Of a stretch of 64,000 nucleotides of DNA, positions 1 through 64,000 are shown piece by piece. The notes under the pieces are model-generated. The model was not told the origin of the DNA and did no database searches. It saw nothing but the letters and a program-made list of their open reading frames with translations. The stretch spans positions 64,363 through 128,362 of the forward strand of contig CANPWB010000002.1 of assembly GCA_947581925.1 (NCBI GenBank), written 5' to 3'. The translations under genes were made by a program, and so were the position numbers. How positions within the stretch are numbered: position 1 is the stretch's first letter; each line of letters opens with the position of its first letter. Origin of the DNA: an uncultured Clostridia bacterium (GTDB lineage: Bacteria; Bacillota; Clostridia; Christensenellales; CAG-917).

Positions 1-2716
1 CACGTATATCGAGTCCGTGTGGTGGGCGCTCAAGCAGATGGCGGACAAGGGCTTGCTGTACAAGGGCTACAAGATACAGCCGTACTGCCCGCGCTGCGGG
101 ACGGCGCTTAGCTCGCACGAAGTTGCGCAGGGATATAAGGACGTCGAGGAGACTTCCGTATTTGTCAAATTTCCCGTAAAAGGCAGGGACAATGCATATT
201 TCCTCGTATGGACGACAACGCCTTGGACCCTTCCTTCAAACGTCGCGCTGTGCATGAACGGCAAGGAGGATTATACCGAGATAGAGTGCGAAGGCGAGCG
301 CTATATCCTCGCGGACGCGCTTGTAGAAAAGCTGTTCGAGGGCAAGGAGTACACAAAAATTTCCACAAAAAAGGGCAAGGACTACGAATATGCGGAGTAT
401 GAGCCCCTCTTCGACTACGATTGCGGAATAGACAAAAAGGCGTATTTCGTCGTCAACGACGGCTATGTCACGCTTACGGACGGCTCCGGCATAGTGCATA
501 TTGCGCCCGCATTCGGCGAGGACGACAGCAGAGTGGGCAAAAACTACAACCTACCTTTCGTACAGATGGTGGACGAGCGCGGCAGATTTAAGGACGCCGT
601 GACAGACCTTGCGGGCGTGTTCTGCAAGGACGGAGATAAGGAGATAATCAAAAAACTCAAGGCGGAAAATAAGCTGTTCAAGACGATGCGCTTCACGCAC
701 AGCTATCCTTTCTGCTGGAGATGCGATACCCCGCTCCTTTACTATGCGCGCAGCACGTGGTTCATCAAGGTGACCGCCGTGCGCGACGAGCTTATCAAGG
801 CTTGCAACAGCGTGAATTGGATGCCCGATACCATTCGCACGGGCAGGATGGGCAACTTCCTTGAAAACGTCATAGATTGGGGCATTTCGCGCGAGCGTTA
901 TTGGGGCACGCCGTTGCCTATATGGGTGTGCAAGAAGTGCGGAAAGATACATGTCGTCGGCTCCAAAGAGGAGTTAAAGTCCCTCGGACATATCGAGGGC
1001 GACATCGAGTTGCACAGGCCCTATATCGACGCAGTCAAGTGGGATTGCGAGTGCGGCGGCACTATGGAGCGCACTCCCGAAGTGCTGGATTGCTGGTTTG
1101 ACAGCGGCTCCATGCCGTTTGCGCAGTGGCACTATCCCTTTGAAAACAAGGACATCTTCGAGGAAGTTTTTCCCGCGGACTTCATATCCGAGGCGGTGGA
1201 CCAGACGAGAGGCTGGTTCTATACGCTACTTGCCATAAATACCATACTTTTCGGCAGGGCGCCCTTCAAAAACTGCATAGTTTTGGGACACGTCAACGAC
1301 AAGGACGGCATAAAGATGTCCAAACACAAGGGCAACGTCGTAGACCCGTGGAGCGTCCTCGACAAACAGGGCGCAGACGCCACGAGGTGGTATTTCTACA
1401 CTGCGTCCGCGCCGTGGCTACCCTCTAGATTTGCGGCGGAGAACGTAAGCGAGTCCCAGCGCAAATTTATGGGCACGCTTTGGAACACCTACGCCTTCTT
1501 TGTGCTGTATGCCGAGATAGACAAGTTCGACCCGACGGAGCATAAGCTTGAGGATTGCAAGCTGAACATTTTGGACAGGTGGATACTCTCGTGGCTCAAT
1601 ACCCTCATAAAGACGGTGGACGAAGGGCTTGAACAGTACAAGATCACGGAGACGGCGCGCGCAATAGAGGAATTTACGGACAAATTGTCAAATTGGTACG
1701 TGCGCAGATCGCGCGAGCGTTTCTGGGGCAGCGGTATGAGCAAGAGCAAAGAGGCGGCATACGTGACTTTGCACACCGTATTGTCCACGCTCTCGAGGCT
1801 CATCGCGCCATATGTGCCGTTTTTGGCGGAGAATATCTATCAAAATCTCGTGCGCAATTTCTATAAGGACGCGCCCGAAAGCGTACATCTCACATCTTTC
1901 CCGACTTGTGACGAGTCGAGGATAGACAAAGCCCTCGAGGAAGGAATGGAGCACGTGCTCAAGCTTGTCGTCTTGGGCAGGGCGGCGAGGAATAAGTCCA
2001 ACCTCAAAAACAGGCAGCCGCTTTCAAAGCTTATGTACAGCGGCAAGTGGGAACTCACCGACGAGCTCAAAGAGCTTGTCGAGGAGGAGCTCAACGTCAA
2101 GAGCGTGGAGCCGTCCGACGACAGCGACGGCTATATAAGTTATGAGATAAAGCCGCAACTTCGTACGTTGGGTCCCAAATACGGACCGTTGCTCGGCAAG
2201 ATAAGAGCGCTGCTCAGCGAGCGTCCCACGGATATAATCGCGGCGATAAAACAGCGCAAGGCATTGGATGAGCTCAAAGTGGAGTATCGCGCGCAACGCG
2301 GCACGGAGGACGATGTCAAGAGCGCGTTCATATGCGACATAGACGGTACTCAAGTGGTATTGAGCGAGGAGGACCTTCTCATCACCGCGAAGAATAAGGA
2401 CGGTTTCTCATCCGAATCCGACGGCGAAATGACGGTAGTTTTGGATACCGCGCTCACAGAGGACCTCATTTTGGAGGGCATAGAGCGCGAGCTTGTGAGC
2501 AAGGTCCAGAATATGCGTAAGGAAGCGGGATTCGAGGTGACGGATCACATCAAACTCGGCTACACCGCGGAAGGTATGGCGAAACAGGTGCTCGACGACG
2601 CGAAATTCTACGCGGACGTGTTGTGCGACGGCATTGTCGAGAGCGGCGAAGGTTTCAGCAAGGAGCTGGATATCAACGGTCACAAGGTGACGATAACCAT
2701 AAAGAAGATAGACTGA
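1..2716 (+). CDS. ileS: isoleucine--tRNA ligase (5' end lies outside the window)
   Basis: The reading frame is open from the window edge (..YIESVWWALKQM..). It has a KMSKS-type loop (IKMSKHKGN), CxxC zinc motifs (CWRCDTP, CKKCG) and a long C-terminal extension. Stop TGA at 2714-2716. Confidence 0.95.
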   Translation, partial: TYIESVWWALKQMADKGLLYKGYKIQPYCPRCGTALSSHEVAQGYKDVEETSVFVKFPVKGRDNAYFLVWTTTPWTLPSNVALCMNGKEDYTEIECEGERYILADALVEKLFEGKEYTKISTKKGKDYEYAEYEPLFDYDCGIDKKAYFVVNDGYVTLTDGSGIVHIAPAFGEDDSRVGKNYNLPFVQMVDERGRFKDAVTDLAGVFCKDGDKEIIKKLKAENKLFKTMRFTHSYPFCWRCDTPLLYYARSTWFIKVTAVRDELIKACNSVNWMPDTIRTGRMGNFLENVIDWGISRERYWGTPLPIWVCKKCGKIHVVGSKEELKSLGHIEGDIELHRPYIDAVKWDCECGGTMERTPEVLDCWFDSGSMPFAQWHYPFENKDIFEEVFPADFISEAVDQTRGWFYTLLAINTILFGRAPFKNCIVLGHVNDKDGIKMSKHKGNVVDPWSVLDKQGADATRWYFYTASAPWLPSRFAAENVSESQRKFMGTLWNTYAFFVLYAEIDKFDPTEHKLEDCKLNILDRWILSWLNTLIKTVDEGLEQYKITETARAIEEFTDKLSNWYVRRSRERFWGSGMSKSKEAAYVTLHTVLSTLSRLIAPYVPFLAENIYQNLVRNFYKDAPESVHLTSFPTCDESRIDKALEEGMEHVLKLVVLGRAARNKSNLKNRQPLSKLMYSGKWELTDELKELVEEELNVKSVEPSDDSDGYISYEIKPQLRTLGPKYGPLLGKIRALLSERPTDIIAAIKQRKALDELKVEYRAQRGTEDDVKSAFICDIDGTQVVLSEEDLLITAKNKDGFSSESDGEMTVVLDTALTEDLILEGIERELVSKVQNMRKEAGFEVTDHIKLGYTAEGMAKQVLDDAKFYADVLCDGIVESGEGFSKELDINGHKVTITIKKID

Positions 2717-3576
2717 TGAGACTTGCACCCGATTGGAAAGAGTATAGCGTTATTGCGACAGGCGACGGCGAAAAGCTGGAGCGCTGGGGGGATATTACGT
2801 TGCTCAGGCCCGACCCGCAGGTCATATGGCATCCCAAAAAGCCGCTTAGAAGTTACAAAAATATAGACGCCGTCTATGAGAGGAGCTCAACGGGCGGAGG
2901 AAAGTGGGTGTACAATAGACCCATAGAGACGGAGTTTGTGCTTGGTTGGCGCGACCTCAAATTTTCGCTCAAGCTCATGGGCTTTAAGCATACTGGTCTT
3001 TTTCCGGAGCAGGCGGCAAATTGGGACAGAATGATGAAACTCATCGAGGGGGCGGGGCGCAAGATAAGCGTGCTCAACCTTTTCGGATATACGGGCGCGG
3101 CGTCTGTAGCCTGCCACAGGGCGGGCGCGAGCGTGTGTCACGTGGACAGCGCAAAGGCAATGGTCGAGCGTACGGGAGACAATGTGCGATTGAGCGGGCT
3201 TTCAAACGAGGGTATGCGCTACATCATCGACGACTGTTTCAAGTTTTGCGCGAGGGAGCTTAGGCGCGGCAATCGCTATGACGCCATCATCCTCGACCCG
3301 CCGAGTTTCGGCAGAGGTCCCGACGGCGAGAAGTGGAAGATAGAAGAGGGCATATCCTCGCTTGTGGAGCTTGTCTCGTCACTTTTAAGTGACGATCCGC
3401 TGTTCGTATGCCTTAACAGCTATACGACGGGACTTCAGCCTACAGTTATGGCAAACATGCTCAAGCTGTATCTGCCGTCAAACGCCATAATAGACGCGGA
3501 CGAGATAGGCTTGATGTGCGAGGATGGGCTTGTGCTCCCGCAGGGTTGCACCGCCTTCGCGGAATTTGAAAAATAA
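2716..3576 (+). CDS. class I SAM-dependent (rRNA-type, RlmI/RlmK-like) methyltransferase
   Basis: The internal ATG at 2716 overlaps the ileS stop (TGATG). The ORF-track start at 2623 is an out-of-context extension. SAM motif I LNLFGYTGAASVA and motif IV ILDPPSFGRG are present. Confidence 0.8.
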   Translation: MRLAPDWKEYSVIATGDGEKLERWGDITLLRPDPQVIWHPKKPLRSYKNIDAVYERSSTGGGKWVYNRPIETEFVLGWRDLKFSLKLMGFKHTGLFPEQAANWDRMMKLIEGAGRKISVLNLFGYTGAASVACHRAGASVCHVDSAKAMVERTGDNVRLSGLSNEGMRYIIDDCFKFCARELRRGNRYDAIILDPPSFGRGPDGEKWKIEEGISSLVELVSSLLSDDPLFVCLNSYTTGLQPTVMANMLKLYLPSNAIIDADEIGLMCEDGLVLPQGCTAFAEFEK

Positions 3577-3634
3577 ACTGTAATAAATAAAAACGAACAA
3601 AACTATTCTAAAAAATGCGAGAAACGAGAATACT

Positions 3635-4351
3635 ATGACGTACAAAGATTTACAAATCGTATATGAGGACAACTGTTTGCTCGTTGTCGTCAAGCCCTAC
3701 GACGTCCCTGTACAGGCTGACGAGAGCGGCGACGAGGATATGCTTACTATGCTCAAACAGTACCTTGTTGAAAAGTACAACAAGCCGGGCGAGGCATATC
3801 TCGGGCTCGTGCACAGGCTGGACAGGCCTACGGGCGGCGTTATGGTCTTTGCAAAAAACAGCAAGACCGCGGCGAGGCTTTGCGAGGCGATAAAGGACGG
3901 AAATATTGAGAAGAGATATCTCGCCGTCGTGGAGGGCGTGCCAAGATACAGGGCGGACAAGCTCACTTGCTACCTCAAAAAAGATCCCGCCACAAACACG
4001 GTGCATACGGTGCCCGCGCTTGTCGAAGGCGCGAAGTATGCGGAACTTGACTATAAATTGCTTGCGACGCAAGACGATATGAGCCTTCTGCAAGTGAATT
4101 TGGTGACGGGGCGCGCGCATCAGATAAGGGTACAGCTTTCCGATATGGGCAATCCCATAGTTTTGGACAAGAAGTACGGCAACGGCGAGGGAAAGAAGGG
4201 CAATATGGCGCTTTGGGCGTCGCAACTCAAACTTTCGCATCCCGTGAGCGGCAAGGATATGGTTTTCAGAGTGTATCCGCCCGAGATCTTCCCGTGGACG
4301 CGGTTCGATTTGGACGTATTTTTGAACGTAACCATAAAAAACAGCGACTGA
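3635..4351 (+). CDS. RluA-family pseudouridine synthase (no S4 domain)
   Basis: Catalytic-Asp motif HRLDRPTGGVMVFAKN and GRAHQIRVQL are present. Confidence 0.85.
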   Translation: MTYKDLQIVYEDNCLLVVVKPYDVPVQADESGDEDMLTMLKQYLVEKYNKPGEAYLGLVHRLDRPTGGVMVFAKNSKTAARLCEAIKDGNIEKRYLAVVEGVPRYRADKLTCYLKKDPATNTVHTVPALVEGAKYAELDYKLLATQDDMSLLQVNLVTGRAHQIRVQLSDMGNPIVLDKKYGNGEGKKGNMALWASQLKLSHPVSGKDMVFRVYPPEIFPWTRFDLDVFLNVTIKNSD

Positions 4352-4542
4352 GTCATTGTCAAAGACTGCGGCATTTCAAATGTTCGCGAATACGGGATAT
4401 ATCAATAATATTGCTAAACAGCGAGTATTCGAGATGTGCCACGATAAAATACGCGGGAAGAGCGCTCATCGCGTGGCGCAAATGAAAAATTTTTAAATCT
4501 TAGCTCCAAGAAAATTCAAAATATGATGGACGCAATGAAGAT

Positions 4543-4589
4543 CCGCATTAAAAAACAAGGAGGCGAGCCCCCTTATTTTTTTAATGCGG
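4543..4589. terminator. bidirectional rho-independent terminator
   Basis: Perfect 13-nt arms CCGCATTAAAAAA / TTTTTTAATGCGG enclose an inner GC hairpin AAGGAGG-cgag-CCCCCTT. T-runs follow the hairpin on both strands. It lies 15 nt downstream of the minus-strand gene 4604-5101. Confidence 0.7.
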
Positions 4590-4603
4590 TAAAGTGGAGG
4601 GAG

Positions 4604-5101
4604 CTAATTTTTGTCGCGACTGTTTAAAAGCAGATATTTTTCGCGTTCGAGCCTGCTTTTTATGGCACAGAGATACTTCTCTGCTCCGTACTCCTTTTCA
4701 AACCATTCGTCGGTGTAGCCGCGCTCGACAAGCATCGCCGAGAATCTGATTTTGGCAACTTCAAATCTTCTGAAGGCAGTCCTCAGCGCGATACCATTTT
4801 CGGCGGCAATAGTTTGAAAAGTCTTTTTTTTGAATATTCTCTCCTCTACGATATGCTTGTCCTTCGGTTTCATTCGTTCTAGCGTACTTTTTACTATGTA
4901 CGCAAGATTGACGATCTTCCGTTTGCGGTCGTTGATTTCGAGAATTTCACCAATTAATTGCTCATTGCTTACACCAATTTTCAAGTGACGGCTTTGAAAG
5001 CTGCTATTTATACGCGATTTTAAGGCAAAATCAAGCGTATCAATGATTTTTGGTAGCAAAGAATAAGCAACAAGCGCAGTGTTGCCCCAATTAGAATCCA
5101 T
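4604..5101 (-). CDS. orphan small HTH regulator, sigma-70 region-4 / phage ArpU-like
   Basis: 165 aa. The C-terminal half (IVEERIFKKKTFQTIAAENGIALRTAFRRFEVAKIRF) reads like a sigma region-4 HTH, preceded by a helical NDRKRKIVNL segment as in ArpU/DUF1492-type phage regulators. The gene is visibly more AT-rich than its neighbours. A GGAGGA RBS precedes the ATG. Confidence 0.5.
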   Translation of the reverse strand: MDSNWGNTALVAYSLLPKIIDTLDFALKSRINSSFQSRHLKIGVSNEQLIGEILEINDRKRKIVNLAYIVKSTLERMKPKDKHIVEERIFKKKTFQTIAAENGIALRTAFRRFEVAKIRFSAMLVERGYTDEWFEKEYGAEKYLCAIKSRLEREKYLLLNSRDKN

Positions 5102-5239
5102 ATGTCCTCCAGAAAAATTAAATTTTATACTGTGCTTACAATATAAATAATCGTTTGCGCCAAAGTCAATATTTTATGCAACAATTTCGACAAAAAAAAT
5201 TAAGAAATACGAAAATTTTTAAATTCCGCACCTTTTCCT

Positions 5240-6298
5240 TCAAAGCAGCAGGGAAAGTCCCGCTCCAAGGCCCGCCGCAATGAGCGCATGACAAAATTTT
5301 CTTAGCAGTACCTCGCTCGCTTTCATGCCCGTGCGCGAAAGGAATGTGTAGTTTTGAAGCGTTACAGACAGCCCTCCCAGCGAAATTATGCCCGCGCACA
5401 GACCGACCGCAAGAGGCAGGCGCGTAATTTCTGCGCCCATAATGCAGCCACGCGTCATTTCTATGCCGCCGCAAAGCAAAGAGAACACCGCGCGTCCCGC
5501 ATCCGCCCCGAGCGCGCTTTCAAGCAATACGTCCAACCTGAGTAGGGGCAAAGTGTCCACAAGCATTCCGCAAAGTACGGTATAGCCGCCGACGTACAGC
5601 ATATTCAGCGTGGAATTTGAAATCGTCTTTGAGAGAATATTGTCTACGTCGGGCTGTAAAGTCGGACGCGCGTCGTCATTTGCCGCGGAGTTTTGTCCCG
5701 GGTCGCCATTAAGCGCGGTTTCTTTGCGTTTGCGTATTCTGAAAATCAGTCCGTTGACAAGCGCAGCGGCGTAGTGCGAGGCGAGTATGACCGCGCCCAT
5801 CCGTATGTCGTGAAATATCGCGCTCCCCACTGTCCCGAGCATGAATATAGGCCCCGAAGTGCTCGCAAACGCTGCGACAGCCTTTGCGTCATCTTTGGAA
5901 AAAACACCCGCGTCGTACAGCTCCGTGGTCATGCTTGCGCCCACAGGATAGCCCGACATCATACTCAGCAAAAGCACGTATGCGCTCTCTTTGTGGGTGC
6001 CATACAGCTTTGATATCGGCTTGCCGAGCAGGGTAGAGACGGTGCGCGCCGCGCCTATATTCGTGAGCAGGAGGGAGCAAAAATAGAAGGGAAACAGCGA
6101 GGGCAACACCGACGTGGCGTACAGCGCGAGCCCTTTGCGCGCCGAGGCGAGGTAATAGTCGGGACGGGCAAGCATCATCGCCATAAACGCCGCCACCGCG
6201 ACGCAGGCGAAGATCTTGCCTTTTGAAAATGTTTTTGTCGGATTAAGCCTCTTTACAACCGCGCCCGCCATATCTCGATTATATGAAAATATGCGCAT
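5240..6298 (-). CDS. ylbJ: sporulation integral membrane protein YlbJ (nucleoside-recognition/Gate family)
   Basis: Polytopic membrane protein with LALYATSVLPSLFPFYF and MMSGYPVGA motifs typical of YlbJ. It is adjacent to the ylbM/tmcAL homolog, as in Bacillus. The start could instead be the internal Met at codon 10. Confidence 0.75.
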   Translation of the reverse strand: MRIFSYNRDMAGAVVKRLNPTKTFSKGKIFACVAVAAFMAMMLARPDYYLASARKGLALYATSVLPSLFPFYFCSLLLTNIGAARTVSTLLGKPISKLYGTHKESAYVLLLSMMSGYPVGASMTTELYDAGVFSKDDAKAVAAFASTSGPIFMLGTVGSAIFHDIRMGAVILASHYAAALVNGLIFRIRKRKETALNGDPGQNSAANDDARPTLQPDVDNILSKTISNSTLNMLYVGGYTVLCGMLVDTLPLLRLDVLLESALGADAGRAVFSLLCGGIEMTRGCIMGAEITRLPLAVGLCAGIISLGGLSVTLQNYTFLSRTGMKASEVLLRKFCHALIAAGLGAGLSLLL

Positions 6299-6388
6299 GC
6301 GTATGAGCTTGAATTTAAATTAAATACTCATATTAAAACGACTGCCACAAAAAGCTTAAAGGCAAAATACGATAAAACTTAAGACGTA

Positions 6389-7492
6389 CTATTGTTCGCT
6401 CTCGCAGAGTGAGCGTATCTTTGCGGCTTTTTCGTCGAGGGCGACGAGCGGGTATACCGGGCAGTCCGCCTCGCAATCGCTATGCTTGAAGAAGAAATAG
6501 CCGTCCGCCGAGGCGAGCAATGGGAGCAGCATGTTCTTCTTGGACGGACGTATGGCGAGCATTGTGCAATAGGGCTTTTGCTCTTTTGCGAGGGACAGCA
6601 ATGCTTTTGTAGCTCCCACTGTGGCGGACGCGGCGATACGTTTTATCGTGGAGCGCGTGTAGCGGCGCGACGTCAGCTCGAGATAGCCGTCCATATCTGT
6701 AAAATCCGCTTGAGATATCCTGTTTTCCATGCCCTCGCCGATGTTTGCGAGTTCAGCAAGCTGCTGAGGAGTCTTTGATTTGAGCGCATATGTCGATATA
6801 GTATTGTATTTTTGCACGTCGGTATGCCCGTCAAGATCCACAAACGGCGGGACGAATGAAGAGACATCCTCTCCCGCGTACATCATTTCGCGTATTTTTG
6901 TCGATGACAGATATTTTTTGCCGTCGTCGGGTTTACGCGTAACGCTGTGGAATGTGACTTTGTCTCCGTATGCGGCAGCCGCCTTGATGTATTCCACGGC
7001 GAGGATATTGTTTGGGGAACGCAGCATATTCGCGACGTCGGGGCGGAGCATATCGAGCGCCATAGTGCGCGACTTAGCAAGCGAATAGCCCTCATTCAAG
7101 TAGCCTTTGAGCAACGATTTCATATCCTTGGACTCGCTGTTCATAAACTCTGCCGCCATAGAGAGTTGTTCGAGCTCCTCCGCCTCCGTCCCGAATGAGA
7201 GGGTGAACTCGCCGAACATACTAAGCGTTTTGAGCGCGCCGTACGCAAATATATCCGCGGGCGCAAGCGAGTAGACTGTGGGCAGTTCGAGCACGATATC
7301 CGCGCCCGCCTCTATCGCCCATTGAGCGCGTGTAGACCTGTCCCTGACGGCGATATCTCCGTGCTGCGTGAAGGAGCCGCTCATGACGACGGCAAGCGCG
7401 TCCGCCTCCGTCTCGCGCTTTGCTGCGCGCAGCTGTTTGAGGTGTCCGTTGTGGAAGGGATTGTATTCTGCGATTACGGCACAAATTTTCAT
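6389..7492 (-). CDS. tmcAL: tRNA(Met) cytidine acetate ligase (YlbM/UPF0348 nucleotidyltransferase)
   Basis: N-terminus MKICAVIAEYNPFHNGHLKQL carries the HxGH nucleotidyltransferase motif. Size is 367 aa. Confidence 0.85.
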   Translation of the reverse strand: MKICAVIAEYNPFHNGHLKQLRAAKRETEADALAVVMSGSFTQHGDIAVRDRSTRAQWAIEAGADIVLELPTVYSLAPADIFAYGALKTLSMFGEFTLSFGTEAEELEQLSMAAEFMNSESKDMKSLLKGYLNEGYSLAKSRTMALDMLRPDVANMLRSPNNILAVEYIKAAAAYGDKVTFHSVTRKPDDGKKYLSSTKIREMMYAGEDVSSFVPPFVDLDGHTDVQKYNTISTYALKSKTPQQLAELANIGEGMENRISQADFTDMDGYLELTSRRYTRSTIKRIAASATVGATKALLSLAKEQKPYCTMLAIRPSKKNMLLPLLASADGYFFFKHSDCEADCPVYPLVALDEKAAKIRSLCESEQ

Positions 7493-7609
7493 TTTTTGTA
7501 TGCTTGTCCTTTACATTTACACACAAATGGTGTATAAATAATTAGTACTTTCGATACATAATTATATATTATATGTGGAGAAAAATAAAGTAATTTTCGG
7601 AGAAAAGCT

Positions 7610-8647
7610 ATGGCATTGTTGGACAAAGTCAAATCTTTCGGCAGAAAGGTGCTCGAGAGCGGCACCGTCATCGAGGAGATCAAGAACAAAGCTATCGCGA
7701 TCAACAAAAAGATCGTGCTTTGCGAGGGTGAAGATCATCGCGTCGTGGAGGCGGCGCATATATGCACGCGTGACAAGATCGCGCGTATCGTGCTGTTGGG
7801 CGACCCCGACCAAATCAAGGTGAACAACCCGTCCGTAGACCTTACGGGCGTGGAGATAATTGACCCCAAGACGTCGGACAAACTCGAGGATTACGCAAAG
7901 TTGCTGTATGAACTTCGCAAGGCTAAGGGCATGACGGAGGAACAGGCAAAAGAGCAGGCAAAGGATCCTACGTTCTTCGGCGCGCTCATGCTCAAGAGCG
8001 GGGATGTGGACGGCCTCGTATCGGGCGCATGTCACTCCACGGCGAACACGTTGCGTCCCGGACTTCAAATAATTAAGACCGCTCCCGGCGTTTCCGCTGT
8101 CTCGAGTTTCAACCTTATGGTCGGGAATAACAAGTATGTAGAGGATGGATTGCTTGTGTTTGCGGATTGCGGTCTCAACCCCACATATACGGCGGAAGGG
8201 CTTGCGGACTGCGCTATAGCGACGGCAAAGAGCGCAAAAGAGATCGCGGGCGTAGAGCCGAGAGTCGCAATGCTGTCATTCTCATCTATGGGCAGCGCAA
8301 AGCATGAAAACGTCACCCTCGTGCAGGAGGCGACAAGGATAGCAAAGGAGAAGGCGCCCGAGCTCATGCTTGACGGCGAACTTCAATTCGACGCGGCGAT
8401 AGTGCCCGAGGTAGCGGCGCTCAAAGCTCCCAACTCCAAAGTGGCAGGGCATGCGAACGTGCTCATTTTCCCCGACCTGCAATCGGGTAACATCGGCTAT
8501 AAGATAGCGGAAAGACTTGGCGGATTCGAGGCGATAGGACCTATCTGTCAAGGTTTCGATAAGCCGCTTAACGACCTGTCCCGCGGCTGCAAGGCGTCGG
8601 ATATAGTAAGCGCCGTCGCGATCACCGCGATACAAAGCGTCAAGTGA
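7610..8647 (+). CDS. pta: phosphate acetyltransferase
   Basis: PTA_PTB family signature regions are present (IVLCEGEDHRVVEAA, GLVSGACHSTANTLRP, ANVLIFPDLQSGNIGYK). It lies directly upstream of ackA. Confidence 0.9.
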   Translation: MALLDKVKSFGRKVLESGTVIEEIKNKAIAINKKIVLCEGEDHRVVEAAHICTRDKIARIVLLGDPDQIKVNNPSVDLTGVEIIDPKTSDKLEDYAKLLYELRKAKGMTEEQAKEQAKDPTFFGALMLKSGDVDGLVSGACHSTANTLRPGLQIIKTAPGVSAVSSFNLMVGNNKYVEDGLLVFADCGLNPTYTAEGLADCAIATAKSAKEIAGVEPRVAMLSFSSMGSAKHENVTLVQEATRIAKEKAPELMLDGELQFDAAIVPEVAALKAPNSKVAGHANVLIFPDLQSGNIGYKIAERLGGFEAIGPICQGFDKPLNDLSRGCKASDIVSAVAITAIQSVK

Positions 8648-8764
8648 TAGCTCTTAGATTTGCAAAAACTGTTATGAAAAACGTCATAATTTAGAGTAGT
8701 TTTGCAAAAAAAATCAAGCATCGCAAAGCAAAATAATAATAAAATCATCATATAGGAGACATCT

Positions 8765-9955
8765 ATGAAAATTCTAGTTATCAACGCAGGCAGTTCTTCC
8801 TTGAAGTATCAGCTCATCGACATGACCGACGAGAAGGTCCTGCTCAAGGGACTTTGCGAGCGCATAACCATGGAGGGAGGCGAACTCACTCAAAAGACCT
8901 ATGACGGCAGAAAGCTCAATATCAAGCAGGATATGAAGGACCATACCGACGCCATAGAGCTTGTGCTCAAAGCGATGATAGATCCCGATTTCGGCGCGAT
9001 AAGCTCCGTCGGCGAGATCTCGGCAGTGGGGCACCGCGTCCTGCATAGCGCGGAGGCGTTCAACTCTTCCGTCATCATCACGGACGAAGTGATGAAGATA
9101 TGTGAATCGAATGTGGAGCTCGGTCCTCTTCATATGCCCGCAAACCTCGCTTGCGTAAAGAGCTGTATGAAGGTCATGCCGGGCGTACCTATGGTGGCAG
9201 TTTTCGACACGACTTTCCACAGCACGATGCCCGCGAAGGCATATATGTACGGCATCCCATACAGCGTGTACGAGCAATATAAGGTGCGCAGATACGGTTT
9301 CCACGGCACATCTCATAAGTTTGTGAGTGAAGAGACCGTAAAGTTGCTCGGCAAAAAGGACAGCAAGATAATAGTGTGCCACCTCGGCAACGGCTCGTCC
9401 ATATCCGCGGTCAGGGACGGCAAGTGCCTTGACACATCCATGGGATTTACTCCGCTCGAGGGGCTTGTAATGGGCACGAGGAGCGGCGATATCGACCCCG
9501 CCGCGACGGAATTCATATCCAAAAAGTTGGGAATGTCCTATGCGGAGACGATACAATATCTCAATAAGAAGTGCGGAATGCTCGGCATAAGCGAGCTAAG
9601 CTCGGATATGCGCGACCTCGAGGCGGCGATAAAGAAGGGAGACAAGAAGGCGGAGCTTGCGGTGGAAGTCGCCGCATACCGTATCAAAAAGTATGTCGGA
9701 TCCTATGCGGCGGTGCTCAACGGCGTTGACGCGATCGTGTTTACGGGCGGCATAGGCGAGCACAGCGCTCTCATGCGCAAACTTGTTATGAGCGATATGG
9801 AATATCTCGGCGCGAAACTCGATATGCACAAAAACGAGAACGTCACGGACGGCGTTTGCGAGATATCCACGTCCGACAGTAAGGTCAAGATACTCATCCT
9901 TCCCACAAACGAGGAGCTGAGTATCGCGCGCGAAACAAAGGCGTTGGTCGGCTGA
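8765..9955 (+). CDS. ackA: acetate kinase
   Basis: MKILVINAGSSSLKYQL N-terminal signature, VGHRVLHS, GFHGTSH and FTGGIGE are present. Confidence 0.95.
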   Translation: MKILVINAGSSSLKYQLIDMTDEKVLLKGLCERITMEGGELTQKTYDGRKLNIKQDMKDHTDAIELVLKAMIDPDFGAISSVGEISAVGHRVLHSAEAFNSSVIITDEVMKICESNVELGPLHMPANLACVKSCMKVMPGVPMVAVFDTTFHSTMPAKAYMYGIPYSVYEQYKVRRYGFHGTSHKFVSEETVKLLGKKDSKIIVCHLGNGSSISAVRDGKCLDTSMGFTPLEGLVMGTRSGDIDPAATEFISKKLGMSYAETIQYLNKKCGMLGISELSSDMRDLEAAIKKGDKKAELAVEVAAYRIKKYVGSYAAVLNGVDAIVFTGGIGEHSALMRKLVMSDMEYLGAKLDMHKNENVTDGVCEISTSDSKVKILILPTNEELSIARETKALVG

Positions 9956-10022
9956 TACGCCCAAAATGCCCGCGAAAATTCAAAATTCGCAAAAATTTGT
10001 TTGACCAACCGCTAAAAAGCGT

Positions 10023-10051
10023 TTGACAACTCGAGGTTTATTCTTTATACT
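10023..10051 (+). promoter_or_regulatory. sigma-A-type promoter upstream of rpmF
   Basis: TTGACA (10023-10028), a 17-nt spacer, then TATACT (10046-10051), about 45 nt upstream of the rpmF ATG. Confidence 0.5.
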
Positions 10052-10095
10052 GAATAAGCTAAATAAGACATTGTGTATAAGTTGGAGGTAGAAAA

Positions 10096-10281
10096 ATGGC
10101 AGTACCTAAAAATAAAGTTTCCAAGTCAAAGACAAAATCGCGCTTTGCGAATTGGAGGGTCAAGACTCCCGGACTTGTTGAGTGCCCTCAATGCCATGAG
10201 CTCAAAAAGAGCCATCAAGTTTGCCCGAAGTGCGGCTACTATGACGGCGAGCTTGTGATAAACAAAGAAGAGGACAAATAA
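10096..10281 (+). CDS. rpmF: 50S ribosomal protein L32
   Basis: MAVPKNKVSKSK start and a zinc ribbon CPQC..CPKC. Confidence 0.95.
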   Translation: MAVPKNKVSKSKTKSRFANWRVKTPGLVECPQCHELKKSHQVCPKCGYYDGELVINKEEDK

Positions 10282-10286
10282 GCGGC

Positions 10287-10318
10287 AAAAAAAAAGAGTG
10301 CTCAGCCACTCTTTTTTG
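10287..10318 (+). terminator. rho-independent terminator after rpmF
   Basis: An A-run, the AAGAGTG-ctcagc-CACTCTT hairpin, then TTTTT. Confidence 0.7.
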
Positions 10319-10461
10319 ATAATGAGTCGCGGCGACATCCGCGCAAGCCAAAGTATATCGTATAAAACGCGGCAAAGCGGAGTGTTTGCGATCGTCACAC
10401 AACGCAATTTGATTTGTGTATGAAAACGCGGCTTGAGCCGAACCATAAGGAGGCAAGGCAT

Positions 10462-11490
10462 ATGAAAAATATAATCGTTGACGCTATGGGCGGCGACAAT
10501 GCGCCCGAGCAGATAGTTTTAGGCGCGGTGGACGCCGTAAATGCGGACGCGGACGTCAAAGTCACGCTTGTCGGCAAGCAAGCTGAGATCGAGAGCATAC
10601 TCTCTTCGGAGAAGTACGACGCGGCGCGCATAAGCATAATTGACGCAAGCGACGTCATCTCCAACGACGAGAGCCCCACTATGGCGATAAAACTCAAGAA
10701 GGACAGCTCCCTCGTCAAGGCGTTCGACGCGCTCAACGAGTACGGCGACGCAATAGTGTCCTGCGGCTCTACGGGCGCGGTGCTCGTTGGCGCGTTTATG
10801 AAGGTCGGGCGCATCAAGGGCGTATCCAGACCCGCGCTCGCGCCCATGCTCCCCACGCTCAAGGACGACGGCAAGGTGGTGCTTTGCGATTGCGGCGCGA
10901 ATGTGGATTGCAAACCTCTTCACCTCGTACATTTTGCTATAATGGCGACGGCATACGCAAAGGCGATGAACGGCGTCAAAGATCCGCGCGTAGGGCTTTT
11001 GAACAACGGCGCGGAGGCGCACAAGGGCAACGAGCTCGTCAAGGCGGCGTATGAGAGACTTCAAAACCTAGAAGGTATAAATTTCGTGGGCAGTTGCGAG
11101 GCGAGAGACGTTTTGAGCGGCGATTTCGACGTAGTTGTAGCGGACGGTTTCGACGGTAATATAGCGCTCAAATCCAACGAGGGCGCGGCAAGCGCCGTTG
11201 TAAAGCTGATCTTGGACGGCGTAAACAGCGGCGGTCTGAGGGCAAAGCTGGGCGCGCTGCTCCTCAAACCCGTGCTCAAAGGCGTCAAAAAGAAGATGGA
11301 TTACAACGCGTACGGCGGCGCGTGTTTCCTCGGCGTGAACAAGGTAGTTGTCAAGTCGCACGGCTCGTCAAAGCGCAAGTCCGTCGCGGCAAGTATAATC
11401 CAAGCGAAGGAACTCGTCATAAGCGACGTATGCGAGACGATAAGGCAAGGTATCTCCGCATTCAACGCGGGCGAAAAAGAAGGGGAATAA
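10462..11490 (+). CDS. plsX: phosphate acyltransferase PlsX
   Basis: Internal ATG at 10462 with AAGGAGG 9 nt upstream. N-terminus MKNIIVDAMGGDNAPEQI is the PlsX signature. The ORF-track start at 10414 is an extension. Confidence 0.9.
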   Translation: MKNIIVDAMGGDNAPEQIVLGAVDAVNADADVKVTLVGKQAEIESILSSEKYDAARISIIDASDVISNDESPTMAIKLKKDSSLVKAFDALNEYGDAIVSCGSTGAVLVGAFMKVGRIKGVSRPALAPMLPTLKDDGKVVLCDCGANVDCKPLHLVHFAIMATAYAKAMNGVKDPRVGLLNNGAEAHKGNELVKAAYERLQNLEGINFVGSCEARDVLSGDFDVVVADGFDGNIALKSNEGAASAVVKLILDGVNSGGLRAKLGALLLKPVLKGVKKKMDYNAYGGACFLGVNKVVVKSHGSSKRKSVAASIIQAKELVISDVCETIRQGISAFNAGEKEGE

Positions 11491-12185
11491 TGAAAGACAG
11501 CGACATTTTCACCATAGAAAAGAAGATCGGCTACACCTTCAAAAATAAGGCTTTGCTCGAGCGCGCCTTTACGCACAGCTCCGCAAGCCGAGAGGCGACA
11601 AAAAACTATGAATCGCTTGAGTTTTTGGGGGACAGCCTCCTGGATTTCATAGTTGCAAAGCGGTTGATGGTGGAAAATCCCGACGCGCACGAGGGCGCGC
11701 TCACCTCGAGAAGAGCGGAGATAGTCTCGCAAGAACCCCTCGAGAAGGAGATAGAACACCTCGGGCTCGCAAAATTTCTCATAGTGGGCAAGGGCGAGAG
11801 CAATGAGACGATAACTGCGCACACGAAGGTCAAATCAAACCTCTTTGAGGCGATAGTGGGCGCAATATACTTTGACAGCGGCAGGGTGGAGGACGCGGAG
11901 AAATTTGTTTTGTCAAAGCTGCGTTCGCACTTTGACGGCTCCTACAAGCACGCGGGAGAGGCAGACCATAAGACAGAGCTCAACGAATTTGCCTCCAAGC
12001 ACAAGATCAAAGTGGAATATAAACTCATAGAGCAATCGGGCGCGCCTCACTCGCCGACATTCAAAATAGAAGTATTGCTCGACGGGCTGTACGCGGGCGT
12101 AGGTATCGGCAGGACGAAGAAAGCTGCCCAGCAGGAGGCGGCAAAAATGGCGATGTCGCGCATAAAAGGAAATGAGGACAGATAA
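11490..12185 (+). CDS. rnc: ribonuclease III
   Basis: ATG at 11490 overlaps the plsX stop (TAATG). RNase III signature YESLEFLGDSLLDF and a C-terminal dsRBD (GPAHSPTF-like SGAPHSPTFKIEV) are present. Confidence 0.9.
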   Translation: MKDSDIFTIEKKIGYTFKNKALLERAFTHSSASREATKNYESLEFLGDSLLDFIVAKRLMVENPDAHEGALTSRRAEIVSQEPLEKEIEHLGLAKFLIVGKGESNETITAHTKVKSNLFEAIVGAIYFDSGRVEDAEKFVLSKLRSHFDGSYKHAGEADHKTELNEFASKHKIKVEYKLIEQSGAPHSPTFKIEVLLDGLYAGVGIGRTKKAAQQEAAKMAMSRIKGNEDR

Positions 12186-12214
12186 AAAGCGCAAAGGATT
12201 TATTCAAATCACGA

Positions 12215-12333
12215 CGTTTCACAAAATGTTTCACGCAGTATATTAACCAAAATCATCATTCTAGACGGATAAAATTTTAAAAATCGCCTAATATTGGGCG
12301 GCTTTTCTTTGTTTTGTGAAACATTTGTGAAAC
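12215..12333. repeat. inverted pair of tandem GTGAAACA motifs (MITE-like or long-range stem) enclosing the rnc terminator
   Basis: GTTTCACAAAATGTTTCAC (12215-12233) is the reverse complement, with one indel, of GTGAAACATTTGTGAAAC (12316-12333). Each arm holds two GTGAAACA units about 11 nt apart. Confidence 0.6.
12283..12315 (+). terminator. putative terminator after rnc
   Basis: Short CGCC..GGCG hairpin followed by GCTTTTCTTTGTTTT. The stem is weak. Confidence 0.4.
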
Positions 12334-12346
12334 ATCTTTAAAGCGC

Positions 12347-12375
12347 TTGCTTATGCGCGCGAATTAGTGTATAAT
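12347..12375 (+). promoter_or_regulatory. sigma-A-type promoter upstream of smc
   Basis: TTGCTT (12347-12352), a 17-nt spacer, then TATAAT (12370-12375). Confidence 0.45.
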
Positions 12376-12406
12376 TGACAGTATCATAGAGGATAGGTAC
12401 AAAATT

Positions 12407-15400
12407 TTGCTTAATTTTGTGAGAATGGAGCTAAGAGGATTCAAGTCCTTCGCCGACAAAGTGGTCATTCCTTTCAAAGAGGGCGTTACTGCCATTATCG
12501 GGCCAAACGGCTGCGGCAAATCCAACGTCGCGGACGCTATAAGGTGGACTCTCGGCGAGAAGAGCGCGAAACAGCTCCGCGGTAAACAAATGACGGACGT
12601 CATCTTTGCGGGTACGGAGAAGAGGAAGAGTCTTTCCTATTGCGAAGTTACGCTTGTTTTCAACAACGACGACAATCATATCTTCCCGGGGCTGGGGCTG
12701 GACGAGGTCGCCATCACGCGCAAGATGGACAGGAGCGGCAAGAGCGAATATTACATCAACAACAACCGCTGCTTGAGACAGGACATAATGAAGCTGTTCA
12801 GCGACACGGGCGCGGGCAAGGACGGCTATTCCATCATAGGACAGGGCAAAGTCGCCGAGATAATGTCCGCAAAGCCCGAGGAGAGGCGACATATATTTGA
12901 GGAAGCGGCGGAGATCGCGGGTTTCCGAAATTCGCGCACGGACTCCGAGCGCAAGCTTGAAAAGGCGAAAGCTAATATGCAGACCGCCGACGAGGTCATT
13001 GCGGAGATAAACAGGCGCATAGGCCCCCTCAAAAAGCAGGCGGAGACAGCGGAAAAATACTTTGAACTCAAAGAGCAGCTCAAACAGCTCGAGGTCAACC
13101 TTTACATCTACAATTATGAAAACAATCAGAGCATAAAGCAGCGCATCCTCGACAGGATAACCTCCGTCAAGCAGGAGCTGGAAAAGAGGGAGACAGAGTA
13201 CAGGATCGCCGTGCGCAAGTACGACGACAGCATCACGATGTCGAGCGGAATAGATCGCCTCTACGACGAGCGCAATGCGGAGCTTATGGCGCTCAGGATC
13301 GCCGCTACAAAGATGGAGGGCGACGCCGCGCTCATAAGAGAAAAGATAAGCGCTTTGCAGCACGATATTGCGCGTATCAACGATGAGATGGAGTCCATCG
13401 ACAACCAACTCATCGTCACGGACGGGCTGATCGCCGCGGCGGAGCAAAAGAAAGAGGAAAAATTTGCGGAGTATTTGAAACTCTCCGAGACCGCAGCGGG
13501 ACTCGAGGAGAAATATAAGGATATATCTGCATCCGTCGAGGGCAGAGAGAAGGACATAGAGGAGCGCAATCGCGACTACATCAAAGTCATAGAGGAGCTT
13601 GGCGAACTCAAGGAGAACTACTCCTCATACATCGCCGAAAAGGGCATACAGAGCGAGCGTATGAAGAACCTCTCGGACGCCCTCAAGGAGAAGAAGGATA
13701 GATTGGACGCCGCTACGACGGATCTTGCGATATACGACGGCAAGCTCGCCACGCTCAAGGAGCGTATGCGTCAGCTTGTAGAGGAATACAACGAGACCGT
13801 TTCAAACAAAAACGACGCCATGGAGGCGAAAAAGGCGTATGAAGAGGACATCGTAAAGCTCAACTCCGGTCTCGGGCTCGCGCAGGGCAATCTGGAGCTG
13901 TACAAGTCCATCAAGGAGCAGTACAGCGGCTATCAAGAGGCCGTCCAGCGCCTTATGCAGGACTCCAAACACGACCCCGTGCTCGCGAGCAAGATATGGG
14001 GAGTGCTTGCCGAGGTCATCAAAGTGCCCGCCGAATATGTGACGGCGATTGACTACGCCTTGGGCGGAGCTATGCAAAACGTGCTTTGCGAGACTGAATC
14101 CGACGCGGGCGACCTCATAAATTATTTGAAACGCAAGGGCTACGGCAGGGTGACCTTCAGACCCTACACCGCGTGCCGCCCACATCCCCTCGAGGGCGCC
14201 AACCTCAACGTGCTCAAAGAGCCGGGCTGTCTCGGACTTGCAAGCAAGCTGATATCCTATGAGAAGAGATACGAACCCTTTGTGCAAGCGCTTTTGGGGT
14301 CTACGGTCATCGTCAACAACCTCGACAACGCAAAACTCCTCTTCCGCAAATACAATCAAGCGTTCAGAATAGTCACTTTGGCTGGCGAAATCTTCACTCG
14401 CGCGGGCGAGATAACGGGCGGTTCTAAGCGCAACCAGTCCCAGAGCCTTCTCGCGCAGGAGCAGAGTATAGCCTCCGCTTTCGCCGCCGTAGAGAAATGC
14501 AAGTCCAACATTGCGACTATGCGCTCCCGCCTTGCCGACAAAGAGGACGAGATCAAGGAGTGCGACGCGCGCCTCGAGCAGATAAGCGCGGAGATGTCCG
14601 AACTTAAGGTTGATATCAGCCTCAACGAGAGCAGATCCAAACAGGCTTTCGAGGAGACTCAGAGGCTGAACGCAGAGATAAGCGAATCGGCGGAAGAGTA
14701 TGAAAAAATAAGGGCAATCGTAGCGGATCTCGACGCAAAGATAAGCTCCATCGACGAGCTTGAGCGCGTCGCCGCCGAAAGGAAGGACGAATATACAAGC
14801 CTGTATGAGGAGTCCCGTTCGCAGGGTACGCAGCAACGCTCCGAGAGACAGGAGTTGCAGGAGCAGGTCATGCAGACGCGCATAATGCTTGCGTCCCTAA
14901 ACAGCGAGATAGACCGCGCGAAGGGCGACATCTCGCACTATATGCGCCAAAGAGGGGAGCTCGAGGGCAGAAAGATAGATTGCGCCGAGACGCTAAGACA
15001 AAGACAGGCGGAGCTCGAAGCCATAGCGGATAAGGCGGCAAGCGCCACGCTCTCCGCCGAGGACGCCGCGCGCATAAAGGAAGTCGAGGACGACATATCG
15101 TCGCTAAACGAGCGCAAGCGCAATCTGTCGGATGAGATAAAGAGCCTTGACGAGCAAAAGACCGCGCTGTTCGAGGCTAAGAACGACCTAAACAGCAAAC
15201 TTGTCCGCGACGAGGCTATGCTGGACAACGTGGATATCGAGATACGCAATCAACAGGAGCACATCCTCGAAGAATACGATCTTACATACACGTCCTCGCT
15301 CGAGTTCAGACAGGAGGATTTCGACGCGGAAGCCGCCCCGAATGCCATCGCGGAGCTGAAGCGCGCTATCGCGAGGTTGGGCGAGGTCAACCCGCTCGCT

Positions 15401-15997
15401 CTCGAGGACCTCAAGCAGACGGAGGAGCGCCTCAATGAACAGATAGCCATTCGCGACGACATCAAAAAGGCGTACGACGACCTCATCAACATAATATCCG
15501 AACTCACGGACGAGATGCGCGACAAATTCAAGACGGCATTCGACAAAATAAACGAAAACTTCAAAGTCGTGTTCAGACAGCTGTTCGGCGGCGGCAACGG
15601 CGAGTTGAGGCTCAACGCTACCGAGTCCGACGACGTGCTGGAGCAGGGCATAGACATCTTCGCGCAACCGCCGGGAAAGAAACTCCAAAATATTGGATTG
15701 CTTTCGGGCGGAGAGCAGGCGCTTACGGCAATATCCATACTGTTTGCGATTCTCAAGCTCAAGCCCATGCCTTTCTGCGTGCTCGACGAGATAGAAGCCG
15801 CGCTCGACGACGCAAACGTCAACCTGTTTGCGGAGTTTTTGAAGAAATTCAGCGACTTCACGCAGTTTATCGTCATCACGCACCGCAAGCCCACGATGCG
15901 CCACGCGGACACCATATTCGGCGTGACGATGGAGGAAAAGGGCGTCACGAAGATAGTCTCGATAGAGTTTGAGGAAGCCGAGAAACACGCGCAATAA
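12407..15997 (+). CDS. smc: chromosome segregation protein SMC
   Basis: The TTG start at 12407 gives (M)LNFVRMELRGFKSF; the alternative ATG is at 12425. Walker A GPNGCGKSN, long coiled coils flanking a hinge, signature LSGGEQ and Walker B FCVLDEIEAALD are present. Confidence 0.95.
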   Translation: MLNFVRMELRGFKSFADKVVIPFKEGVTAIIGPNGCGKSNVADAIRWTLGEKSAKQLRGKQMTDVIFAGTEKRKSLSYCEVTLVFNNDDNHIFPGLGLDEVAITRKMDRSGKSEYYINNNRCLRQDIMKLFSDTGAGKDGYSIIGQGKVAEIMSAKPEERRHIFEEAAEIAGFRNSRTDSERKLEKAKANMQTADEVIAEINRRIGPLKKQAETAEKYFELKEQLKQLEVNLYIYNYENNQSIKQRILDRITSVKQELEKRETEYRIAVRKYDDSITMSSGIDRLYDERNAELMALRIAATKMEGDAALIREKISALQHDIARINDEMESIDNQLIVTDGLIAAAEQKKEEKFAEYLKLSETAAGLEEKYKDISASVEGREKDIEERNRDYIKVIEELGELKENYSSYIAEKGIQSERMKNLSDALKEKKDRLDAATTDLAIYDGKLATLKERMRQLVEEYNETVSNKNDAMEAKKAYEEDIVKLNSGLGLAQGNLELYKSIKEQYSGYQEAVQRLMQDSKHDPVLASKIWGVLAEVIKVPAEYVTAIDYALGGAMQNVLCETESDAGDLINYLKRKGYGRVTFRPYTACRPHPLEGANLNVLKEPGCLGLASKLISYEKRYEPFVQALLGSTVIVNNLDNAKLLFRKYNQAFRIVTLAGEIFTRAGEITGGSKRNQSQSLLAQEQSIASAFAAVEKCKSNIATMRSRLADKEDEIKECDARLEQISAEMSELKVDISLNESRSKQAFEETQRLNAEISESAEEYEKIRAIVADLDAKISSIDELERVAAERKDEYTSLYEESRSQGTQQRSERQELQEQVMQTRIMLASLNSEIDRAKGDISHYMRQRGELEGRKIDCAETLRQRQAELEAIADKAASATLSAEDAARIKEVEDDISSLNERKRNLSDEIKSLDEQKTALFEAKNDLNSKLVRDEAMLDNVDIEIRNQQEHILEEYDLTYTSSLEFRQEDFDAEAAPNAIAELKRAIARLGEVNPLALEDLKQTEERLNEQIAIRDDIKKAYDDLINIISELTDEMRDKFKTAFDKINENFKVVFRQLFGGGNGELRLNATESDDVLEQGIDIFAQPPGKKLQNIGLLSGGEQALTAISILFAILKLKPMPFCVLDEIEAALDDANVNLFAEFLKKFSDFTQFIVITHRKPTMRHADTIFGVTMEEKGVTKIVSIEFEEAEKHAQ

Positions 15998-16122
15998 TCG
16001 ATATAAGAGCAAATTTCTGACGCGCGCAAATATGCTAAATATACGAAATATAATGTGAAACAAAATATGTAGAATATTATTTAACGCGCGCAAACTGTCA
16101 AAAACATAAAACGGAGTGCAAT

Positions 16123-17016
16123 ATGGGATTTTTTCAAAAAATAAAGGACGGCATAAAAAAGACTAAGGACGCTTTTTCCAAAAAGCTGTTTTTTGCGTTT
16201 TCGGCGCGCTCGCTCGACGACGAGTTTTACGAGAGCCTCGAGGAGGCGCTGCTCACCGCGGACGTCGGCGTCACCGCTACGGAAAACCTCATAGAGGAGC
16301 TAAAGGACGAGATATTCAAGCAAAAGGCGAAGAAGCCCGAGGAGGCGAAGGAAATACTCCGCAAGCTCATGATAGAGGACATCGACTTTGACATTCCCGA
16401 GTACGAATACCCTCTCGTAATTTTGCTGTCGGGCGTCAACGGCGTGGGTAAAACGACGGCGATAGGCAAGCTCGCGCACATGTTCAAGGAGCAGGGCAAG
16501 TCAGTCGTAGTCGCCGCCGCGGACACCTTCAGAGCCGCCGCAAGCGAGCAGCTTGAGGTATGGGGACAGCGCGCGGGCGTACGCGTGATACGCCACGATG
16601 AGGGCGCGGATCCCGCCGCAGTCGTTTTCGACGCCATCTCCTCTGCAAAGGCGAGAGGCAACGACGTAATACTCATAGACACAGCGGGCAGGTTGCACAA
16701 CAAGAAAAACCTTATGGCGGAGCTGCAAAAAATTTGTCGCGTCGTCGGCAGAGAACTTCCCGACGCGGACTTCCGCAAATTCCTTGTGCTTGACGCGACG
16801 ACGGGACAGAACGCAGTCTCGCAAGCACAGATCTTCAGCGAGGATATCGAAACGGACGGCATAATCCTCACCAAACTCGACGGCACCGCGAAGGGCGGTG
16901 TAGTGCTTGCCATATCCGACGAGATAGGTCTCCCAGTCGTCTACGTTGGCGTTGGCGAAAAGATAGACGACCTCATCCCCTTCGACGCTACGGACTTCAT
17001 CAACGCACTGCTGTGA
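16123..17016 (+). CDS. ftsY: signal recognition particle receptor FtsY
   Basis: SRP-GTPase motifs GVNGVGKTT, DTAGRL and TKLDGTAKGG are present. Confidence 0.95.
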   Translation: MGFFQKIKDGIKKTKDAFSKKLFFAFSARSLDDEFYESLEEALLTADVGVTATENLIEELKDEIFKQKAKKPEEAKEILRKLMIEDIDFDIPEYEYPLVILLSGVNGVGKTTAIGKLAHMFKEQGKSVVVAAADTFRAAASEQLEVWGQRAGVRVIRHDEGADPAAVVFDAISSAKARGNDVILIDTAGRLHNKKNLMAELQKICRVVGRELPDADFRKFLVLDATTGQNAVSQAQIFSEDIETDGIILTKLDGTAKGGVVLAISDEIGLPVVYVGVGEKIDDLIPFDATDFINALL

Positions 17017-17083
17017 CCTTCATTACGTGGAGCGCTGCCCCACACCCCGGCAAAGGGCGCTTTGCCCTTTGCGATCCCAAGCT

Positions 17084-17139
17084 AAAAACGCGCGAACGTC
17101 GCAACTTTTCGTTGCTAGTTCGCGCGTTTTGGTTTGTTT
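17084..17139 (+). terminator. rho-independent terminator after ftsY
   Basis: AAAACGCGCGAAC..GCAAC-ttttc-GTTGC..GTTCGCGCGTTTT followed by GGTTTGTTT. Confidence 0.75.
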
Positions 17140-17210
17140 ACAATGGTCAAAACTCCTGCGTGAGAGCTTGATATTGACTGTAGAATAGTACGAGGTTTTT
17201 ACTTAAACCG

Positions 17211-17279
17211 GGGGATTCCTCGGCTACGCTCGGAATGACATGTATTGTTTGTCATTTCGAGCGTAGTCGAGAAATCCCC
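17211..17279. repeat. REP-like palindromic element with 30-nt arms
   Basis: GGGGATTCCTCGGCTACGCTCGGAATGACA (17211-17240) pairs with TGTCATTTCGAGCGTAGTCGAGAAATCCCC (17250-17279) at 27 of 30 positions. Confidence 0.75.
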
Positions 17280-17465
17280 TTGTTCGAGCGAATAAACGTA
17301 CCCTCTGTCCGAGTGTCCCTATACACGGACTTTGCCTTGTCCGAGCGACGTCGCGGAGCGAGCGGTTTCACGCTAAGTACGCAGTGAGGGCGGGTAACAG
17401 CGCTTATTTATTAAAATATTTGTAATTAAAATTCAAATTATTTACATGATGTACGGCAAAATCGC

Positions 17466-17494
17466 TTGACACCGAATGTTTATTTGTGTAGAAT
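17466..17494 (+). promoter_or_regulatory. sigma-A-type promoter for ylxM-ffh
   Basis: TTGACA (17466-17471), a 17-nt spacer, then TAGAAT (17489-17494). A second TTGACA-containing copy of the upstream module lies at 17498-17518. Confidence 0.55.
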
Positions 17495-17562
17495 ACTGTA
17501 CGGTAAATTTGCTTGACAGACTAAAGTGTTGCGCGGCTTGATAGCAATGCTCGGAGGGTGCT

Positions 17563-17871
17563 ATGGACAGATTTGAAATATCCGATCTTCGCTCATACTA
17601 CGGCGCATTGCTCACCAAGAGGCAAGACGATATGCTGAGGATGCGCTATGACGAGGACTTGTCCTTCGGCGAGATCGCGGAGATTATGGGCATATCCAGG
17701 CAAGCTGTGCTGGACGGCATAGTCAAAGGCGAGCGTCATCTTGAGGAGATAGACTCCGCCCTCGGCTTTGTCGCGCGGGACGAAAAGATCAAGCAATTGC
17801 TGAATGCTCTGCCTTCCGACGGGGAAGTGGGCGCTGCGGTCAAAGTAATATTGCGAATTATGGAGGAGTAA
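17563..17871 (+). CDS. ylxM: YlxM/UPF0122 putative DNA-binding protein of the SRP operon
   Basis: YYGALLTKRQDDMLRMRYDEDLSFGEIAEIMGISRQAV (sigma-r4-like HTH). It lies immediately upstream of ffh. Confidence 0.85.
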   Translation: MDRFEISDLRSYYGALLTKRQDDMLRMRYDEDLSFGEIAEIMGISRQAVLDGIVKGERHLEEIDSALGFVARDEKIKQLLNALPSDGEVGAAVKVILRIMEE

Positions 17872-17872
17872 A

Positions 17873-19204
17873 ATGGCTCTATTTGAAAATCTATCCGACA
17901 GAATGAACCACATATTCTCGAAATTACGCAACCGCGGCAAACTCACGGAGCTCGAGATCAAGCAGGCTATGCGCGAGATAAGGGTGGCGCTTTTGGAGGC
18001 GGACGTCAACTATAACGTCGTCAAAGACTTCACCGCAAAGGTGAGCGAGAAGGCGCTCGGCGAGGACATTTTAAAGTCGCTCACTCCCGCGCAACAGATC
18101 GTCAAGATAGTCAACGATGAACTTATCGCCCTAATGGGCAGCACTCATCAAAAGCTTGCCGTAAGCGACAAACAGCCCACCGTATACATGATGTGCGGAC
18201 TGCAAGGCGCGGGCAAGACTACGATGTGCGGAAAGCTTGTCTCCTACCTCAAAAAGCAGAATAAAAAGACCTTGCTTGTCGCTTGCGACGTATATCGTCC
18301 CGCGGCGATACAGCAGCTCAAAGTGGTGGCGGGCAAAGTCGGCACGGAGTGTTTCGAGATGGGGCAGATAAAGCCCGTCAAGATCGCCGAAGAGGGCATA
18401 AAGTATGCGCTCAAAAACGGCTATGACACCGTGATAATCGACACCGCGGGACGTCTGCACATCGACGAAGCGCTTATGGATGAGCTTGTCGCCCTCAAAA
18501 AGGCGATCAAGCCTACGGAGATACTGCTTGTCGTAGACAGCATGACGGGTCAAGACGCGGTCACAGTCGCGGACACCTTCAACAAGACCCTCGACATCAC
18601 GGGCGTCATAATGACGAAGCTGGACGGCGACACCCGCGGCGGCGCGGCGCTGTCAATTAAGGCGGTCACGGGCAAGCCTATCAAATTCAACGGCACGGGC
18701 GAGAAACCCGATGATATCGAGCCTTTCCACCCCGAGCGTATGGCGTCGCGCATACTCGGCATGGGCGACGTGCTCACCCTGATAGAGAAGGCGCAGGACG
18801 CTTTCACGCAGGAAGAGGCGCTCAAATTGGGCAAAAAGCTCAAAGAAAACTCCTTTACGCTCGAGGATTATCTGCAACAGCTCGAGAGCATGAAGAAGAT
18901 GGGCAACATCAACGATATGATCGCGATGATACCCGGATTGGGCGGCAAGCTTAAGGGCACGCCGCAGATAGACGAAAAGCAGATCGCTCATACAAAGGCG
19001 ATAATCCTCAGCATGACTCCGCAGGAGAGGCGCAATCCCGACATCATCAAGGCGTCGAGGCGTAAGCGTATCGCGGCGGGCAGCGGCACTTCCATACAGG
19101 AAGTCAACCAGCTCCTCAAGCAATTCGACACTATGAAGCAGATGATGGCGCGCATGCAAAAGGGCGGTATGCGCGGGCTGAGAGGCTTGAAAGGTTTGTT
19201 CTGA
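17873..19204 (+). CDS. ffh: signal recognition particle protein Ffh
   Basis: GLQGAGKTT, DTAGRL, TKLDGDTRGG and a Met-rich M domain are present. Confidence 0.95.
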   Translation: MALFENLSDRMNHIFSKLRNRGKLTELEIKQAMREIRVALLEADVNYNVVKDFTAKVSEKALGEDILKSLTPAQQIVKIVNDELIALMGSTHQKLAVSDKQPTVYMMCGLQGAGKTTMCGKLVSYLKKQNKKTLLVACDVYRPAAIQQLKVVAGKVGTECFEMGQIKPVKIAEEGIKYALKNGYDTVIIDTAGRLHIDEALMDELVALKKAIKPTEILLVVDSMTGQDAVTVADTFNKTLDITGVIMTKLDGDTRGGAALSIKAVTGKPIKFNGTGEKPDDIEPFHPERMASRILGMGDVLTLIEKAQDAFTQEEALKLGKKLKENSFTLEDYLQQLESMKKMGNINDMIAMIPGLGGKLKGTPQIDEKQIAHTKAIILSMTPQERRNPDIIKASRRKRIAAGSGTSIQEVNQLLKQFDTMKQMMARMQKGGMRGLRGLKGLF

Positions 19205-19317
19205 AAAGCGGACATTTGAGACTTAAAAGATAGCCTCAACCAAACAAAGCCTCAAACATCAAAATACGAAAACCAAAACAAAAAAACTATAAATCTCTTT
19301 ATTGGAGGACAAAAACA

Positions 19318-19566
19318 ATGGTCAAACTCAGACTCACAAGAATGGGCGCAAAGAAATCTCCCTTCTATCGCATCGTGGCGATCGATTCCCGCAAGGCAAG
19401 AGACGGCGAATACATCGATCAGATCGGCTACTACGATCCCATCTCCGATCCCAAGAAGATCGTCATCGACGGCGACAAGGCGAAGGAATGGATCGCAAAG
19501 GGCGCGCAACCCACGGATACCGTTCTCGGACTGCTCATCTCTCAAGGCATAATCGAGAAGAAATAA
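19318..19566 (+). CDS. rpsP: 30S ribosomal protein S16
   Basis: [21 protein letters not shown]. Confidence 0.95.
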
Positions 19567-19578
19567 GGTGGACAAAAA

Positions 19579-19818
19579 ATGATAGAGCTTGTTGAATATC
19601 TCGTATCCTCCCTCGTGCCCGAAGGCGATTATACCGTGGAGCAGAGGGATGGCGACGGCGCTGCGGAGATTGTCATTACGATATCCAAAAACGATATCGG
19701 CAAGGTCATCGGCAAGCAGGGAAGGATCGCGCGCGCCATCCGCACTCTCGTCAAGGCGGCAAGCGGAAAGGGCAGCGTCAAGTACAGCGTCGTCATTGAG
19801 GAAAAGAATGAGATCTGA
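19579..19818 (+). CDS. khpA: KH-domain RNA-binding protein (YlqC/KhpA family)
   Basis: 79 aa with the GxxG loop GKQGRIARAIRTL. It sits in the conserved position between rpsP and rimM. Confidence 0.8.
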   Translation: MIELVEYLVSSLVPEGDYTVEQRDGDGAAEIVITISKNDIGKVIGKQGRIARAIRTLVKAASGKGSVKYSVVIEEKNEI

Positions 19819-20314
19819 ACTGCTTATAGGCAGGATATTGCGCCCGAGAGGACTTGGCGGCGAGCTTAAAGCAGAGGTCTATTCGTCCGATCCGCATTGG
19901 CTTTCGGGCTATGCGGGGAGCGTCATCATAGACGGCAAGGCGTACCGAGTGCGGAAATTTTCGCACGAGGGCGCTTTCGGCTATATGCAGCTTGACGGCG
20001 TGACGACTGTGGACGCGGCGGAGGCACTCCGCGACAAGGACGTTTATGCGCTCCGCGACGAGTTGCCCAAAAACAAAGACGGCGAATATTACATCGTCGA
20101 CATTTTGGGACTTGACGTGATCGTGGGCGGCGACGACATAGGCACCGTCGTTGACGTGGCGCAGTACGGCTCCGCGGACGTCTACACCGTAAAGACGAAG
20201 GACGGACAACTGAGTTTTCCCGCGCTCAAGGCGCTCATCAAAAACATAGACCTCGAGGCGGGCAAAATGACACTCGACGCGACTATATTCGAGAGAGTGG
20301 TCGTGCGCGGCTAG
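19808..20314 (+). CDS. rimM: 16S rRNA processing protein RimM
   Basis: Internal ATG at 19808 (MRSELLIGRILRPRGLGGELKAEV) overlaps the KH gene by 11 nt. The ORF-track start at 19589 is an out-of-frame read-through of the KH gene region. Confidence 0.9.
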   Translation: MRSELLIGRILRPRGLGGELKAEVYSSDPHWLSGYAGSVIIDGKAYRVRKFSHEGAFGYMQLDGVTTVDAAEALRDKDVYALRDELPKNKDGEYYIVDILGLDVIVGGDDIGTVVDVAQYGSADVYTVKTKDGQLSFPALKALIKNIDLEAGKMTLDATIFERVVVRG

Positions 20315-20371
20315 CTCAAAAATATGCCTTTAGATATCTGAAATCAAGGACGTTTTGGCAGAATTATCGCT

Positions 20372-21091
20372 ATGAGATTCGATGTTTTGACGGTATTCAC
20401 TGGGTACTTTTCCGTACTCAACGAAAGCCTGCTCGGCAAAGCCATTGAGAGCGGGCGTTTTTCCGTAAATACAGTTGACATCCGAGACTTTTCAAAAGAT
20501 AAGCACCGCCGCACGGACGATATGCCTTATGGGGGCGGCGCGGGCATGGTCATGACTCCCGAGCCCATTATGGACGCGATAGACGCCGTGGATCCGCTGC
20601 ACGAGGCGCACAGGATATACCTCTCGCCAAAGGGCAAGGTGTTGTGCCAGCAAAAGGTGGAGGCTCTGGCAAAAAAGGAGAGGATACTCCTTCTTTGCGG
20701 CGACTATGAGGGCGTGGATCAGCGCGTTATCGACCTCGCCATAGACGAGGAAATATCCATAGGCGACTATGTGCTCACGGGCGGAGAACTTCCCGCGCTT
20801 GTGCTCATAAATTGCGTCGCGCGCTATCTCGACGGAGTGCTCGGCTCTAGCGAATCCACACTCGAGGAGAGCTTTTCAAACGGCTTGCTCGAATATCCGC
20901 ATTACACCCGTCCGGAAGTATTTTGCGGCATGTCCGTCCCCAAAGTTTTGCTGGGCGGCAATCATCGCGACATAGCGGAGTGGCGGCTTAAAAAGTCGCT
21001 CGAAGTCACTCAAGTGCGCCGTCCCGACCTGCTTGAGAACGTCGATCTTAGCTTATATCTGCCAAAGAAAAGACGCAAGCACAGGACATGA
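20372..21091 (+). CDS. trmD: tRNA (guanine37-N1)-methyltransferase
   Basis: TrmD motifs DDMPYGGGAGMVM and LLCGDYEGVDQRV are present. Confidence 0.95.
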   Translation: MRFDVLTVFTGYFSVLNESLLGKAIESGRFSVNTVDIRDFSKDKHRRTDDMPYGGGAGMVMTPEPIMDAIDAVDPLHEAHRIYLSPKGKVLCQQKVEALAKKERILLLCGDYEGVDQRVIDLAIDEEISIGDYVLTGGELPALVLINCVARYLDGVLGSSESTLEESFSNGLLEYPHYTRPEVFCGMSVPKVLLGGNHRDIAEWRLKKSLEVTQVRRPDLLENVDLSLYLPKKRRKHRT

Positions 21092-21247
21092 TATACCGCA
21101 TACATACGCGGGCATTAGTTTAGTCGCGGGCAATATAGAATACGCAGTCGCATGTTCTCGCGGATAATTGCATTTGCCGAGGCTAAGCCCGCGCAGGTGG
21201 CTTAGCTCGCGCGAGAATATAGCCAAAAGGAAATTATCGGAGTTTTT

Positions 21248-22084
21248 ATGCTGATACAGTGGTTCCCGGGACATATGACAAAGGCGATACGCCTTATGGA
21301 AGCCAACCTCCGTCTTGTGGACGCGCTCATCTACGTAATTGACGCGCGCGCCGTTGCGTCATGCATAAATCCCGTATTCGACAGGTTGCTTGCGGGCAAG
21401 AGAGTGCTCTATGTTTTCAACAAGTGCGACCTTGTGGAGGCGGAGGATATCGCGGGTTGGTGCGACCGTTTCATGCGCGAGGGCAAGACGTATGTCAAAG
21501 CCGTTGGCACAAGCGGAGATTGCTCGCAGATAGCGGCGGGACTCAGGCAGCTCATGGCGGATAAGATTGAAAAATTCTCCCAAAAAGGCGCGAACATAAG
21601 CGTACGCGCCATGGTGGTAGGAGTCCCGAACAGCGGCAAATCCACGATAATCAACGCAATGCTCAAGAGGGCAAAGGCGGTGACGGGTGACCGTCCCGGG
21701 GTGACGAGAGGCACGCAGTGGCTGTCCGTGGACGGCATAGACTTTTTGGATACGCCGGGCACGCTGTGGAGCAAGTTCGAGGATCAGAAAGTTGCGCATC
21801 ATCTCGCCTACATCGGCTCCATAAAGGACGACGTCCTCGACTGCGAACAGCTGGCGTTCGACTTTATCGACGAGGTGAAATACCTCTATCCCGACTGTTT
21901 CAAACTTAGATACGGCATAAGCGAGAGCGAAAATACGCTCGAAATATTTGACGCTATCGCCGCGGCGCGCGGTTACAGGCTGAAGGGCGGCGACCCCGAC
22001 TACGACAGGACGGCGAGAATGATAATAGACGAGTTCCGCAAGGGAAAGCTTGGCAAAATCTGCCTCGAGAAGGCTCAAAATTGA
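21248..22084 (+). CDS. rbgA: ribosome biogenesis GTPase A (YlqF)
   Basis: IQWFPGHM start. The GTPase is circularly permuted, with NKCDL (G4) before GVPNSGKST (G1) and DTPG (G3). Confidence 0.9.
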   Translation: MLIQWFPGHMTKAIRLMEANLRLVDALIYVIDARAVASCINPVFDRLLAGKRVLYVFNKCDLVEAEDIAGWCDRFMREGKTYVKAVGTSGDCSQIAAGLRQLMADKIEKFSQKGANISVRAMVVGVPNSGKSTIINAMLKRAKAVTGDRPGVTRGTQWLSVDGIDFLDTPGTLWSKFEDQKVAHHLAYIGSIKDDVLDCEQLAFDFIDEVKYLYPDCFKLRYGISESENTLEIFDAIAAARGYRLKGGDPDYDRTARMIIDEFRKGKLGKICLEKAQN

Positions 22085-22152
22085 AGAAATATCCGCATTT
22101 TCGGGCTACACGCCGCGTAAAGTGCGGAAATTTATTGTAAAGGGGAAAAGTT

Positions 22153-22764
22153 ATGGTACACGCAAGCGAGCTTATGTATTATGAAAACGAGCTTAGGTCT
22201 CGCGGATATCGGTATATCTGCGGCGTAGACGAAGTGGGCAGGGGACCGCTTGCGGGACCCGTGACGTGTTGCGCCGTAATCATGGACTTGGACAATCTCA
22301 TCGAGGGAGTGAACGACTCCAAAAAGGTGTCCAAAAGCAAGCGAGAAAAGCTTTTTTGGCAGATAAAAGAGAGAGCTGTAGCGTGTTCGATATGCTCTTA
22401 CGACCACGAGAAGATAGACGATATGAACATCCTCGAGGCGACAAAGGCGTGTATGAAGGACGCCGTAATGTCGCTTGACGTAAAACCCGATATCGTCATA
22501 GTGGACGCGCTCAAATTGGATATCCCATTTAAGACGTTCGGCATAGTGCACGGCGACGCGCTGAGCTATTCCATAGCGTCCGCGTCAATTCTCGCAAAAG
22601 TGACGAGGGACGCATTTATGGCGGACATGGCAAAACTCTATCCCGCCTATGATTTCGAGCACAATATGGGCTACGGCACGGCAAAGCACATCGCCGCGCT
22701 CAAGGAAGTCGGAGCGTGTCCCATCCACAGGCAGAGCTTTATTAAGGGGATATTGGCACAATGA
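22153..22764 (+). CDS. rnhB: ribonuclease HII
   Basis: GVDEVGRGPLAGPV and DSKKVS motifs are present. Confidence 0.9.
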   Translation: MVHASELMYYENELRSRGYRYICGVDEVGRGPLAGPVTCCAVIMDLDNLIEGVNDSKKVSKSKREKLFWQIKERAVACSICSYDHEKIDDMNILEATKACMKDAVMSLDVKPDIVIVDALKLDIPFKTFGIVHGDALSYSIASASILAKVTRDAFMADMAKLYPAYDFEHNMGYGTAKHIAALKEVGACPIHRQSFIKGILAQ

Positions 22765-23216
22765 ACACAAAAGCGTCCGGCAATATTGGAGAACAGCTCG
22801 CGGCGGAGTATCTCGAAAAGCAGGGCTACAGGATATTGGAGCGCAACGCGGTATACGGCGGGTGCGAGGCGGATATAATCTGCGAGGCGTATGTCGATGA
22901 GAAAGGATGTCCCATACAGCAGAGAAAAGTTGGGCGCATAATGGGGCATATTTTCAAAAAGACGCCCAAAGGAGTGCGTACGCTCGTATTTTGCGAGGTC
23001 AAGGCGAGGGAGAGCGACGCGTACGGCAGCGGCGCGGAAGCGGTCACTCCCTACAAGGCGGGCAGATATGTTAAGGCGGCAAAGAGCTATCAATCGGCGC
23101 ACGGCTCAGTGGGGTGCCCGACCCGATTTGACATAATCGAGATATCCTCGGACGAAGTCCACCATATCATCGACGCCTTTAATGAAAACGACGCAATATA
23201 TCCCCGTGGCAGGTGA
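22761..23216 (+). CDS. yraN: YraN-family (UPF0102) endonuclease-like protein with an internal insertion
   Basis: GEQLAAEYLEKQGYRILERN .. EADIIC .. LVFCEVKAR core. About 28 extra residues lie between the D-I-I and VEVK segments. The start overlaps the rnhB stop. Confidence 0.75.
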   Translation: MNTKASGNIGEQLAAEYLEKQGYRILERNAVYGGCEADIICEAYVDEKGCPIQQRKVGRIMGHIFKKTPKGVRTLVFCEVKARESDAYGSGAEAVTPYKAGRYVKAAKSYQSAHGSVGCPTRFDIIEISSDEVHHIIDAFNENDAIYPRGR

Positions 23217-23232
23217 CATTAAGGAGTCAGAT

Positions 23233-23865
23233 ATGAAAAGAAAGATTTTTATCATTACTGCAGTTGTATTTGTAATTACGCTTGTGCTTTTTACATGTGC
23301 GGCTTGTGGAAAAAACGAAACTCCGCGAGAAGAAGTTACAAAAGTCGGTGAGGAGCTTGTCCAAAACGGGAAATTTACATCCTTCAACGCGACGACCAAA
23401 CAGTTTGAAGGTTGGACTTCATACTCATCCAAGACGAGCGGTTTTGCTTTTGGCGTATCGTATCCGTCGGACATTACGGATAGCAATGTGAGGCTGTACA
23501 TTGACAACAGCTCCGCAATGTACAGCAATATGCAACAGAGGATCCACGTTGACACAAACAAGATATACAAAGTCAGCGTAGACATCTGGGTCACGACGCA
23601 AGACGGGCTCAGCGGCGATTACGGCGCGTATGTGGCGTTCCTCGAAAACACGGAGTACAAGTTTGCCTATACAAAACAGCACACGGACGGTATGGTCACA
23701 AAGACATTCTATGTGCGCCCGAGAAATACTGACTATCTCACGCTTGCGCTGTGCCTCGGCACTCAAGAGCAAGGGGTAGCGGGACACGTGCTCTTTGACA
23801 ACGTATCCATGAGGCGCATGAACGATAATCAAGTTCCCGATAGTGTTACGGTGTACGAGATATAG
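23233..23865 (+). CDS. secreted lipoprotein with CBM4_9/CenC-like jelly-roll domain (short paralog)
   Basis: ATG at 23233 follows AAGGAG (23221-23226). The signal peptide ends in a lipobox-like FTCAACG. The mature part begins EELVQNGKF..W, as in CenC-type carbohydrate-binding modules. The 3' ~305 nt are about 97% identical to 24685-24989. Confidence 0.6.
   Translation: MKRKIFIITAVVFVITLVLFTCAACGKNETPREEVTKVGEELVQNGKFTSFNATTKQFEGWTSYSSKTSGFAFGVSYPSDITDSNVRLYIDNSSAMYSNMQQRIHVDTNKIYKVSVDIWVTTQDGLSGDYGAYVAFLENTEYKFAYTKQHTDGMVTKTFYVRPRNTDYLTLALCLGTQEQGVAGHVLFDNVSMRRMNDNQVPDSVTVYEI
23345..23807 (+). repeat. direct repeat copy A (paralogous CBM-like domain)
   Basis: Aligns colinearly with 24533-24989. 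The core 23503-23807 shows about 8 mismatches in 305 nt by manual count. Confidence 0.9.
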
Positions 23866-23970
23866 TTTCGCCACACGAAAACAAACGAGCGTATAAAAGC
23901 GCCATCAATAAAAAATGCAAAAATTCATGGCAAAATGAGGGTAAAATCGGGATTTTATATGTCATTTTGC

Positions 23971-23999
23971 TTGTCTAAGTAAAAAATATATGTTATATT
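23971..23999 (+). promoter_or_regulatory. sigma-A-type promoter (extended -10) for rplS
   Basis: TTGTCT (23971-23976), a 17-nt spacer ending in TGt, then TATATT (23994-23999). This leaves a ~75-nt leader before the rplS ATG. Confidence 0.5.
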
Positions 24000-24074
24000 A
24001 TTACGCGTGACTCGGGTGTTCCGCTGGCAGAGAGGCTGTTAAGAACATTTCGCAATATAGGAGGTTAAGTCATT

Positions 24075-24413
24075 ATGAACATCATCGACACCATCGAGAA
24101 AGAAGGCATGAGAACAGATCTGCCCGTCATCGCAATTGGCGACCAAGTCAAGGTCAACGTCAAAGTCATCGAAGGCACGAGAGAGCGTGTGCAGACCTAT
24201 GAAGGCGTCGTCATCGCAAAGAAAAACGGCGGCATCCGTGAGACTATAGTCGTCCGCCGCGTTACATTCGGCGTAGGCGTAGAGAGGACATTCCCGCTAC
24301 ATTCGCCCAAGATTGAGAGCATACAGGTCGTGCGCCACGGCAAAGTCAGACGCGCAAAACTGTATTATCTCAAGAACAGGACAGGCAAAGCGGCAAAGCT
24401 TAAGGAAAACTGA
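24075..24413 (+). CDS. rplS: 50S ribosomal protein L19
   Basis: [39 protein letters not shown] and [20 protein letters not shown] are present. Confidence 0.95.
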
Positions 24414-24438
24414 CAACAGGTTTTCAAAGGAAGCAACG

Positions 24439-26595
24439 ATGAAAAAGAAAGTAGTTATCATACTTGCGACAGTGCTGGTTGTTATGCTGGCACTTTTCGC
24501 ATTTACAGCGTGCAACAATGCGAGCAGCGATGTCGGGGAGGAGCTTGTCCAAAACGGCTCCTTTGCAGCATTCAACGGTACTAATAAACAGTTTGACAGT
24601 TGGACTTCATACTCATCCAAGACGAGCGGTTTTGATTTTGGCAAATCCACGTCATCAGACGACAGCGAGTCGAGACTCTATATCGACAACAGCTCCGCAA
24701 TGTACAGCAATATGCAACAGAGGATTCACGTTGACACAAACAAGATATACAAAGTCAGCGTAGACATCTGGGTCACGACGCAAGACGGGCTCAGCGGCGA
24801 TTACGGCGCGTATGTGGCGTTCCTCGAAAATACGGAGTACAAGTTTGCCTATACGAAACAGCACACGGACGGTATGGTCACAAAGACATTCTATGTGCGC
24901 CCGAGAAATACTGACTACCTCACGCTTGCGCTGTGCCTCGGCACTGAAGAGCAGGGGGTAGCAGGTCACGTGCTCTTTGACAACGTATCTGTACAGAGAG
25001 TGGAGAAGGCGGATGTCCCCGGCGACGCGTCGATAATCAACTTCCGCAAAGCGGTCACGCTTGCAAACGATACGACTGTTTCCGGCATACTCTTCGTGGT
25101 TTTCCTTACGCTGTTCACAGTCGCGCTATTCGTTTGCGTATACGTTTTGCTCAGAAGGCTGTACGCAAGCCCCAAGGCATTCGTCAACTTCGGCGACAAC
25201 GGCACTTCGGAAGGCGGCAAACTGCTTGCTCCTCCGCAAGACGGCAAGTGGTATCATAATGCCGCATTTATCGCGGCAATGCTCATGCTCGGGACATTCC
25301 TTGTGAGGATCATCTTCCTGCTTACGATGAATGGCACAGGCGTCGAAACCACAATGGCAAAATTGGTCGAGACGACGCGCTTGCTCGGCCTAAAGAACGG
25401 CATATCGAATTATCTTGTAAACAACTCGGGCAGCACTATGTCGCCGGGCGCGCTCTACATCCTCGCCGTGATAGGCGCGATGGGCGCAAAATTGCCGATA
25501 CAGTCCGTGTCAATACTCATCAGATTTGTCAATGTGCTTGCGGATATGGCTATCGTCGCAATGATATATTTCTACGGCAAAAAGCGCGTAGGCAACAGAC
25601 TCGGCACGATATACGCCGCGGTGTATGCGCTCACTCCCTTCGTATTTGTCATGAGCGGTCTTGTAGGCAGCTTTGAGAGCGTGCTCATAGCGCTTATGCT
25701 TGCGACTGTCATACTCATGGTCAACAAGCAATATCTTGCGACTTACTTCATGGCGACGCTCGCGTCCGTGTTCGATCTCCGCGCAATGGCGATAGTGCCC
25801 ATCATCGTCGCGTACTTCGTGTATATGTACTTGAAGGACGACGCAGACCTCAAAAAATTCACGTCTAAACGCGCGCAGATAGTATTCGGGCTTGTCGCAT
25901 GTTTCGTGCTCGGATATATACTCACGCTGCCTCTCGCGATAGACAGGATAGCGGCCGGCGACGCTTTCTATGGCTTTAAGGTCATAGTCGGAGAGATGAC
26001 AAACAACTCGAAATTCGTCATGAACGCATTCAACCTCTACGGCATGGTCGCGATGAACGGCAGAAACGTTACAAAAGGCGTGGCGATACTCAACCTCATC
26101 TTCATCATTGTGCTTGAGGCGTATGCGATATCGCTGTACTTCAAAAACCGCAACAGGCAAGAGCTTGTGCTACTCGTATCCTTCGTGCTCGCGGTGATAG
26201 CGGTGTTTACGGTCAAGGTGAATTACACCTATCTGCTGCTATCGCTCGCGTTCGCATTCATCTACACGATGATAAGCGGCGACAAGAGGATGTACATCAT
26301 CACGGGCGGATACAGTGTGCTCGGCTTTTTGCAGCTCGGACAGTTGCTCAACCAGAGCGGTATGATAGCGGCAAATCCCACGACCGCGCTCACCAACTAC
26401 GAGACGACAAGCCCGTTCTTCATAATCTTCTGCGTATTTGCGGTGTTGCTTACGGGCTACTATGTGTACGTAGTGTATTCTATTACAAACAACTCTAAGA
26501 TAGTAGACATCAAGGCTATGCCTGACAAATTCGGTAAGACTCTCAAGAATTTCTTCAAAGAGCTGAAATTGCGCTTTGGAAAGAGCGGCAATTGA
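24439..26595 (+). CDS. lipobox signal + CBM4_9-like ectodomain fused to a ~14-TM GT-C-like (Gpi18/PMT_2/DUF2029-like) membrane domain
   Basis: Internal ATG at 24439 (MKKKVVIILATVLVVMLALFAFTAC). Residues ~30-200 are paralogous to gene 23233-23865. They are followed by many hydrophobic helices and a loop (..GISNYLVNNSGSTMSPGALYILAVIG) resembling the first periplasmic loop of GT-C glycosyltransferases. The ORF-track start at 24313 overlaps rplS and is rejected. Confidence 0.55.
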   Translation: MKKKVVIILATVLVVMLALFAFTACNNASSDVGEELVQNGSFAAFNGTNKQFDSWTSYSSKTSGFDFGKSTSSDDSESRLYIDNSSAMYSNMQQRIHVDTNKIYKVSVDIWVTTQDGLSGDYGAYVAFLENTEYKFAYTKQHTDGMVTKTFYVRPRNTDYLTLALCLGTEEQGVAGHVLFDNVSVQRVEKADVPGDASIINFRKAVTLANDTTVSGILFVVFLTLFTVALFVCVYVLLRRLYASPKAFVNFGDNGTSEGGKLLAPPQDGKWYHNAAFIAAMLMLGTFLVRIIFLLTMNGTGVETTMAKLVETTRLLGLKNGISNYLVNNSGSTMSPGALYILAVIGAMGAKLPIQSVSILIRFVNVLADMAIVAMIYFYGKKRVGNRLGTIYAAVYALTPFVFVMSGLVGSFESVLIALMLATVILMVNKQYLATYFMATLASVFDLRAMAIVPIIVAYFVYMYLKDDADLKKFTSKRAQIVFGLVACFVLGYILTLPLAIDRIAAGDAFYGFKVIVGEMTNNSKFVMNAFNLYGMVAMNGRNVTKGVAILNLIFIIVLEAYAISLYFKNRNRQELVLLVSFVLAVIAVFTVKVNYTYLLLSLAFAFIYTMISGDKRMYIITGGYSVLGFLQLGQLLNQSGMIAANPTTALTNYETTSPFFIIFCVFAVLLTGYYVYVVYSITNNSKIVDIKAMPDKFGKTLKNFFKELKLRFGKSGN
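24533..24989 (+). repeat. direct repeat copy B (paralogous CBM-like domain)
   Basis: See copy A. The offset is 1188 nt, becoming 1182 nt after a 6-nt indel. Confidence 0.9.
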
Positions 26596-26633
26596 GTTTG
26601 TCAAGCGGAATAAAGAAACAACAAAAATGCAGC

Positions 26634-26672
26634 GGAGGGGGATTGACAATTGTCGGTCCCTCTTCATTTATT
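26634..26672 (+). terminator. putative terminator after the membrane-protein gene
   Basis: GAGGG-gattGACaattGTCggt-CCCTC followed by TTCATTTATT. Confidence 0.4.
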
Positions 26673-26884
26673 ACATACCTTATTGTCGAATACAAACGTT
26701 TTACTTTGACAAAATTGTATATATGTGCGAGAGCGCAAACGCATATCCATATTGTTCTTCGGCTCGAGGTATGGCCGACGAGGGATATGTAAAGCATTTG
26801 CGTCTGAGAAATAAGCGCAAAGCCGCGCTTACAATACGCATTTTGGCATAAAGACCGCCGAAATTCGGTTTCAATGTTAATTAT

Positions 26885-26912
26885 TGACATAAGGTAGCAT
26901 TTTGATATAATA
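26885..26912 (+). promoter_or_regulatory. near-consensus sigma-A promoter (extended -10)
   Basis: TTGACA (26885-26890), a 16-nt spacer ending in TGa, then TATAAT (26907-26912). A GGAGAGGAGG RBS precedes the ATG at 26945. Confidence 0.65.
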
Positions 26913-26944
26913 AAATCAGAAAAGTAGGAGAGGAGGATATCTGT

Positions 26945-27451
26945 ATGTATTTAAAGATCACACAGAAGTATTGGACCATAGGAGACAAGTTCGCGTTGAC
27001 GGACGAAAACGATTGCAATGTGTTTTTTGCTAAGGAACAGTTGTTCAAATTGCTCTCAAAATTTGATTTGTATGATTTAAACGGAGCGGTGCTCTATCAT
27101 ATGGAGGCAAAGTTAAAATTCTTTCTTAGTTACTTTGTGATAACAACCGGCGCGGGTCTCGAAATCGGATATATAAAGGAAAGGGTGCACTGGCCGGGTT
27201 TCCGCCGCGCGAGCATGAAGGTGGGGGATATCGACATCAAGATAAAGGGCGGCCCCATCCATATGAAAGCCATGAAAAAAGATGCGAACGGCAAGTGGGA
27301 CAAAAAACATCCCGTCGTGAAGTCTACAAAGAAGTTGTTCAGGATAAGGGATATCTATGCTGCGGAGATCGATGAGAATATGATAGACCCCGCGGTAGGC
27401 GCGCTTGTCGCGATTTGGTATGACAAGATCCGCTACGGACGCAAGCACTGA
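26945..27451 (+). CDS. YxjI / LURP-one-related (tubby C-terminal-like, DUF567) family protein
   Basis: MYLKITQKYWTIGDKFALTDENDCNVFFAKEQLFKLLSKFDLYD matches the N-terminal beta-strand pattern of the YxjI/LOR family as I remember it. 168 aa. The gene is AT-richer than the core genes. Confidence 0.55.
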   Translation: MYLKITQKYWTIGDKFALTDENDCNVFFAKEQLFKLLSKFDLYDLNGAVLYHMEAKLKFFLSYFVITTGAGLEIGYIKERVHWPGFRRASMKVGDIDIKIKGGPIHMKAMKKDANGKWDKKHPVVKSTKKLFRIRDIYAAEIDENMIDPAVGALVAIWYDKIRYGRKH

Positions 27452-27507
27452 AAGCGTTTAAAGCATAGTTGACGCAAAGCGCTTGACTACCGAATATTGT
27501 TACAAAC

Positions 27508-27537
27508 AAAAATCCACCCTAGGTCGGGTGGATTTTT
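27508..27537. terminator. bidirectional rho-independent terminator between convergent genes
   Basis: AAAAATCCACCC-taggtc-GGGTGGATTTTT. Confidence 0.8.
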
Positions 27538-27612
27538 CTAAATATTTACAAACCAAACTTGTCCGCCACATATGGAAACGGACGTTATTCAGCGAAGGTT
27601 ACATTCGCAAGC

Positions 27613-29064
27613 TTACCAGAGGTCGTCGTTTCTCACTACGGACGCACCTTGAGCTGCGCGGGCAATTGCGTCAATGCCTTTTTTTGCGGCGTCCTTGCCA
27701 AGGTAGCCGTCGTTTGTTATGGCGACGACATTGCCGTTTGACGCGATGAGGCGCAGGCGGAATTCATTTTTATTATCAAGATAGATCTCCCACTTGGGGC
27801 ACTTTTGCTCGACAGGTTTCTTGAGAGTCTGATCCTCGATTGGCGCGGTCGCGGCATTGTTCATTACGCTTTGAATGCCGCCCTTGCACGACGCAAGATC
27901 TTTGTATGCGCCGCCCGGCACAGCAAGCACTCTCTTGTTTGAAGAGTAAAGTTTGTAGACAAAATTGCCTTTGTCAGTCTTTTTGATGACGAATTTGCCG
28001 TGTTGAGGCTTGGTCTCGTCTGCCTCGATCAAAACTTTTTCTTCATCATTGCTCATATTATTGTCCTCCTTTTTGGCGGTTGTTTTCTTTTCTGCAGTGG
28101 CTTTAGCTGCTGGAGCCGCGTCCTTCTGCGCGTTTTGAGCGGTTACATCTGCCGCTACATTATTCTGTTTGGAGTTGTCGGCAGGCTTTTTCGCCGTTTT
28201 CTTTGCGGGTTTAGCCTCTGCCTCTATTTCGCTGCTCGTTTCGGACGTCGTTTTCTTCTTGGACGACTTTTTGACGTTTATCGTGGCGGCTGCCCACACG
28301 CCTTCCGTTGCGGCGCTTTTTTTGGAGCTATAGGGGTCTAAATTATCGTCGGACTCGTTGCCGTATTCTGTCCTCGCAATGCGAGGTTTTGAGGAATTTT
28401 TGTTATGAGGCTTAGCTGACGGCTTTTCTGTAGTGATCGGGGCGGGGGAAACTTCTTGCGTTTGCGCAGGCTCATCATGCGCAGGTTCTTCTTGCGCAGG
28501 CTCTTCTGTAATAAGTTCTGATCCTTGTTCTTCCGAGCTTTCGGCTTGCTCTTCCGACGCTTGAGAGGCTGACGGTTCTTCCTCTTGAGAATCGGAGGAT
28601 CCGTCCTCTTGATCGACGGGCTGTACGGTCTCTTCAGAATTGGGCTGCTCATGTGATTGATCGTCGGACGGTTCGTCCGCTTGATCGTCGGACGGTTCGT
28701 CAAAGTTTTCCTCGGCAGGCTCTTCAGACTCCTCAACATGATCGGCATCCTCGGCATCTTCATCAAGTTCTTCGCCAAGGGATTCGTCTTCTACAAGCTC
28801 TTCCTCTTCATCAATCTCGTCTTCTACTATGAGTTCTTCCTCTTCATCAAGCTCATCTTCTTCAATAAGCTCATCCTCTTCGACAAGTTCATCTTCTACG
28901 ATGGGGTCCTCTATCTCATCGATTTCATCAACTTCCTCGAGCATTTCAAGTTCTTCCTCATCATCGCTCTGCTCAGAAGAGTCGAGAAGGACGCCGACAG
29001 GGGCATACTTGTCGTATTCTACGACCTCGCTGTTCAAAAAGACTTTTTTGTCGTCATTACCCAT
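27613..29064 (-). CDS. disordered acidic-block / basic-block protein with two C-terminal YegP (DUF1508) domains
   Basis: 483 aa. Residues ~30-200 are mostly D/E (EDELVEEDELIEEDELDEEEEL.., DEPSDDQADEPSDDQ). Residues ~200-345 are K/A/S/T-rich (KPAKKTAKKPAD, AEKKTTAKKE). The C-terminus has two YegP-like repeats (GKFVIKKTDKGNFVYKLYSSNKRVLA..; KWEIYLDNKNEFRLRLIASNGNVVAI..GYLGKDAAKKGIDAI). Confidence 0.7.
   Translation of the reverse strand: MGNDDKKVFLNSEVVEYDKYAPVGVLLDSSEQSDDEEELEMLEEVDEIDEIEDPIVEDELVEEDELIEEDELDEEEELIVEDEIDEEEELVEDESLGEELDEDAEDADHVEESEEPAEENFDEPSDDQADEPSDDQSHEQPNSEETVQPVDQEDGSSDSQEEEPSASQASEEQAESSEEQGSELITEEPAQEEPAHDEPAQTQEVSPAPITTEKPSAKPHNKNSSKPRIARTEYGNESDDNLDPYSSKKSAATEGVWAAATINVKKSSKKKTTSETSSEIEAEAKPAKKTAKKPADNSKQNNVAADVTAQNAQKDAAPAAKATAEKKTTAKKEDNNMSNDEEKVLIEADETKPQHGKFVIKKTDKGNFVYKLYSSNKRVLAVPGGAYKDLASCKGGIQSVMNNAATAPIEDQTLKKPVEQKCPKWEIYLDNKNEFRLRLIASNGNVVAITNDGYLGKDAAKKGIDAIARAAQGASVVRNDDLW
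28657..28704. repeat. 24-nt tandem duplication inside the acidic region
   Basis: ttgatcgtcggacggttcgtc occurs twice at period 24. On the coding minus strand it encodes DEPSDDQ twice. Confidence 0.85.
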
Positions 29065-29198
29065 AATGCTCCTCGGAGCTTAGCTCAAAAGCTCCATATT
29101 TCGACTTTATTATTTATATTCTAACATATACTACGATGTAAATCAACACTCAAAGAAAATTTATTTTCGGTAAATTTTGTGGTTTTCAAAGAAAAAAA

Positions 29199-29227
29199 TT
29201 GAAAATCAACACAATATGTGGTATGAT
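29199..29227 (+). promoter_or_regulatory. sigma-A promoter (extended -10) placed 8 nt from the pcrA ATG
   Basis: TTGAAA (29199-29204), a 17-nt spacer ending in TGg, then TATGAT (29222-29227). The pcrA ATG is at 29236. Confidence 0.5.
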
Positions 29228-29235
29228 AAGGCAGT

Positions 29236-31449
29236 ATGAAAATAGAGCTTAATCCACAACAGAAACAGGCGGTCATGGACACCGAGGGGGCTATCCTGGT
29301 TATAGCGGGCGCGGGCAGCGGCAAGACGCGAGTGCTCACGGAGCGCATATGTCATTTGATAGAACTTGGCGTGTCGCCGTACAACATTCTTGCGCTGACG
29401 TTCACCAACAAGGCGGCAAACGAGATGAAGGAGCGTATTGAGCGCGAGATAGGCGCTTCGCAGGTTTGGACGAGCACTTTCCACTCGCTTTGCGCGCGCA
29501 TTTTGCGCATAGATATTGACAAACTCGGCTATACGAAGGATTTCACGATATATACGGAGCAGGAGAGCGACCGCGTAGTCAAGCGCGTACTTATGGATAT
29601 GCCGTCCATCGACCCGAAAAAGAAGGGCGAGTATCTTTGGCATATCTCGCGCGCCAAGACGCTTGCGCTCTCGCCCGACGACTATTATGACGAGATAAAG
29701 CGAGACGACAACGACGCTTTCAACATAAAAAAAGTATATGTCCGCTATGAGGAGGAGCTCAAACGCTCCAACAGCCTCGATTACGACGACCTACTGCTCA
29801 AGACGGTGCAGCTTTTCGAGGAATTTCCCGACGTGCTTGAAAAATATCGCAGGCGGTTTTTATATACGCATGTGGATGAATTTCAAGACACAAACAGGCT
29901 GCAATACAAAATCATGAAGATGATAGCCTCGGGCAGCGGCAACGTTTTTGCGGTGGGCGACGAGGACCAATCCATATATAGCTGGCGCGGCGCTGATATC
30001 CGCAACATCCTCGAGTTCGAAAAAGATTTCAAGGGCGCGAAGATATACAAGCTGGAGCAGAATTACAGGAGCACCACGTCCATACTTAAAGCCGCGAACA
30101 GGGTCATCAAAAACAACTCTCAGCGCCAGGACAAGACTTTGTGGAGCGATATCGACAGCGACGATCCTATAGTGTATTACGAGGCGTACAGCGACCGCGA
30201 CGAGGCGGAGCAGGTGGCAAGGACGGTGGACGCGCTTGTCAAGGAAGGGCTTAGCTACAGCGACATCGCGGTCTTGGTACGCGCAAACTCGCTCACCCGC
30301 CTTTTTGAAGAGGAGTTCAATCTGCACTCCATACCATATAAGGTGTTCGGCGGTTTCCGTTTCTTCGAGCGCAAGGAGATAAAGGACGCGCTTGCCTATG
30401 TGCGCTTGGCGATAAATCCGCACGACAGCGACAGCCTACTCAGGATAATCAACTATCCGCGCAGAGGCATAGGCGAGACTACTGTGAGGGAGCTCATCAA
30501 TGCAGCGGCGAAACAGGGCATATCCGTGTACGACGCGCTTAAAAGCGGCGCGGGATTGAGCGCGGCGACAGTCAAAAAACTCATGCCGTTCAGAGCGTGT
30601 ATAGACGACATCATAGCCGCGTGCGCGACGATGAAACCCACTGAATTTATACAATACGTCGTGCGCAAGAGCGGCATAGAGACATTTTTGTCCACAAGCG
30701 CGGATATTGAGGACGCTACGCGTCTCGACAACGTGCAGGAACTCGTGAACGCCGTGAGCGAGTTTGAGAAGGACAATCCCGAGCTTGGCATATCCGAATT
30801 TATGCAGTCTGTCGCGCTCGTTTCCGATACGGACGAGATGGACGATCAAAACTATGTCAGCATTGCGACCATCCACGCCGTCAAGGGGCTGGAATTCGAG
30901 GCTGTATTCATAGTAGGGCTCGAAGAGGGCATTTTCCCGTCGCAGCGCGCGATAATAAGCGGCGACATAGAGGAAGAGCGCAGGCTGATGTATGTCGCCA
31001 TCACGCGCGCAAAGCGCAAACTGTATGTAGTGAATTCGCGCTCGCGCTATCGTTTCGGCAAGACTGAGTACATGCCAAAAAGCCGCTTTATCGGCGAGAT
31101 GTCGGGCGTCAAGCAGACGATGAGATACACGAATTCGGGCTACGGCACGCAAAATGAAGAGCGAATAAAGCTCGGCGCAAATGCGTCCTCGGCGGCGTCC
31201 GTACTCAAGGGCGGGGCATTCACGCCTCAAAAAAAGAGCGCGCCTTCGACCTCGAACGGAGTGGATCTCGACAAATTTGTCAAGAATACTGTCGTGGAGC
31301 ACACAAAGTTCGGGCGCGGTATAATCGTAGAGACGAGTGGCGAAGGCGAGGACAAGATAGCGGCGATCGCATTCAAAGGTTTGGGGGTCAAACGCTTTGC
31401 GCTCGCTATAGCCGCTGTGAGTCTGAAGATCGTGGACGACCCGTCTTGA
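29236..31449 (+). CDS. pcrA: ATP-dependent DNA helicase PcrA (UvrD family)
   Basis: LNPQQKQAV, Walker A AGAGSGKT, VDEFQDTN, QNYRST, TIHAVKGLEF and YVAITRAK are present. Confidence 0.95.
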   Translation: MKIELNPQQKQAVMDTEGAILVIAGAGSGKTRVLTERICHLIELGVSPYNILALTFTNKAANEMKERIEREIGASQVWTSTFHSLCARILRIDIDKLGYTKDFTIYTEQESDRVVKRVLMDMPSIDPKKKGEYLWHISRAKTLALSPDDYYDEIKRDDNDAFNIKKVYVRYEEELKRSNSLDYDDLLLKTVQLFEEFPDVLEKYRRRFLYTHVDEFQDTNRLQYKIMKMIASGSGNVFAVGDEDQSIYSWRGADIRNILEFEKDFKGAKIYKLEQNYRSTTSILKAANRVIKNNSQRQDKTLWSDIDSDDPIVYYEAYSDRDEAEQVARTVDALVKEGLSYSDIAVLVRANSLTRLFEEEFNLHSIPYKVFGGFRFFERKEIKDALAYVRLAINPHDSDSLLRIINYPRRGIGETTVRELINAAAKQGISVYDALKSGAGLSAATVKKLMPFRACIDDIIAACATMKPTEFIQYVVRKSGIETFLSTSADIEDATRLDNVQELVNAVSEFEKDNPELGISEFMQSVALVSDTDEMDDQNYVSIATIHAVKGLEFEAVFIVGLEEGIFPSQRAIISGDIEEERRLMYVAITRAKRKLYVVNSRSRYRFGKTEYMPKSRFIGEMSGVKQTMRYTNSGYGTQNEERIKLGANASSAASVLKGGAFTPQKKSAPSTSNGVDLDKFVKNTVVEHTKFGRGIIVETSGEGEDKIAAIAFKGLGVKRFALAIAAVSLKIVDDPS

Positions 31450-31664
31450 GCGTTTGATGACAACAGTGTAAATTGTGTAAAATCGAGTATCTAAACGAAT
31501 AGACTTGCAAAATCTAGCGAATATACGGATGAATATCCGATAAGTATCACAGATAATAAAATAATACGAGACATCAACGAATATTGACCTGAAAACATGC
31601 CGCCTCGCGTAGGCGCCGGGCTTGTCTAGGGCGCACAGTGTCGAGAGGCAAGATATGTAGGTAG

Positions 31665-33614
<1,950 letters not shown>

Positions 33615-33867
33615 CGCGCATCCATTATGATGTAAAGTGCGGAAAATATTGTATATCTAATTCAACTTTAAACGATTAGAATACTATAAATGTGAACGTA
33701 GAATTTACAAGTCCGCATTTTTATTTCAAGATAAATTTCGGCATACGTAATAAGTTTTGTTTAAAGTGGCGACATCTGCCCGAGACATTTGAAAATGTTT
33801 GTCAAATTTGTTGTGCAAACATAATTTTTATGATATACTTTAAAAAATATATTTCTCAGGTGCGCGT

Positions 33868-34812
33868 ATGTACAGCATGACAGGCTACGGCAAAGGGATC
33901 GCTTCGGACGGCGAAAAGACGGTAACAGTCGAGCTCAAGAGCGTCAATCACAGATATTTGGACTTCGGCATAAAGTTGCCAAAGAATTTCCTTTTTGTCG
34001 AGGACGCCGTCAAGAAAGCGATCGGCGCGGCAATATCCCGCGGACATATAGACGTCTTTTTGACCTATGATCAAAAGGCGGGCAGCGCGGACGATTTTGC
34101 CGTTGACGAACAGCTTGCCGCGAAGTATATCGCCGCGGCAAACGCGCTTGCGGGGCAGGTGATGCGCTCCGCGATAAAGGGCGTGTTTATGGACGGATCT
34201 ATGATATCTTCCGATGAAAGGGCAGCGCAAAATATTATACTCCGCGAGGCGCTGAGACAGCCCGACATAATTGTACGCAAGCAAGCGGCGGAGGATCCCG
34301 CCAAGCTAGAGGCGGAACTTACAAAATTGACGATGGACGCTCTTTGTGCCGCGCTTGAAAATTTAAAGGTGATGAGGGCGCGCGAGGGCGAGGCGCTCAA
34401 GACGGACGTCAAAAAGAAACTTGACAACATCGCCGCGTCCCTCAAAGTCATTACGGAGCTTGCTCCCGATGTAGTGAAGGCGTATCGCGAGAGCATGACC
34501 GCTCGTATAGCGGAAGTGCTCGACCCCACAAAAATCGACGAACAGCGGCTCGCGACGGAAGTCGCGCTGTATGCGGATCACTGCTGTATAGACGAGGAGA
34601 TCACGCGCCTTGGCACGCACATATCCGCGATGCGCGCGCTCATTGAGGCGGATGAGCCCGTCGGCAGGAAGATGGATTTCCTCGTGCAGGAGTTCAACCG
34701 CGAGGCGAACACCATAGGCTCCAAAGCGAACGATATCCGAATAACAAACGAGGTGCTTGCAATCAAAAACGAGATCGAAAAATTGCGCGAGCAAGCCGCA
34801 AATATCGAGTAA
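33868..34812 (+). CDS. yicC: YicC-family stress-induced protein (endoribonuclease YloC-like)
   Basis: SMTGYGKG start, SVNHRYLD and the C-terminal DUF1732 motif QEFNREANTIGSKA are present. Confidence 0.85.
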   Translation: MYSMTGYGKGIASDGEKTVTVELKSVNHRYLDFGIKLPKNFLFVEDAVKKAIGAAISRGHIDVFLTYDQKAGSADDFAVDEQLAAKYIAAANALAGQVMRSAIKGVFMDGSMISSDERAAQNIILREALRQPDIIVRKQAAEDPAKLEAELTKLTMDALCAALENLKVMRAREGEALKTDVKKKLDNIAASLKVITELAPDVVKAYRESMTARIAEVLDPTKIDEQRLATEVALYADHCCIDEEITRLGTHISAMRALIEADEPVGRKMDFLVQEFNREANTIGSKANDIRITNEVLAIKNEIEKLREQAANIE

Positions 34813-34957
34813 AATCGTATACGGTGCAACTATCGCGCGATATGGAAATCAAGATATAATTCAGTGAGCATCGCGTAATAGCGCTTGGGCGGCAATAAAT
34901 ACGCAAAATAGGCGTCAAAGCCAAAATATAAAACCAAGATCGCATAAGAGGCAATTT

Positions 34958-35569
34958 ATGAACACGAAAAAGAGCATGTTGATCGTAATTTCCGGCTTCA
35001 GCGGCGTCGGAAAAGGCACCGTCGTGGACCTCGTTTTCGACAGCCTTCCTAACATCCAATTCTCCATATCTTGCACGACGAGGGCGCCGAGAGCGGGCGA
35101 GGAGCACGGAGTCAATTACTTCTTCATCACGGAAGAGGAGTTTGAAAAGAAGGTGCAGGCGGGCGAGTTTGTGGAGTACACGACGACGTTTACAAATCGT
35201 TACGGCACTTTGAAGAGCGAGATAGACAAGCCGCTCTCCAAGGGCGTAGACGTGTTGCTGGAGCTCAACGTAGTCGGCGCGAAAAACATTAAAAAGCTCT
35301 ATCCCGACTGCGTGACGATATTCATCACCCCGCCGTCCATAGACGCGCTAAAAGCGAGGCTCATCGGCAGAGGCAGCGAGGACGAGGACAGCATAAATCG
35401 CCGTCTCGAGGAGATAGAGCTCGAAAGCAAGGAGATAAAAAATTACGACTATGTTGTGACAAACAATGTCGCAAAGACCTGTGCGGAAAAAATAGTGGCA
35501 ATAATAAGGAGCGAGCACCTACGCGCGTCCCGCCAAAATTTAGACAATCTATTCAAAGAGGAGAACTGA
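34958..35569 (+). CDS. gmk: guanylate kinase
   Basis: P-loop SGFSGVGKGT and CTTRAPRAGEEHGVNYFF are present. Confidence 0.95.
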   Translation: MNTKKSMLIVISGFSGVGKGTVVDLVFDSLPNIQFSISCTTRAPRAGEEHGVNYFFITEEEFEKKVQAGEFVEYTTTFTNRYGTLKSEIDKPLSKGVDVLLELNVVGAKNIKKLYPDCVTIFITPPSIDALKARLIGRGSEDEDSINRRLEEIELESKEIKNYDYVVTNNVAKTCAEKIVAIIRSEHLRASRQNLDNLFKEEN

Positions 35570-35573
35570 AACT

Positions 35574-35768
35574 ATGATGATCGATCCCCCAATCGACAAA
35601 CTTATCAAGAAAGCGGAGTGCAGATATGCGCTCACATGCGCCGTTGCAAAGCGCACGAGAGAACTTGTCACAAGCGAAAGCTCCTATCTTGCCGAGAGCG
35701 GCGAAAAGCCTATCTCCCTCGCTTGCAAGGAGATATATGAAGGCAAGATCAAGATAGTGCGCGACTGA
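35574..35768 (+). CDS. rpoZ: DNA-directed RNA polymerase subunit omega
   Basis: 64 aa with RYALTCAVAKRTRELV. It sits in the conserved position after gmk. Confidence 0.85.
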   Translation: MMIDPPIDKLIKKAECRYALTCAVAKRTRELVTSESSYLAESGEKPISLACKEIYEGKIKIVRD

Positions 35769-35779
35769 CCTGAAAAATT

Positions 35780-36958
35780 ATGCTTTACGGGAAAAATATC
35801 GTCCTCGGAGTGAGCGGGGGCATAGCTTGCTATAAAGCCTGCGAGATAGTATCTCGACTCAAGGCGTTAGGGGCAGGGGTGGATGTCATAATGACGGAAC
35901 ACGCCTGTCGTTTTGTCGCGCCGCTCACCTTCCAGACGCTTGCGAAGTCCGCGGTAGTTACCGATGCGTTCGAGCCCGTAAAGGAGTATGATATCAACCA
36001 TATTTCGCTTGCGAAAAAGGCGGATATAATGGTCATCGCGCCCGCGACGGCAAACGTCATAGCGAAATTCGCGGAGGGGCTTGCCGACGACATTTTGAGC
36101 ACGACCTACCTCGCCTGCAACTCAAAAAAACTCATATGTCCCGCGATGAACACCGCGATGTACGAGGACGAGGCTACTCAGGCAAATATGCGTACGCTTT
36201 CGGAGCGCGGGGCGGATATAATGGACTCTCCGAGCGGCAGGCTCGCATGTGGGAACAGCGGCAAGGGCAGGATGGCGGAACCCGTCGATATCGTAAACAG
36301 AATTGTCGAGATGCTCACTCCCGACCAAAGCATGCACTCTATGCGCGTACTCGTGACGGCGGGAGGCACGGAGGAGGACATCGACGGCGTACGCGTACTC
36401 ACAAACAAGTCGTCGGGCAAAATGGGCGTCGCGCTTGCAGAGGAGTGCGCCGCAAGGGGCGCGAGCGTAGTTTTTGTGCACGGCAATATGAGTGTCCCCG
36501 TCCCGAAGTGCATAGAGAGCGCTATATACGCCCGCACCACAGGGGATATGCTTAAGGCTTGCGAGCGCGAATTTGAAAATTGTCAAGCGGCTATTATGGC
36601 GGCTGCTCCCGCGGATTACAAGCCGAAAGTCAAACCTTTGGGCAAGCTAAAGGCAAGCGAAGTCACTTTGCAACTTGAGAAAAACCCCGATATTGCCGCT
36701 ACGCTGGGCGCGCGCAAGGGAGACAGGAAACTTATCGTATTCGCCGCCGAGACAGACGATATTTTGAAAAACGCAAAGGCGAAACTTTGCTCAAAACATG
36801 CGGACGCAGTCGTCGCAAACGATGTCACGCTTGAGGGCGCGGGATTTGACGCAGATACCAATATAGCGACTATCATACGCGCGGACGGCGCCGTATTTGA
36901 AAGCGGGAAAGTGAGCAAGCGACAACTTGCCGCTTTGATTTTGGATAAAACGCTATGA
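35780..36958 (+). CDS. coaBC: bifunctional phosphopantothenoylcysteine decarboxylase / synthetase
   Basis: Flavoprotein N-domain GVSGGIACYK..PAMN and CoaB domain SSGKMG are present. Confidence 0.9.
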   Translation: MLYGKNIVLGVSGGIACYKACEIVSRLKALGAGVDVIMTEHACRFVAPLTFQTLAKSAVVTDAFEPVKEYDINHISLAKKADIMVIAPATANVIAKFAEGLADDILSTTYLACNSKKLICPAMNTAMYEDEATQANMRTLSERGADIMDSPSGRLACGNSGKGRMAEPVDIVNRIVEMLTPDQSMHSMRVLVTAGGTEEDIDGVRVLTNKSSGKMGVALAEECAARGASVVFVHGNMSVPVPKCIESAIYARTTGDMLKACEREFENCQAAIMAAAPADYKPKVKPLGKLKASEVTLQLEKNPDIAATLGARKGDRKLIVFAAETDDILKNAKAKLCSKHADAVVANDVTLEGAGFDADTNIATIIRADGAVFESGKVSKRQLAALILDKTL

Positions 36959-39129
36959 TCCTCGAAGTCATTGTAGACATCTCAACGGACAACGTGGACC
37001 GCTGTTTCGATTATCTTGGCGAGGACGTGCCGCTCGGCAGCCGCGTCGCCGTGGAATTCGGCAAAAAACAGCTCATAGGGTTTGTGATAGGCAAAAAAGA
37101 GACGAGCGAATTTTCGCGTCTCAAATGGGCGCGCTACATCGACACGCCGATAAGCTCCGAACAGCTGGAGCTTTTAAATTTTATGCGCACCGCCTACGAT
37201 CTCAGATATATTGACGCGCTTAGGTTGTTCGTGCCCGCAAAGCTCAGAGAGGAGAAGGATCCCGAATACTCCCGCAAATATATATCCGTAGACGGCGCTC
37301 GTACGCTCGAGGAGCTGTGCGCTACGGTGGGGAGCAGGGCGCCGAAGCAGCTTGAAGCGCTCAAATACATAGCCGCGAACGGCGGACAGTTTTTGAGCGT
37401 GCTTATGGCGAAATTCGGCGCGTCTGCGATAAACGGATTGAGAGATAAGAGCGTAGTCGAGGAGTCCCTCGTGCACGAGCGCTCCACTCCGCTCGGCACA
37501 CTTTCGAGGGAGAAAAAGACAGTCACGCTCACTCCCGCGCAAGCGAGCGCCGTGAGGTCGATAGAAGAGGGCGAAGGCACGTTTTTGCTGCACGGCGTGA
37601 CGGGTTCGGGCAAGACGGAAGTATACGAGACCGTCATCGAAGAGGAGCTTAAGCGGGGCAAGACGGCGATAATGCTCGTCCCCGAGATATCGCTGACTCC
37701 GCAGGTGCTGGGGCTTTTCAGGGCGCGGTTTGGAGACAGCGTCGCGATATTGCACAGCGGCCTCAACGCGAGCGAACGCTACGACGAGTGGAAGAGGCTC
37801 AGGACGGGCGAGGCGAGGATAGCCATAGGTGCGCGCTCCGCGATATTTGCGCCGCTTGAAAATATAGGCGTAATTATAATCGACGAGGAGCACGACGCAA
37901 GCTATCAGTCCGAAAACAATCCGCGCTATGACACAAAGACGGTGGCGGAGTATCGCGCGCACCTCTCGGGCGCGAAGTTGGTGCTCGGCTCGGCGACCCC
38001 GGACATAGAGACGTACATGCGCGCCACGGAGGGCAAATATCGTCTGCTGTCCCTTCCGGAGCGCATCTCGAAATACGCGCTCCCCGAAATGGAGATCGTG
38101 GACATGACCGCGGAGTTTCGAAGCGGCAACAGAGGCATGTTTTCCGTCACTCTCAAAGAGGCGCTCAAAGAGACGCTCGAGCGCGGGGAGCAGGCTATGC
38201 TGTTTTTGAACAGGCGCGGCTTTGCGTCCTTCATCCGCTGTAAGGAGTGCGGCTACATCGCCAAGTGCGAGGATTGCGACATTTCTCTCACATACCATAT
38301 GAGCGAGCATGAGCTCAAGTGCCACTATTGCGGCCGTCGCTATCACGAGATAACGAAGTGCCCGAATTGCGGCAGCGATCAGATAAAGCAGGGCAGGATA
38401 GGCACGGAAAAAGTCGTTGAGGAGCTAAAAGCTCTCTTCCCGAAAGTGCGCGTGCTCCGCATGGACCGTGACACTACGCAGCACAAGGACGGCTATTTCA
38501 AAATACTCGGCAGTTTCGCCGCGCACGAGGCGGACGTACTTGTAGGTACGCAGATGATAGCAAAAGGACACGACTTCGGCAATGTCACGCTTGTCGGCAT
38601 ACTCGAGGCGGACGCGGCGCTGTATTTCAGCGACTATCGCGCGTCCGAGCGCACTTTTCAGCTAATAACGCAGGTCGCGGGCAGAGCGGGGCGCGCCGAC
38701 AAAAGGGGCAGAGTTATATTGCAGACGTACGCGCCGCGGCACTATGTTTTCCGCTATGGCAAGACCTACGACTACGTCGGTTTTTTCAAAAAAGAGATAA
38801 ACACGCGCATGGTGACGAAGTTTCCGCCCTACACGAAGATAGTGCGCGTGCTCATATCCTCGGGCGACGAGCAAGACGCGGTAGACTGTACGCGGACAGT
38901 GTACAAGAGCATGCAGGCGCTCGAGCGGGAGCGCGGAAAATTCGTATATCTCGGCGCGCAACGCTCTCCCGTCACGCGTATGAACGGAATGGTGCGCTAC
39001 CAAGTGCTTATGCGCCTTGCCCCGGAGCAGTTCGGGCTTTGCATATCCGACATTTATGCCGCCGCAGACGCCGTAAAGCCAAAGAACGGGAGCATTTTTG
39101 TGGAGATAAATCCGCAAAGCCTCATGTAG
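36955..39129 (+). CDS. priA: primosomal replication restart helicase PriA
   Basis: Walker A GVTGSGKTE, IIIDEEHD, and the Cys-rich zinc module CKECGY..CEDC..CHYCG..CPNCG are present. The start overlaps the coaBC stop (ATGA). Confidence 0.95.
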   Translation: MILEVIVDISTDNVDRCFDYLGEDVPLGSRVAVEFGKKQLIGFVIGKKETSEFSRLKWARYIDTPISSEQLELLNFMRTAYDLRYIDALRLFVPAKLREEKDPEYSRKYISVDGARTLEELCATVGSRAPKQLEALKYIAANGGQFLSVLMAKFGASAINGLRDKSVVEESLVHERSTPLGTLSREKKTVTLTPAQASAVRSIEEGEGTFLLHGVTGSGKTEVYETVIEEELKRGKTAIMLVPEISLTPQVLGLFRARFGDSVAILHSGLNASERYDEWKRLRTGEARIAIGARSAIFAPLENIGVIIIDEEHDASYQSENNPRYDTKTVAEYRAHLSGAKLVLGSATPDIETYMRATEGKYRLLSLPERISKYALPEMEIVDMTAEFRSGNRGMFSVTLKEALKETLERGEQAMLFLNRRGFASFIRCKECGYIAKCEDCDISLTYHMSEHELKCHYCGRRYHEITKCPNCGSDQIKQGRIGTEKVVEELKALFPKVRVLRMDRDTTQHKDGYFKILGSFAAHEADVLVGTQMIAKGHDFGNVTLVGILEADAALYFSDYRASERTFQLITQVAGRAGRADKRGRVILQTYAPRHYVFRYGKTYDYVGFFKKEINTRMVTKFPPYTKIVRVLISSGDEQDAVDCTRTVYKSMQALERERGKFVYLGAQRSPVTRMNGMVRYQVLMRLAPEQFGLCISDIYAAADAVKPKNGSIFVEINPQSLM

Positions 39130-39322
39130 CGCAGTAGGCAAAAGCGAAAGTGCGCGCAATGTCCCAAAACAGCAAAAGTGCGCGCTTGACAAAGCAAGAT
39201 CAAACAAATACGCAGTAGACAGATACAGACAAAAAGTATAAATCGGCGGAGAACGCCTCTCACGACGGCAAAATATAAAACATAACGGCATATATCCGCT
39301 AAATGCGGAAATTGAGGCAAAT

Positions 39323-39784
39323 ATGGCAAAACGAAATATTCTCACAGTCCCCGACCCACTTCTCTATAAGAAGTGCAGACCCGTTGAAGTTTTCGACGAA
39401 AAACTTGCGGACCTCATTGATGACCTCACCGACACCGTAAAAGCGGCGGAGGGCGCGGGGCTTGCGGCTCCGCAAGTAGCGGTGCTGAAACGCGTATGCG
39501 TAGTCGACACCGAGGACGGCTTTTTCGAGCTTGTAAATCCCGTACTGCTGTCCGCGAGCGGCTCGCAGCGCGGCCCCGAAGGCTGTCTGTCCGTACCCAA
39601 AAAGTACGGCACAGTCACTCGCCCGATGAAGGTCACCGTGCAGGCGTACGACAGGGACGGCGTCCTGCATAAGTACAAGGTCAAGGGCTTCACGGCGCGC
39701 GCTTTTCTGCACGAGATGGATCATCTCGACGGCATAATCTACACCTCTTTGGCGGAGGACAGTTTCGACGAGGACAAGAAATGA
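39323..39784 (+). CDS. def: peptide deformylase
   Basis: Motifs GAGLAAPQV, EGCLS and HEMDHLDG are present. Confidence 0.95.
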   Translation: MAKRNILTVPDPLLYKKCRPVEVFDEKLADLIDDLTDTVKAAEGAGLAAPQVAVLKRVCVVDTEDGFFELVNPVLLSASGSQRGPEGCLSVPKKYGTVTRPMKVTVQAYDRDGVLHKYKVKGFTARAFLHEMDHLDGIIYTSLAEDSFDEDKK

Positions 39785-40716
39785 AGATAGTCTTTATGGG
39801 CACCCCCGATTTTTCCGCGCAAGTGCTCAAAAAATTGAACTCCGCATATCCCGTCGCCGCGGTAGTCACAAATCCGGACAGACCCGCGGGCAGGGGAAAC
39901 GCGCTCCGTCCCTCGCCGCTCAAGCTCGCGGCGGAGGAGCTCGGCATACCCGTCTATCAATATGAGAAGGTCTCGCGCGAAGGTATAGCGGATATGGAGG
40001 CTCTATCTCCCGACCTCGTCGTTACGGCGGCGTTCGGGCAGATATTGTCCGAGAAGTTTTTGAGCGTCCCGAAATTCGGCGTTCTGAACGTGCATGCCTC
40101 GCTCCTTCCCAAATATCGCGGCGCGTCCCCCATACAGTGGGCGATATTAAACGGCGACGAGTATACGGGAGTCACCGTCATGCGCACGGTGAAGGAAGTT
40201 GACGCGGGGGATATCCTGCTTTCAAAACGCGTGAAAATAGGCGAAAAAGAGACGGCTGGCGAGCTCTTTGACCGACTTGCGGACTTGGGCGGAGACGCCA
40301 TAGTCGAGGCAGTCTCGCTCCTGGAGCGCGGCGATGCCGTATTCACGCCCCAAAATGCAGAGCAAGCCACGCATTGCGGCATGATCTCAAAAGGCGATGG
40401 GCTCATTGACTTTTCGCGTACGGCGAGACAGTTGGACTGTTTTGTACGCGGCATGACTCCTTGGCCCTCTGCTTATACCTATTTAAAGGGCAAAACTCTC
40501 AAAATTTTTGAAGTCGTACCCTCGAACGTATCTTCCGAAGGTCATGACTTCGGAGAAGTCGTCGCCGCCTCTTCCTCGGACGGGCTATGCGTCAAAGTTG
40601 GGGACGGAACGGTGCGCCTAAAAGAGCTACAGTGCGAGGGCGCAAGGCGTATGAACGACGCCGAATTTTTGCGCGGACACGCCGTAAATGTTGGCGAGAG
40701 GCTTGGCAAACTATGA
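39781..40716 (+). CDS. fmt: methionyl-tRNA formyltransferase
   Basis: MKIVFMGTPDFS and NVHASLLPKYRGASPIQ are present. Confidence 0.95.
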   Translation: MKIVFMGTPDFSAQVLKKLNSAYPVAAVVTNPDRPAGRGNALRPSPLKLAAEELGIPVYQYEKVSREGIADMEALSPDLVVTAAFGQILSEKFLSVPKFGVLNVHASLLPKYRGASPIQWAILNGDEYTGVTVMRTVKEVDAGDILLSKRVKIGEKETAGELFDRLADLGGDAIVEAVSLLERGDAVFTPQNAEQATHCGMISKGDGLIDFSRTARQLDCFVRGMTPWPSAYTYLKGKTLKIFEVVPSNVSSEGHDFGEVVAASSSDGLCVKVGDGTVRLKELQCEGARRMNDAEFLRGHAVNVGERLGKL

Positions 40717-41993
40717 GGAAGTATATTTTCGAGGCGCATGCCGTGCTCAAAAGGATATACGGCGAGGGGAGCTACTCCGACGAGGCTTTTGGAAAGGGCG
40801 ACGTGAGCGCGCTCGTCACAAAGCTCACCTACGGAGTGCTTGAAAACGACATCCTTCTCGATCATATCCTTGCGCAGTGCGTGAGCAAAAAGCCTCGCCT
40901 CGACGCGTACATACTCTTGAAGATCGGTGTATACGCGCTCCTCACGCTCACCGACGTGCCTGATTACGCGGTCGTAAGCGAGTGCGTGGAAGTCGCAAAG
41001 CGTATGAAAGACGTGCGCGGCGCGAGCGGATTTGTCAACGCCGTATTAAAGCGCGTAGCCGCCCGCGATTTCAAGCTCCCCAAAGAGGGGGACGCGGACT
41101 ATCTCAGCGTGACGTATTCCGTCCCGCAGTGGTTTATAGACAGGATGTGCGCCGGGTATGGCAAAGAGTGCGCGGAAATCGTCATAAAAGAGAGGCCGAG
41201 CGAGCTTGAACATCTCAGAATAAACACCCGTTTATCCACCTTGAAGGACGTTACGGACGCGCTGGACAAGGCGGGCGAGAGCTATACTGTCACGGATGTC
41301 GGCGGGATAAGCGTGAGAGTGTGCGATGAGGTAAAGTCCCTGTTTTTAAAGGGGTGGGTCACCTATCAATCGCCGTCCAGCATGCTCGCTGTCAAGGCTC
41401 TCGGCGTACGCGAGGGCAGCAAGACGCTGGATATGTGTTCCGCGCCCGGCGGAAAGGCGGTGTATATCAGCGAGCTTGATCCTTCGGGGAGCGTCGTCGC
41501 GTGCGAGCTGTATCCATTCAGACTAAAACAGCTCGAGGGCTACGCGGCGCGTATGCATGCGGATAACGTTTTGCCCGTGCTCGCGGACGGCACAAAGTTC
41601 AACGCTAAATTTAAGGACGCCTTCGATTTTGTGCTTGTGGACGCGCCGTGTTCCTGTTTTGGCACCTACAAAAAACATCCCGACGTGTTCATAAGGCGTG
41701 GAGAGGCGGACATCACAAAACTTGCCGCCACTCAACGCGCCATACTCAAAAACGCCGCGACGTATGTCAAAAAAGGCGGAGTACTCGTCTACTCCACATG
41801 TACGCTATTCGACGAGGAGAACGGCGACGTAGTAAAGAGTTTACTTGCGGGAGGCGCGTTCGAGCTTGAGCATATAGACGGCTTGGATGCCGTAGACGGC
41901 GGCAGATACGCAAGCAATGACGGAGTTATATCCATATTGCCGCACGGCATATACGACGGTTTTTACATCGCGAAGATGAGGCGTAAAAAGTGA
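40713..41993 (+). CDS. rsmB: 16S rRNA (cytosine967-C5)-methyltransferase RsmB
   Basis: Internal ATG at 40713 overlaps the fmt stop (ATGA). LDMCSAPGGK, VDAPCS and YSTCT catalytic Cys motifs are present. Confidence 0.9.
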   Translation: MRKYIFEAHAVLKRIYGEGSYSDEAFGKGDVSALVTKLTYGVLENDILLDHILAQCVSKKPRLDAYILLKIGVYALLTLTDVPDYAVVSECVEVAKRMKDVRGASGFVNAVLKRVAARDFKLPKEGDADYLSVTYSVPQWFIDRMCAGYGKECAEIVIKERPSELEHLRINTRLSTLKDVTDALDKAGESYTVTDVGGISVRVCDEVKSLFLKGWVTYQSPSSMLAVKALGVREGSKTLDMCSAPGGKAVYISELDPSGSVVACELYPFRLKQLEGYAARMHADNVLPVLADGTKFNAKFKDAFDFVLVDAPCSCFGTYKKHPDVFIRRGEADITKLAATQRAILKNAATYVKKGGVLVYSTCTLFDEENGDVVKSLLAGGAFELEHIDGLDAVDGGRYASNDGVISILPHGIYDGFYIAKMRRKK

Positions 41994-43054
41994 GCGAAAT
42001 GTGCGAAAAACAAGTTTTGCTCGGCATGAGCGCGGACGACATCGCAAACCTTCCTCTTTGCGAGGGCTTTCGGGCGCGGCAGATATACGGGCATCTCATT
42101 GACGGCAGGACTTTTGACGAGATGACCTCTCTGCCTAAGGAACTGCGCGCCGAACTAAGCTCGAAATATATATCCTCGCCCGTGGAGATCCTGCGCGTAT
42201 TCAAAGGCAAGAGCGGCACAAAAAAATATCTGTATCGCCTTTTGGACGGCGGGCTCATCGAGGGCGTATATATGCCGCACGACTACGGCGACACGCTTTG
42301 CATAAGCACGCAGATAGGTTGCAGAATGGGCTGCAAATTCTGCGCAAGCGGGTTGGACGGGCTGCTCAGAAACCTCACTCCCGCCGAAATGCTTGGAGAA
42401 GTTGTCTGCGCGAATCGCGAGAGTGGCGGCACGTCGAAGAAGCGCGCCGTCACAAACATAGTGCTCATGGGCAGCGGCGAACCTTTTGACAACTATGACA
42501 ACGTGCTCGCGTTTTTGGACGCGGTGAGCGCGGAGGGCGGCATAAACATAAGCGAGCGCAATATATCGCTTTCCACGTCGGGCGTCGTGCCGAAGATACG
42601 GCAGTTTGCGGACAGCGGACACAAAGTCACGCTTTCCATAAGTCTACACGCGCCGTTCGATGCGCTCAGAAGCTCGCTCATGCCGATAAATAAGGCGTAT
42701 CCCATTGCCGAAGTAATATCCGCGGCGCGCTACTATTTTGAAAAGACGGGCAGGCGGGTGATTTTCGAGTATACGCTCATCAAAGGCGAAAACGATTCGG
42801 ACGCTTGCGCGAAGGAGCTTGCTCGCCTCACGCGAGGCTTTCCTGCCCACGTCAACCTTATACGGCTGAACGAGGTGAAGGAGAGCGCGCTCAAAGCGCC
42901 GGAAAAGGACGCGACCGAGGCATTCAAAGACAAACTCACGGAGATAGGCGTTTCGGCTACTATTCGCCGAAGTCTTGGCGGGGATATAGAGGGCGCATGC
43001 GGACAACTCCGCCGCCGTTATCTCGAAGAAAACGGCGAGGGAGAGGACATATAA
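41990..43054 (+). CDS. rlmN: 23S rRNA/tRNA (adenine-C2)-methyltransferase RlmN (radical SAM)
   Basis: GTG at 41990 overlaps the rsmB stop; the alternative ATG is at 41999. FRARQIY, the CRMGCKFC radical-SAM cluster and GSGEP are present. Confidence 0.9.
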   Translation: MSEMCEKQVLLGMSADDIANLPLCEGFRARQIYGHLIDGRTFDEMTSLPKELRAELSSKYISSPVEILRVFKGKSGTKKYLYRLLDGGLIEGVYMPHDYGDTLCISTQIGCRMGCKFCASGLDGLLRNLTPAEMLGEVVCANRESGGTSKKRAVTNIVLMGSGEPFDNYDNVLAFLDAVSAEGGINISERNISLSTSGVVPKIRQFADSGHKVTLSISLHAPFDALRSSLMPINKAYPIAEVISAARYYFEKTGRRVIFEYTLIKGENDSDACAKELARLTRGFPAHVNLIRLNEVKESALKAPEKDATEAFKDKLTEIGVSATIRRSLGGDIEGACGQLRRRYLEENGEGEDI

Positions 43055-43073
43055 CAACTTAAAGGAGGACGGT

Positions 43074-43931
43074 GTGAAGTCATTTCGCGGCAGAGTGATA
43101 AAGGCGGTGAGCTCGCGATTTTTTGTAGATATCGGCGGAGACGTCAAGGTGTGCTATGCGCGCAAAAAGCTTAAGGCGGACGGTGACATTTATGTCGGCG
43201 ACATCGTTACCGTAAGCAAGGATCGCGACAGCTTTGTCATCGAAGAGGTGTTACCGCGCAGGAACAGCCTCATTCGCCCGTATGTCGCAAACATTGACGT
43301 CTGTTTTATCGTCATCGCGCCCGAGCCTCAACCCGACTTCCTGCTTGTGGATAAAATCATCGTCAACTGCCTCAAACAGGACATCACGCCCGTACTCGTA
43401 AAGAACAAGAGCGATATTGCGGATATCGACGCGTCGGAGTACGATAAAGTGCTTGATATTGTCGCTTGCAGCGCGGAGAGCGGAGAGGGGATAGTCGCGC
43501 TCGCCACGCGCGCCAAGGGCAAGACTGTATGCTTTGCGGGACAGTCCGCCGTGGGAAAGAGCTCGCTCATAAACGCCATGCTGGATGCGCCCATACTCGA
43601 GGTAGGCGAGCTTGCCAAAAAAATAAAGCGCGGCAAAAACACAACCCGCCGTACGGAAATATTGTCCCTCGGCGAGGACATCTATCTCGTGGACACCTGC
43701 GGCTTTTCCATGCTCGAAGCCGTGGACATTTTGCCCGAAGAGCTCCGCTTGTACTATGACGATATGGAAGAGTACAGAAAGGATTGCCGATTCAACATGT
43801 GCACACACACCGTAGAGCCCGATTGCGCCGTGCGTGCCGAGGTGGGAAAGGGCGTAGGCAAGGGCAGGTACGAGCGATATCTCGCCATATTTGCCGAACT
43901 CAAGGAGAGGAAAGAGACCAAATTCGACTGA
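43074..43931 (+). CDS. rsgA: ribosome small-subunit-dependent GTPase A
   Basis: GTG start after AAAGGAGGA. The GTPase is circularly permuted, with NKSD before GQSAVGKSS and DTCGF. A C-terminal zinc knuckle CRFNMCTHTVEPDC is present. Confidence 0.9.
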   Translation: MKSFRGRVIKAVSSRFFVDIGGDVKVCYARKKLKADGDIYVGDIVTVSKDRDSFVIEEVLPRRNSLIRPYVANIDVCFIVIAPEPQPDFLLVDKIIVNCLKQDITPVLVKNKSDIADIDASEYDKVLDIVACSAESGEGIVALATRAKGKTVCFAGQSAVGKSSLINAMLDAPILEVGELAKKIKRGKNTTRRTEILSLGEDIYLVDTCGFSMLEAVDILPEELRLYYDDMEEYRKDCRFNMCTHTVEPDCAVRAEVGKGVGKGRYERYLAIFAELKERKETKFD

Positions 43932-44082
43932 AAACGGACGAAATTTTGCAAAAATAATGCATATTCGATAGCATAATGACATTTTGCGAAAATAAGTGCG
44001 CAGGTCAAATGCATAAAAACCGCGCTCGTGCATAAGCGCAAATGAATACAAATTTAAACGCAAATGCGTTAAGAGGGGAAGT

Positions 44083-44748
44083 ATGAAAAAAATCAAAGTT
44101 GCTCCGTCAATACTCTCGGCAGACTTCTGCAAGATGGCTGAAGCCGTCGAAAATCTCAAGGCGTGGGGCGCGGACATCGTGCACTGCGACATTATGGATG
44201 GCGTGTACGTGCCAAATCTCACGTTCGGCATGCCAATGGTGAAGGCGCTTAGGCGCTATACGGATATGCCTCTCGACGCGCACCTCATGATCACGCGCCC
44301 CGAAAGGTATGTCGGGCAGTTTTGCGACGCGGGCGCGGACATAGTCACCTTCCATCCCGAGGCTTGTGAGAGCGAAGAGGAAGCGCATAAGGCGCTTAAA
44401 GCTATACGCGAAGCGGGCAAAAAGTGCGGAGTTGCTGTCAATGCGGATATGCCCGCGGAGCTCGCTTTGCCGTATCTTGACGAGATTGATATGCTTGTCA
44501 TAATGACCGTGCAGGCAGGTTTCGGCGGACAGAGTTTCAAACCCGAATGCCTCAAAAAAGCGGAATTTTTGAAAGCGGAAGCCCCAAAGCGCGGGCTGTC
44601 GTTCGATATCGAATTTGACGGCGGAGTGTGTCCCTCAAATGCCGCGCAGTGCAAAGACGCGGGCGCGACCGTGCTTGTCGCGGGCAACGCCGTTTTCAAG
44701 TCCTCCGACCCCGCCTCCACAGTCGCCGCCATGCAACTTCCTCTTTAA
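44083..44748 (+). CDS. rpe: ribulose-phosphate 3-epimerase
   Basis: APSILSADF, HCDIMDG, HLM and GFGGQSF are present. Confidence 0.95.
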   Translation: MKKIKVAPSILSADFCKMAEAVENLKAWGADIVHCDIMDGVYVPNLTFGMPMVKALRRYTDMPLDAHLMITRPERYVGQFCDAGADIVTFHPEACESEEEAHKALKAIREAGKKCGVAVNADMPAELALPYLDEIDMLVIMTVQAGFGGQSFKPECLKKAEFLKAEAPKRGLSFDIEFDGGVCPSNAAQCKDAGATVLVAGNAVFKSSDPASTVAAMQLPL

Positions 44749-44774
44749 AATAAATTTTTGAAATATAGCCGTTT

Positions 44775-44807
44775 TGCCGATGCCTCACCTCGACGTCGGC
44801 ATTTTTA
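44775..44807 (+). terminator. rho-independent terminator after rpe
   Basis: TGCCGAtg-cctcacctcga-cgTCGGCA followed by TTTTTAT. Confidence 0.65.
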
Positions 44808-44931
44808 TATGTATATGAAACTTTATGTTTTATGCAATCGTAAACGTTTTCTTAATTGGTTTACAGATAAGACTTTTAAAGTGGTTGGGGCAAAAATATA
44901 GCTTTTTTAAGCCTAATTGCGTCGGCAAAAT

Positions 44932-44963
44932 GAAAAGCGTTACCTCGTGCGGTAGCGCTTTTC
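44932..44963 (-). terminator. terminator hairpin directly after rnpB
   Basis: On the minus strand: GAAAAGCGcTACC-gcacga-GGTAaCGCTTTTC followed by ATTTTG. Confidence 0.6.
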
Positions 44964-44964
44964 A

Positions 44965-45291
44965 TACTGCGAGGCTAGTCTGTAAGCCGAGTTCTGTGTT
45001 CGGTTGCCATCTATCTAGGCGGTATATCGCTATACCGCTCAAGCGATGTGGGGAGCGCGTGGGCTGCATAATGCTCCCGATCTTGCATCGAGTGGGGTTT
45101 ACATCGCGCCTTGTCGCCAATTTGCGGGTGAGCTCTTACCTCGCCTTTCCATCCTTACCCGAAATTCGGGCGGTATTTTTCTGTTGCACTGTCCTTGAAG
45201 TCGCCTTCACAAGTAGTTAGCTTGCACTCTTGCCCGTTGATGCTCGGACTTTCCTCAAATATTTCATGCGGCAACCCGGCTAGCTCGCAAC
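44965..45291 (-). ncRNA. rnpB: RNase P RNA (bacterial type A)
   Basis: The reverse complement contains GAGGAAAGTCCGAGC, ACAGAAAAATACCGCC, GGTAAGGATGGAAAGGCGAGGTAAGAGCTCACC and ACAGAACTCGGCTTACAG. 5' TGCGAGCTAG pairs with 3' CTAGCCTCGCA (P1). A promoter lies upstream and a terminator downstream. Confidence 0.92.
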
Positions 45292-45295
45292 TCTT

Positions 45296-45323
45296 ATTAT
45301 ACCTAAATAGCGAGATTTTGCAA
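45296..45323 (-). promoter_or_regulatory. sigma-A promoter of rnpB
   Basis: On the minus strand: TTGCAA (45323-45318), a 16-nt spacer, then TATAAT (45301-45296). P1 starts about 6-8 nt downstream. Confidence 0.65.
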
Positions 45324-45376
45324 GCGGATTTTGATATAACGGGCTAAAATCGGCGCGAAATGTCAATATTTTTGGT

Positions 45377-46747
45377 ATGACATACGCTGTAAGCATAGGC
45401 GTCGTAGCGCTGTTTGTAGTCATATATTTTCTCATGAGGCGCCACGTGAAGCCTGTCTATTGCAAAAATATAGGGGACGCGGAGTTTGAAGCGGAGGCAA
45501 ATAAGCTTGTGCGGGCTTTGCCGTTGCCAAAAAAGCGCGCCGAAGTGCCGTCGCTTGCGTTCAACATAAAGCGCAATATTTCAAAACTCAAATCGCGGCG
45601 TTACGGCGGGAAATTCGACGATCTGATCGTCTCAAAAGACAAACTGAAAGGAATGTTCGCGACGCCTCTTCTCGGTGCGCTCCCGTCTGTGGACGGCGTG
45701 CCTAGGTGCGTCCGTCTTGCTCAGTTTTGCCTTGAGATGAGCGGCGGCAGGGCGGATGAAACCAGGATACGAACTATTTTAGAGGTGCAAAACGAGTGGC
45801 GCACTCTCACTTTTTTTGAGATAGAGGCGCTTGCGCAGGCATTCAAGTACGCGCTCGCTCAGCAGCTCGCGTCGCTGTATGAAAAACTTTATACCGTCGT
45901 AAAGTTCGAGGATATTGCCAAAAGATATGTGTATTCGCGGGGCAGGACGGGCAAAAAATATGCCAAGTTTGCAAAGGATAAGCTGTTTTTGAGTTTGTGC
46001 GCGAACGCGGCGGGATATAAGTCCGACATCTATCAAGCGACTCTAAAGGAGTTGAGGGCAAAGTTCGGCTGCGAACTAGAGAGGATAATGAGCGCGCTTG
46101 ATATTGTCGAGCGCATTGACTTTTCGCCGTACTACTCGCCGCTTGAAATATATGACAAATATGAGATGTTCTCGTCCTCCGACGAAGGGACAAAGCGTAA
46201 CTTTTTGACGCTCGCGTCCGAGATAAGCGATAGGGAAAACCTCGACGAGTTTTTATTTGCAGTGCGCGTAGACAGATATATGCTCAGCGCGTCGTCGGGT
46301 CATATGACTATCGCGAGATTTAAGATATTTGACAATATGATGAGTTTCATAAGGCAAAAACGCGACGTCTCCATGCTTGGCGCGGCGCTAAGTTCGCGCT
46401 ACTTTATGGATTTGTATTTTAAACCTGTAAAAAGACGCTTTCTGAGCAGAAGTATTACAAAAATCAATGAATATGAGAATAGTTTTGAACCGATTTACAA
46501 ATTTAAAACCGTAAATTTTGGCATATCCGCAAAGGACGGCAAATTGAAATTGTCACCGAGATTGCCTTTGGGCGTGACTTCTGCGGACATAAATTTTGAA
46601 TACGGCGGCGTAAGTCACACAATACATTTGAAGCGCGGCGAAGAGAGGGCTTTATACATCGGCGACACTCGCATAAACGGCGTGGACGCTATACCTTTAG
46701 GCGACAAATCGTTGAATATTACGCTTACCGTCTCGGACAAGACATAA
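45377..46747 (+). CDS. hypothetical N-terminally membrane-anchored protein; weak resemblance to non-catalytic end regions of GH94 / cyclic beta-1,2-glucan synthase-like proteins
   Basis: 456 aa with one N-terminal TM helix (SIGVVALFVVIYFLM). GVPRCVRLAQFCLEMSGGRADETRIRTILEVQNEWRTLTFFEIEALAQAFKYALAQQLASL resembles the G-x-PR..LA..(D/E)..Q..LT..E(L/I)WA region I recall from NdvB/ChvB-type N-termini. The RBS is poor and the 3' half is AT-rich. Confidence 0.35.
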   Translation: MTYAVSIGVVALFVVIYFLMRRHVKPVYCKNIGDAEFEAEANKLVRALPLPKKRAEVPSLAFNIKRNISKLKSRRYGGKFDDLIVSKDKLKGMFATPLLGALPSVDGVPRCVRLAQFCLEMSGGRADETRIRTILEVQNEWRTLTFFEIEALAQAFKYALAQQLASLYEKLYTVVKFEDIAKRYVYSRGRTGKKYAKFAKDKLFLSLCANAAGYKSDIYQATLKELRAKFGCELERIMSALDIVERIDFSPYYSPLEIYDKYEMFSSSDEGTKRNFLTLASEISDRENLDEFLFAVRVDRYMLSASSGHMTIARFKIFDNMMSFIRQKRDVSMLGAALSSRYFMDLYFKPVKRRFLSRSITKINEYENSFEPIYKFKTVNFGISAKDGKLKLSPRLPLGVTSADINFEYGGVSHTIHLKRGEERALYIGDTRINGVDAIPLGDKSLNITLTVSDKT

Positions 46748-46803
46748 AAAATGCCGTATTTTGTCTCGATTCGCTCATATTTTGCGACTGCAGCGCAAAT
46801 TTC

Positions 46804-46832
46804 TTGACATATTTTTTTGCTGATGTTATGAT
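46804..46832 (+). promoter_or_regulatory. sigma-A promoter (extended -10) for pheST
   Basis: TTGACA (46804-46809), a 17-nt spacer ending in TGt, then TATGAT (46827-46832). Confidence 0.6.
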
Positions 46833-46923
46833 TTTTATAATTCTCACGCGTGTATGTATGCATATATGCGCGCGTTCACGGTCCCCGCAAAAGTGTATTT
46901 TGCAGGCAATTTAGGAGATAAAG

Positions 46924-47943
46924 ATGAAAGAAAAGCTTGACAGCATCAAATGCGCCGCGCTTGAGAGTATCGCCGCGGCTCGCACATCGGCGGATATCGC
47001 CGCTGTAAGAGTGAAATACCTCGGCAAAAGCGGAGAGATTTCCCTCATTATGCGCGATATGGCAAATGTTCCGAAGGATGAACGTCCCGCGCTCGGCAAG
47101 ATGGTAAACGAGGCGAGGGGAGATGTGGAGCGCGCGCTCGACGAGAAGGGCGCGGAGCTTGAAGCGCAGGAAAAAGCGGCGCGTCTGAAGGCGGAAGCTA
47201 TTGACATAACTCTCGACTCGGACGGGCACAAGCTCGGCTCATTGCATCCTCTCACGAAAGTAAGGCGGGAGCTCATCGACATATTTGCGGGTATGGGATT
47301 TAAAGTTGCCGAAGGTCCCGAGATTGAGAGCGACCTCTACAATTTCCAGCTGCTGAATATCCCCAAAGATCATCCTTCGCGAGACATGCAGGACACATTT
47401 TACGTCAATGATAATTTTGTTTTGCGCACGCAGACGTCCGCTATGCAGGCGCGCATTATGACGGTGAGCGAGCCTCCCATCCGCGTCGTCATACCAGGCA
47501 AGGTGTACCGTAGCGACGACGACGCCTCTCACAGCCCCATTTTCAACCAATTCGAGGGTCTTGCGGTGGACAAACACATCACTATGGGCGATCTGCAGGG
47601 CTGTCTTACGACGTTCGCGAAAAAGATATTCTCAGAGGACACAAAGATACGTCTGCGCCCCTCGTATTTTCCATTTACGGAGCCTTCCGTAGAGGTGGAT
47701 GTTACGTGCTCGATGTGCCACGGCAAGGGCTGCAGAGTGTGCAAAGGCACGGGCTGGGTGGAGATCCTCGGCGCGGGCATAGTAAATCCCGCCGTCCTCG
47801 ATATGTGCGGCATAGACAGCAAGCAGTATAGCGGCTTTGCATTCGGTTTTGGCATAGACCGCATCGCGATGATAAGATACGGCATCCCCAACATCAAGTT
47901 GCTGTATGAAAACGATATGCGCTTTCTTGCGCAATTCAACTGA
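46924..47943 (+). CDS. pheS: phenylalanine--tRNA ligase alpha subunit
   Basis: HPLTKV, class II motifs FRxE-like YRSDDDASHSP, FPFTEPS and GAGIVNP are present. Confidence 0.95.
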   Translation: MKEKLDSIKCAALESIAAARTSADIAAVRVKYLGKSGEISLIMRDMANVPKDERPALGKMVNEARGDVERALDEKGAELEAQEKAARLKAEAIDITLDSDGHKLGSLHPLTKVRRELIDIFAGMGFKVAEGPEIESDLYNFQLLNIPKDHPSRDMQDTFYVNDNFVLRTQTSAMQARIMTVSEPPIRVVIPGKVYRSDDDASHSPIFNQFEGLAVDKHITMGDLQGCLTTFAKKIFSEDTKIRLRPSYFPFTEPSVEVDVTCSMCHGKGCRVCKGTGWVEILGAGIVNPAVLDMCGIDSKQYSGFAFGFGIDRIAMIRYGIPNIKLLYENDMRFLAQFN

Positions 47944-47954
47944 GGAGGCAGAAA

Positions 47955-50387
47955 ATGTTAGCTCCGATCTCATGGTTAAAGGATTACGTAGACATAAATG
48001 TCTCCGCGGAGAAGCTCGCCAAAAAACTTGTGGCGATAGGCTTTGAAGTGGAGGACATCATATATCAGAACAGGCGCGCGACAAACGTCGTCGTGGGCAA
48101 GATAGTTCACGTGGAGAAGCACCCCAATGCAGACCGCCTTCGCGTGACGAAGATAGACATAGGCAGCGGCGAGATACAGGTGGTGACCAACGTACCCGTA
48201 GAGGGCGGCGAGACGATAGCCGTCGCGCTTGACGGGGCAAAACTCGCGGACGGGCACGAGATAAAGCGCGGGGAGCTGCGCGGCGTGTTGAGCGAAGGCA
48301 TGCTTTGCGGACTTGAGGAAGTAGGGCTTTCCGCGGACGAGGCGGAGGGGCAGAAGCAGGGCGACATCTTGCGCTTTGATGAGGGCGCTCCCCTGGGCTT
48401 AAACGCGCTTGACGCGCTCGGTTTTGACGACGTGATACTCGACGTCGCCGTCACCGCCAATCGTCCCGATTGCAACAGCATATATAAACTTGCAAAGGAA
48501 GTCGCGGTCGCGCTCGGCACAAATTGCCGCGAACCGCACATCAACTTCAAAGTCGCGCCCGCAGACGTTGAGAATATATACGGTTTCGGCGGTACGAAGA
48601 TAGGCGAACTTTTGAAGGGCGTACAGGTCAAAAACGCTGAGCTTTGCCCGCGCTATATGGCAGCAGGCGTCAAAAATATCCGCATACGGCCCTCGTCCAA
48701 GCTGATTAAGTCCCGTTTGCGCGCCGTGGGCATACGTCCCATAAACAACATTGTGGACATCACAAACTATGTGCTCACCGAGATAGGTCAGCCTATGCAT
48801 GCCTTCGACAGCCGCGATCTCGAGGGGGCGGAAATTATCGTACGCAACGCCGAGGATGGCGAGGTATGCGTATCCCTCGACGGAAAGCAGAACAAACTTT
48901 CAAAGGATATGCTAGTCATATGCGACGCGGTCAGACCCGTAGCGATTGCGGGCATAATGGGCGGCAAGGACAGCGGCATAAAGGACGACACGCACGAGAT
49001 AATTTTCGAGGCGGCAAAGTTCGCGCGCGACAATATCCGCCGTACGTCTAGGGCGCTAAATCTGCGCAGCGACAGCTCCGCGCGCTTTGAAAAGGGCATA
49101 GATTTTGCCTCTCAACAGCTGGGGCTGGAGCGCGCGCTCACCATGATCTACGAGAGCGGCGCAGGGGACATCCTCGAGGGCGCATACGACGTCAAAATAC
49201 CGTATGAAAAGGAGCGCGAAATACCCTTCACGCTCAAAAAGCTCAAGGATATTTTGGGCTGCAATGTGCCAAAGGCGACGCTCATTTCCATACTTGCGCG
49301 GCTTGGCATAAGCGTGAGCGAGGGCGAGGGATGCCTTATCGCGCATGTCGGCGAGGACAGAGAGGACATAGTCGGCGTCAACGACATCGCGGAGGAGTTC
49401 ATAAGGGTATATGGATACCGTCACATCAAGCCTACGCTCTTTGAGTACGCCTCCCTCACCGAGGGCGGCGAGCCCGACTCCATTCGCGTCGTCGATCTCA
49501 TCAAGGACGTGCTTTGCGCGAGCGGGCTCAGAGAAGCGGTGACATACTCTTTTACGTCTCCCGCTTTTAAGACAAAACTAAGGCTGCCCGCGGACGACGA
49601 GCGCGCGACGACGATAAAACTTGTCAATCCAATAGGCGAGGCGCTCAGCGTCATGCGTACTACGCTCACGCACAGCATGCTCGAGACGCTTGCGTACAAC
49701 GTTACGCACTTCGTTTCGCATGCGGAACTTTTTGAAGTGGCGAGGGTGTATTTGCCGAAATCCCTGCCTCTCGCCGAACTTCCCGACGAGAGGGAGAAAG
49801 TGTGCATAGGCATGTACGGCGACGGCGCGGACTATTTCAAGCTTAAGGGCGCGGTGGAAAATATGCTCGAGGCCCTCAACGTATGCGACGCGGAATATGT
49901 GCGCTCATCGGAGCCTTTCCTGCACCCGGGGCGGGGCGCGGACATCATGATAGGCGGCGAAAAGGCGGGCTATCTCGGAGAGGCGCATCCCGATGTCGCG
50001 AAAGACTACGGCGTTGACAATTTCAGGCTTTATGTCGCGGAACTGTATATTGACAAGATCGCGGGCGAGAACGCCCTAAAACATCACGGTTTTGCGCCTT
50101 TCACGCGCTTTCCCGTCGTTGAGCGCGACCTTGCGGTCGTCGTGGACGAGGAGGTATTTGCCGCGGATATGCTCAAAGCGGCGGCGAGTGCCAAGGCGGC
50201 CGATCTTGTAGGCTACAAAGTTTTCGACACATACAGGAGCGAGGCTATAGGCACGGGCAAAAAGAGCGTAGCGCTCAGATTTTATTTCGCAAATCTGACG
50301 CGTACGCTCACTGACGCGGAGATAAATGCGGCAATGGACAAAATACTCTCCGCGCTCAAGCGCAAAGTCGGCGCAAAGATAAGATGA
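47955..50387 (+). CDS. pheT: phenylalanine--tRNA ligase beta subunit
   Basis: N-terminal tRNA-binding domain VVGKIVHVEKHPNADRLRVTKIDIG, B3_4/B5 regions and a C-terminal FDX-ACB domain are present. Confidence 0.95.
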   Translation: MLAPISWLKDYVDINVSAEKLAKKLVAIGFEVEDIIYQNRRATNVVVGKIVHVEKHPNADRLRVTKIDIGSGEIQVVTNVPVEGGETIAVALDGAKLADGHEIKRGELRGVLSEGMLCGLEEVGLSADEAEGQKQGDILRFDEGAPLGLNALDALGFDDVILDVAVTANRPDCNSIYKLAKEVAVALGTNCREPHINFKVAPADVENIYGFGGTKIGELLKGVQVKNAELCPRYMAAGVKNIRIRPSSKLIKSRLRAVGIRPINNIVDITNYVLTEIGQPMHAFDSRDLEGAEIIVRNAEDGEVCVSLDGKQNKLSKDMLVICDAVRPVAIAGIMGGKDSGIKDDTHEIIFEAAKFARDNIRRTSRALNLRSDSSARFEKGIDFASQQLGLERALTMIYESGAGDILEGAYDVKIPYEKEREIPFTLKKLKDILGCNVPKATLISILARLGISVSEGEGCLIAHVGEDREDIVGVNDIAEEFIRVYGYRHIKPTLFEYASLTEGGEPDSIRVVDLIKDVLCASGLREAVTYSFTSPAFKTKLRLPADDERATTIKLVNPIGEALSVMRTTLTHSMLETLAYNVTHFVSHAELFEVARVYLPKSLPLAELPDEREKVCIGMYGDGADYFKLKGAVENMLEALNVCDAEYVRSSEPFLHPGRGADIMIGGEKAGYLGEAHPDVAKDYGVDNFRLYVAELYIDKIAGENALKHHGFAPFTRFPVVERDLAVVVDEEVFAADMLKAAASAKAADLVGYKVFDTYRSEAIGTGKKSVALRFYFANLTRTLTDAEINAAMDKILSALKRKVGAKIR

Positions 50388-50424
50388 AATTAAAACTATC
50401 GCAAATGCGTTTGGGGAGGCATGA

Positions 50425-52488
50425 ATGTTTGACCAAAAGAGTCTGAACACGCTCGAATATCCCAAGATACTCGCGGAGCTTGCGGGACAAGCGCAGTCCG
50501 AGGGCGGAAAGGCAAAGGCAAGAGATCTTGTCCCTTGCGTCACGCTCGCTGAGGCGGAGCACGCCCTCGACGAGACTTCCGAGGCGGATAGGGTGCTTTT
50601 CGAGTACTCTTTGAGCCCGTCGTTTGCGATAGAAAACATAAGCGACAGCCTTGTCAAGGCAAAAAAAGGCTCCGTACTGTCCATAGGCGAGCTGATGAAG
50701 GTGGGGCGCGCGCTCCGTGTATCGCGCAGACTCAAAAAGAGTATTTCGACCGCTAAAGACATCCCCATACTCTCCGCTATGGCGAGTTTGCTGTATGAAA
50801 ACGAGAGGCTTGAGAAGAGCATATATGACGCATTCATTTCGGAGACGGAAGTCGCGGACAATGTCACGCCGGAGCTTAAAGCTATCCGCGCGCGCATACG
50901 TAAGATAAACGACAACATTCGAACAAAGCTGCAACTCTACATCACCTCGCCCACATACAGCAAGTATCTTCAAGACAGCATAGTGACCGTGCGCGGCGAC
51001 AGGTATGTCATTCCGCTCAAAAGCGACTTCAAGGGCACTATCCCGGGGCTTGTACACGACCAATCCGCCTCCGGTTCCACGCTTTTCGTGGAGCCAATGC
51101 AGGTGGTGGAGATGAACAACGAGCTCAAAGTCGAGCTTATGAACGAACAGGCGGAGATAGAGCGTATATTGCGCAACTTTTCTGCGTATGTCGCGGCGAG
51201 CGCAGACGAGATGAGGGACAGCTACGGCGTCGTCGTGGATATGGACCTCATATTTGCAAAAGCGCAGCTCGCAAGGGAGTACAAGGCGGTGCGGCCGACC
51301 CTCAACGATTTAGGGCTTATAGATATACGCGCGGGACGACATCCGCTCATAGACGCGGACAAAGTCGTGCCCGTGTCGCTGAAACTTGCAAAGGATGAGA
51401 AAATGCTGCTCATCACGGGACCGAACACGGGCGGAAAGACGGTCACTCTCAAGCTCGCGGGACTGTTTGTGCTTATGGCTATGAGCGGACTTTATCTGCC
51501 CGCAAAGGGCGCGGACATATCCACATTCGACGGCGTGTACAGCGACATCGGCGACGAACAGAGCATAGAACAAAGTCTGTCCACATTCTCCGCGCACATC
51601 AAAAATACAATAGGAATTCTGGACGTCATCACGGACAAGTCCCTCGTGCTCTTTGACGAGCTAGGCGCGGGCACGGACCCGAGCGAAGGCGCGGCGCTTG
51701 CGGTGAGTATTGCGGAATATCTGATATCTAAAGGCACAAAATCGCTTGTAACGTCGCATTTCAATGACCTAAAAGAATTTGCGCTCGTGACAAAAGGCGT
51801 CGTTGCGGCGTCTATGGAGTTTGACGCAGAGACGTTTTCGCCCACATTCAAGCTGGTTATGGGCGCGATAGGCAGCTCTAACGCGCTTGCGATCGCGGAA
51901 AAACTCGGACTGAACAAAGAGATAATCGAAGGCGCTCGCGGCAAGATATCCGTGGAAAAGCGGCAATTCGACAACGTGCTTTCTGCGGCGGAACAGACAA
52001 GACAGCGCGCTGCCGCGCTTGTGAGTGAGGCATCCAAGGACAGAGAGGACGCAGCAAAAGCGCTGCAAGAGGCGGAAAAGCAGAAAAAGATCGTCGAAGA
52101 AAAGCGCGAAAAGCTGGACGAGAGCATACGAAAGGAGACAAAACGGCTCATAGAGGACAGCGTGGACGAAGCGGAGGATCTCATCGACCAAATCAAGGAG
52201 ATACTTTCAAAGCCGGAACCCGAGATAACCGAGGCGGATCTTTTCGAGGCGCGGGCGATAAAGCGCAAACTCGAGAATATGTCCGCGGAATATGAAGAGG
52301 AAGCTGTCATCGAGGACGCACCCGATCCGTCTCCGCTTGCGGATGGCGACGAGGTGTGGATCAAGTCGCTATCAAAGCGCGGTAGACTTGTGTCCGTAAA
52401 CTCGCGCGGCGAGGCTATGGTAGCCCTCGGCAAAATTTCCGTAAAGGTGAAAAAAGGCGATTTTTACAAGGTAAAGAGCAAAAATTGA
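50425..52488 (+). CDS. mutS2: MutS2 (RqcU-type) ATPase lacking the C-terminal Smr domain
   Basis: LEYPKIL start, Walker A ITGPNTGGKT, DELGAGTDP, a long coiled coil and a KOW-like end (GDEVWIKSLSKRGRLVSVN..). The protein stops at 687 aa with no LDLRG/Smr segment. Confidence 0.85.
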   Translation: MFDQKSLNTLEYPKILAELAGQAQSEGGKAKARDLVPCVTLAEAEHALDETSEADRVLFEYSLSPSFAIENISDSLVKAKKGSVLSIGELMKVGRALRVSRRLKKSISTAKDIPILSAMASLLYENERLEKSIYDAFISETEVADNVTPELKAIRARIRKINDNIRTKLQLYITSPTYSKYLQDSIVTVRGDRYVIPLKSDFKGTIPGLVHDQSASGSTLFVEPMQVVEMNNELKVELMNEQAEIERILRNFSAYVAASADEMRDSYGVVVDMDLIFAKAQLAREYKAVRPTLNDLGLIDIRAGRHPLIDADKVVPVSLKLAKDEKMLLITGPNTGGKTVTLKLAGLFVLMAMSGLYLPAKGADISTFDGVYSDIGDEQSIEQSLSTFSAHIKNTIGILDVITDKSLVLFDELGAGTDPSEGAALAVSIAEYLISKGTKSLVTSHFNDLKEFALVTKGVVAASMEFDAETFSPTFKLVMGAIGSSNALAIAEKLGLNKEIIEGARGKISVEKRQFDNVLSAAEQTRQRAAALVSEASKDREDAAKALQEAEKQKKIVEEKREKLDESIRKETKRLIEDSVDEAEDLIDQIKEILSKPEPEITEADLFEARAIKRKLENMSAEYEEEAVIEDAPDPSPLADGDEVWIKSLSKRGRLVSVNSRGEAMVALGKISVKVKKGDFYKVKSKN

Positions 52489-52504
52489 CTCAAATCGCGG
52501 CATT

Positions 52505-53023
52505 TTGAGAGTAATGGAAGATATGACGGGACAATATACGCAAACGGTTGAGGTCGTAGTGGACGGCAAGGCGAAAGCGACGCAGTGGATAGGCATCGCG
52601 GCTATACTGTTATCGCTTGGATTTATCATACTTGCGGCGTTTGTCAATTGGTATCTGATGTTCGGTTTCGCCGCGTTTTTGCTCATAGGCATAATTCAGA
52701 TACATCGCTACAACCTTGTCGCGAGGGAATACATCTACAGTTTTTCCGATACGCGGCTCGTCGTCGCGAAAAAGGACGTGGTAAATCGTACGCGGAGGGT
52801 GCTCGCGGTGCTTTTCAGGGATGTGATAAGCTTTGCGCCGCTGGAGGGACTGAGCGAGGACGGCGACATTGTCTGCTGCAAAAATGTCAGCGATATGGGT
52901 GTGTACGAGCTGGATTTCAAGGCGGGAGAGAAAGTTTGCAGACTGCTCTTCTCTCCCGACGATTATATGACGGAGCTCATAAAGCATAGGCTCGCAATCG
53001 TCGCGGACGAGGAAAAGGAGTGA
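52505..53023 (+). CDS. hypothetical two-TM membrane protein
   Basis: Two adjacent hydrophobic helices (WIGIAAILLSLGFIILAAFV, LMFGFAAFLLIGIIQI) are followed by a ~100-aa soluble domain. The start is ambiguous (TTG 52505, ATG 52514 or ATG 52523). The stop overlaps the next gene. Confidence 0.5.
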   Translation: MRVMEDMTGQYTQTVEVVVDGKAKATQWIGIAAILLSLGFIILAAFVNWYLMFGFAAFLLIGIIQIHRYNLVAREYIYSFSDTRLVVAKKDVVNRTRRVLAVLFRDVISFAPLEGLSEDGDIVCCKNVSDMGVYELDFKAGEKVCRLLFSPDDYMTELIKHRLAIVADEEKE

Positions 53024-53025
53024 AA

Positions 53026-54183
53026 ATGGGCGAGGAGTGCAAAAAAACTATATATCTTGACAATGCGGCGACAACCCCCATGTGCGACGAGGCAGCGCAG
53101 GCTTTGAGCGCCGCGTTGGCGCCCGCATTTTTCAATCCTTCCGCGAGATATATGCCGTCGGCCGGCGTATCTGAAAAAATAAACAAGGCAAGAGCGCTCA
53201 TCAAAAGCGCGCTTGGCGGCTCGCTTGGAGAGGTATACTTCAATTCGGGCGGCACCGAGGGCAATAATACCGTATTGTTCGGAGCCAAAGGTCGCAAAGG
53301 TAGCCGCATAATAATCGGCGAAGGGGAGCATGACTCCGTGTATGCGCCCGCTATTGAGCTTAAAAACAGCGGCTATGACGTGTGTTTTGCGCCTATAAAT
53401 ACGGACGGCAGCGTAAATTTTGAAAAATTCAAGGAACTTTTGAATGAAAACGTGTCGCTTGTCAGTATAATGCACGCATCAAACGAGACGGGCGCGATAA
53501 ACGACATCGCAAAATTCGTAAGGGCGACAAAGAAAGTCGCGCCCGACGCGATATTTCATAGCGACGGAGTACAGGCGTTTTTGAAACTTCCGCTGTCCGT
53601 CGCCTCTCTCGGTGTGGACGCGTATACCGTCACGGCGCACAAGATACACGGACCGAAGGGCATAGGGGCGCTGTATGTCAAGCGCGGCGCAAAGATAAAG
53701 CCTTTGCTTTTGGGTGGAGGGCAGGAATCGGGTTTCCGCAGCGGCACCGAAAGCAGTCCGCTCATACTTTCGTTTTCCGCCGCTGTACAGAATGAATATG
53801 AAAAATTTGACGAAAACTATTCTAAATTATGCAAATATCGAGAATACTTTGTCAAAAAATTGCGAGAGCAACTACAAAATATAACAATAATAACGCCGCT
53901 TGAAAATTCTGTTCCGAACATTTTGAGCGTGGCGTTTGAAAATGTGCGAGGAGAGGTGTTGCTACACTGTCTCGAAGAGGACGGCATACTCGTCGGGACG
54001 GGCTCCGCATGCGCGTCGCACCATGAGAGCAGGTTTAAAAAGCTGTTCGGATTGGATGAAAGTCACCTCGATGGCGTGATACGTTTCAGTTTTGCGGAGG
54101 AAAACGACATAGGTGACGTTGACTTTGTTGTAGATCGCGTCGCGGCGCACGTAAAAGATCTTTCAAGAACGGTCAGACAGTGA
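53026..54183 (+). CDS. cysteine desulfurase (NifS/IscS-like, class V aminotransferase)
   Basis: ATG at 53026, 5 nt after AAAAGGAG; the ORF-track GTG at 53020 is also possible. IYLDNAATTP, PLP-lysine TVTAHKIHGPKG and the active-site loop GSACAS are present. It is paired with thiI. Confidence 0.9.
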   Translation: MGEECKKTIYLDNAATTPMCDEAAQALSAALAPAFFNPSARYMPSAGVSEKINKARALIKSALGGSLGEVYFNSGGTEGNNTVLFGAKGRKGSRIIIGEGEHDSVYAPAIELKNSGYDVCFAPINTDGSVNFEKFKELLNENVSLVSIMHASNETGAINDIAKFVRATKKVAPDAIFHSDGVQAFLKLPLSVASLGVDAYTVTAHKIHGPKGIGALYVKRGAKIKPLLLGGGQESGFRSGTESSPLILSFSAAVQNEYEKFDENYSKLCKYREYFVKKLREQLQNITIITPLENSVPNILSVAFENVRGEVLLHCLEEDGILVGTGSACASHHESRFKKLFGLDESHLDGVIRFSFAEENDIGDVDFVVDRVAAHVKDLSRTVRQ

Positions 54184-54222
54184 CAATGGTAATACACAAA
54201 ATTTCACCTAAAAAGGGGCAAT

Positions 54223-55416
54223 ATGGGCAAGAGAGTCATCATCTTAAGGTACGGGGAGATATTCCTCAAAGGCAAAAATCGAAGCTATTTTGAGAGCCTT
54301 CTCATCAAAAACATCAAATATTCGCTGGACAAACTTCTCGGTGAGGGCAAATACTCCTTCAACCGCTCGCAGGCGCGCTACAGCGTCGAGGACTATGACG
54401 AGATACGCGAGGCGGAGATAGTGGACAGGCTGACGAAGGTGTTCGGTATACATTCTCTGTCCGTCGCCGTCAAAGTGCCGAGCGACGCGGAGCACAACTT
54501 TGCGGCTATAAAGGAAGTCCTTAAGCCGCTTGCCGAGGAGCTAGAAGAGGAAAACGTCATCAAAAACGCTACTTTCCGCGTGACCGTAAAGCGCGCGGAC
54601 AAGCGTATCAGCATGCCGTCCTACGAGATAGCGGCGGAGCTTGCGGGGACGGTGCTCAAATACACCTCGTTTAAGGTAAATTTGAAAAAATTCGACTATG
54701 ATTTCGAGGTAGACATACGCGAAACGGGCGACGCTTACGTTTTCAGCAAAGTCATTCCGTGTGCGGGCGGGCTGCCCGTTGGCTGCTCATCGAAGGGCAT
54801 GCTTTTGCTCTCGGGCGGCATAGACTCTCCCGTCGCGGCGTACATGATGGCGAAGCGCGGCATGAAGCTTGTCGCGGTACACTTTGCGTCTCCGCCGTAC
54901 ACATCCGAGCTTGCCAAGCAAAAAGTCAAGCGTTTGCGCGACATAGTAGAGGCGTACACGACGCATATGAAACTGTACGTCGTCCCATTCACAAACATCC
55001 AACTCGCCATACACGAGCACTGTCCCGCGGAGTACATGATCACGATAATGCGGCGGTTCATGATGCGTATCGCGACAAAGCTCGCCGCCTCGCAGGAGTG
55101 CAAAGCGATAGTCACGGGCGAGAGTTTGGGGCAGGTGGCGTCGCAGACAGTGGAGAGCATGACGTCTACGGAGAGCTGCGCGGGGCTGCCAATATTCAGG
55201 CCGCTCATAGCCTTCGACAAAGAGGAGACTATGGACATCGCGAAGAAAATAGGCACCTACGACACATCGATAGAGCCGTATGAGGATTGCTGCACGGTGT
55301 TTTTGCCCAAAAATCCCGCTATAAAGCCTCGTCTTGAGAAAGTAGCGCAGGCGGAGCAAGCCCTCGACATAGACGCCCTCGTTGAAGAGGCTATGAAGAA
55401 CATCGAAGTGCTTTAA
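54223..55416 (+). CDS. thiI: tRNA 4-thiouridine(8) synthase ThiI
   Basis: THUMP N-terminal region and PP-loop LLSGGIDSPVAAYM are present. Confidence 0.9.
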   Translation: MGKRVIILRYGEIFLKGKNRSYFESLLIKNIKYSLDKLLGEGKYSFNRSQARYSVEDYDEIREAEIVDRLTKVFGIHSLSVAVKVPSDAEHNFAAIKEVLKPLAEELEEENVIKNATFRVTVKRADKRISMPSYEIAAELAGTVLKYTSFKVNLKKFDYDFEVDIRETGDAYVFSKVIPCAGGLPVGCSSKGMLLLSGGIDSPVAAYMMAKRGMKLVAVHFASPPYTSELAKQKVKRLRDIVEAYTTHMKLYVVPFTNIQLAIHEHCPAEYMITIMRRFMMRIATKLAASQECKAIVTGESLGQVASQTVESMTSTESCAGLPIFRPLIAFDKEETMDIAKKIGTYDTSIEPYEDCCTVFLPKNPAIKPRLEKVAQAEQALDIDALVEEAMKNIEVL

Positions 55417-55498
55417 AACTAAAAGTTACTAAAATGTGACCATTTATTGAGGCGGCTTGCAAAAGTCGACGCCTGTTTTCCAAAGCGAGGATAATTTT

Positions 55499-55942
55499 AT
55501 GTCAAAAGATATGCGGATATTGCCGCTCACATATGAACATTTCGACGCCGTAAAGCGCATGATGCGCGTCTTTTACGCGTCGCCTGCCGTGTCTACGGAC
55601 GGCTCAGAGGAGATATTTTCGGCAGATCTCGCCGAGTGCGCGGGGGACAGCCCTTATGCGGAGGGCTATGTTTTTGAAGAGAACGGCGCGCTCATAGGCT
55701 ACGCGATGCTTGCAAAGAGCTTTTCCACCGAATTCGGCAAGCCCTGCGTATGGATAGAGGACATCTATCTCATTCCCGAGCGGCGAGGGCGGGGCTACGC
55801 GGGCGAATTTTTCTCATTTATAGACGAAAAATATGAGGGCTGGCTTAAACGCCTTGAGCTCGAACCCGACAATGCAAGCGCGCTCGCCGCATACAAAAAG
55901 GCGGGATTTTCCGCATTGCCGTATCTGGAGCTGAAAAAATGA
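55499..55942 (+). CDS. GNAT-family N-acetyltransferase
   Basis: Internal ATG at 55499 after GAGGA. The acetyl-CoA motif RRGRGYAGEF is present. Confidence 0.75.
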   Translation: MSKDMRILPLTYEHFDAVKRMMRVFYASPAVSTDGSEEIFSADLAECAGDSPYAEGYVFEENGALIGYAMLAKSFSTEFGKPCVWIEDIYLIPERRGRGYAGEFFSFIDEKYEGWLKRLELEPDNASALAAYKKAGFSALPYLELKK

Positions 55943-55985
55943 TCCCGACATGCTAAAATGACGCTGTATAGTGTACGGCGCAAAG

Positions 55986-58268
55986 TCAAGCCGCAAATTT
56001 AAGTCCTATATCGACCGTACCCTGCTCGAAAAACACGCGTTTTTTGTTTGAAGAATTTATTTCGCCGTTATCTTTCAGAGTGCAGATAAGCTCATATTCC
56101 ACGCTGTTTCCAAATCCCATAGGGACGTCTCGCACGCTCACTGTTTCACCAGTACCGTCGGACGCGAATATCAACGCTCTTCCCAATATATCCGTCCTGT
56201 ACAGGCGATAGTCGCATATAGAGGAAGTGTCAAAGCTCGCCTCGACGTGTCCTTCGCGCACTTTGACGGATAGCTCGCAGGGCGGCGCGCTGTCAAACAG
56301 CCCAAATTCCGAGCTCGGCAGATTGTTCACATCGAAATAGCAAGTGCGCCTGTACTTTTTCGGCGTATTTTGGCTTGCGGCGACCACCTTTTTTTGTATC
56401 GAAGTGGAGTATTCGTCAATGTCGATCGCCACGACGTCCGCGTCAAGTGAGAGCGTAAATCTTTCGTCCGCGCACTCATAAAGTTTTTTCCATATGCCCG
56501 CCGCGTGCATGGTAGGGTAGCCTCCGCCTCTTTCGGTCATGCCGTCGTCGCTGCCGTGCCATACCGCTACGGTGAAGTTGTCATTGTAACTTGCAAGCCA
56601 CGCGTCGCTGTTTTTTAGGTCCGAGCGCTCTGCTGTACCTGTCTTAGCCGCGACGTCGAAGGGGAGCGTGCTTAAAGTACGCGCTGTGCCGTCCTTCACG
56701 GTATCAAATAACGCTCTTCCGACGAGCGTGGCCGCCGCGGGGGATATGACGCGCCCGGAGGGCGGTTCATACTCATATTTTCTGCCGTCCGATACGACGT
56801 AGCGCACGAAGCAGGGCGGGATAGCCTCTCCGCCGCGTGCCAAGGCTCCGTATGCCGCCGCCGTATCTACTGGCGACGCCGACAGGGAACCGAGCGCAAG
56901 CGAATAATTTTTGTCCTTATCCTCGACTTTAAAGCCGAATTTGCCAAGATAATCGGCGCTCTTGTCCACGCCGAGATAGTCCAAAAGTTTGACGCTTACG
57001 CTGTTCATAGACTTTTTAATCGCCTCTTCGACAGTGGTTTGTCCGTAATAGACTCCGTTGAAGTTTTCGGGGGAGAAGCCCGCATAGTCCACTTTCTCGT
57101 CCACGATGGGCGTAGCGAGCGTGACGGCGCGCATATCGAGCACGGGAGCGTATACGGCAAGCGGTTTGAGCACAGAGCCCGTCTGCCTCAAAACGTCGTA
57201 CGACTGCGAGCCGTACAGCCCGAGTACCGCGCCCGACTTGCTGTCAATGACGACGGAGCAATGCGAGATATTGTCGCTCTCGAAATTTGAGGTGTTTGAA
57301 GCCTCTTCTCTCAAGGCGTTTTGTACGTCTGCACGCAGGTTCGTATATATTTTGACGTCCGAGTTGTCAAGCGCATATCTAGTGATCCCCAGCATATCCG
57401 CCGCTTGCCGTTTTGCAAGCTCGACATACAGCGCGCACTGTGACTTTTCTTTATTTTTGACTTTTACTGTATCTAAAGTCTCGGTTTTTGCGTTTGAGCA
57501 CTCATTTTCGCTGATATAGCCCTGTTCGAGCATGAGCGACAACACGGTGTCTCTGCGCTTTTTCGACGCCTCGGGGTGTACGACGGGCGAATAGCCCGCG
57601 GGATTTTTGACTATGCCCGCAAGCGTCGCGCATTCTCCCAAAGTAAGCTCTGATATGTCCTTGCCGAAAAATGTCCTCGCCGCGCTCTTTACGCCGTAAG
57701 CGCCCTTGCCGAAGTAAATTACGGAGAGATACATGCTCAAAATGTCGTCCTTTGAGTACTTGCGCTCGAGGTCCCGCGCTAGGGCGACCTCTTTAAGCTT
57801 GCGTTTTATTGAGCGTTCGCTTGTTAAGTGGGTGTTTTTGACAAGTTGCTGAGTTATCGTCGAGGCGCCTTCCTTTATGCCGCCCGCTTGAATATTCTTC
57901 ACAAGCGCGCCGCCCATACGCACTATGTCATAGCCCTTGTGCGAGTAAAAGCGTTTGTCCTCAACGGCGATAAACGCGTGTTTTAAATTGTCTGAGAGCT
58001 CGTTTGCGTAAACGTACGCGTCTGTTTTTTCGCTTATAACGTTGCCGTCCGCGTCGTACACGGTGGGCAGGGCGGAGGCGGTGGGCAGCAGGTTCTCGTC
58101 TATATGCTGTCCGCTTGCCCAAACCGCGTATAGCCCTATACTTGCCGCGAGCGCGAGCAGGGGAAGCAGCACGAGCACTATGAGCGCAACGATCAATATC
58201 TTTTTGCGTTTAGACTTTTTTGAAGAGTTTTTTGCCTCGTTTGAGGCACCGTTTAATTTTTTCATCAA
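55986..58268 (-). CDS. class A penicillin-binding protein (transglycosylase + transpeptidase)
   Basis: N-terminal TM helix. GT51 motifs FIAVEDKRFYSHKGYD and GASTITQQL are present, with transpeptidase motifs SVLK (SxxK), SMN (SxN) and KTGTA. Confidence 0.9.
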   Translation of the reverse strand: MMKKLNGASNEAKNSSKKSKRKKILIVALIVLVLLPLLALAASIGLYAVWASGQHIDENLLPTASALPTVYDADGNVISEKTDAYVYANELSDNLKHAFIAVEDKRFYSHKGYDIVRMGGALVKNIQAGGIKEGASTITQQLVKNTHLTSERSIKRKLKEVALARDLERKYSKDDILSMYLSVIYFGKGAYGVKSAARTFFGKDISELTLGECATLAGIVKNPAGYSPVVHPEASKKRRDTVLSLMLEQGYISENECSNAKTETLDTVKVKNKEKSQCALYVELAKRQAADMLGITRYALDNSDVKIYTNLRADVQNALREEASNTSNFESDNISHCSVVIDSKSGAVLGLYGSQSYDVLRQTGSVLKPLAVYAPVLDMRAVTLATPIVDEKVDYAGFSPENFNGVYYGQTTVEEAIKKSMNSVSVKLLDYLGVDKSADYLGKFGFKVEDKDKNYSLALGSLSASPVDTAAAYGALARGGEAIPPCFVRYVVSDGRKYEYEPPSGRVISPAAATLVGRALFDTVKDGTARTLSTLPFDVAAKTGTAERSDLKNSDAWLASYNDNFTVAVWHGSDDGMTERGGGYPTMHAAGIWKKLYECADERFTLSLDADVVAIDIDEYSTSIQKKVVAASQNTPKKYRRTCYFDVNNLPSSEFGLFDSAPPCELSVKVREGHVEASFDTSSICDYRLYRTDILGRALIFASDGTGETVSVRDVPMGFGNSVEYELICTLKDNGEINSSNKKRVFFEQGTVDIGLKFAA

Positions 58269-58347
58269 AATTATTATTGTGTTATCCGAAAAAATTATGT
58301 ATAATATAAATCTATGATAATATGCGCACCTGTGCGCACGAGGGGTT

Positions 58348-59706
58348 ATGCCACTTTACTACAAGATCAACACATACGGCTGTCAGATGAATGTCCACGA
58401 GTCGGAAAAGCTCGCGGGACTTCTTGAAGGCATGGGATATATTTGCTGTCCCGAGGGGGAGCATGCGGACGTCATAGTATTCAACACCTGCTGTATACGC
58501 GACACCGCTGAGAGGCGCGCTCTCGGCAATATCGGAGTGACAAAGGCGGAAAAGAAGCGCGATCCGAATGTTATCATCGCGGTCGTAGGCTGTATGCCGC
58601 AACAAGATGGCGTCTCGCAAGCGATAAGGGAAAAGTATCCGTATGTGGACATAGTCCTCGGCACCCGCAACATCTCCTCGCTCCCCGAAGAGATAGGAAA
58701 AGTGCTCGCCTCGCGCGAGGCAAAGCGCAAGAAGAGCGACAAGCGCTATCGCGGCGCGGACACCCGACTCCCGGAAAACTACCTCGAGATAGACGAGGCG
58801 ACGCCCACTCTCCGCACGAGTTTTCCGAACGCCTGGGTAAACATAATTTACGGCTGCAACAACTTTTGCAGTTACTGCATAGTGCCGTATGTGCGCGGGC
58901 GGGAGCTGTCCAGGAGCATGGATAAAGTCCTCGACGAGGTGAAACGCTGCGTAGACGACGGCTACAAGGAGATAACGCTGCTCGGGCAAAACGTCAATTC
59001 CTACGGCAACGATCTTTCGGACGGCACGAATTTCGCAAAACTTTTGCACGAAATAGACAAGATAGAGGGCAAATTTCGCGTCAGATTTATGACTTCGCAC
59101 CCAAAGGACCTCACCGAGGCAGTCATGGACGAAATGGCGGCGTCCGATAAGATATGCTCCAACCTGCATCTGCCCATACAGTCCGGCTCCGACAAGGTCT
59201 TGCGCGACATGAACAGGCGCTATGACAGGGCAAGATATCTGTCTCTCATTGAGGGACTGCGCTGCCGCATGCCTGATATTGGCATAACGACTGACATCAT
59301 GGTAGGATTCCCCACGGAGACGGAGGAGGACTTCCTCGACACAATGGACATTGTGGAGCGCGTGCGCTTTTCAAACGCATTCACATTTATATATTCGCCT
59401 CGCAAGGGCACTCCCGCCGCCAAGATGGAGCAGATTCCTTACGCCGTCAAGCAGGAGAGAATAGGGCGGCTCATCAAGGCGCAAAACCGCATCACCAAGG
59501 AGCTTTCCGACGCCTATACAGGCGGAGTCTATGAGGTGCTTGCGGAGGACGTCGCGCCCAAGTACGAGGGCATGATATGCGGCAGGACAGAGAGCGGTAG
59601 GCTTGTAACCTTTGGAGGCGACCCTTCCGACATAGGCAAATTTTTCGACGTGCGGATAACGGCGTCCCGCTCCGCCTCGCTGTTTGGCAATAAGGAGGAA
59701 AAATGA
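58348..59706 (+). CDS. miaB: tRNA-i6A37 methylthiotransferase MiaB
   Basis: TYGCQMN N-domain, radical-SAM cluster CNNFCSYC and a C-terminal TRAM domain are present. Confidence 0.9.
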   Translation: MPLYYKINTYGCQMNVHESEKLAGLLEGMGYICCPEGEHADVIVFNTCCIRDTAERRALGNIGVTKAEKKRDPNVIIAVVGCMPQQDGVSQAIREKYPYVDIVLGTRNISSLPEEIGKVLASREAKRKKSDKRYRGADTRLPENYLEIDEATPTLRTSFPNAWVNIIYGCNNFCSYCIVPYVRGRELSRSMDKVLDEVKRCVDDGYKEITLLGQNVNSYGNDLSDGTNFAKLLHEIDKIEGKFRVRFMTSHPKDLTEAVMDEMAASDKICSNLHLPIQSGSDKVLRDMNRRYDRARYLSLIEGLRCRMPDIGITTDIMVGFPTETEEDFLDTMDIVERVRFSNAFTFIYSPRKGTPAAKMEQIPYAVKQERIGRLIKAQNRITKELSDAYTGGVYEVLAEDVAPKYEGMICGRTESGRLVTFGGDPSDIGKFFDVRITASRSASLFGNKEEK

Positions 59707-62330
59707 TAGTTGACAAAGAAAAACTCTCTCCAATGATGAAGAGATATTTTGAGGTCAAGGAGCAATACCCCGACTGTCTGCTCTTTTTCAGGCTGGGCGA
59801 CTTTTACGAAATGTTTTTCGATGACGCAAAGACGGCGTCCGAAGTGCTCGACCTTACTCTCACGGGCAGGGATTGCGGGCTGGAGGAGCGCGCTCCCATG
59901 TGCGGTGTGCCGTACCATGCCGTAGACAACTACATCCGCCGACTCATAGAGGCCGGTTTCAGAGTCGCGATATGCGAACAGCTCTCAGACCCCAAGACGA
60001 CGAGGGGCATGGTGGACAGGGACGTCGTTAGAGTCGTATCGAGCGGCACCGTCATGGAAGAGGACATCCTCGACGAGAAGTCATCAAACTATCTTGCGTC
60101 CGTCTACACAAAGGATGGCGCGTTCGGCGTAGCGTGGGCGGATATTTCCACTGGCGAGTTTTACGTATACGAGTTCGAGGGCGAGAATTATCTTGACCGC
60201 TTGAGCGACCTTCTTTGCAGCATAACGCCAAGCGAAGTCGTGTGCAACGGCGACTTTGTCGGCAAATATAAGGAGCTGCAATATTTCAAGACTTCGGAAA
60301 TCAAGGCGCATTGCTATCATGATTTTGCATACGGTTTGCAGGCGGCGACGAAGAAGGTACTTTCCGTTTTCAACGTTTCGTCGCTTGCGCCGTTCGAGTG
60401 CGAGGACAAGCCGTACGCCGTATGCGCGGCGGGCGGACTTCTCGAATATCTCTCTCAAACGCAAAAGAGGGAGCTTTCGCAACTCACGTCTATATCCTAT
60501 CTCAGAGACAAATCCTTTATGATGCTCGACGCCGCCACGCGCCGCAATCTGGAACTCACTTCGCGCGCGAGGGACGGCAAGCGACAGGGCTCGCTGATAA
60601 GCGTGCTCGACAAGACTTGCACGGCTATGGGCGCTAGGACGCTCAAAAAGTACATAGAACAGCCTCTACAGGACGCAGACAGGATAAACAGGCGCCTCGA
60701 CGCCGTGGAGGAGCTCGTCTCAGGCAACATTATGCGCGAAAAATTGAGGGACGCCTTGAAAAACGTCCACGACCTCGAGCGACTTACGGCGAGGTTGGCA
60801 TTCGGCTCGGCGACCCCGCGGGATCTGTTGTCCATAGGCGACACGCTTGAGGCATTGCCAGCCGTAAAGGACGCGCTCAAATCGGCGACGTCTACTCTTC
60901 TCAAGGATATAAACAAGTCCATATCTCCCCTCGAAAAGCTCAAAAAAGTACTGCTCAGCGCCCTCGACAGGGAAAAGGTCAACAATTTCCGCAACGGCAA
61001 CTTTATTGCCAATGGCTACGATAAGGAGCTTGACGGCATCCGCTCCATACAGCTCCACTCCGGCGAGTGGCTGCACAGGCTGGAGGAGCGCGAGAAAGAG
61101 GAGACGGGCATACGCACGCTCAAAGTGGGTTTCAACAAAGTATTCGGCTATTATATCGAGGTGTCCAAGACATTTGTGGACAAGGTGCCGTATCGCTATC
61201 AACGCAAACAGACGCTTGTAAACGGCGAGAGATACATCACAGACGAGCTCAAACAGCTCGAGGAGAAGATACTCTCGTCCGAGGCGGACGCTTTCGCACT
61301 TGAGGAAAAACTTTTTGTGGAGCTAAAACAGCTTGCGTACAACGAACTTCCCGCTATGAGAAAGAGCGCGGCGGCTCTGGGCGCTCTCGACGCACTTCAA
61401 TCTTTTGCGACGGTATCCGTCACGGGGCGCTACGTCAAGCCGAAGATAGGGCCAAAAGTCAAGGCTATACGCATTGAGGACGGGCGACATCCCGTCGTCG
61501 AATCCCTTCTGCAAAAGGGCGCGTATGTAGCAAACGATACGCTGCTCGACGGCGGCGACAACCGCACAATGATAATCACGGGTCCCAATATGGCGGGCAA
61601 GAGCACATACATGCGTCAAGTCGCTCTCATAGTGCTCATGGCGCACATAGGCTGTTTCGTGCCCGCGAAGAGCGCCGAAATATCCCTCACCGACCGCATA
61701 TTCACAAGGATTGGCGCAAGCGACGACTTGAGCGGCGGGCAGAGCACGTTTATGGTGGAAATGATAGAGGTCGCGACGATATTGAACTACGCCACGTCCT
61801 CGAGTCTGCTCATTCTCGACGAGATAGGGCGCGGGACGTCCACATTCGACGGGCTGTCCATCGCATGGGCGGTGCTCGAATACATCACCAAAAACCTCCA
61901 AGCAAAGACGCTCTTTGCCACGCATTTCCATGAACTCACCGAGCTCGAGGATCTCGAAGGCGTCAAAAACTATCGAGTGCTCGTCGCTGAGCAGGGCGGA
62001 AGCATAGTTTTCCTGCACAAGATAGCGCGCGGCGGCGCGTCGCGCAGTTTCGGCATAGAAGTAGCCTCGCTCGCAGGCGTTATCAAGCCCGTCATAGAGC
62101 ATGCAAAGCGCATAATGGCGCGCCTCGAAGAGGAGAGCATGAACCGCGACACCAACGAGATGCTGCTATCCGCGGGCAGGAGCGCTAAGACGGAGCAGGT
62201 CAGCCTTTTCGACGGCGGCGAGGAAAGCAGGATAGTGAAACAACTTCGCGATATCAATCCCGACAATTTGACGCCTCTGCAAGCCTTGACCGTGCTCATA
62301 GACCTCAAAAAGCAGCTTGACGAGGATTAA
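59703..62330 (+). CDS. mutS: DNA mismatch repair protein MutS
   Basis: SPMMKRYFEVK..FFRLGDFYEMF mismatch-binding motif, Walker A GPNMAGKST and DEIGRGTSTFDG are present. The start overlaps the miaB stop (ATGA). Confidence 0.95.
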   Translation: MIVDKEKLSPMMKRYFEVKEQYPDCLLFFRLGDFYEMFFDDAKTASEVLDLTLTGRDCGLEERAPMCGVPYHAVDNYIRRLIEAGFRVAICEQLSDPKTTRGMVDRDVVRVVSSGTVMEEDILDEKSSNYLASVYTKDGAFGVAWADISTGEFYVYEFEGENYLDRLSDLLCSITPSEVVCNGDFVGKYKELQYFKTSEIKAHCYHDFAYGLQAATKKVLSVFNVSSLAPFECEDKPYAVCAAGGLLEYLSQTQKRELSQLTSISYLRDKSFMMLDAATRRNLELTSRARDGKRQGSLISVLDKTCTAMGARTLKKYIEQPLQDADRINRRLDAVEELVSGNIMREKLRDALKNVHDLERLTARLAFGSATPRDLLSIGDTLEALPAVKDALKSATSTLLKDINKSISPLEKLKKVLLSALDREKVNNFRNGNFIANGYDKELDGIRSIQLHSGEWLHRLEEREKEETGIRTLKVGFNKVFGYYIEVSKTFVDKVPYRYQRKQTLVNGERYITDELKQLEEKILSSEADAFALEEKLFVELKQLAYNELPAMRKSAAALGALDALQSFATVSVTGRYVKPKIGPKVKAIRIEDGRHPVVESLLQKGAYVANDTLLDGGDNRTMIITGPNMAGKSTYMRQVALIVLMAHIGCFVPAKSAEISLTDRIFTRIGASDDLSGGQSTFMVEMIEVATILNYATSSSLLILDEIGRGTSTFDGLSIAWAVLEYITKNLQAKTLFATHFHELTELEDLEGVKNYRVLVAEQGGSIVFLHKIARGGASRSFGIEVASLAGVIKPVIEHAKRIMARLEEESMNRDTNEMLLSAGRSAKTEQVSLFDGGEESRIVKQLRDINPDNLTPLQALTVLIDLKKQLDED

Positions 62331-62364
62331 AATACAAAAGATAATGAACATGTGTTCATTATCT
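62317..62364 (+). promoter_or_regulatory. candidate internal promoter for mutL with abutting LexA (Cheo)-box-like palindrome
   Basis: TTGACG (62317-62322), a 17-nt spacer, then GATAAT (62340-62345). TGAACATGTGTTCA (62345-62358) has the GAAC-N4-GTTC core and sits inside the perfect palindrome AGATAATGAACA-tg-TGTTCATTATCT (62339-62364). Confidence 0.45.
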
Positions 62365-62429
62365 CGGCATAAAACCGACAAATATCGACAAATATCGGAC
62401 AACTATTCAGTTATTAAGGACGTACAGTT

Positions 62430-64000
62430 ATGGGAAAGATAAACGTACTTGACGCATCCGTATTCAATATGCTTGCCGCGGGAGAGGTCGTAGAGCGGCC
62501 CGCATCCGTCGTAAAGGAGCTCGTGGAAAACTCCATCGACGCGGGCGCGACGGTCATAGACATATCCGTGCATGAGGGCGGCACTCGCCTCATCGAGGTC
62601 AGCGACAACGGCATAGGCATATCCAAAGAGGATATGCGCGCCGCGTTCTTGCCGCATGCGACGAGCAAGATAAGCAAAATCATAGACCTTGACAGCTTGT
62701 CCACGCTGGGTTTTAGGGGCGAGGCGCTTGCGTCTATAGCGTCCGTAAGCGAAGTTACTATGACTTCCGCTCAGCGCGGCGCGGATATGGGCGCGAAGAT
62801 CATGCTAAGCGGCGGCAAAGTGACATATGAGGGCGCGGCCAGCGCAAATGTAGGCACCGTCATCTGCGTTGAAAACTTGTTTTTCAACACGCCCGCGCGC
62901 TTGAAATTTCTCAAAAAGCCCTCTTTGGAGCTCAAATATATTGAGGAGACGGTGCGCAGGCTCGTCCTCGCGAATCCCGAGCTATCCATATCTTTGACCG
63001 CAGACGGAGAGAGCCTGCTTTTCCACAGCGGCGGTACGCTTTTCGACGCCGTAGCAGCGGTGTATGGGGCAAAAATAGCTGACGGACTCATCGAAGTAAG
63101 CGGTGAGAGAAACGGCATAAGGGTGACGGGTTATGTTTCCGCGCCCGAAAACTCCAAAGCTACGCGCGCGTATCAGACGATCATAGTCAACGGCAGAGCA
63201 GTCGAGGATGCGACCGTACAGACCGCCGCGGAAAAAGCGTACGGCGACCTGCTTATGAAGCGCAATTTCCCCGTGTTTGTGCTCAACATTCTCTTGCCTT
63301 TCGACCAAGTGGACGTCAATGTGCACCCATCCAAGACGGAAGTGCGTTTTGCGGACAGGCAGGGCATATTCGGAGCGGTGTATCACGCTGTATATGACGT
63401 CGTACACAACGTACCCGCGAATGCCGCGCCGACATCGAATGACGAGGCGCAGGTCGAGGAGCAAGGCAAAAAAGCCTCTCCGCACGTTATACAGCCGAGA
63501 ATAGACTCCCGCTATTTTTCCACTCCGCCAAGGCATACATTCAGAGAGGGTACTATTCCGGCATACAACGTCACACATTCGCACAACTATGCCTCCGACT
63601 TCGGCGAGACAGGATATGACGATGACGAATATGACGTTTCTTATTTTCACGACGCGCAAAAATATGGCTCTGAAGACGTGAACTCCGCTGCGTTAGGCGG
63701 CGAAAAAGCGGCAGATAAAGGCTTTGACGCGCCAAAATACGGCGGAAGTGAAAAATATGGAGACAATGACGAGGAGCCGGCTTTCGACGGCAAGATAATA
63801 GGGCAGCTCTTCGCGACATATCTCGTCGTGGAGCGGGACGATATCGTCTACATAATAGACCAACACGCCGCGCATGAGCGCATACTTTACGACAAAATAC
63901 GCGAGCAGACGGTGCCCGAGTACACCCAACCGCTGCTTGTGCCGTACACACTCAACCTTTCGGGCGATGAAACGGAGCGTTTGGAGACTATTCTCGAGCC
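62430..64000 (+). CDS. mutL: DNA mismatch repair protein MutL (3' end outside the window)
   Basis: Not in the ORF track because there is no stop in the window. ATG at 62430 after AAGGA. MGKINVLDASVFNMLAAGEVVERPASVVKELVENSIDAGAT (GHKL ATPase), DNGIGI and, later, GQLFATYLVVERDDIVYIIDQHAAHERILY are present. Confidence 0.93.
   Translation, partial: MGKINVLDASVFNMLAAGEVVERPASVVKELVENSIDAGATVIDISVHEGGTRLIEVSDNGIGISKEDMRAAFLPHATSKISKIIDLDSLSTLGFRGEALASIASVSEVTMTSAQRGADMGAKIMLSGGKVTYEGAASANVGTVICVENLFFNTPARLKFLKKPSLELKYIEETVRRLVLANPELSISLTADGESLLFHSGGTLFDAVAAVYGAKIADGLIEVSGERNGIRVTGYVSAPENSKATRAYQTIIVNGRAVEDATVQTAAEKAYGDLLMKRNFPVFVLNILLPFDQVDVNVHPSKTEVRFADRQGIFGAVYHAVYDVVHNVPANAAPTSNDEAQVEEQGKKASPHVIQPRIDSRYFSTPPRHTFREGTIPAYNVTHSHNYASDFGETGYDDDEYDVSYFHDAQKYGSEDVNSAALGGEKAADKGFDAPKYGGSEKYGDNDEEPAFDGKIIGQLFATYLVVERDDIVYIIDQHAAHERILYDKIREQTVPEYTQPLLVPYTLNLSGDETERLETILE

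Follow-up and report, generated by a model that had tools for sequence, protein, structure and literature searches.

An essential ribosomal gene, rplS, lies between two direct copies of one sequence in the 64,000-nt stretch of DNA analysed here (the window). We find this feature to be real but ordinary, a gene duplicated in part and accompanied by patchy recombination. The two copies are the 5′ coding parts of a short gene, A, and a long gene, B (Table 1). Read from gene order and substitution patterns, rplS–B is an ancestral operon and gene A a lineage-specific insertion in the yraN–rplS spacer. By the same comparison A is a mosaic, with a middle that is sister to B and a signal peptide and tail that are deeply divergent. 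We lean towards insertion of a partial B-family gene followed by non-reciprocal A–B copying (gene conversion), with the position of rplS incidental.

Repeat search and codon alignment bore out the colinear repeat described in the initial annotation: window positions 23344–23808 align with 24532–24990 at an offset of 1188 nt, which becomes 1182 nt after a 6-nt indel (ATTACG at 23473–23478, present in A only). The search returned two direct repeats, D3 (23344–23459/24532–24647, 84% identity, spacing 1188) and D1 (23479–23778/24661–24960, 95% identity, spacing 1182). Since a scan of the whole window found no further direct or inverted repeat of at least 50 nt, the A/B repeat is far beyond chance and the sole long repeat within the 64 kb. 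About eight mostly synonymous differences had been counted in its 3′ 305 nt; codon alignment of 23503–23807 with 24685–24989 gives exactly eight, seven synonymous and one Q/E exchange (at 23544, 23649, 23673, 23736, 23764, 23772, 23781 and 23784), and position 23808 adds a ninth, synonymous difference. From 23503, the core holds nine differences in 306 nt; these are denser at the 3′ edge (six in 73 nt versus three in 233 nt), and 23503–23735 is 98.7% identical. The identical blocks quoted for the 5′ part are present. At low identity the homology extends further 5′ over both signal peptides, from 23233 and 24439, and A and B are paralogous across their 5′ ~600 nt. Promoter, leader and rplS do lie between the copies as annotated, but so do the tail and stop codon of A: the interval consists of the 54-nt tail plus stop codon, a 209-nt spacer, rplS as the sole gene, a 25-nt gap and nothing else.

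Table 1 Features of the A–rplS–B locus, in window positions
Feature	Position	Strand	Evidence and remarks
yraN (UPF0102)	22761..23216	+	Pfam PF02021, E=3e-22; precedes rplS in relatives
Inserted segment (gene A with RBS and ~20 nt of downstream flank)	23217..23885	+	Alignment with L002, L001 and L004; right boundary approximate
Gene A, 210 aa	23233..23865	+	Signal peptide, CBM4/9-like beta-sandwich, 18-aa tail, stop codon; AGGAG RBS upstream
A signal-peptide segment	23233..23343	+	48/87 nt identical to B, pS 0.79; GC3 0.22
Repeat copy 1, 5′ part	23344..23472	+	84% (D3); identical blocks of 20 nt and 34 nt alternating with HV1 and HV2
Hypervariable patches HV1 and HV2, repeat copy 1	~23371–23397 and ~23455–23502	+	Nucleotide alignment
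Repeat copy 1, core	23479..23808	+	dS 0.135, dN 0.004
A-specific tail and stop codon	23809..23865	+	21/54 nt identical to B linker; dS and dN saturated
rplS promoter-like site	23971..23999	+	TTGTCT, 17-nt spacer, TATATT, upstream TG; conserved in relatives
L19-leader-like hairpin, rplS 5′ UTR	24017..24047	+	Rfam RF00556, 17.4 bits versus gathering score 36, E=0.85
rplS (ribosomal protein L19)	24075..24413	+	Pfam PF01245 Ribosomal_L19, E=2.4e-47
Gene B, 718 aa	24439..26595	+	Lipobox-type signal peptide, CBM4/9-like domain (residues ~33–190), ~13 TM helices, GT-C-like fold
Repeat copy 2, in gene B	24532..24990	+	5′ part 24532–24660, core 24661–24990
Terminator-like hairpin and T-run, end of rplS–B transcription unit	26634..26665	+	14-pair stem, 7 GC pairs

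Upstream, yraN closes a trmD–rbgA–rnhB–yraN block, with 16 nt separating its stop codon from gene A. The sequence of the leader-like hairpin is conserved in the relatives L001, L002 and L004; the folding energy of the leader is ordinary (z=0.73), and Rfam at the gathering threshold gave no match in the locus. Gene B starts 25 nt past rplS with no promoter in between. With its own RBS, ATG, signal peptide and stop codon, A is a complete gene, and its beta-sandwich is a complete CBM4/9-like module (Pfam CBM_4_9_1, E=2e-4, under the gathering score). Its signal peptide keeps the family-invariant residues V12, L17, L19, F20, A24 and C25; A24–C25 is thereby retained, but a Cys occupies position −3. 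Gene A is probably kept under purifying selection, and transcription reading through from the yraN operon probably accounts for its expression.

About 80 related genomes share the order rnhB–yraN–rplS–B with one copy of the CBM-like domain, and gene A occurs in none of them, including the nearest relative, L002 (B 91% identical); it is this single-copy arrangement that marks rplS–B as the ancestral state and A as specific to the lineage. The inserted segment stands in place of ~50 nt of the relatives' yraN–rplS spacer. Homology to relatives restarts at ~23885, and from 23905 the sequence equals L002 through promoter and leader, with a few differences in rplS. The conserved stretch 23905–24540 covers promoter, leader, rplS and signal peptide. 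We considered it, at 100% identity to L002, as a recombination tract bounded by the repeats and rejected this on the basis of sliding identity and dS, which indicate ordinary strong conservation. The bracketing of rplS thus reflects the landing of A upstream of the old rplS–B operon and not a maintained arrangement.

Pairwise alignment and dS/dN estimation for both intervals, as the initial annotation had proposed, gave dS 0.135 and dN 0.004 for the A/B core and strong heterogeneity along the alignment. A/B dS amounts to 0.5–0.7 in the 5′ domain and is saturated in the signal peptide and tail (versus the core, Fisher p=0.009 and 6e-6), and omega is low everywhere. The same core shows dS 0.68–1.4 between orthologues, and the background between window and L002, taken from the TM domain, is 0.27. 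The core tract of ~310 nt would accordingly be younger than the split from this nearest relative without A. An old, uniform duplication, with the variable 5′ and constant 3′ parts reflecting protein-level constraint only, could appeal to the conserved beta-strands encoded by the core and to the low omega throughout. It is already contradicted by synonymous divergence that differs 4- to >10-fold among segments, by the orthologue values for the same core and by the absence of A from every relative, L002 included; we give it practically no credence. Of the annotated alternatives, recent duplication or ongoing gene conversion, the more recent ancestry of the core is upheld by dS, and the layout is now reread as A inserted beside an old rplS–B pair. 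The copies do not diverge uniformly, and rplS is not found elsewhere in relatives but adjoins B in ~80 species.

Triplet analysis with orthologues resolves alternating blocks in which A=B, A=orthologue or B=orthologue. Of the core sites, 44 group A with B apart from L002 (A=B≠L002) and 3 and 5 show the other patterns; the flanks do the opposite, with B=L002≠A at 39 sites of the signal peptide and 27 of the tail, versus 0–4 (0 in the signal peptide). Alignment columns 165–225 have A=B at 14 sites, with zero synonymous and three nonsynonymous A/B differences, and columns 225–270 have A=L002 at 11 sites. In HV2, A carries the allele type of the closest relatives and B that of another species, the B patch having derived bases and the 6-nt deletion in common with L004; outgroup polarisation of synonymous sites was noisy. 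The B domain differs from L002 by dS 0.68–1.56, against 0.27 in the TM part. The general pattern in the B family is that recombination and rapid divergence concentrate in the CBM module, a recombination hot spot.

In the account that we favour by a modest degree, B is an ancestral, housekeeping-type gene co-transcribed with rplS. A ~650-nt fragment of a B-family gene, coding for signal peptide and CBM-like module only, would have entered the yraN–rplS spacer in this lineage only, without disrupting the promoter or leader of rplS. The ends of the fragment (signal peptide and tail) may derive from a divergent, low-GC3 source. The middle (~23344–23808) would owe its recent ancestry with the resident B to gene conversion, in which homologous sequence is copied non-reciprocally; the ~310 nt with dS 0.135 would be the youngest tract, and the two loop-encoding patches HV1 and HV2 would have escaped homogenisation or been replaced later. 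The data show the anatomy of the locus, the lineage specificity of A, its mosaic ancestry, the dS heterogeneity and the domain folds, whereas the direction and number of copying events, a foreign origin of the ends, and the expression and function of A are what we infer.

The same mosaic could also result from one chimeric copying event and subsequent outside imports into B, a point that weighs against the favoured account. Such a one-step birth, in which a copy of the resident B domain was joined to unrelated or foreign ends with no later A–B conversion, is a possibility to which we assign a clearly smaller, though appreciable, chance. The core identity would then date the event, and the patches would have arisen later by imports into B (HV2, L004-like) and diversifying selection on loops. 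A core dS of 0.135, below the background of 0.27, fits a single event after the split; the close-relative type of A and outlier type of B in HV2 agree with it, as do the exclusively nonsynonymous differences in columns 165–225 and the elevated dS of the B domain, which shows imports from outside into this region. It demands, however, an illegitimate join that combined several parts (signal peptide, domain and tail) with precision, and the denser differences at the 3′ edge of the core are those predicted by nested tracts. With two sequences per genome, one-step birth and insertion followed by copying are inseparable.

The ends of gene A comprise ~165 nt of unique coding sequence. Its signal-peptide segment has diverged deeply from all B orthologues. 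With a GC3 of 0.22, this segment is a compositional outlier relative to both codons 1–37 of 30 genes in the window (0.625±0.08, minimum 0.41) and 77 orthologous signal peptides (range 0.25–0.62); the tail retains residual similarity only to the B linker. Among 77 orthologous N-termini, including low-GC3 lineages, we found no donor for the ends (best signal-peptide matches 44–48% amino acid identity), which counts against insertion followed by copying. Searches of IMG/VR and of plasmids revealed no mobile-element relative. A single "phage" match, MT835528.1, proved to be a bacterial contig with rsgA–rpe–rplS–B and not a phage, and short HMMER matches (86–461 aa) were not A-like, being contig-end or frameshifted B fragments with a B-type signal peptide.

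The source lineage is one uncultured rabbit-gut Clostridia lineage. Misassembly is unlikely, since two further assemblies, L083 and L085, carry A–rplS–B. Gene A is 100% identical in L083 and, except for two sites, in L085, and neither HV1 nor HV2 of either gene differs among the window, L083 and L085, which represent three near-clonal samples only. The sole differences between assemblies within the repeat are at 23649/23673 and 24831/24855, homogenised oppositely in L083 and L085. We rejected these variants as proof of ongoing conversion, because bubble popping by the assembler accounts for them just as well: identical runs of 104 and 62 nt on their two sides place them inside a de Bruijn bubble, and one contig ends exactly at the next variant. 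In rplS, both L083 and L085 have a patch of L001 type, which shows that these short-read contigs may be chimeric where the sequence is conserved. An artefact in which a strain variant of the B 5′ end was misplaced upstream of rplS could be argued from the fact that all data are short-read MAG contigs, with breaks or changes of variant occurring within the repeat and rplS. Set against this, A has unique coding sequence and an RBS and stop codon of its own; the points where it adjoins yraN and the upstream spacer of rplS are likewise unique, and a repeat could not have generated them. Three samples also yielded the identical structure on assembly, in one case spanning both copies; we regard this artefact as very improbable.

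The description of A and B as surface-protein genes holds in part, as the model of B, Foldseek and PMT_2 matches in its family identify most of the protein as a polytopic membrane domain with a GT-C-like fold. In the AlphaFold model (pLDDT 73), B combines a predicted CBM4/9-like extracytoplasmic domain with a predicted GT-C-fold-like polytopic membrane domain. Foldseek against the PDB places the N-terminal domain with 4d0q (TM 0.73), 2zex (0.70) and 1gui (0.67), the model superposing on CBM70, CBM16 and CBM4 (TM-score 0.6–0.73), and a PDB profile match also gives 4d0q (E=3.5e-4). By fold this is a CBM4/9-type module, and A (21.9 bits) and B (16.9 bits) both stay below the Pfam cut-off of 27 for CBM_4_9/CBM_4_9_1 (PF02018/PF22637); within the family, 11 of 23 proteins reach E<=0.01 (best 4e-7). 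The membrane part resembles 9wno (GPI-mannosyltransferase I, TM 0.65 over 447 columns) and 6snh (ALG6, 0.56), with a model pLDDT of only 73. Weak PMT_2 matches occur in 9 of the 23 B-family members (best E=1e-4), and the B protein of the window matched neither PMT_2 nor any NCBIfam model. While the membrane fold is like that of GT-C glycosyltransferases of the PMT_2/PIG-M/ALG6 type (TM-score 0.56–0.65), those enzymes have a conserved acidic catalytic residue in the first extracytoplasmic loop, and the 23-sequence alignment of the B family has no invariant D/E there (residues 298–337; invariant or near-invariant columns are G299, G301, L316, P336 and G337). The signal peptide of B ends in LFAFTA-C25, with A24 and C25 invariant in 23 sequences. 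A broader by-product of the analysis is the B family itself, an unannotated CBM-like plus GT-C-like protein co-transcribed with rplS in ~80 species.

The variable-5′/constant-3′ layout had been likened to cassette-type surface variation, and this comparison is not supported. In a programmed or selected system, A would be a donor or alternative cassette for the CBM-like loops of B, and rplS a lock against collapse. Identical blocks of 20, 34 and >230 nt do flank HV1 and HV2 and could support conversion, the genome holds two different HV2 allele types, and deletion between the repeats would take out rplS. Yet there are only two copies in 64 kb, A is a complete gene and not silent, the variable patches are identical in three assemblies (a weak test, these being near-clonal), the surroundings contain no recombinase, invertible element or guide sequence, and the arrangement is absent from ~80 relatives and so is no conserved system; we hold this reading to be distinctly unlikely. 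The suggestion that the essential gene stabilises the pair is logically sound, but the locus shows no sign of selection for it, and the lock appears incidental, a result of where A landed. Repeat-mediated deletion would be lethal, and only gene conversion or tandem amplification would be recoverable. It is unlikely, too, that A is a functional lipid-anchored or secreted stand-alone CBM-like module with a different loop allele, acting as decoy, competitor or donor for B, with rplS forcing non-reciprocal exchange. If this were true, A could counter phage, antibody or lectin recognition of the cell-surface, glycan-handling B, and rplS would be a natural "recombination lock" preserving the two-allele state.

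The locus may thus represent a domain-level paralogue that was born and then partly homogenised with its parent beside an essential ribosomal gene in an uncultured gut Clostridia lineage. For genome scanning the lesson is corrective: an "essential gene between repeats" results here from an ancestral rplS–B operon plus one lineage-specific insertion and not from a conserved system. Silent-cassette loci of antigenic variation include Neisseria pilE/pilS, Borrelia vlsE and Treponema tprK. Like them, the A/B pair has variable segments between conserved blocks common to two copies in direct orientation; unlike them, it has a single extra copy that is itself a complete gene, with no array in 64 kb, no switching observed and no conservation of the arrangement in relatives. 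That deletions cannot extend over essential genes is both model assumption and observation in work on genome-wide IS-mediated deletions (PMC12065110). Deletion between the A and B repeats would likewise remove rplS, should be lethal and so be purged, but here this is inferred for one 1.2-kb interval, with no evidence of having shaped the locus. Gene conversion between paralogues matches the pairing of A with B against L002 in the core and the opposite in the flanks, and the dS heterogeneity is not explained by synonymous constraint. Bacterial paralogue conversion as in tufA/tufB is full-length, ancient and recurrent across orders (PMC6053082). As in tufA/tufB, the A and B paralogues are closer to one another within the tract than to their orthologues, and exchange would be non-reciprocal with intervening genes intact; in contrast to that pair, one partner is young, truncated and lineage-specific, and the tract covers ~310–470 nt of one domain. 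As in partial gene duplication, A consists of the parent's signal peptide and first domain, a short novel tail and a new stop codon, whereas a simple tandem partial duplicate would not lie upstream of a neighbouring gene that was not co-duplicated, nor have compositionally foreign ends (GC3 0.22).

A repeat search recovered two colinear pairs, 23344-23459/24532-24647 (84% identity, offset 1188) and 23479-23778/24661-24960 (95% identity, offset 1182), and no other repeat of at least 50 nt was found in a scan of the whole 64-kb window. The repeat is the 5′ coding part common to the short gene A upstream of rplS and the long gene B downstream of it. Codon alignment places a 6-nt indel between the copies at 23473-23478 and gives 8 differences over 23503-23807 (7 synonymous, 1 Q/E), with a ninth, synonymous, at 23808; the core is 97% identical, and the longest perfect match is 104 nt. 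The initial annotation had described a direct repeat of ~460 nt bracketing rplS with about eight differences in its 3′ part, and its count agrees with the codon alignment; the observation holds to the base.

Features of the A–rplS–B locus and the RNA gene found in the window
Feature	Position	Strand	Details
Gene A	23233-23865	+	210 aa; AGGAG RBS; start 16 nt past yraN stop codon
Promoter-like site	23971-23999	+	in spacer before rplS
Leader before rplS			hairpin-like; sub-threshold L19_leader (RF00556) match, 17.4 bits vs cut-off 36
rplS	24075-24413	+	Pfam L19, E=2e-47; preceded by 209-nt spacer
Gene B	24439-26595	+	718 aa; start 25 nt past rplS
Terminator-like hairpin	26634-26665	+	strong; closes rplS–B unit
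RNase P RNA, bacterial class A	44966-45287	-	RF00010, 234 bits; sole Rfam gathering-level match in window

The arrangement is probably not an assembly artefact. Assemblies from two other samples carry it at 99.8% identity: L083 extends from a partial gene upstream of rbgA via rbgA, rnhB, yraN, A and rplS into the 5′ end of B, and L085 carries yraN-A-rplS-B, spanning both repeat copies. The A signal peptide, the A tail and both A junctions are unique sequence. Within the repeat the three assemblies differ at only two sites (A 23649 and 23673, corresponding to B 24831 and 24855), with 104 identical nt on one side and 62 on the other. The window has C, A in the A copy and T, G in the B copy, L083 has C, A in both and L085 has T, G in both; L083 stops at 24917, exactly ahead of the next A/B variant. 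This pattern is expected equally from real short conversion tracts and from assembler bubble-popping. L083 and L085, the two other assemblies of this strain group, also depart from the window in the leader of rplS and the 5′ part of its coding region. Six sites cluster there (24055 and 24127-24137, including V18A), and at these both match L001, a species of 85% identity that co-occurs with L085 in one sample; the patch reflects either inter-species recombination or chimeric metagenome assembly.

We compared the locus with 79 species-representative loci, further ENA contigs and 2 metagenome loci. Every locus that includes the upstream DNA shows (rnhB-yraN)-rplS-B and one CBM-like copy, and gene A is absent from all. 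In L002, the nearest relative, whose B is 91% identical at the amino acid level, ~50 nt stand in place of window 23217-~23885; window and L002 match without a difference from ~23905 through promoter and leader and are nearly identical through rplS. Since relatives including L002 have rplS-B without A, rplS-B is an ancestral operon and A a lineage-specific insertion upstream of it. Protein searches returned one A-like short protein beyond A: P0188 of L085, 219 aa long, which is gene A itself called from a start further upstream. No others emerged from a word search of 5.8e9 sequences, a weak search since B too was missed, nor among 1.84e9 representatives, where short matches were rejected as truncated B fragments; IMG/VR, plasmids and phages yielded no relatives of A.

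The order trmD-rbgA-rnhB-yraN-rplS is found in the window (20372-24413) and all relatives, unlike the classical rpsP-rimM-trmD-rplS operon, in which trmD is followed directly by rplS. Here rplS is preceded by a promoter-like site of its own and an L19-leader-like hairpin. About 80 species of uncultured gut Clostridia or Christensenellales-like bacteria conserve rplS and B as a two-gene unit, with 15-35 nt between the genes (window 24075-26665; L001-L087; L088 2390-4905). The pairing is kept in the distant relative L088 despite different upstream genes (rsgA-rpe-rplS-B). L088 (MT835528.1, 14132-20626) is filed as 'UNVERIFIED: Bacteriophage sp.'; at least in this stretch, which carries rsgA, rpe, rplS and a gene for a B-family membrane protein, it resembles bacterial chromosome rather than phage.

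Nei–Gojobori estimates between A and B vary by segment: dS is saturated in the signal peptide (pS 0.79; dN 0.46), 0.50-0.70 in the 5′ domain (dN about 0.2) and 0.135 in the core (dN 0.004), and both measures are saturated in the tail. Identical and different synonymous codons number 89:8 in the core vs 27:10 in the 5′ domain (p=0.009) and 31:21 in all remaining sequence (p=5.6e-6). Since core dS between orthologues is 0.68-1.4, the low A–B value does not stem from synonymous constraint. With L002 as third sequence, sites grouping A=B, A=L002 and B=L002 number 0, 0 and 39 in the signal peptide, 14, 1 and 3 in columns 165-225, 2, 11 and 3 in columns 225-270 (the hypervariable HV2 loop), 44, 3 and 5 in columns 300-576 (core), and 0, 4 and 27 in the tail. 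These counts indicate that the middle of A is sister to resident B and its ends are deeply divergent. With L004, another related locus, as third sequence, B=L004 at 15 HV2 sites, and the 6-nt deletion is common to B and L004; in HV2, A retains the type of close relatives, and B has that of another species. The A signal-peptide segment has a GC3 of 0.22 (codons 1-37 of 30 genes in the window, 0.625±0.08, minimum 0.41; 77 orthologous signal peptides, 0.25-0.62). It retains 6/6 family-invariant residues, which points to a divergent B-family gene rather than an unrelated lipoprotein as its source; no donor was found, including among the 77 orthologous signal peptides.

Background dS between window and L002 is 0.27 for the TM domain and 0.14 for rplS, and the A–B core (0.135) coalesced after the split from L002, consistent with the absence of A there. 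About five core changes fall on the A branch, one of them nonsynonymous (P≈0.008 under neutrality), which suggests purifying selection on A. For B's own CBM-like domain (window 24540-24990 vs L002 6003-6453), dS is 1.56 in the 5′ part and 0.68 in the core, 2.5-6x the TM value, with omega of 0.14-0.19. The domain thus diverges through imported divergent alleles and not positive selection on point mutations, and is a hot spot for such import. Its loop variants are shared reticulately among species ('FNATTKQF', for example, is common to P0007 and A).

We lean towards a three-step origin, in which a divergent B-family 5′ fragment would have been inserted into the yraN-rplS spacer, ~470 nt would then have been homogenised by non-reciprocal homologous copying with B (youngest tract ~310 nt), and two loop patches would have remained distinct or been replaced. 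One-step chimeric birth of A, followed by outside imports into B, is a possible but less likely course.

Repeats with a 104-nt perfect match and a 97%-identical core should undergo RecA-dependent recombination. Deletion between them would fuse the 5′ end of A in frame to the 3′ part of B and remove rplS, a product that would be lethal if rplS is single-copy, leaving only conversion or amplification as viable outcomes. The lethality of deletions removing an essential gene is a general principle illustrated in PMC12065110. The proposal that rplS locks the paralogue pair in place is logical as to rplS loss, but the lock is incidental because rplS adjoined B before A arrived.

The N-termini of A and B give weak CBM_4_9_1/CBM_4_9 matches under Pfam cut-offs, and a 23-sequence family profile matches the hyaluronan-binding module 4d0q (E=3.5e-4). 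The AlphaFold model of B (pLDDT 73) comprises an N-terminal helix, a beta-sandwich (residues 33-190) resembling CBM70, CBM16 and CBM4 (Foldseek TM 0.6-0.73), and ~13 TM helices resembling GPI-mannosyltransferase I and ALG6 (GT-C fold, TM 0.56-0.65); PMT_2 matches weakly in 9/23 relatives. The 23-sequence alignment contains no invariant acidic residue in the first outward loop, and B is GT-C-like by predicted fold. A lipobox-like A24-C25 is invariant across the family and kept in A. The family is large and unannotated, with >170 clusters (45-100% identity) recovered from MAGs of gut Clostridia that are uncultured and of Christensenellales-like bacteria, and is without Pfam or NCBIfam assignment.

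Downstream, a 483-aa ORF (27613-29064, - strand) adjoins a LOR-family gene (26945-27451), a neighbourhood kept in the nearest relatives. Its N-terminal half is long, acidic and low-complexity, with tandem E/D-rich repeats of 18-nt period at 28784-28918; its C-terminus resembles NF041908 (HVO_2922 family; E=2e-21, 75.7 bits, under the 90-bit cut-off, two stretches), and the homologue in L081 carries PF07411 (DUF1508).

Recent copying or conversion, as first proposed, is supported; a maintained lock and cassette-type surface variation are not. The single extra copy is itself a complete gene, the three assemblies show no switching and relatives do not conserve the arrangement; A and B lack the defining features of silent-cassette systems. 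Their nearest known match is partial gene duplication combined with gene conversion and concerted evolution of paralogues, as in tuf (PMC6053082). The A/B pair is a fresh instance of an already known type of event, and the more reusable lead is the conserved rplS-linked gene family joining CBM-like and GT-C-like domains.

Follow-up and report, generated by a model that had tools for sequence, protein, structure and literature searches.

The translation signals within a single gene of an uncultured gut Clostridia bacterium suggest that the gene is read into two nested products, a 483-aa protein with a net charge of about -80 and a 147-aa protein with a net charge of about +4 that corresponds to its C-terminal part. 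Two products are probable because the internal start is conserved and constrained at the nucleotide level, and because one relative carries a gene for the short form alone. The gene lies in a 64,000-nucleotide stretch of DNA, which we call the window, and the elements on which this proposal rests are as follows.

27613-29064, minus strand: full open reading frame (ORF), the long isoform, 483 aa
28054-28069, minus strand: internal start, consisting of GGAGG (28069-28065), an 8-nt spacer and ATG (28056-28054), which encodes M337; duplex energy -11.8 kcal/mol
27613-28056, minus strand: predicted short isoform, aa 337-483, 147 aa, the YegP module alone

Evidence for an internal translation start

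Among 46 orthologous loci, which are phylogenetically non-independent and include several from one clade, 44 contain exactly one in-frame ATG or GTG with a strong SD, located 19-103 aa before the YegP module. The spacing from SD to start codon is 8 nt in 37 of these 44 sites. Strong SD sequences precede 47 of 348 in-frame NTG codons, versus 2 of 722 that are out of frame (Fisher p 7.6e-22). As a negative control, we looked at distant relatives with similar K/E-rich extensions, and these contained no such internal SD-start site.

Conservation is of the nucleotides G-GAG-G; the residues that they encode vary (T, K, E, S or M before; E, D, G, A, Y, N or V after). Codon choice at the site is invariant: threonine is encoded by ACG in 21 of 21 cases against a background of 26%, glutamate by GAG in 44 of 44 against 30%, and lysine by AAG in 12 of 12 against 43%. 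Judged by these codons, the constraint at the internal start is on the nucleotides and not on the peptide. The peptide that follows begins with MAK or VAK in 34 of the 44 orthologues, and in most of them part of the basic tail is encoded downstream of the start.

Two further comparisons bear on the same position. In one locus (L032) the short gene stands alone; it begins at the homologous MAKE start, lacks the N-terminal half, and keeps the same promoter and the same pcrA neighbor. Compared with the closest relative (L001), the window protein is 66-70% identical upstream of M337 and 97% identical downstream, the same value as for PcrA (97%); on these identities, there is a sharp change of evolutionary rate at the internal start.

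Gene layout and genomic neighborhood

The ORF begins with an ATG, and the nearest upstream stop is just 5 codons back. Five metagenome contigs carry a protein identical to the 483-aa product. The signals around the gene are listed below.

29118-29146, minus strand: promoter, with -35 TTGATT, a 17-nt spacer and extended -10 TGtTAGAAT (consensus scan)
29075-29095, minus strand: 5'-UTR hairpin GGAGCUU-(7 nt)-AAGCUCC, immediately 5' of the first SD (MFE fold)
29069-29074, minus strand: SD of the long isoform, GAGGAG, 4 nt from the ATG at 29064 (anti-SD duplex -7.9 kcal/mol)
27508-27537, both strands: bidirectional intrinsic terminator, AAAAAUCCACCC-6 nt-GGGUGGAUUUUU (-21.0 and -18.1 kcal/mol)

The TTGATT...TG-n-TA-n-AAT arrangement also occurs upstream of orthologues in related loci. 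The terminator hairpin (z of -3.4 and -3.5 for its two strands) is common to the YegP gene and a convergent LOR-like gene. With its own promoter and this hairpin, the gene has the monocistronic layout, between a terminator and the pcrA promoter, that the initial annotation had described. The hairpin in the leader is not significant taken alone (z = -0.96); leader hairpins occur in other clades too, one of them with a compensatory pair. A search of Rfam with the leader and the ORF returned no known RNA element at E<=1. The gene had also been described as AT-rich, a difference that proved marginal: its GC content of 0.494 is within one standard deviation of the window mean (0.520, sd 0.027), and 16% of windows of the same size have a lower value. 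Its coding strand is 60% purine, and we read the long ORFs that overlap it, such as those at 28338-28778 (minus strand) and 28657-29124 (plus strand), as incidental to a purine-rich coding sequence of low complexity.

Of the 53 related loci with enough flanking sequence, about 50 have the gene in divergent orientation to pcrA-ligA. This arrangement holds down to a PcrA identity of 59%, and a 47%-identity relative is also divergent from pcrA-ligA. The synteny may represent inherited gene order without functional linkage. Scanning the pcrA-side intergenic region for the SOS (Cheo) box pattern gave no match. The sole exact Cheo-box match nearby is inside the LOR-like gene, and matches in total are fewer than expected by chance.

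Modules of the protein and its family

At E<=1e-5 we found 240 homologues, and the best 120 of the 240, all about 270-835 aa in length, contain PF07411. The gene is genuine and conserved within a lineage of uncultured gut Clostridia, many members of which carry the label Christensenella or Christensenellaceae. Well over 100 homologues have five modules in common: the N-motif, a variable and mostly acidic spacer, the W-motif, a K/A/T-rich segment, and the YegP module. The corresponding features of the window protein are these.

28984-29043, minus strand: N-motif, aa 8-27, VFLNSEVVEYDKYAPVGVLL (alignment and logo)
28465-28974, minus strand: acidic disordered block, aa 31-200, with 86 D/E and 0 K/R, partly tandem DNA repeats
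28057-28464, minus strand: mixed-charge K/A/S/T-rich disordered block, aa 201-336, about neutral to +5
28267-28305, minus strand: W-motif, aa 254-266, EGVWAAATINVKK (alignment and logo)
27832-28002, minus strand: DUF1508 repeat 1, about aa 355-411 (Pfam best stretch 365-411)
27628-27801, minus strand: DUF1508 repeat 2, about aa 422-479 (NCBIfam HVO_2922 stretch 424-476; AlphaFold2)

Conservation of the N-motif, the W-motif and the C-terminal module was read from alignments of 21 and 87 sequences and their logos. The N-motif, roughly 25 aa of acidic and hydrophobic character, has the family consensus E-I-x-F-L-E-S-E-I-x-D-D-D-x-D-A-P-V-G-T-L-I, in which F9, E13, D17, D18, A21, P22, G24 and L26 are conserved in at least 90% of the 87 sequences. 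AlphaFold2 gives it a pLDDT of 71, versus about 45 for the region around it; in two models inspected for docking of the motif on the YegP head, its confidence was intermediate, with a pLDDT of about 70 and no secondary structure. The W-motif has the consensus D-[LV]-W-[AG]-x-A-x-[IV]-x-x-x-K-K, with at least 90% conservation of W257 and A260. A profile built on aa 1-44, which contain the N-motif, recovered just 8 short fragments of the same family and no other protein families.

Partners of PcrA/UvrD that bind its Tudor domain carry a helicase interaction motif, [VIL]-D-x-x-T-G-E-[VIL]-[VILT], with a TGE triad (PMC8318588). There is a partial likeness to it in the segment D-A-P-V-G-[T/E]-L-[I/V] of the N-motif. 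We rejected the N-motif as a PcrA Tudor-binding motif, since neither the window protein nor any of 243 relatives contains a strict match.

The C-terminus had been read as tandem YegP/DUF1508 domains, and the profile search agrees: PF07411 matches in two stretches with E 1.6e-19 and 69.9 bits (cut-off 22 bits). The NCBIfam equivalog NF041908 (HVO_2922) scored 75.7 bits and missed its cut-off of 90. AlphaFold2 models about aa 341-480 with pLDDT above 90 as two beta-beta-beta-alpha units, the first with strands in 356-382 and a helix at 390-403. Foldseek aligned the module with E. coli YegP 2K8E (target TM-score 0.86, E 1.6e-8) and with 2K49 (target TM-score 0.80). Sequence matches extend to five PDB entries, and 6Q2Z aligns with residues 89-141 of the short isoform, that is, with repeat 2. 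The tip that follows repeat 2, R-N-D-D-L-W, consists of invariant columns in the family alignment, and the tandem-DUF1508 pseudo-dimer of the family is rich in invariant lysine and arginine. On a topological argument, tandem DUF1508 domains have been likened to the sPC4/Whirly ssDNA-binding fold (PMC12065111). Among the 50 matches listed by Foldseek against the PDB there was no PC4 or Whirly structure, solely members of the YegP family.

DUF1508 makes up just the last 29% of the 483-aa protein, and most of the remainder is predicted to be disordered, with AlphaFold2 pLDDT below 50 over most of about aa 29-340. The initial annotation had claimed long disorder with an acidic block of about 170 aa, charge segregation, and quasi-repeats, and in each of these respects it was accurate. 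The 86 acidic residues of aa 31-200 are accompanied by no lysine or arginine, giving a block charge of about -86 and a net charge per residue of -0.51. Kappa for aa 1-345 is 0.34, versus 0.21 +/- 0.02 in shuffles. The quasi-repeats are real tandem repeats in the DNA, with unit lengths of 18 nt (6.2 copies, 28787-28897), 15 nt (3.1 copies, 28462-28507) and 12 nt (3.4 copies, 28661-28701). The acidic block is 66% identical to that of L001 with 74 gap columns, while PcrA is 97% identical; by this measure, the block is evolving fast and its length is shifting quickly.

The second block had been called lysine-rich and histone-H1-like. It is rich in K, A, S and T, but with 26 K/R against 21 D/E in aa 201-345, a net charge of just about +5, the likeness to histone H1 is an overstatement. 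Pfam matches at E<0.1 comprised DUF1508 and one chance match to DUF4369, with nothing to H1 or HC2. Because this block is nearly neutral, the whole protein is a strong polyanion and not the balanced block polyampholyte that had been proposed.

In the homologues, the stretch between the N-motif and the W-motif has a median length of 216 aa and is 27% acidic and 8% basic; the stretch from the W-motif to the domain has a median of 124 aa and is 16% acidic and 25% basic. The low-complexity extension is thus kept in both presence and compositional bias, which speaks against random expansion. Nor is it atypical among the protein's relatives, as had been suggested, with the best 120 of the 240 homologues all 271-835 aa long. 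Distant tandem-DUF1508 proteins (43-47% identity) commonly have K/A/T-rich N-terminal extensions of 100-300 aa. The spacer varies in length from about 100 to 350 aa without sequence conservation, and an acidic block is not universal: four homologues (P0095, P0012, L011 and L061) have neutral or basic spacers. The disordered region and YegP module also occur behind other N-terminal anchors, namely an MFS transporter (P0004) and an OppF-like ABC ATPase (L016), and in distant relatives behind amphipathic MGLFxxLFGKKK N-termini. A repeated domain of about 110 aa in another relative (P0128) was considered as MmcQ/YjbR-like and dropped, having no Pfam match even at E<=10.

The earlier reading of the window had missed the N-terminal and W motifs, the internal SD with its start codon, and the pairing with pcrA-ligA.

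Proposed function and alternative explanations

We propose an anchor, a disordered tether and a YegP head, made as two products and forming a DNA-linked, charge-regulated binding module. Taken as a whole, this reading seems to us evenly poised between right and wrong. Ribosomes would initiate at both sites to yield the 483-aa and 147-aa isoforms, and in most relatives the short isoform would be 150-230 aa with a basic tail. The YegP head, together with the basic tail where present, would be the working part and would bind a polyanionic ligand. This ligand would most plausibly be nucleic acid in a DNA repair or replication setting, to which the neighboring pcrA-ligA genes point. Two literature leads favor nucleic acid: the proposed sPC4/Whirly-like topology of tandem DUF1508 (PMC12065111), and the 57 cases of yegP homologues lying downstream of CapK/CapS regulators that respond to DNA damage (PMC13373217). 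In the long isoform, the N-motif would dock the protein to a partner or site, and the polyanionic tether would shield the ligand-binding surface or compete with it, through electrostatic autoinhibition or spacing. The attachment of the same disordered region and YegP module to other anchors (the MFS transporter, the OppF-like ATPase and the amphipathic N-termini) is in keeping with a tether. If both starts are used and the tether inhibits, the ratio of starts would set the balance between free and tethered or inhibited YegP module. The protein would be a tethered, charge-regulated YegP binding module, possibly one that takes part in DNA transactions. The near-neutral basic block of the window protein weakens a simple intramolecular acid-versus-base model. 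Homologues without any acidic spacer also count against this reading, and the paralogous transporter fusions and, in distant relatives, the amphipathic N-termini point to membrane-proximal roles over DNA.

A more specific version casts the short isoform as a basic YegP binder of nucleic acid or polyanions and the long isoform as its polyanionic, partner-docked antagonist. The two would form a disordered pair like prothymosin-alpha and H1 that buffers or localizes YegP activity at PcrA/LigA-dependent repair or transcription-replication conflict sites. We consider it very unlikely in this specific form.

Two alternatives take the disordered region as their starting point. The charge blocks might themselves be functional, by mimicking DNA, binding the nucleoid or scaffolding condensates. 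Charge segregation is real by the kappa comparison, and the order of the segments, acidic first and basic second, is a family-wide feature. There is also a resemblance between the K/A/T-rich tails and H1-like proteins of bacteria, and PF07382 (HC2) is a precomputed match in one distant relative (P0160). However, the charges are far from balanced: the acidic block carries about -86 and the basic one about +5, so that the protein is unlikely to form coacervates by itself unless a cationic partner is present. Some homologues lack the acidic block or have another spacer in its place, and the block grows and shrinks through tandem repeats; the window protein has no Pfam H1 or HC2 match, and DNA-mimic proteins of known kind are generally folded. 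We think this explanation unlikely. We are equally doubtful that the disorder is an entropic spacer whose charge plays no role, in which N-motif localization and YegP activity are what matter and the internal start is an unused fusion relic or pause site. A length of about 100-350 aa with unconserved sequence, the tandem repeats within the spacer, and the appearance of the YegP module behind quite different N-terminal anchors are all in keeping with a spacer, although the compositional bias of both disordered segments is conserved. Fusion of a once-separate YegP gene would indeed leave an SD before the module, but a relic would be expected to decay. Instead, GGAGG, the 8-nt spacing and NTG are kept in 44 of 46 loci whose surroundings have diverged past alignment, codon choice at the site is forced against background, and L032 has the internal site as its sole start. 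A pause site, for its part, has no need for an in-frame start codon at optimal spacing.

The protein might instead serve in a stress response or against phages, as other YegP homologues do, with no relation to PcrA or LigA. The literature offers several precedents: E. coli yegP is induced by sigma-S, 57 cases are known of yegP homologues downstream of the DNA-damage-responsive CapK/CapS regulators (PMC13373217), and DUF1508 sensor domains occur in Menshen NsnA and in Bub ubiquitin-like proteins. DUF1508 is also present in three phage families (PHROG 1422, 8105 and 11465, function unassigned). Against this, PADLOC models gave no match at E<=0.01 (0 families), the immediate neighborhood showed neither capK/capS-like genes nor other defence genes, and the gene holds a stable core-genome position beside pcrA-ligA clade-wide and not a place in a variable defence island. 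We regard a role of this kind as highly improbable.

Comparison with known systems

The C-terminal 130 aa form the same tandem DUF1508 pseudo-dimer as E. coli YegP and other UPF0339 proteins (2K8E, 2K49, 6Q2Z and 3BID). YegP and its solved homologues are stand-alone proteins of 58-130 aa; the window protein, at 483 aa, adds about 340 aa of disorder and differs from YegP in its charge segregation, its two conserved short motifs, the second start inside the gene, and a fixed place beside pcrA-ligA. At that length it falls outside the small stand-alone class (about 55-130 aa), into which the predicted 147-aa isoform would fit.

In-frame internal starts that give nested isoforms are known from infB (IF2 alpha/beta), clpB and cheA (long and short forms). 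The likeness lies in a single ORF with two SD-led in-frame starts, whose short product is the C-terminal functional module. In the present case, an SD-led start lies in frame within the ORF, and orthologues retain it to a degree that the peptide sequence does not require. The evidence here is comparative, and what the short form lacks is, unlike in those genes, almost wholly disordered sequence.

Eukaryotic PC4/Sub1 and HMGB1-type proteins have acidic regulatory tails, which can cover the basic or DNA-binding region. The window protein is similar in outline, with acidic disordered and lysine-rich regions beside a small fold for which DNA binding is proposed. Its acidic region is about 10 times longer, and neither sequence comparison nor Foldseek found a likeness to PC4/Whirly. 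Bacterial H1-like proteins with K/A/P repeats include Chlamydia Hc1/Hc2, AlgP and the tail of mycobacterial HupB. Repeats rich in K, A, T and P (PAKKTAKKPA, AEKKTTAKK) resemble these, but the window segment, with 26 K/R and 21 D/E, is nearly neutral where the Hc1/Hc2 class is strongly basic. In Bacilli, the delta subunit of RNA polymerase (RpoE) has a polyanionic tail that displaces nucleic acids, and it pairs with the PcrA-like helicase HelD. The common points, with HelD as context (PMC8655204), are a small folded domain joined to a long polyanionic disordered tail and, possibly, a link to an SF1 helicase; here the domain order is reversed, the fold is unrelated, and the PcrA Tudor-binding motif is absent.

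Significance

If the two-isoform model is true, this is a clear comparative-genomics case of bacterial nested isoforms, and one that pairs a polyanionic disordered region with the domain it regulates. If the isoform-antagonist reading were true as well, it would provide a first function for DUF1508 and an example, in gut Clostridia, of isoform-ratio control through dual starts. The family offers several handles on DUF1508 function: a fixed genomic partner in pcrA-ligA, three conserved short motifs usable as baits, an internal start that parts the folded head from its disordered regulator, and naturally occurring variants whose head stands alone or is joined to a transporter. These gut Clostridia are abundant and uncultured, so the protein probably belongs to the core of a lineage that has received little study. 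DUF1508/YegP itself is widespread, with 1099 representative clusters at E<=1e-3, and occurs also in phages and inside defence-system proteins.

Composition and fold of the window protein

The open reading frame at 27613..29064 (-) is real: it encodes 483 aa from an ATG, with an in-frame stop five codons upstream. The initial annotation had described a disordered, charge-segregated protein with an acidic block at about residues 30-200, a lysine-rich block and a tandem YegP/DUF1508 C-terminus, and most of this held. Residues 31-200 contain 86 Asp/Glu and no Lys/Arg, and the quasi-repeats noted there are underlain by tandem DNA repeats with units of 18, 15 and 12 nt. Residues 201-345 are indeed rich in K/A/S/T, but they are nearly neutral, because 26 K/R stand against 21 D/E; the YegP part (residues 346-483) is mildly basic, with a calculated pI of 9.3. 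Kappa is 0.34, compared with 0.21 +/- 0.02 in shuffles, so charge segregation is above that of shuffled sequence.

A Pfam search matched DUF1508 in two stretches (E 1.6e-19), and a sequence search of the PDB matched five UPF0339 entries; the score under the NCBIfam HVO_2922 model was below the cut-off. In an AlphaFold2 model built from an alignment of 87 sequences, pLDDT exceeds 90 at approximately residues 341-480, which form two beta-beta-beta-alpha units, and is below 50 over most of residues 29-340, in agreement with the disorder claimed. Foldseek matched these folded residues to E. coli YegP (2K8E, TMt 0.86) and to SO_3888 (2K49); the fold itself is already known. The remark that the gene is AT-richer did not survive: with a GC content of 0.494, the gene lies within one sd of the window average (0.520 +/- 0.027), and the remark is therefore weightless. 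The YegP module, which is 65-97% identical among family members, terminates in R-N-D-D-L-W-COOH (aa 478-483; window 27613-27633, minus strand), invariant or nearly so family-wide. This acidic-aromatic tail recalls SSB C-terminal tips.

Architecture of the family

Searching 5.8 billion proteins at E<=1e-5 yielded 240 matches; the best 120 of these all contain PF07411 and range from 271 to 835 aa. Alignments of 21 and 87 members give a consistent module order: an N-motif, an unalignable spacer, a W-motif, an unalignable K/A/T/P-rich segment and the YegP module. The N-motif comes after M1, with the consensus D-E-I-x-F-L-E-S-E-I-x-D-D-D-x-D-A-P-V-G-T-L-I, in which conservation reaches at least 90% at F9, E13, D17, D18, A21, P22, G24 and L26; the W-motif reads D-[LV]-W-[AG]-x-A-x-[IV]...K-K, with W257 and A260 conserved to the same degree. 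A profile search with the N-motif recovered no other protein family, and identity with the published PcrA Tudor-binding motif was ruled out on testing against that motif. In P0128, a homologue of 994 aa, the N-motif is duplicated and a domain of about 110 aa, uncharacterised and without a Pfam match even at E<=10, occurs three times within the acidic region.

In the 42 complete orthologues with a locatable W-motif, the first spacer has a median length of 216 aa (27% acidic, 8% basic) and the second 124 aa (16% acidic, 25% basic). The charge order is therefore a property of the family, contrary to the random expansion by which the initial annotation would have been refuted. The first spacer is neutral or basic in a few members (P0095, P0012, L011 and L061); the window protein, at 42% acidic, is the family extreme. 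Against the closest relative, L001, whose PcrA is 97% identical, the acidic block shows 66% identity and 74 gap columns; it keeps its composition while sequence and length drift fast.

A conserved internal start signal at M337

In the window, AAAAAGGAGGACAATAATATG has a perfect GGAGG 8 nt upstream of the M337 ATG; at the annotated start, just 4 nt lie between GAGGAG and the ATG. We defined a strong Shine-Dalgarno (SD) sequence by a duplex energy <= -9 kcal/mol and considered the 46 orthologues with an identifiable N-terminus. Exactly one in-frame ATG/GTG with a strong SD, 19-103 aa before the first DUF1508 repeat, was found in 44 of the 46; the SD at the homologous place is weaker in L014, and in L040 the site was not found. 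A strong SD stands before 47 of the 348 NTG codons in frame, but before just 2 of the 722 out of frame (Fisher p 7.6e-22, for loci that are phylogenetically related). Distant relatives with equally K/E-rich extensions were searched, and no internal SD-start was found.

The consensus of the site is GGAGGAAAAnAAA-GTG-GCA-AAA, with a spacing of 8 nt in 37 of the 44. The residue before its Glu may be T, K, E, S or M, yet the third base is invariably G, and the residue after it may be E, D, G, A, Y, N or V. Threonine is ACG in 21/21 cases (background 26%), glutamate GAG in 44/44 (30%) and lysine AAG in 12/12 (43%). This pattern places the constraint on the RNA, not on the peptide.

A natural short-only variant exists. 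L032 (1600-2749) retains an intact promoter and the neighbouring pcrA but lacks the entire N-terminal half; the gene begins at the homologous MAKE codon after GGAGG, behind a leader of about 190 nt with many stops, and encodes a K/A/T-rich tail of 145 aa plus the YegP module. In addition, identity between the window protein and L001 breaks at M337, from 66-70% upstream to 97% downstream. Because of the conserved SD-start, the codon bias, L032 and this rate break, the gene very probably encodes two nested proteins, a long isoform of 483 aa and a short one. The predicted short product would be a bare YegP module of 147 aa (net charge about +4) in the window lineage, and would retain 30-90 aa of basic tail in most others.

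Regulatory signals and pcrA-ligA synteny

The gene lies between a bidirectional terminator and the pcrA promoter, as first annotated:

24436-26595 (+), multi-pass membrane protein, 719 aa, upstream of the LOR/LURP-one-like gene; no significant match in a Pfam search
26945-27451 (+), LOR/LURP-one-like gene, 168 aa, convergent; PF04525, weak in a Pfam search and also listed with the metagenome contigs
27508-27537, strong bidirectional terminator common to the YegP and LOR/LURP-one-like genes
29075-29095 (-), small hairpin beside the long-isoform SD, in a leader of about 50 nt
29146-29118 (-), YegP gene promoter, near consensus (TTGATT-17-TGtTAGAAT)
29199-29236 (+), pcrA promoter (TTGAAA-17-TGgTATGAT)
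29236.. and 31668.., pcrA and ligA, divergent from the YegP gene

Only 8 nt separate the end of the pcrA promoter from the pcrA ATG, which suggests an mRNA that is leaderless or almost so. Within the promoter spacer is a near-palindrome, CCACA-TAT-TGTGG, also present 5' of pcrA in most related loci. In another clade (L022, L035 and others) a 12-bp leader hairpin is kept, with one compensatory pair and an SD-like 5' arm (AGAGGAG). Leader hairpins could control translation of the long isoform alone.

Taking one genome per species, we obtained 64 loci, nearly all from uncultured gut Clostridia MAGs (rabbit, chicken, mouse, buffalo, human), commonly labelled Christensenella sp./Christensenellaceae, Candidatus Limadaptatus or CAG:475; a handful of other labels suggest binning errors. 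Of the 53 loci with sufficient flank, about 50 have the gene divergent from pcrA-ligA, the two separated by 100-300 bp. This arrangement persists at PcrA identity as low as 59%, and is likewise present in a relative at 47% identity from another assembly. The downstream neighbour is unconserved across loci, the LOR/LURP-one-like gene being kept in the closest relatives only; five metagenome contigs with an identical protein have unchanged neighbours.

Two cases stand apart. CP091723, a 1.65 Mb MAG chromosome, carries two pcrA-ligA-YegP copies (L042 and L051) approximately 6-36 kb from the record ends, both with frameshift-like breaks; these probably represent untrimmed circular overlap with long-read indel errors, not a true duplication. 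In L057 (CALWAF010000002.1; P0249) the N-motif is called as its own 36-aa ORF, apart from the remainder of the gene, which implies a frameshift, stop or assembly error.

Related architectures and possible function

The cassette of acidic/basic disordered region and tandem DUF1508 also occurs behind other N-termini: an MFS_2 transporter (P0004/L013, 3981-6498, 835 aa) and an OppF-like ABC ATPase with ABC_tran and oligo_HPY (L016, 670-2652, 660 aa), both second copies within the same MAGs. Tandem-DUF1508 relatives at 43-47% identity (L069, 1781-2797; L073, 5001-5870) have long K/A/T-rich disordered regions and amphipathic N-termini (MKILDVFGKGKK and MRPFDKFFKN, of the MGLFxxLFGKKK type); each gene comes directly after one for a ClpP/NfeD-like protease, and the internal SD-start is absent. 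Such arrangements are more informative about function than the literature and database searches, and fit an anchor, flexible tether and YegP head, in which the N-terminal element would set the head's site of action; in the pcrA-linked family the acidic N-motif is the putative anchor.

The literature covered gives DUF1508 no function. The domain is described as forming dimers or tandem pseudo-dimers (bioRxiv 10.1101/2024.11.21.623966), and in Menshen NsnA it is a proposed sensor with a topology like the sPC4/Whirly ssDNA binders (PMC12065111). Foldseek with the window fold did not recover PC4 or Whirly, so this resemblance is a lead only. The literature covered that mentions DUF1508, YegP, UPF0339 or HVO_2922 describes neither the extended architecture and conserved motifs nor the internal start and pcrA-ligA pairing. 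The family offers a well-supported, experimentally tractable way into uncharacterised DUF1508 proteins, with a mechanism that is proposed, not demonstrated.

We propose that the ligand of the head, together with the basic tail in lineages that have one, is a polyanion; the many invariant Lys/Arg and the link to pcrA-ligA make nucleic acid the most plausible candidate. Docking of the long isoform would be via the N-motif, while its polyanionic tether shields the head or competes with its binding, and the two starts would set the balance of free and tethered head. Our confidence is high for the architecture and dual start and low for the ligand's identity and the DNA link; the mechanism as a whole stands at about even chances.

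Three other readings compete with this tethered-head mechanism. The charge blocks may form a condensate or mimic DNA, as initially suggested; the charge order kept in the orthologues speaks for this idea, and the few members with a neutral or basic first spacer speak against it. Alternatively, the disordered part may be a neutral spacer and the internal SD a relic, the unalignable spacers speak for this reading, and the codon bias at the internal site speaks against it. The last is a stress or defence role. PADLOC defence models gave no match to the window protein, and the DUF1508 phage families matched in PHROGs are all of unknown function; yegP homologues lie downstream of CapK/CapS, DNA-damage-responsive regulators, in 57 cases (PMC13373217).
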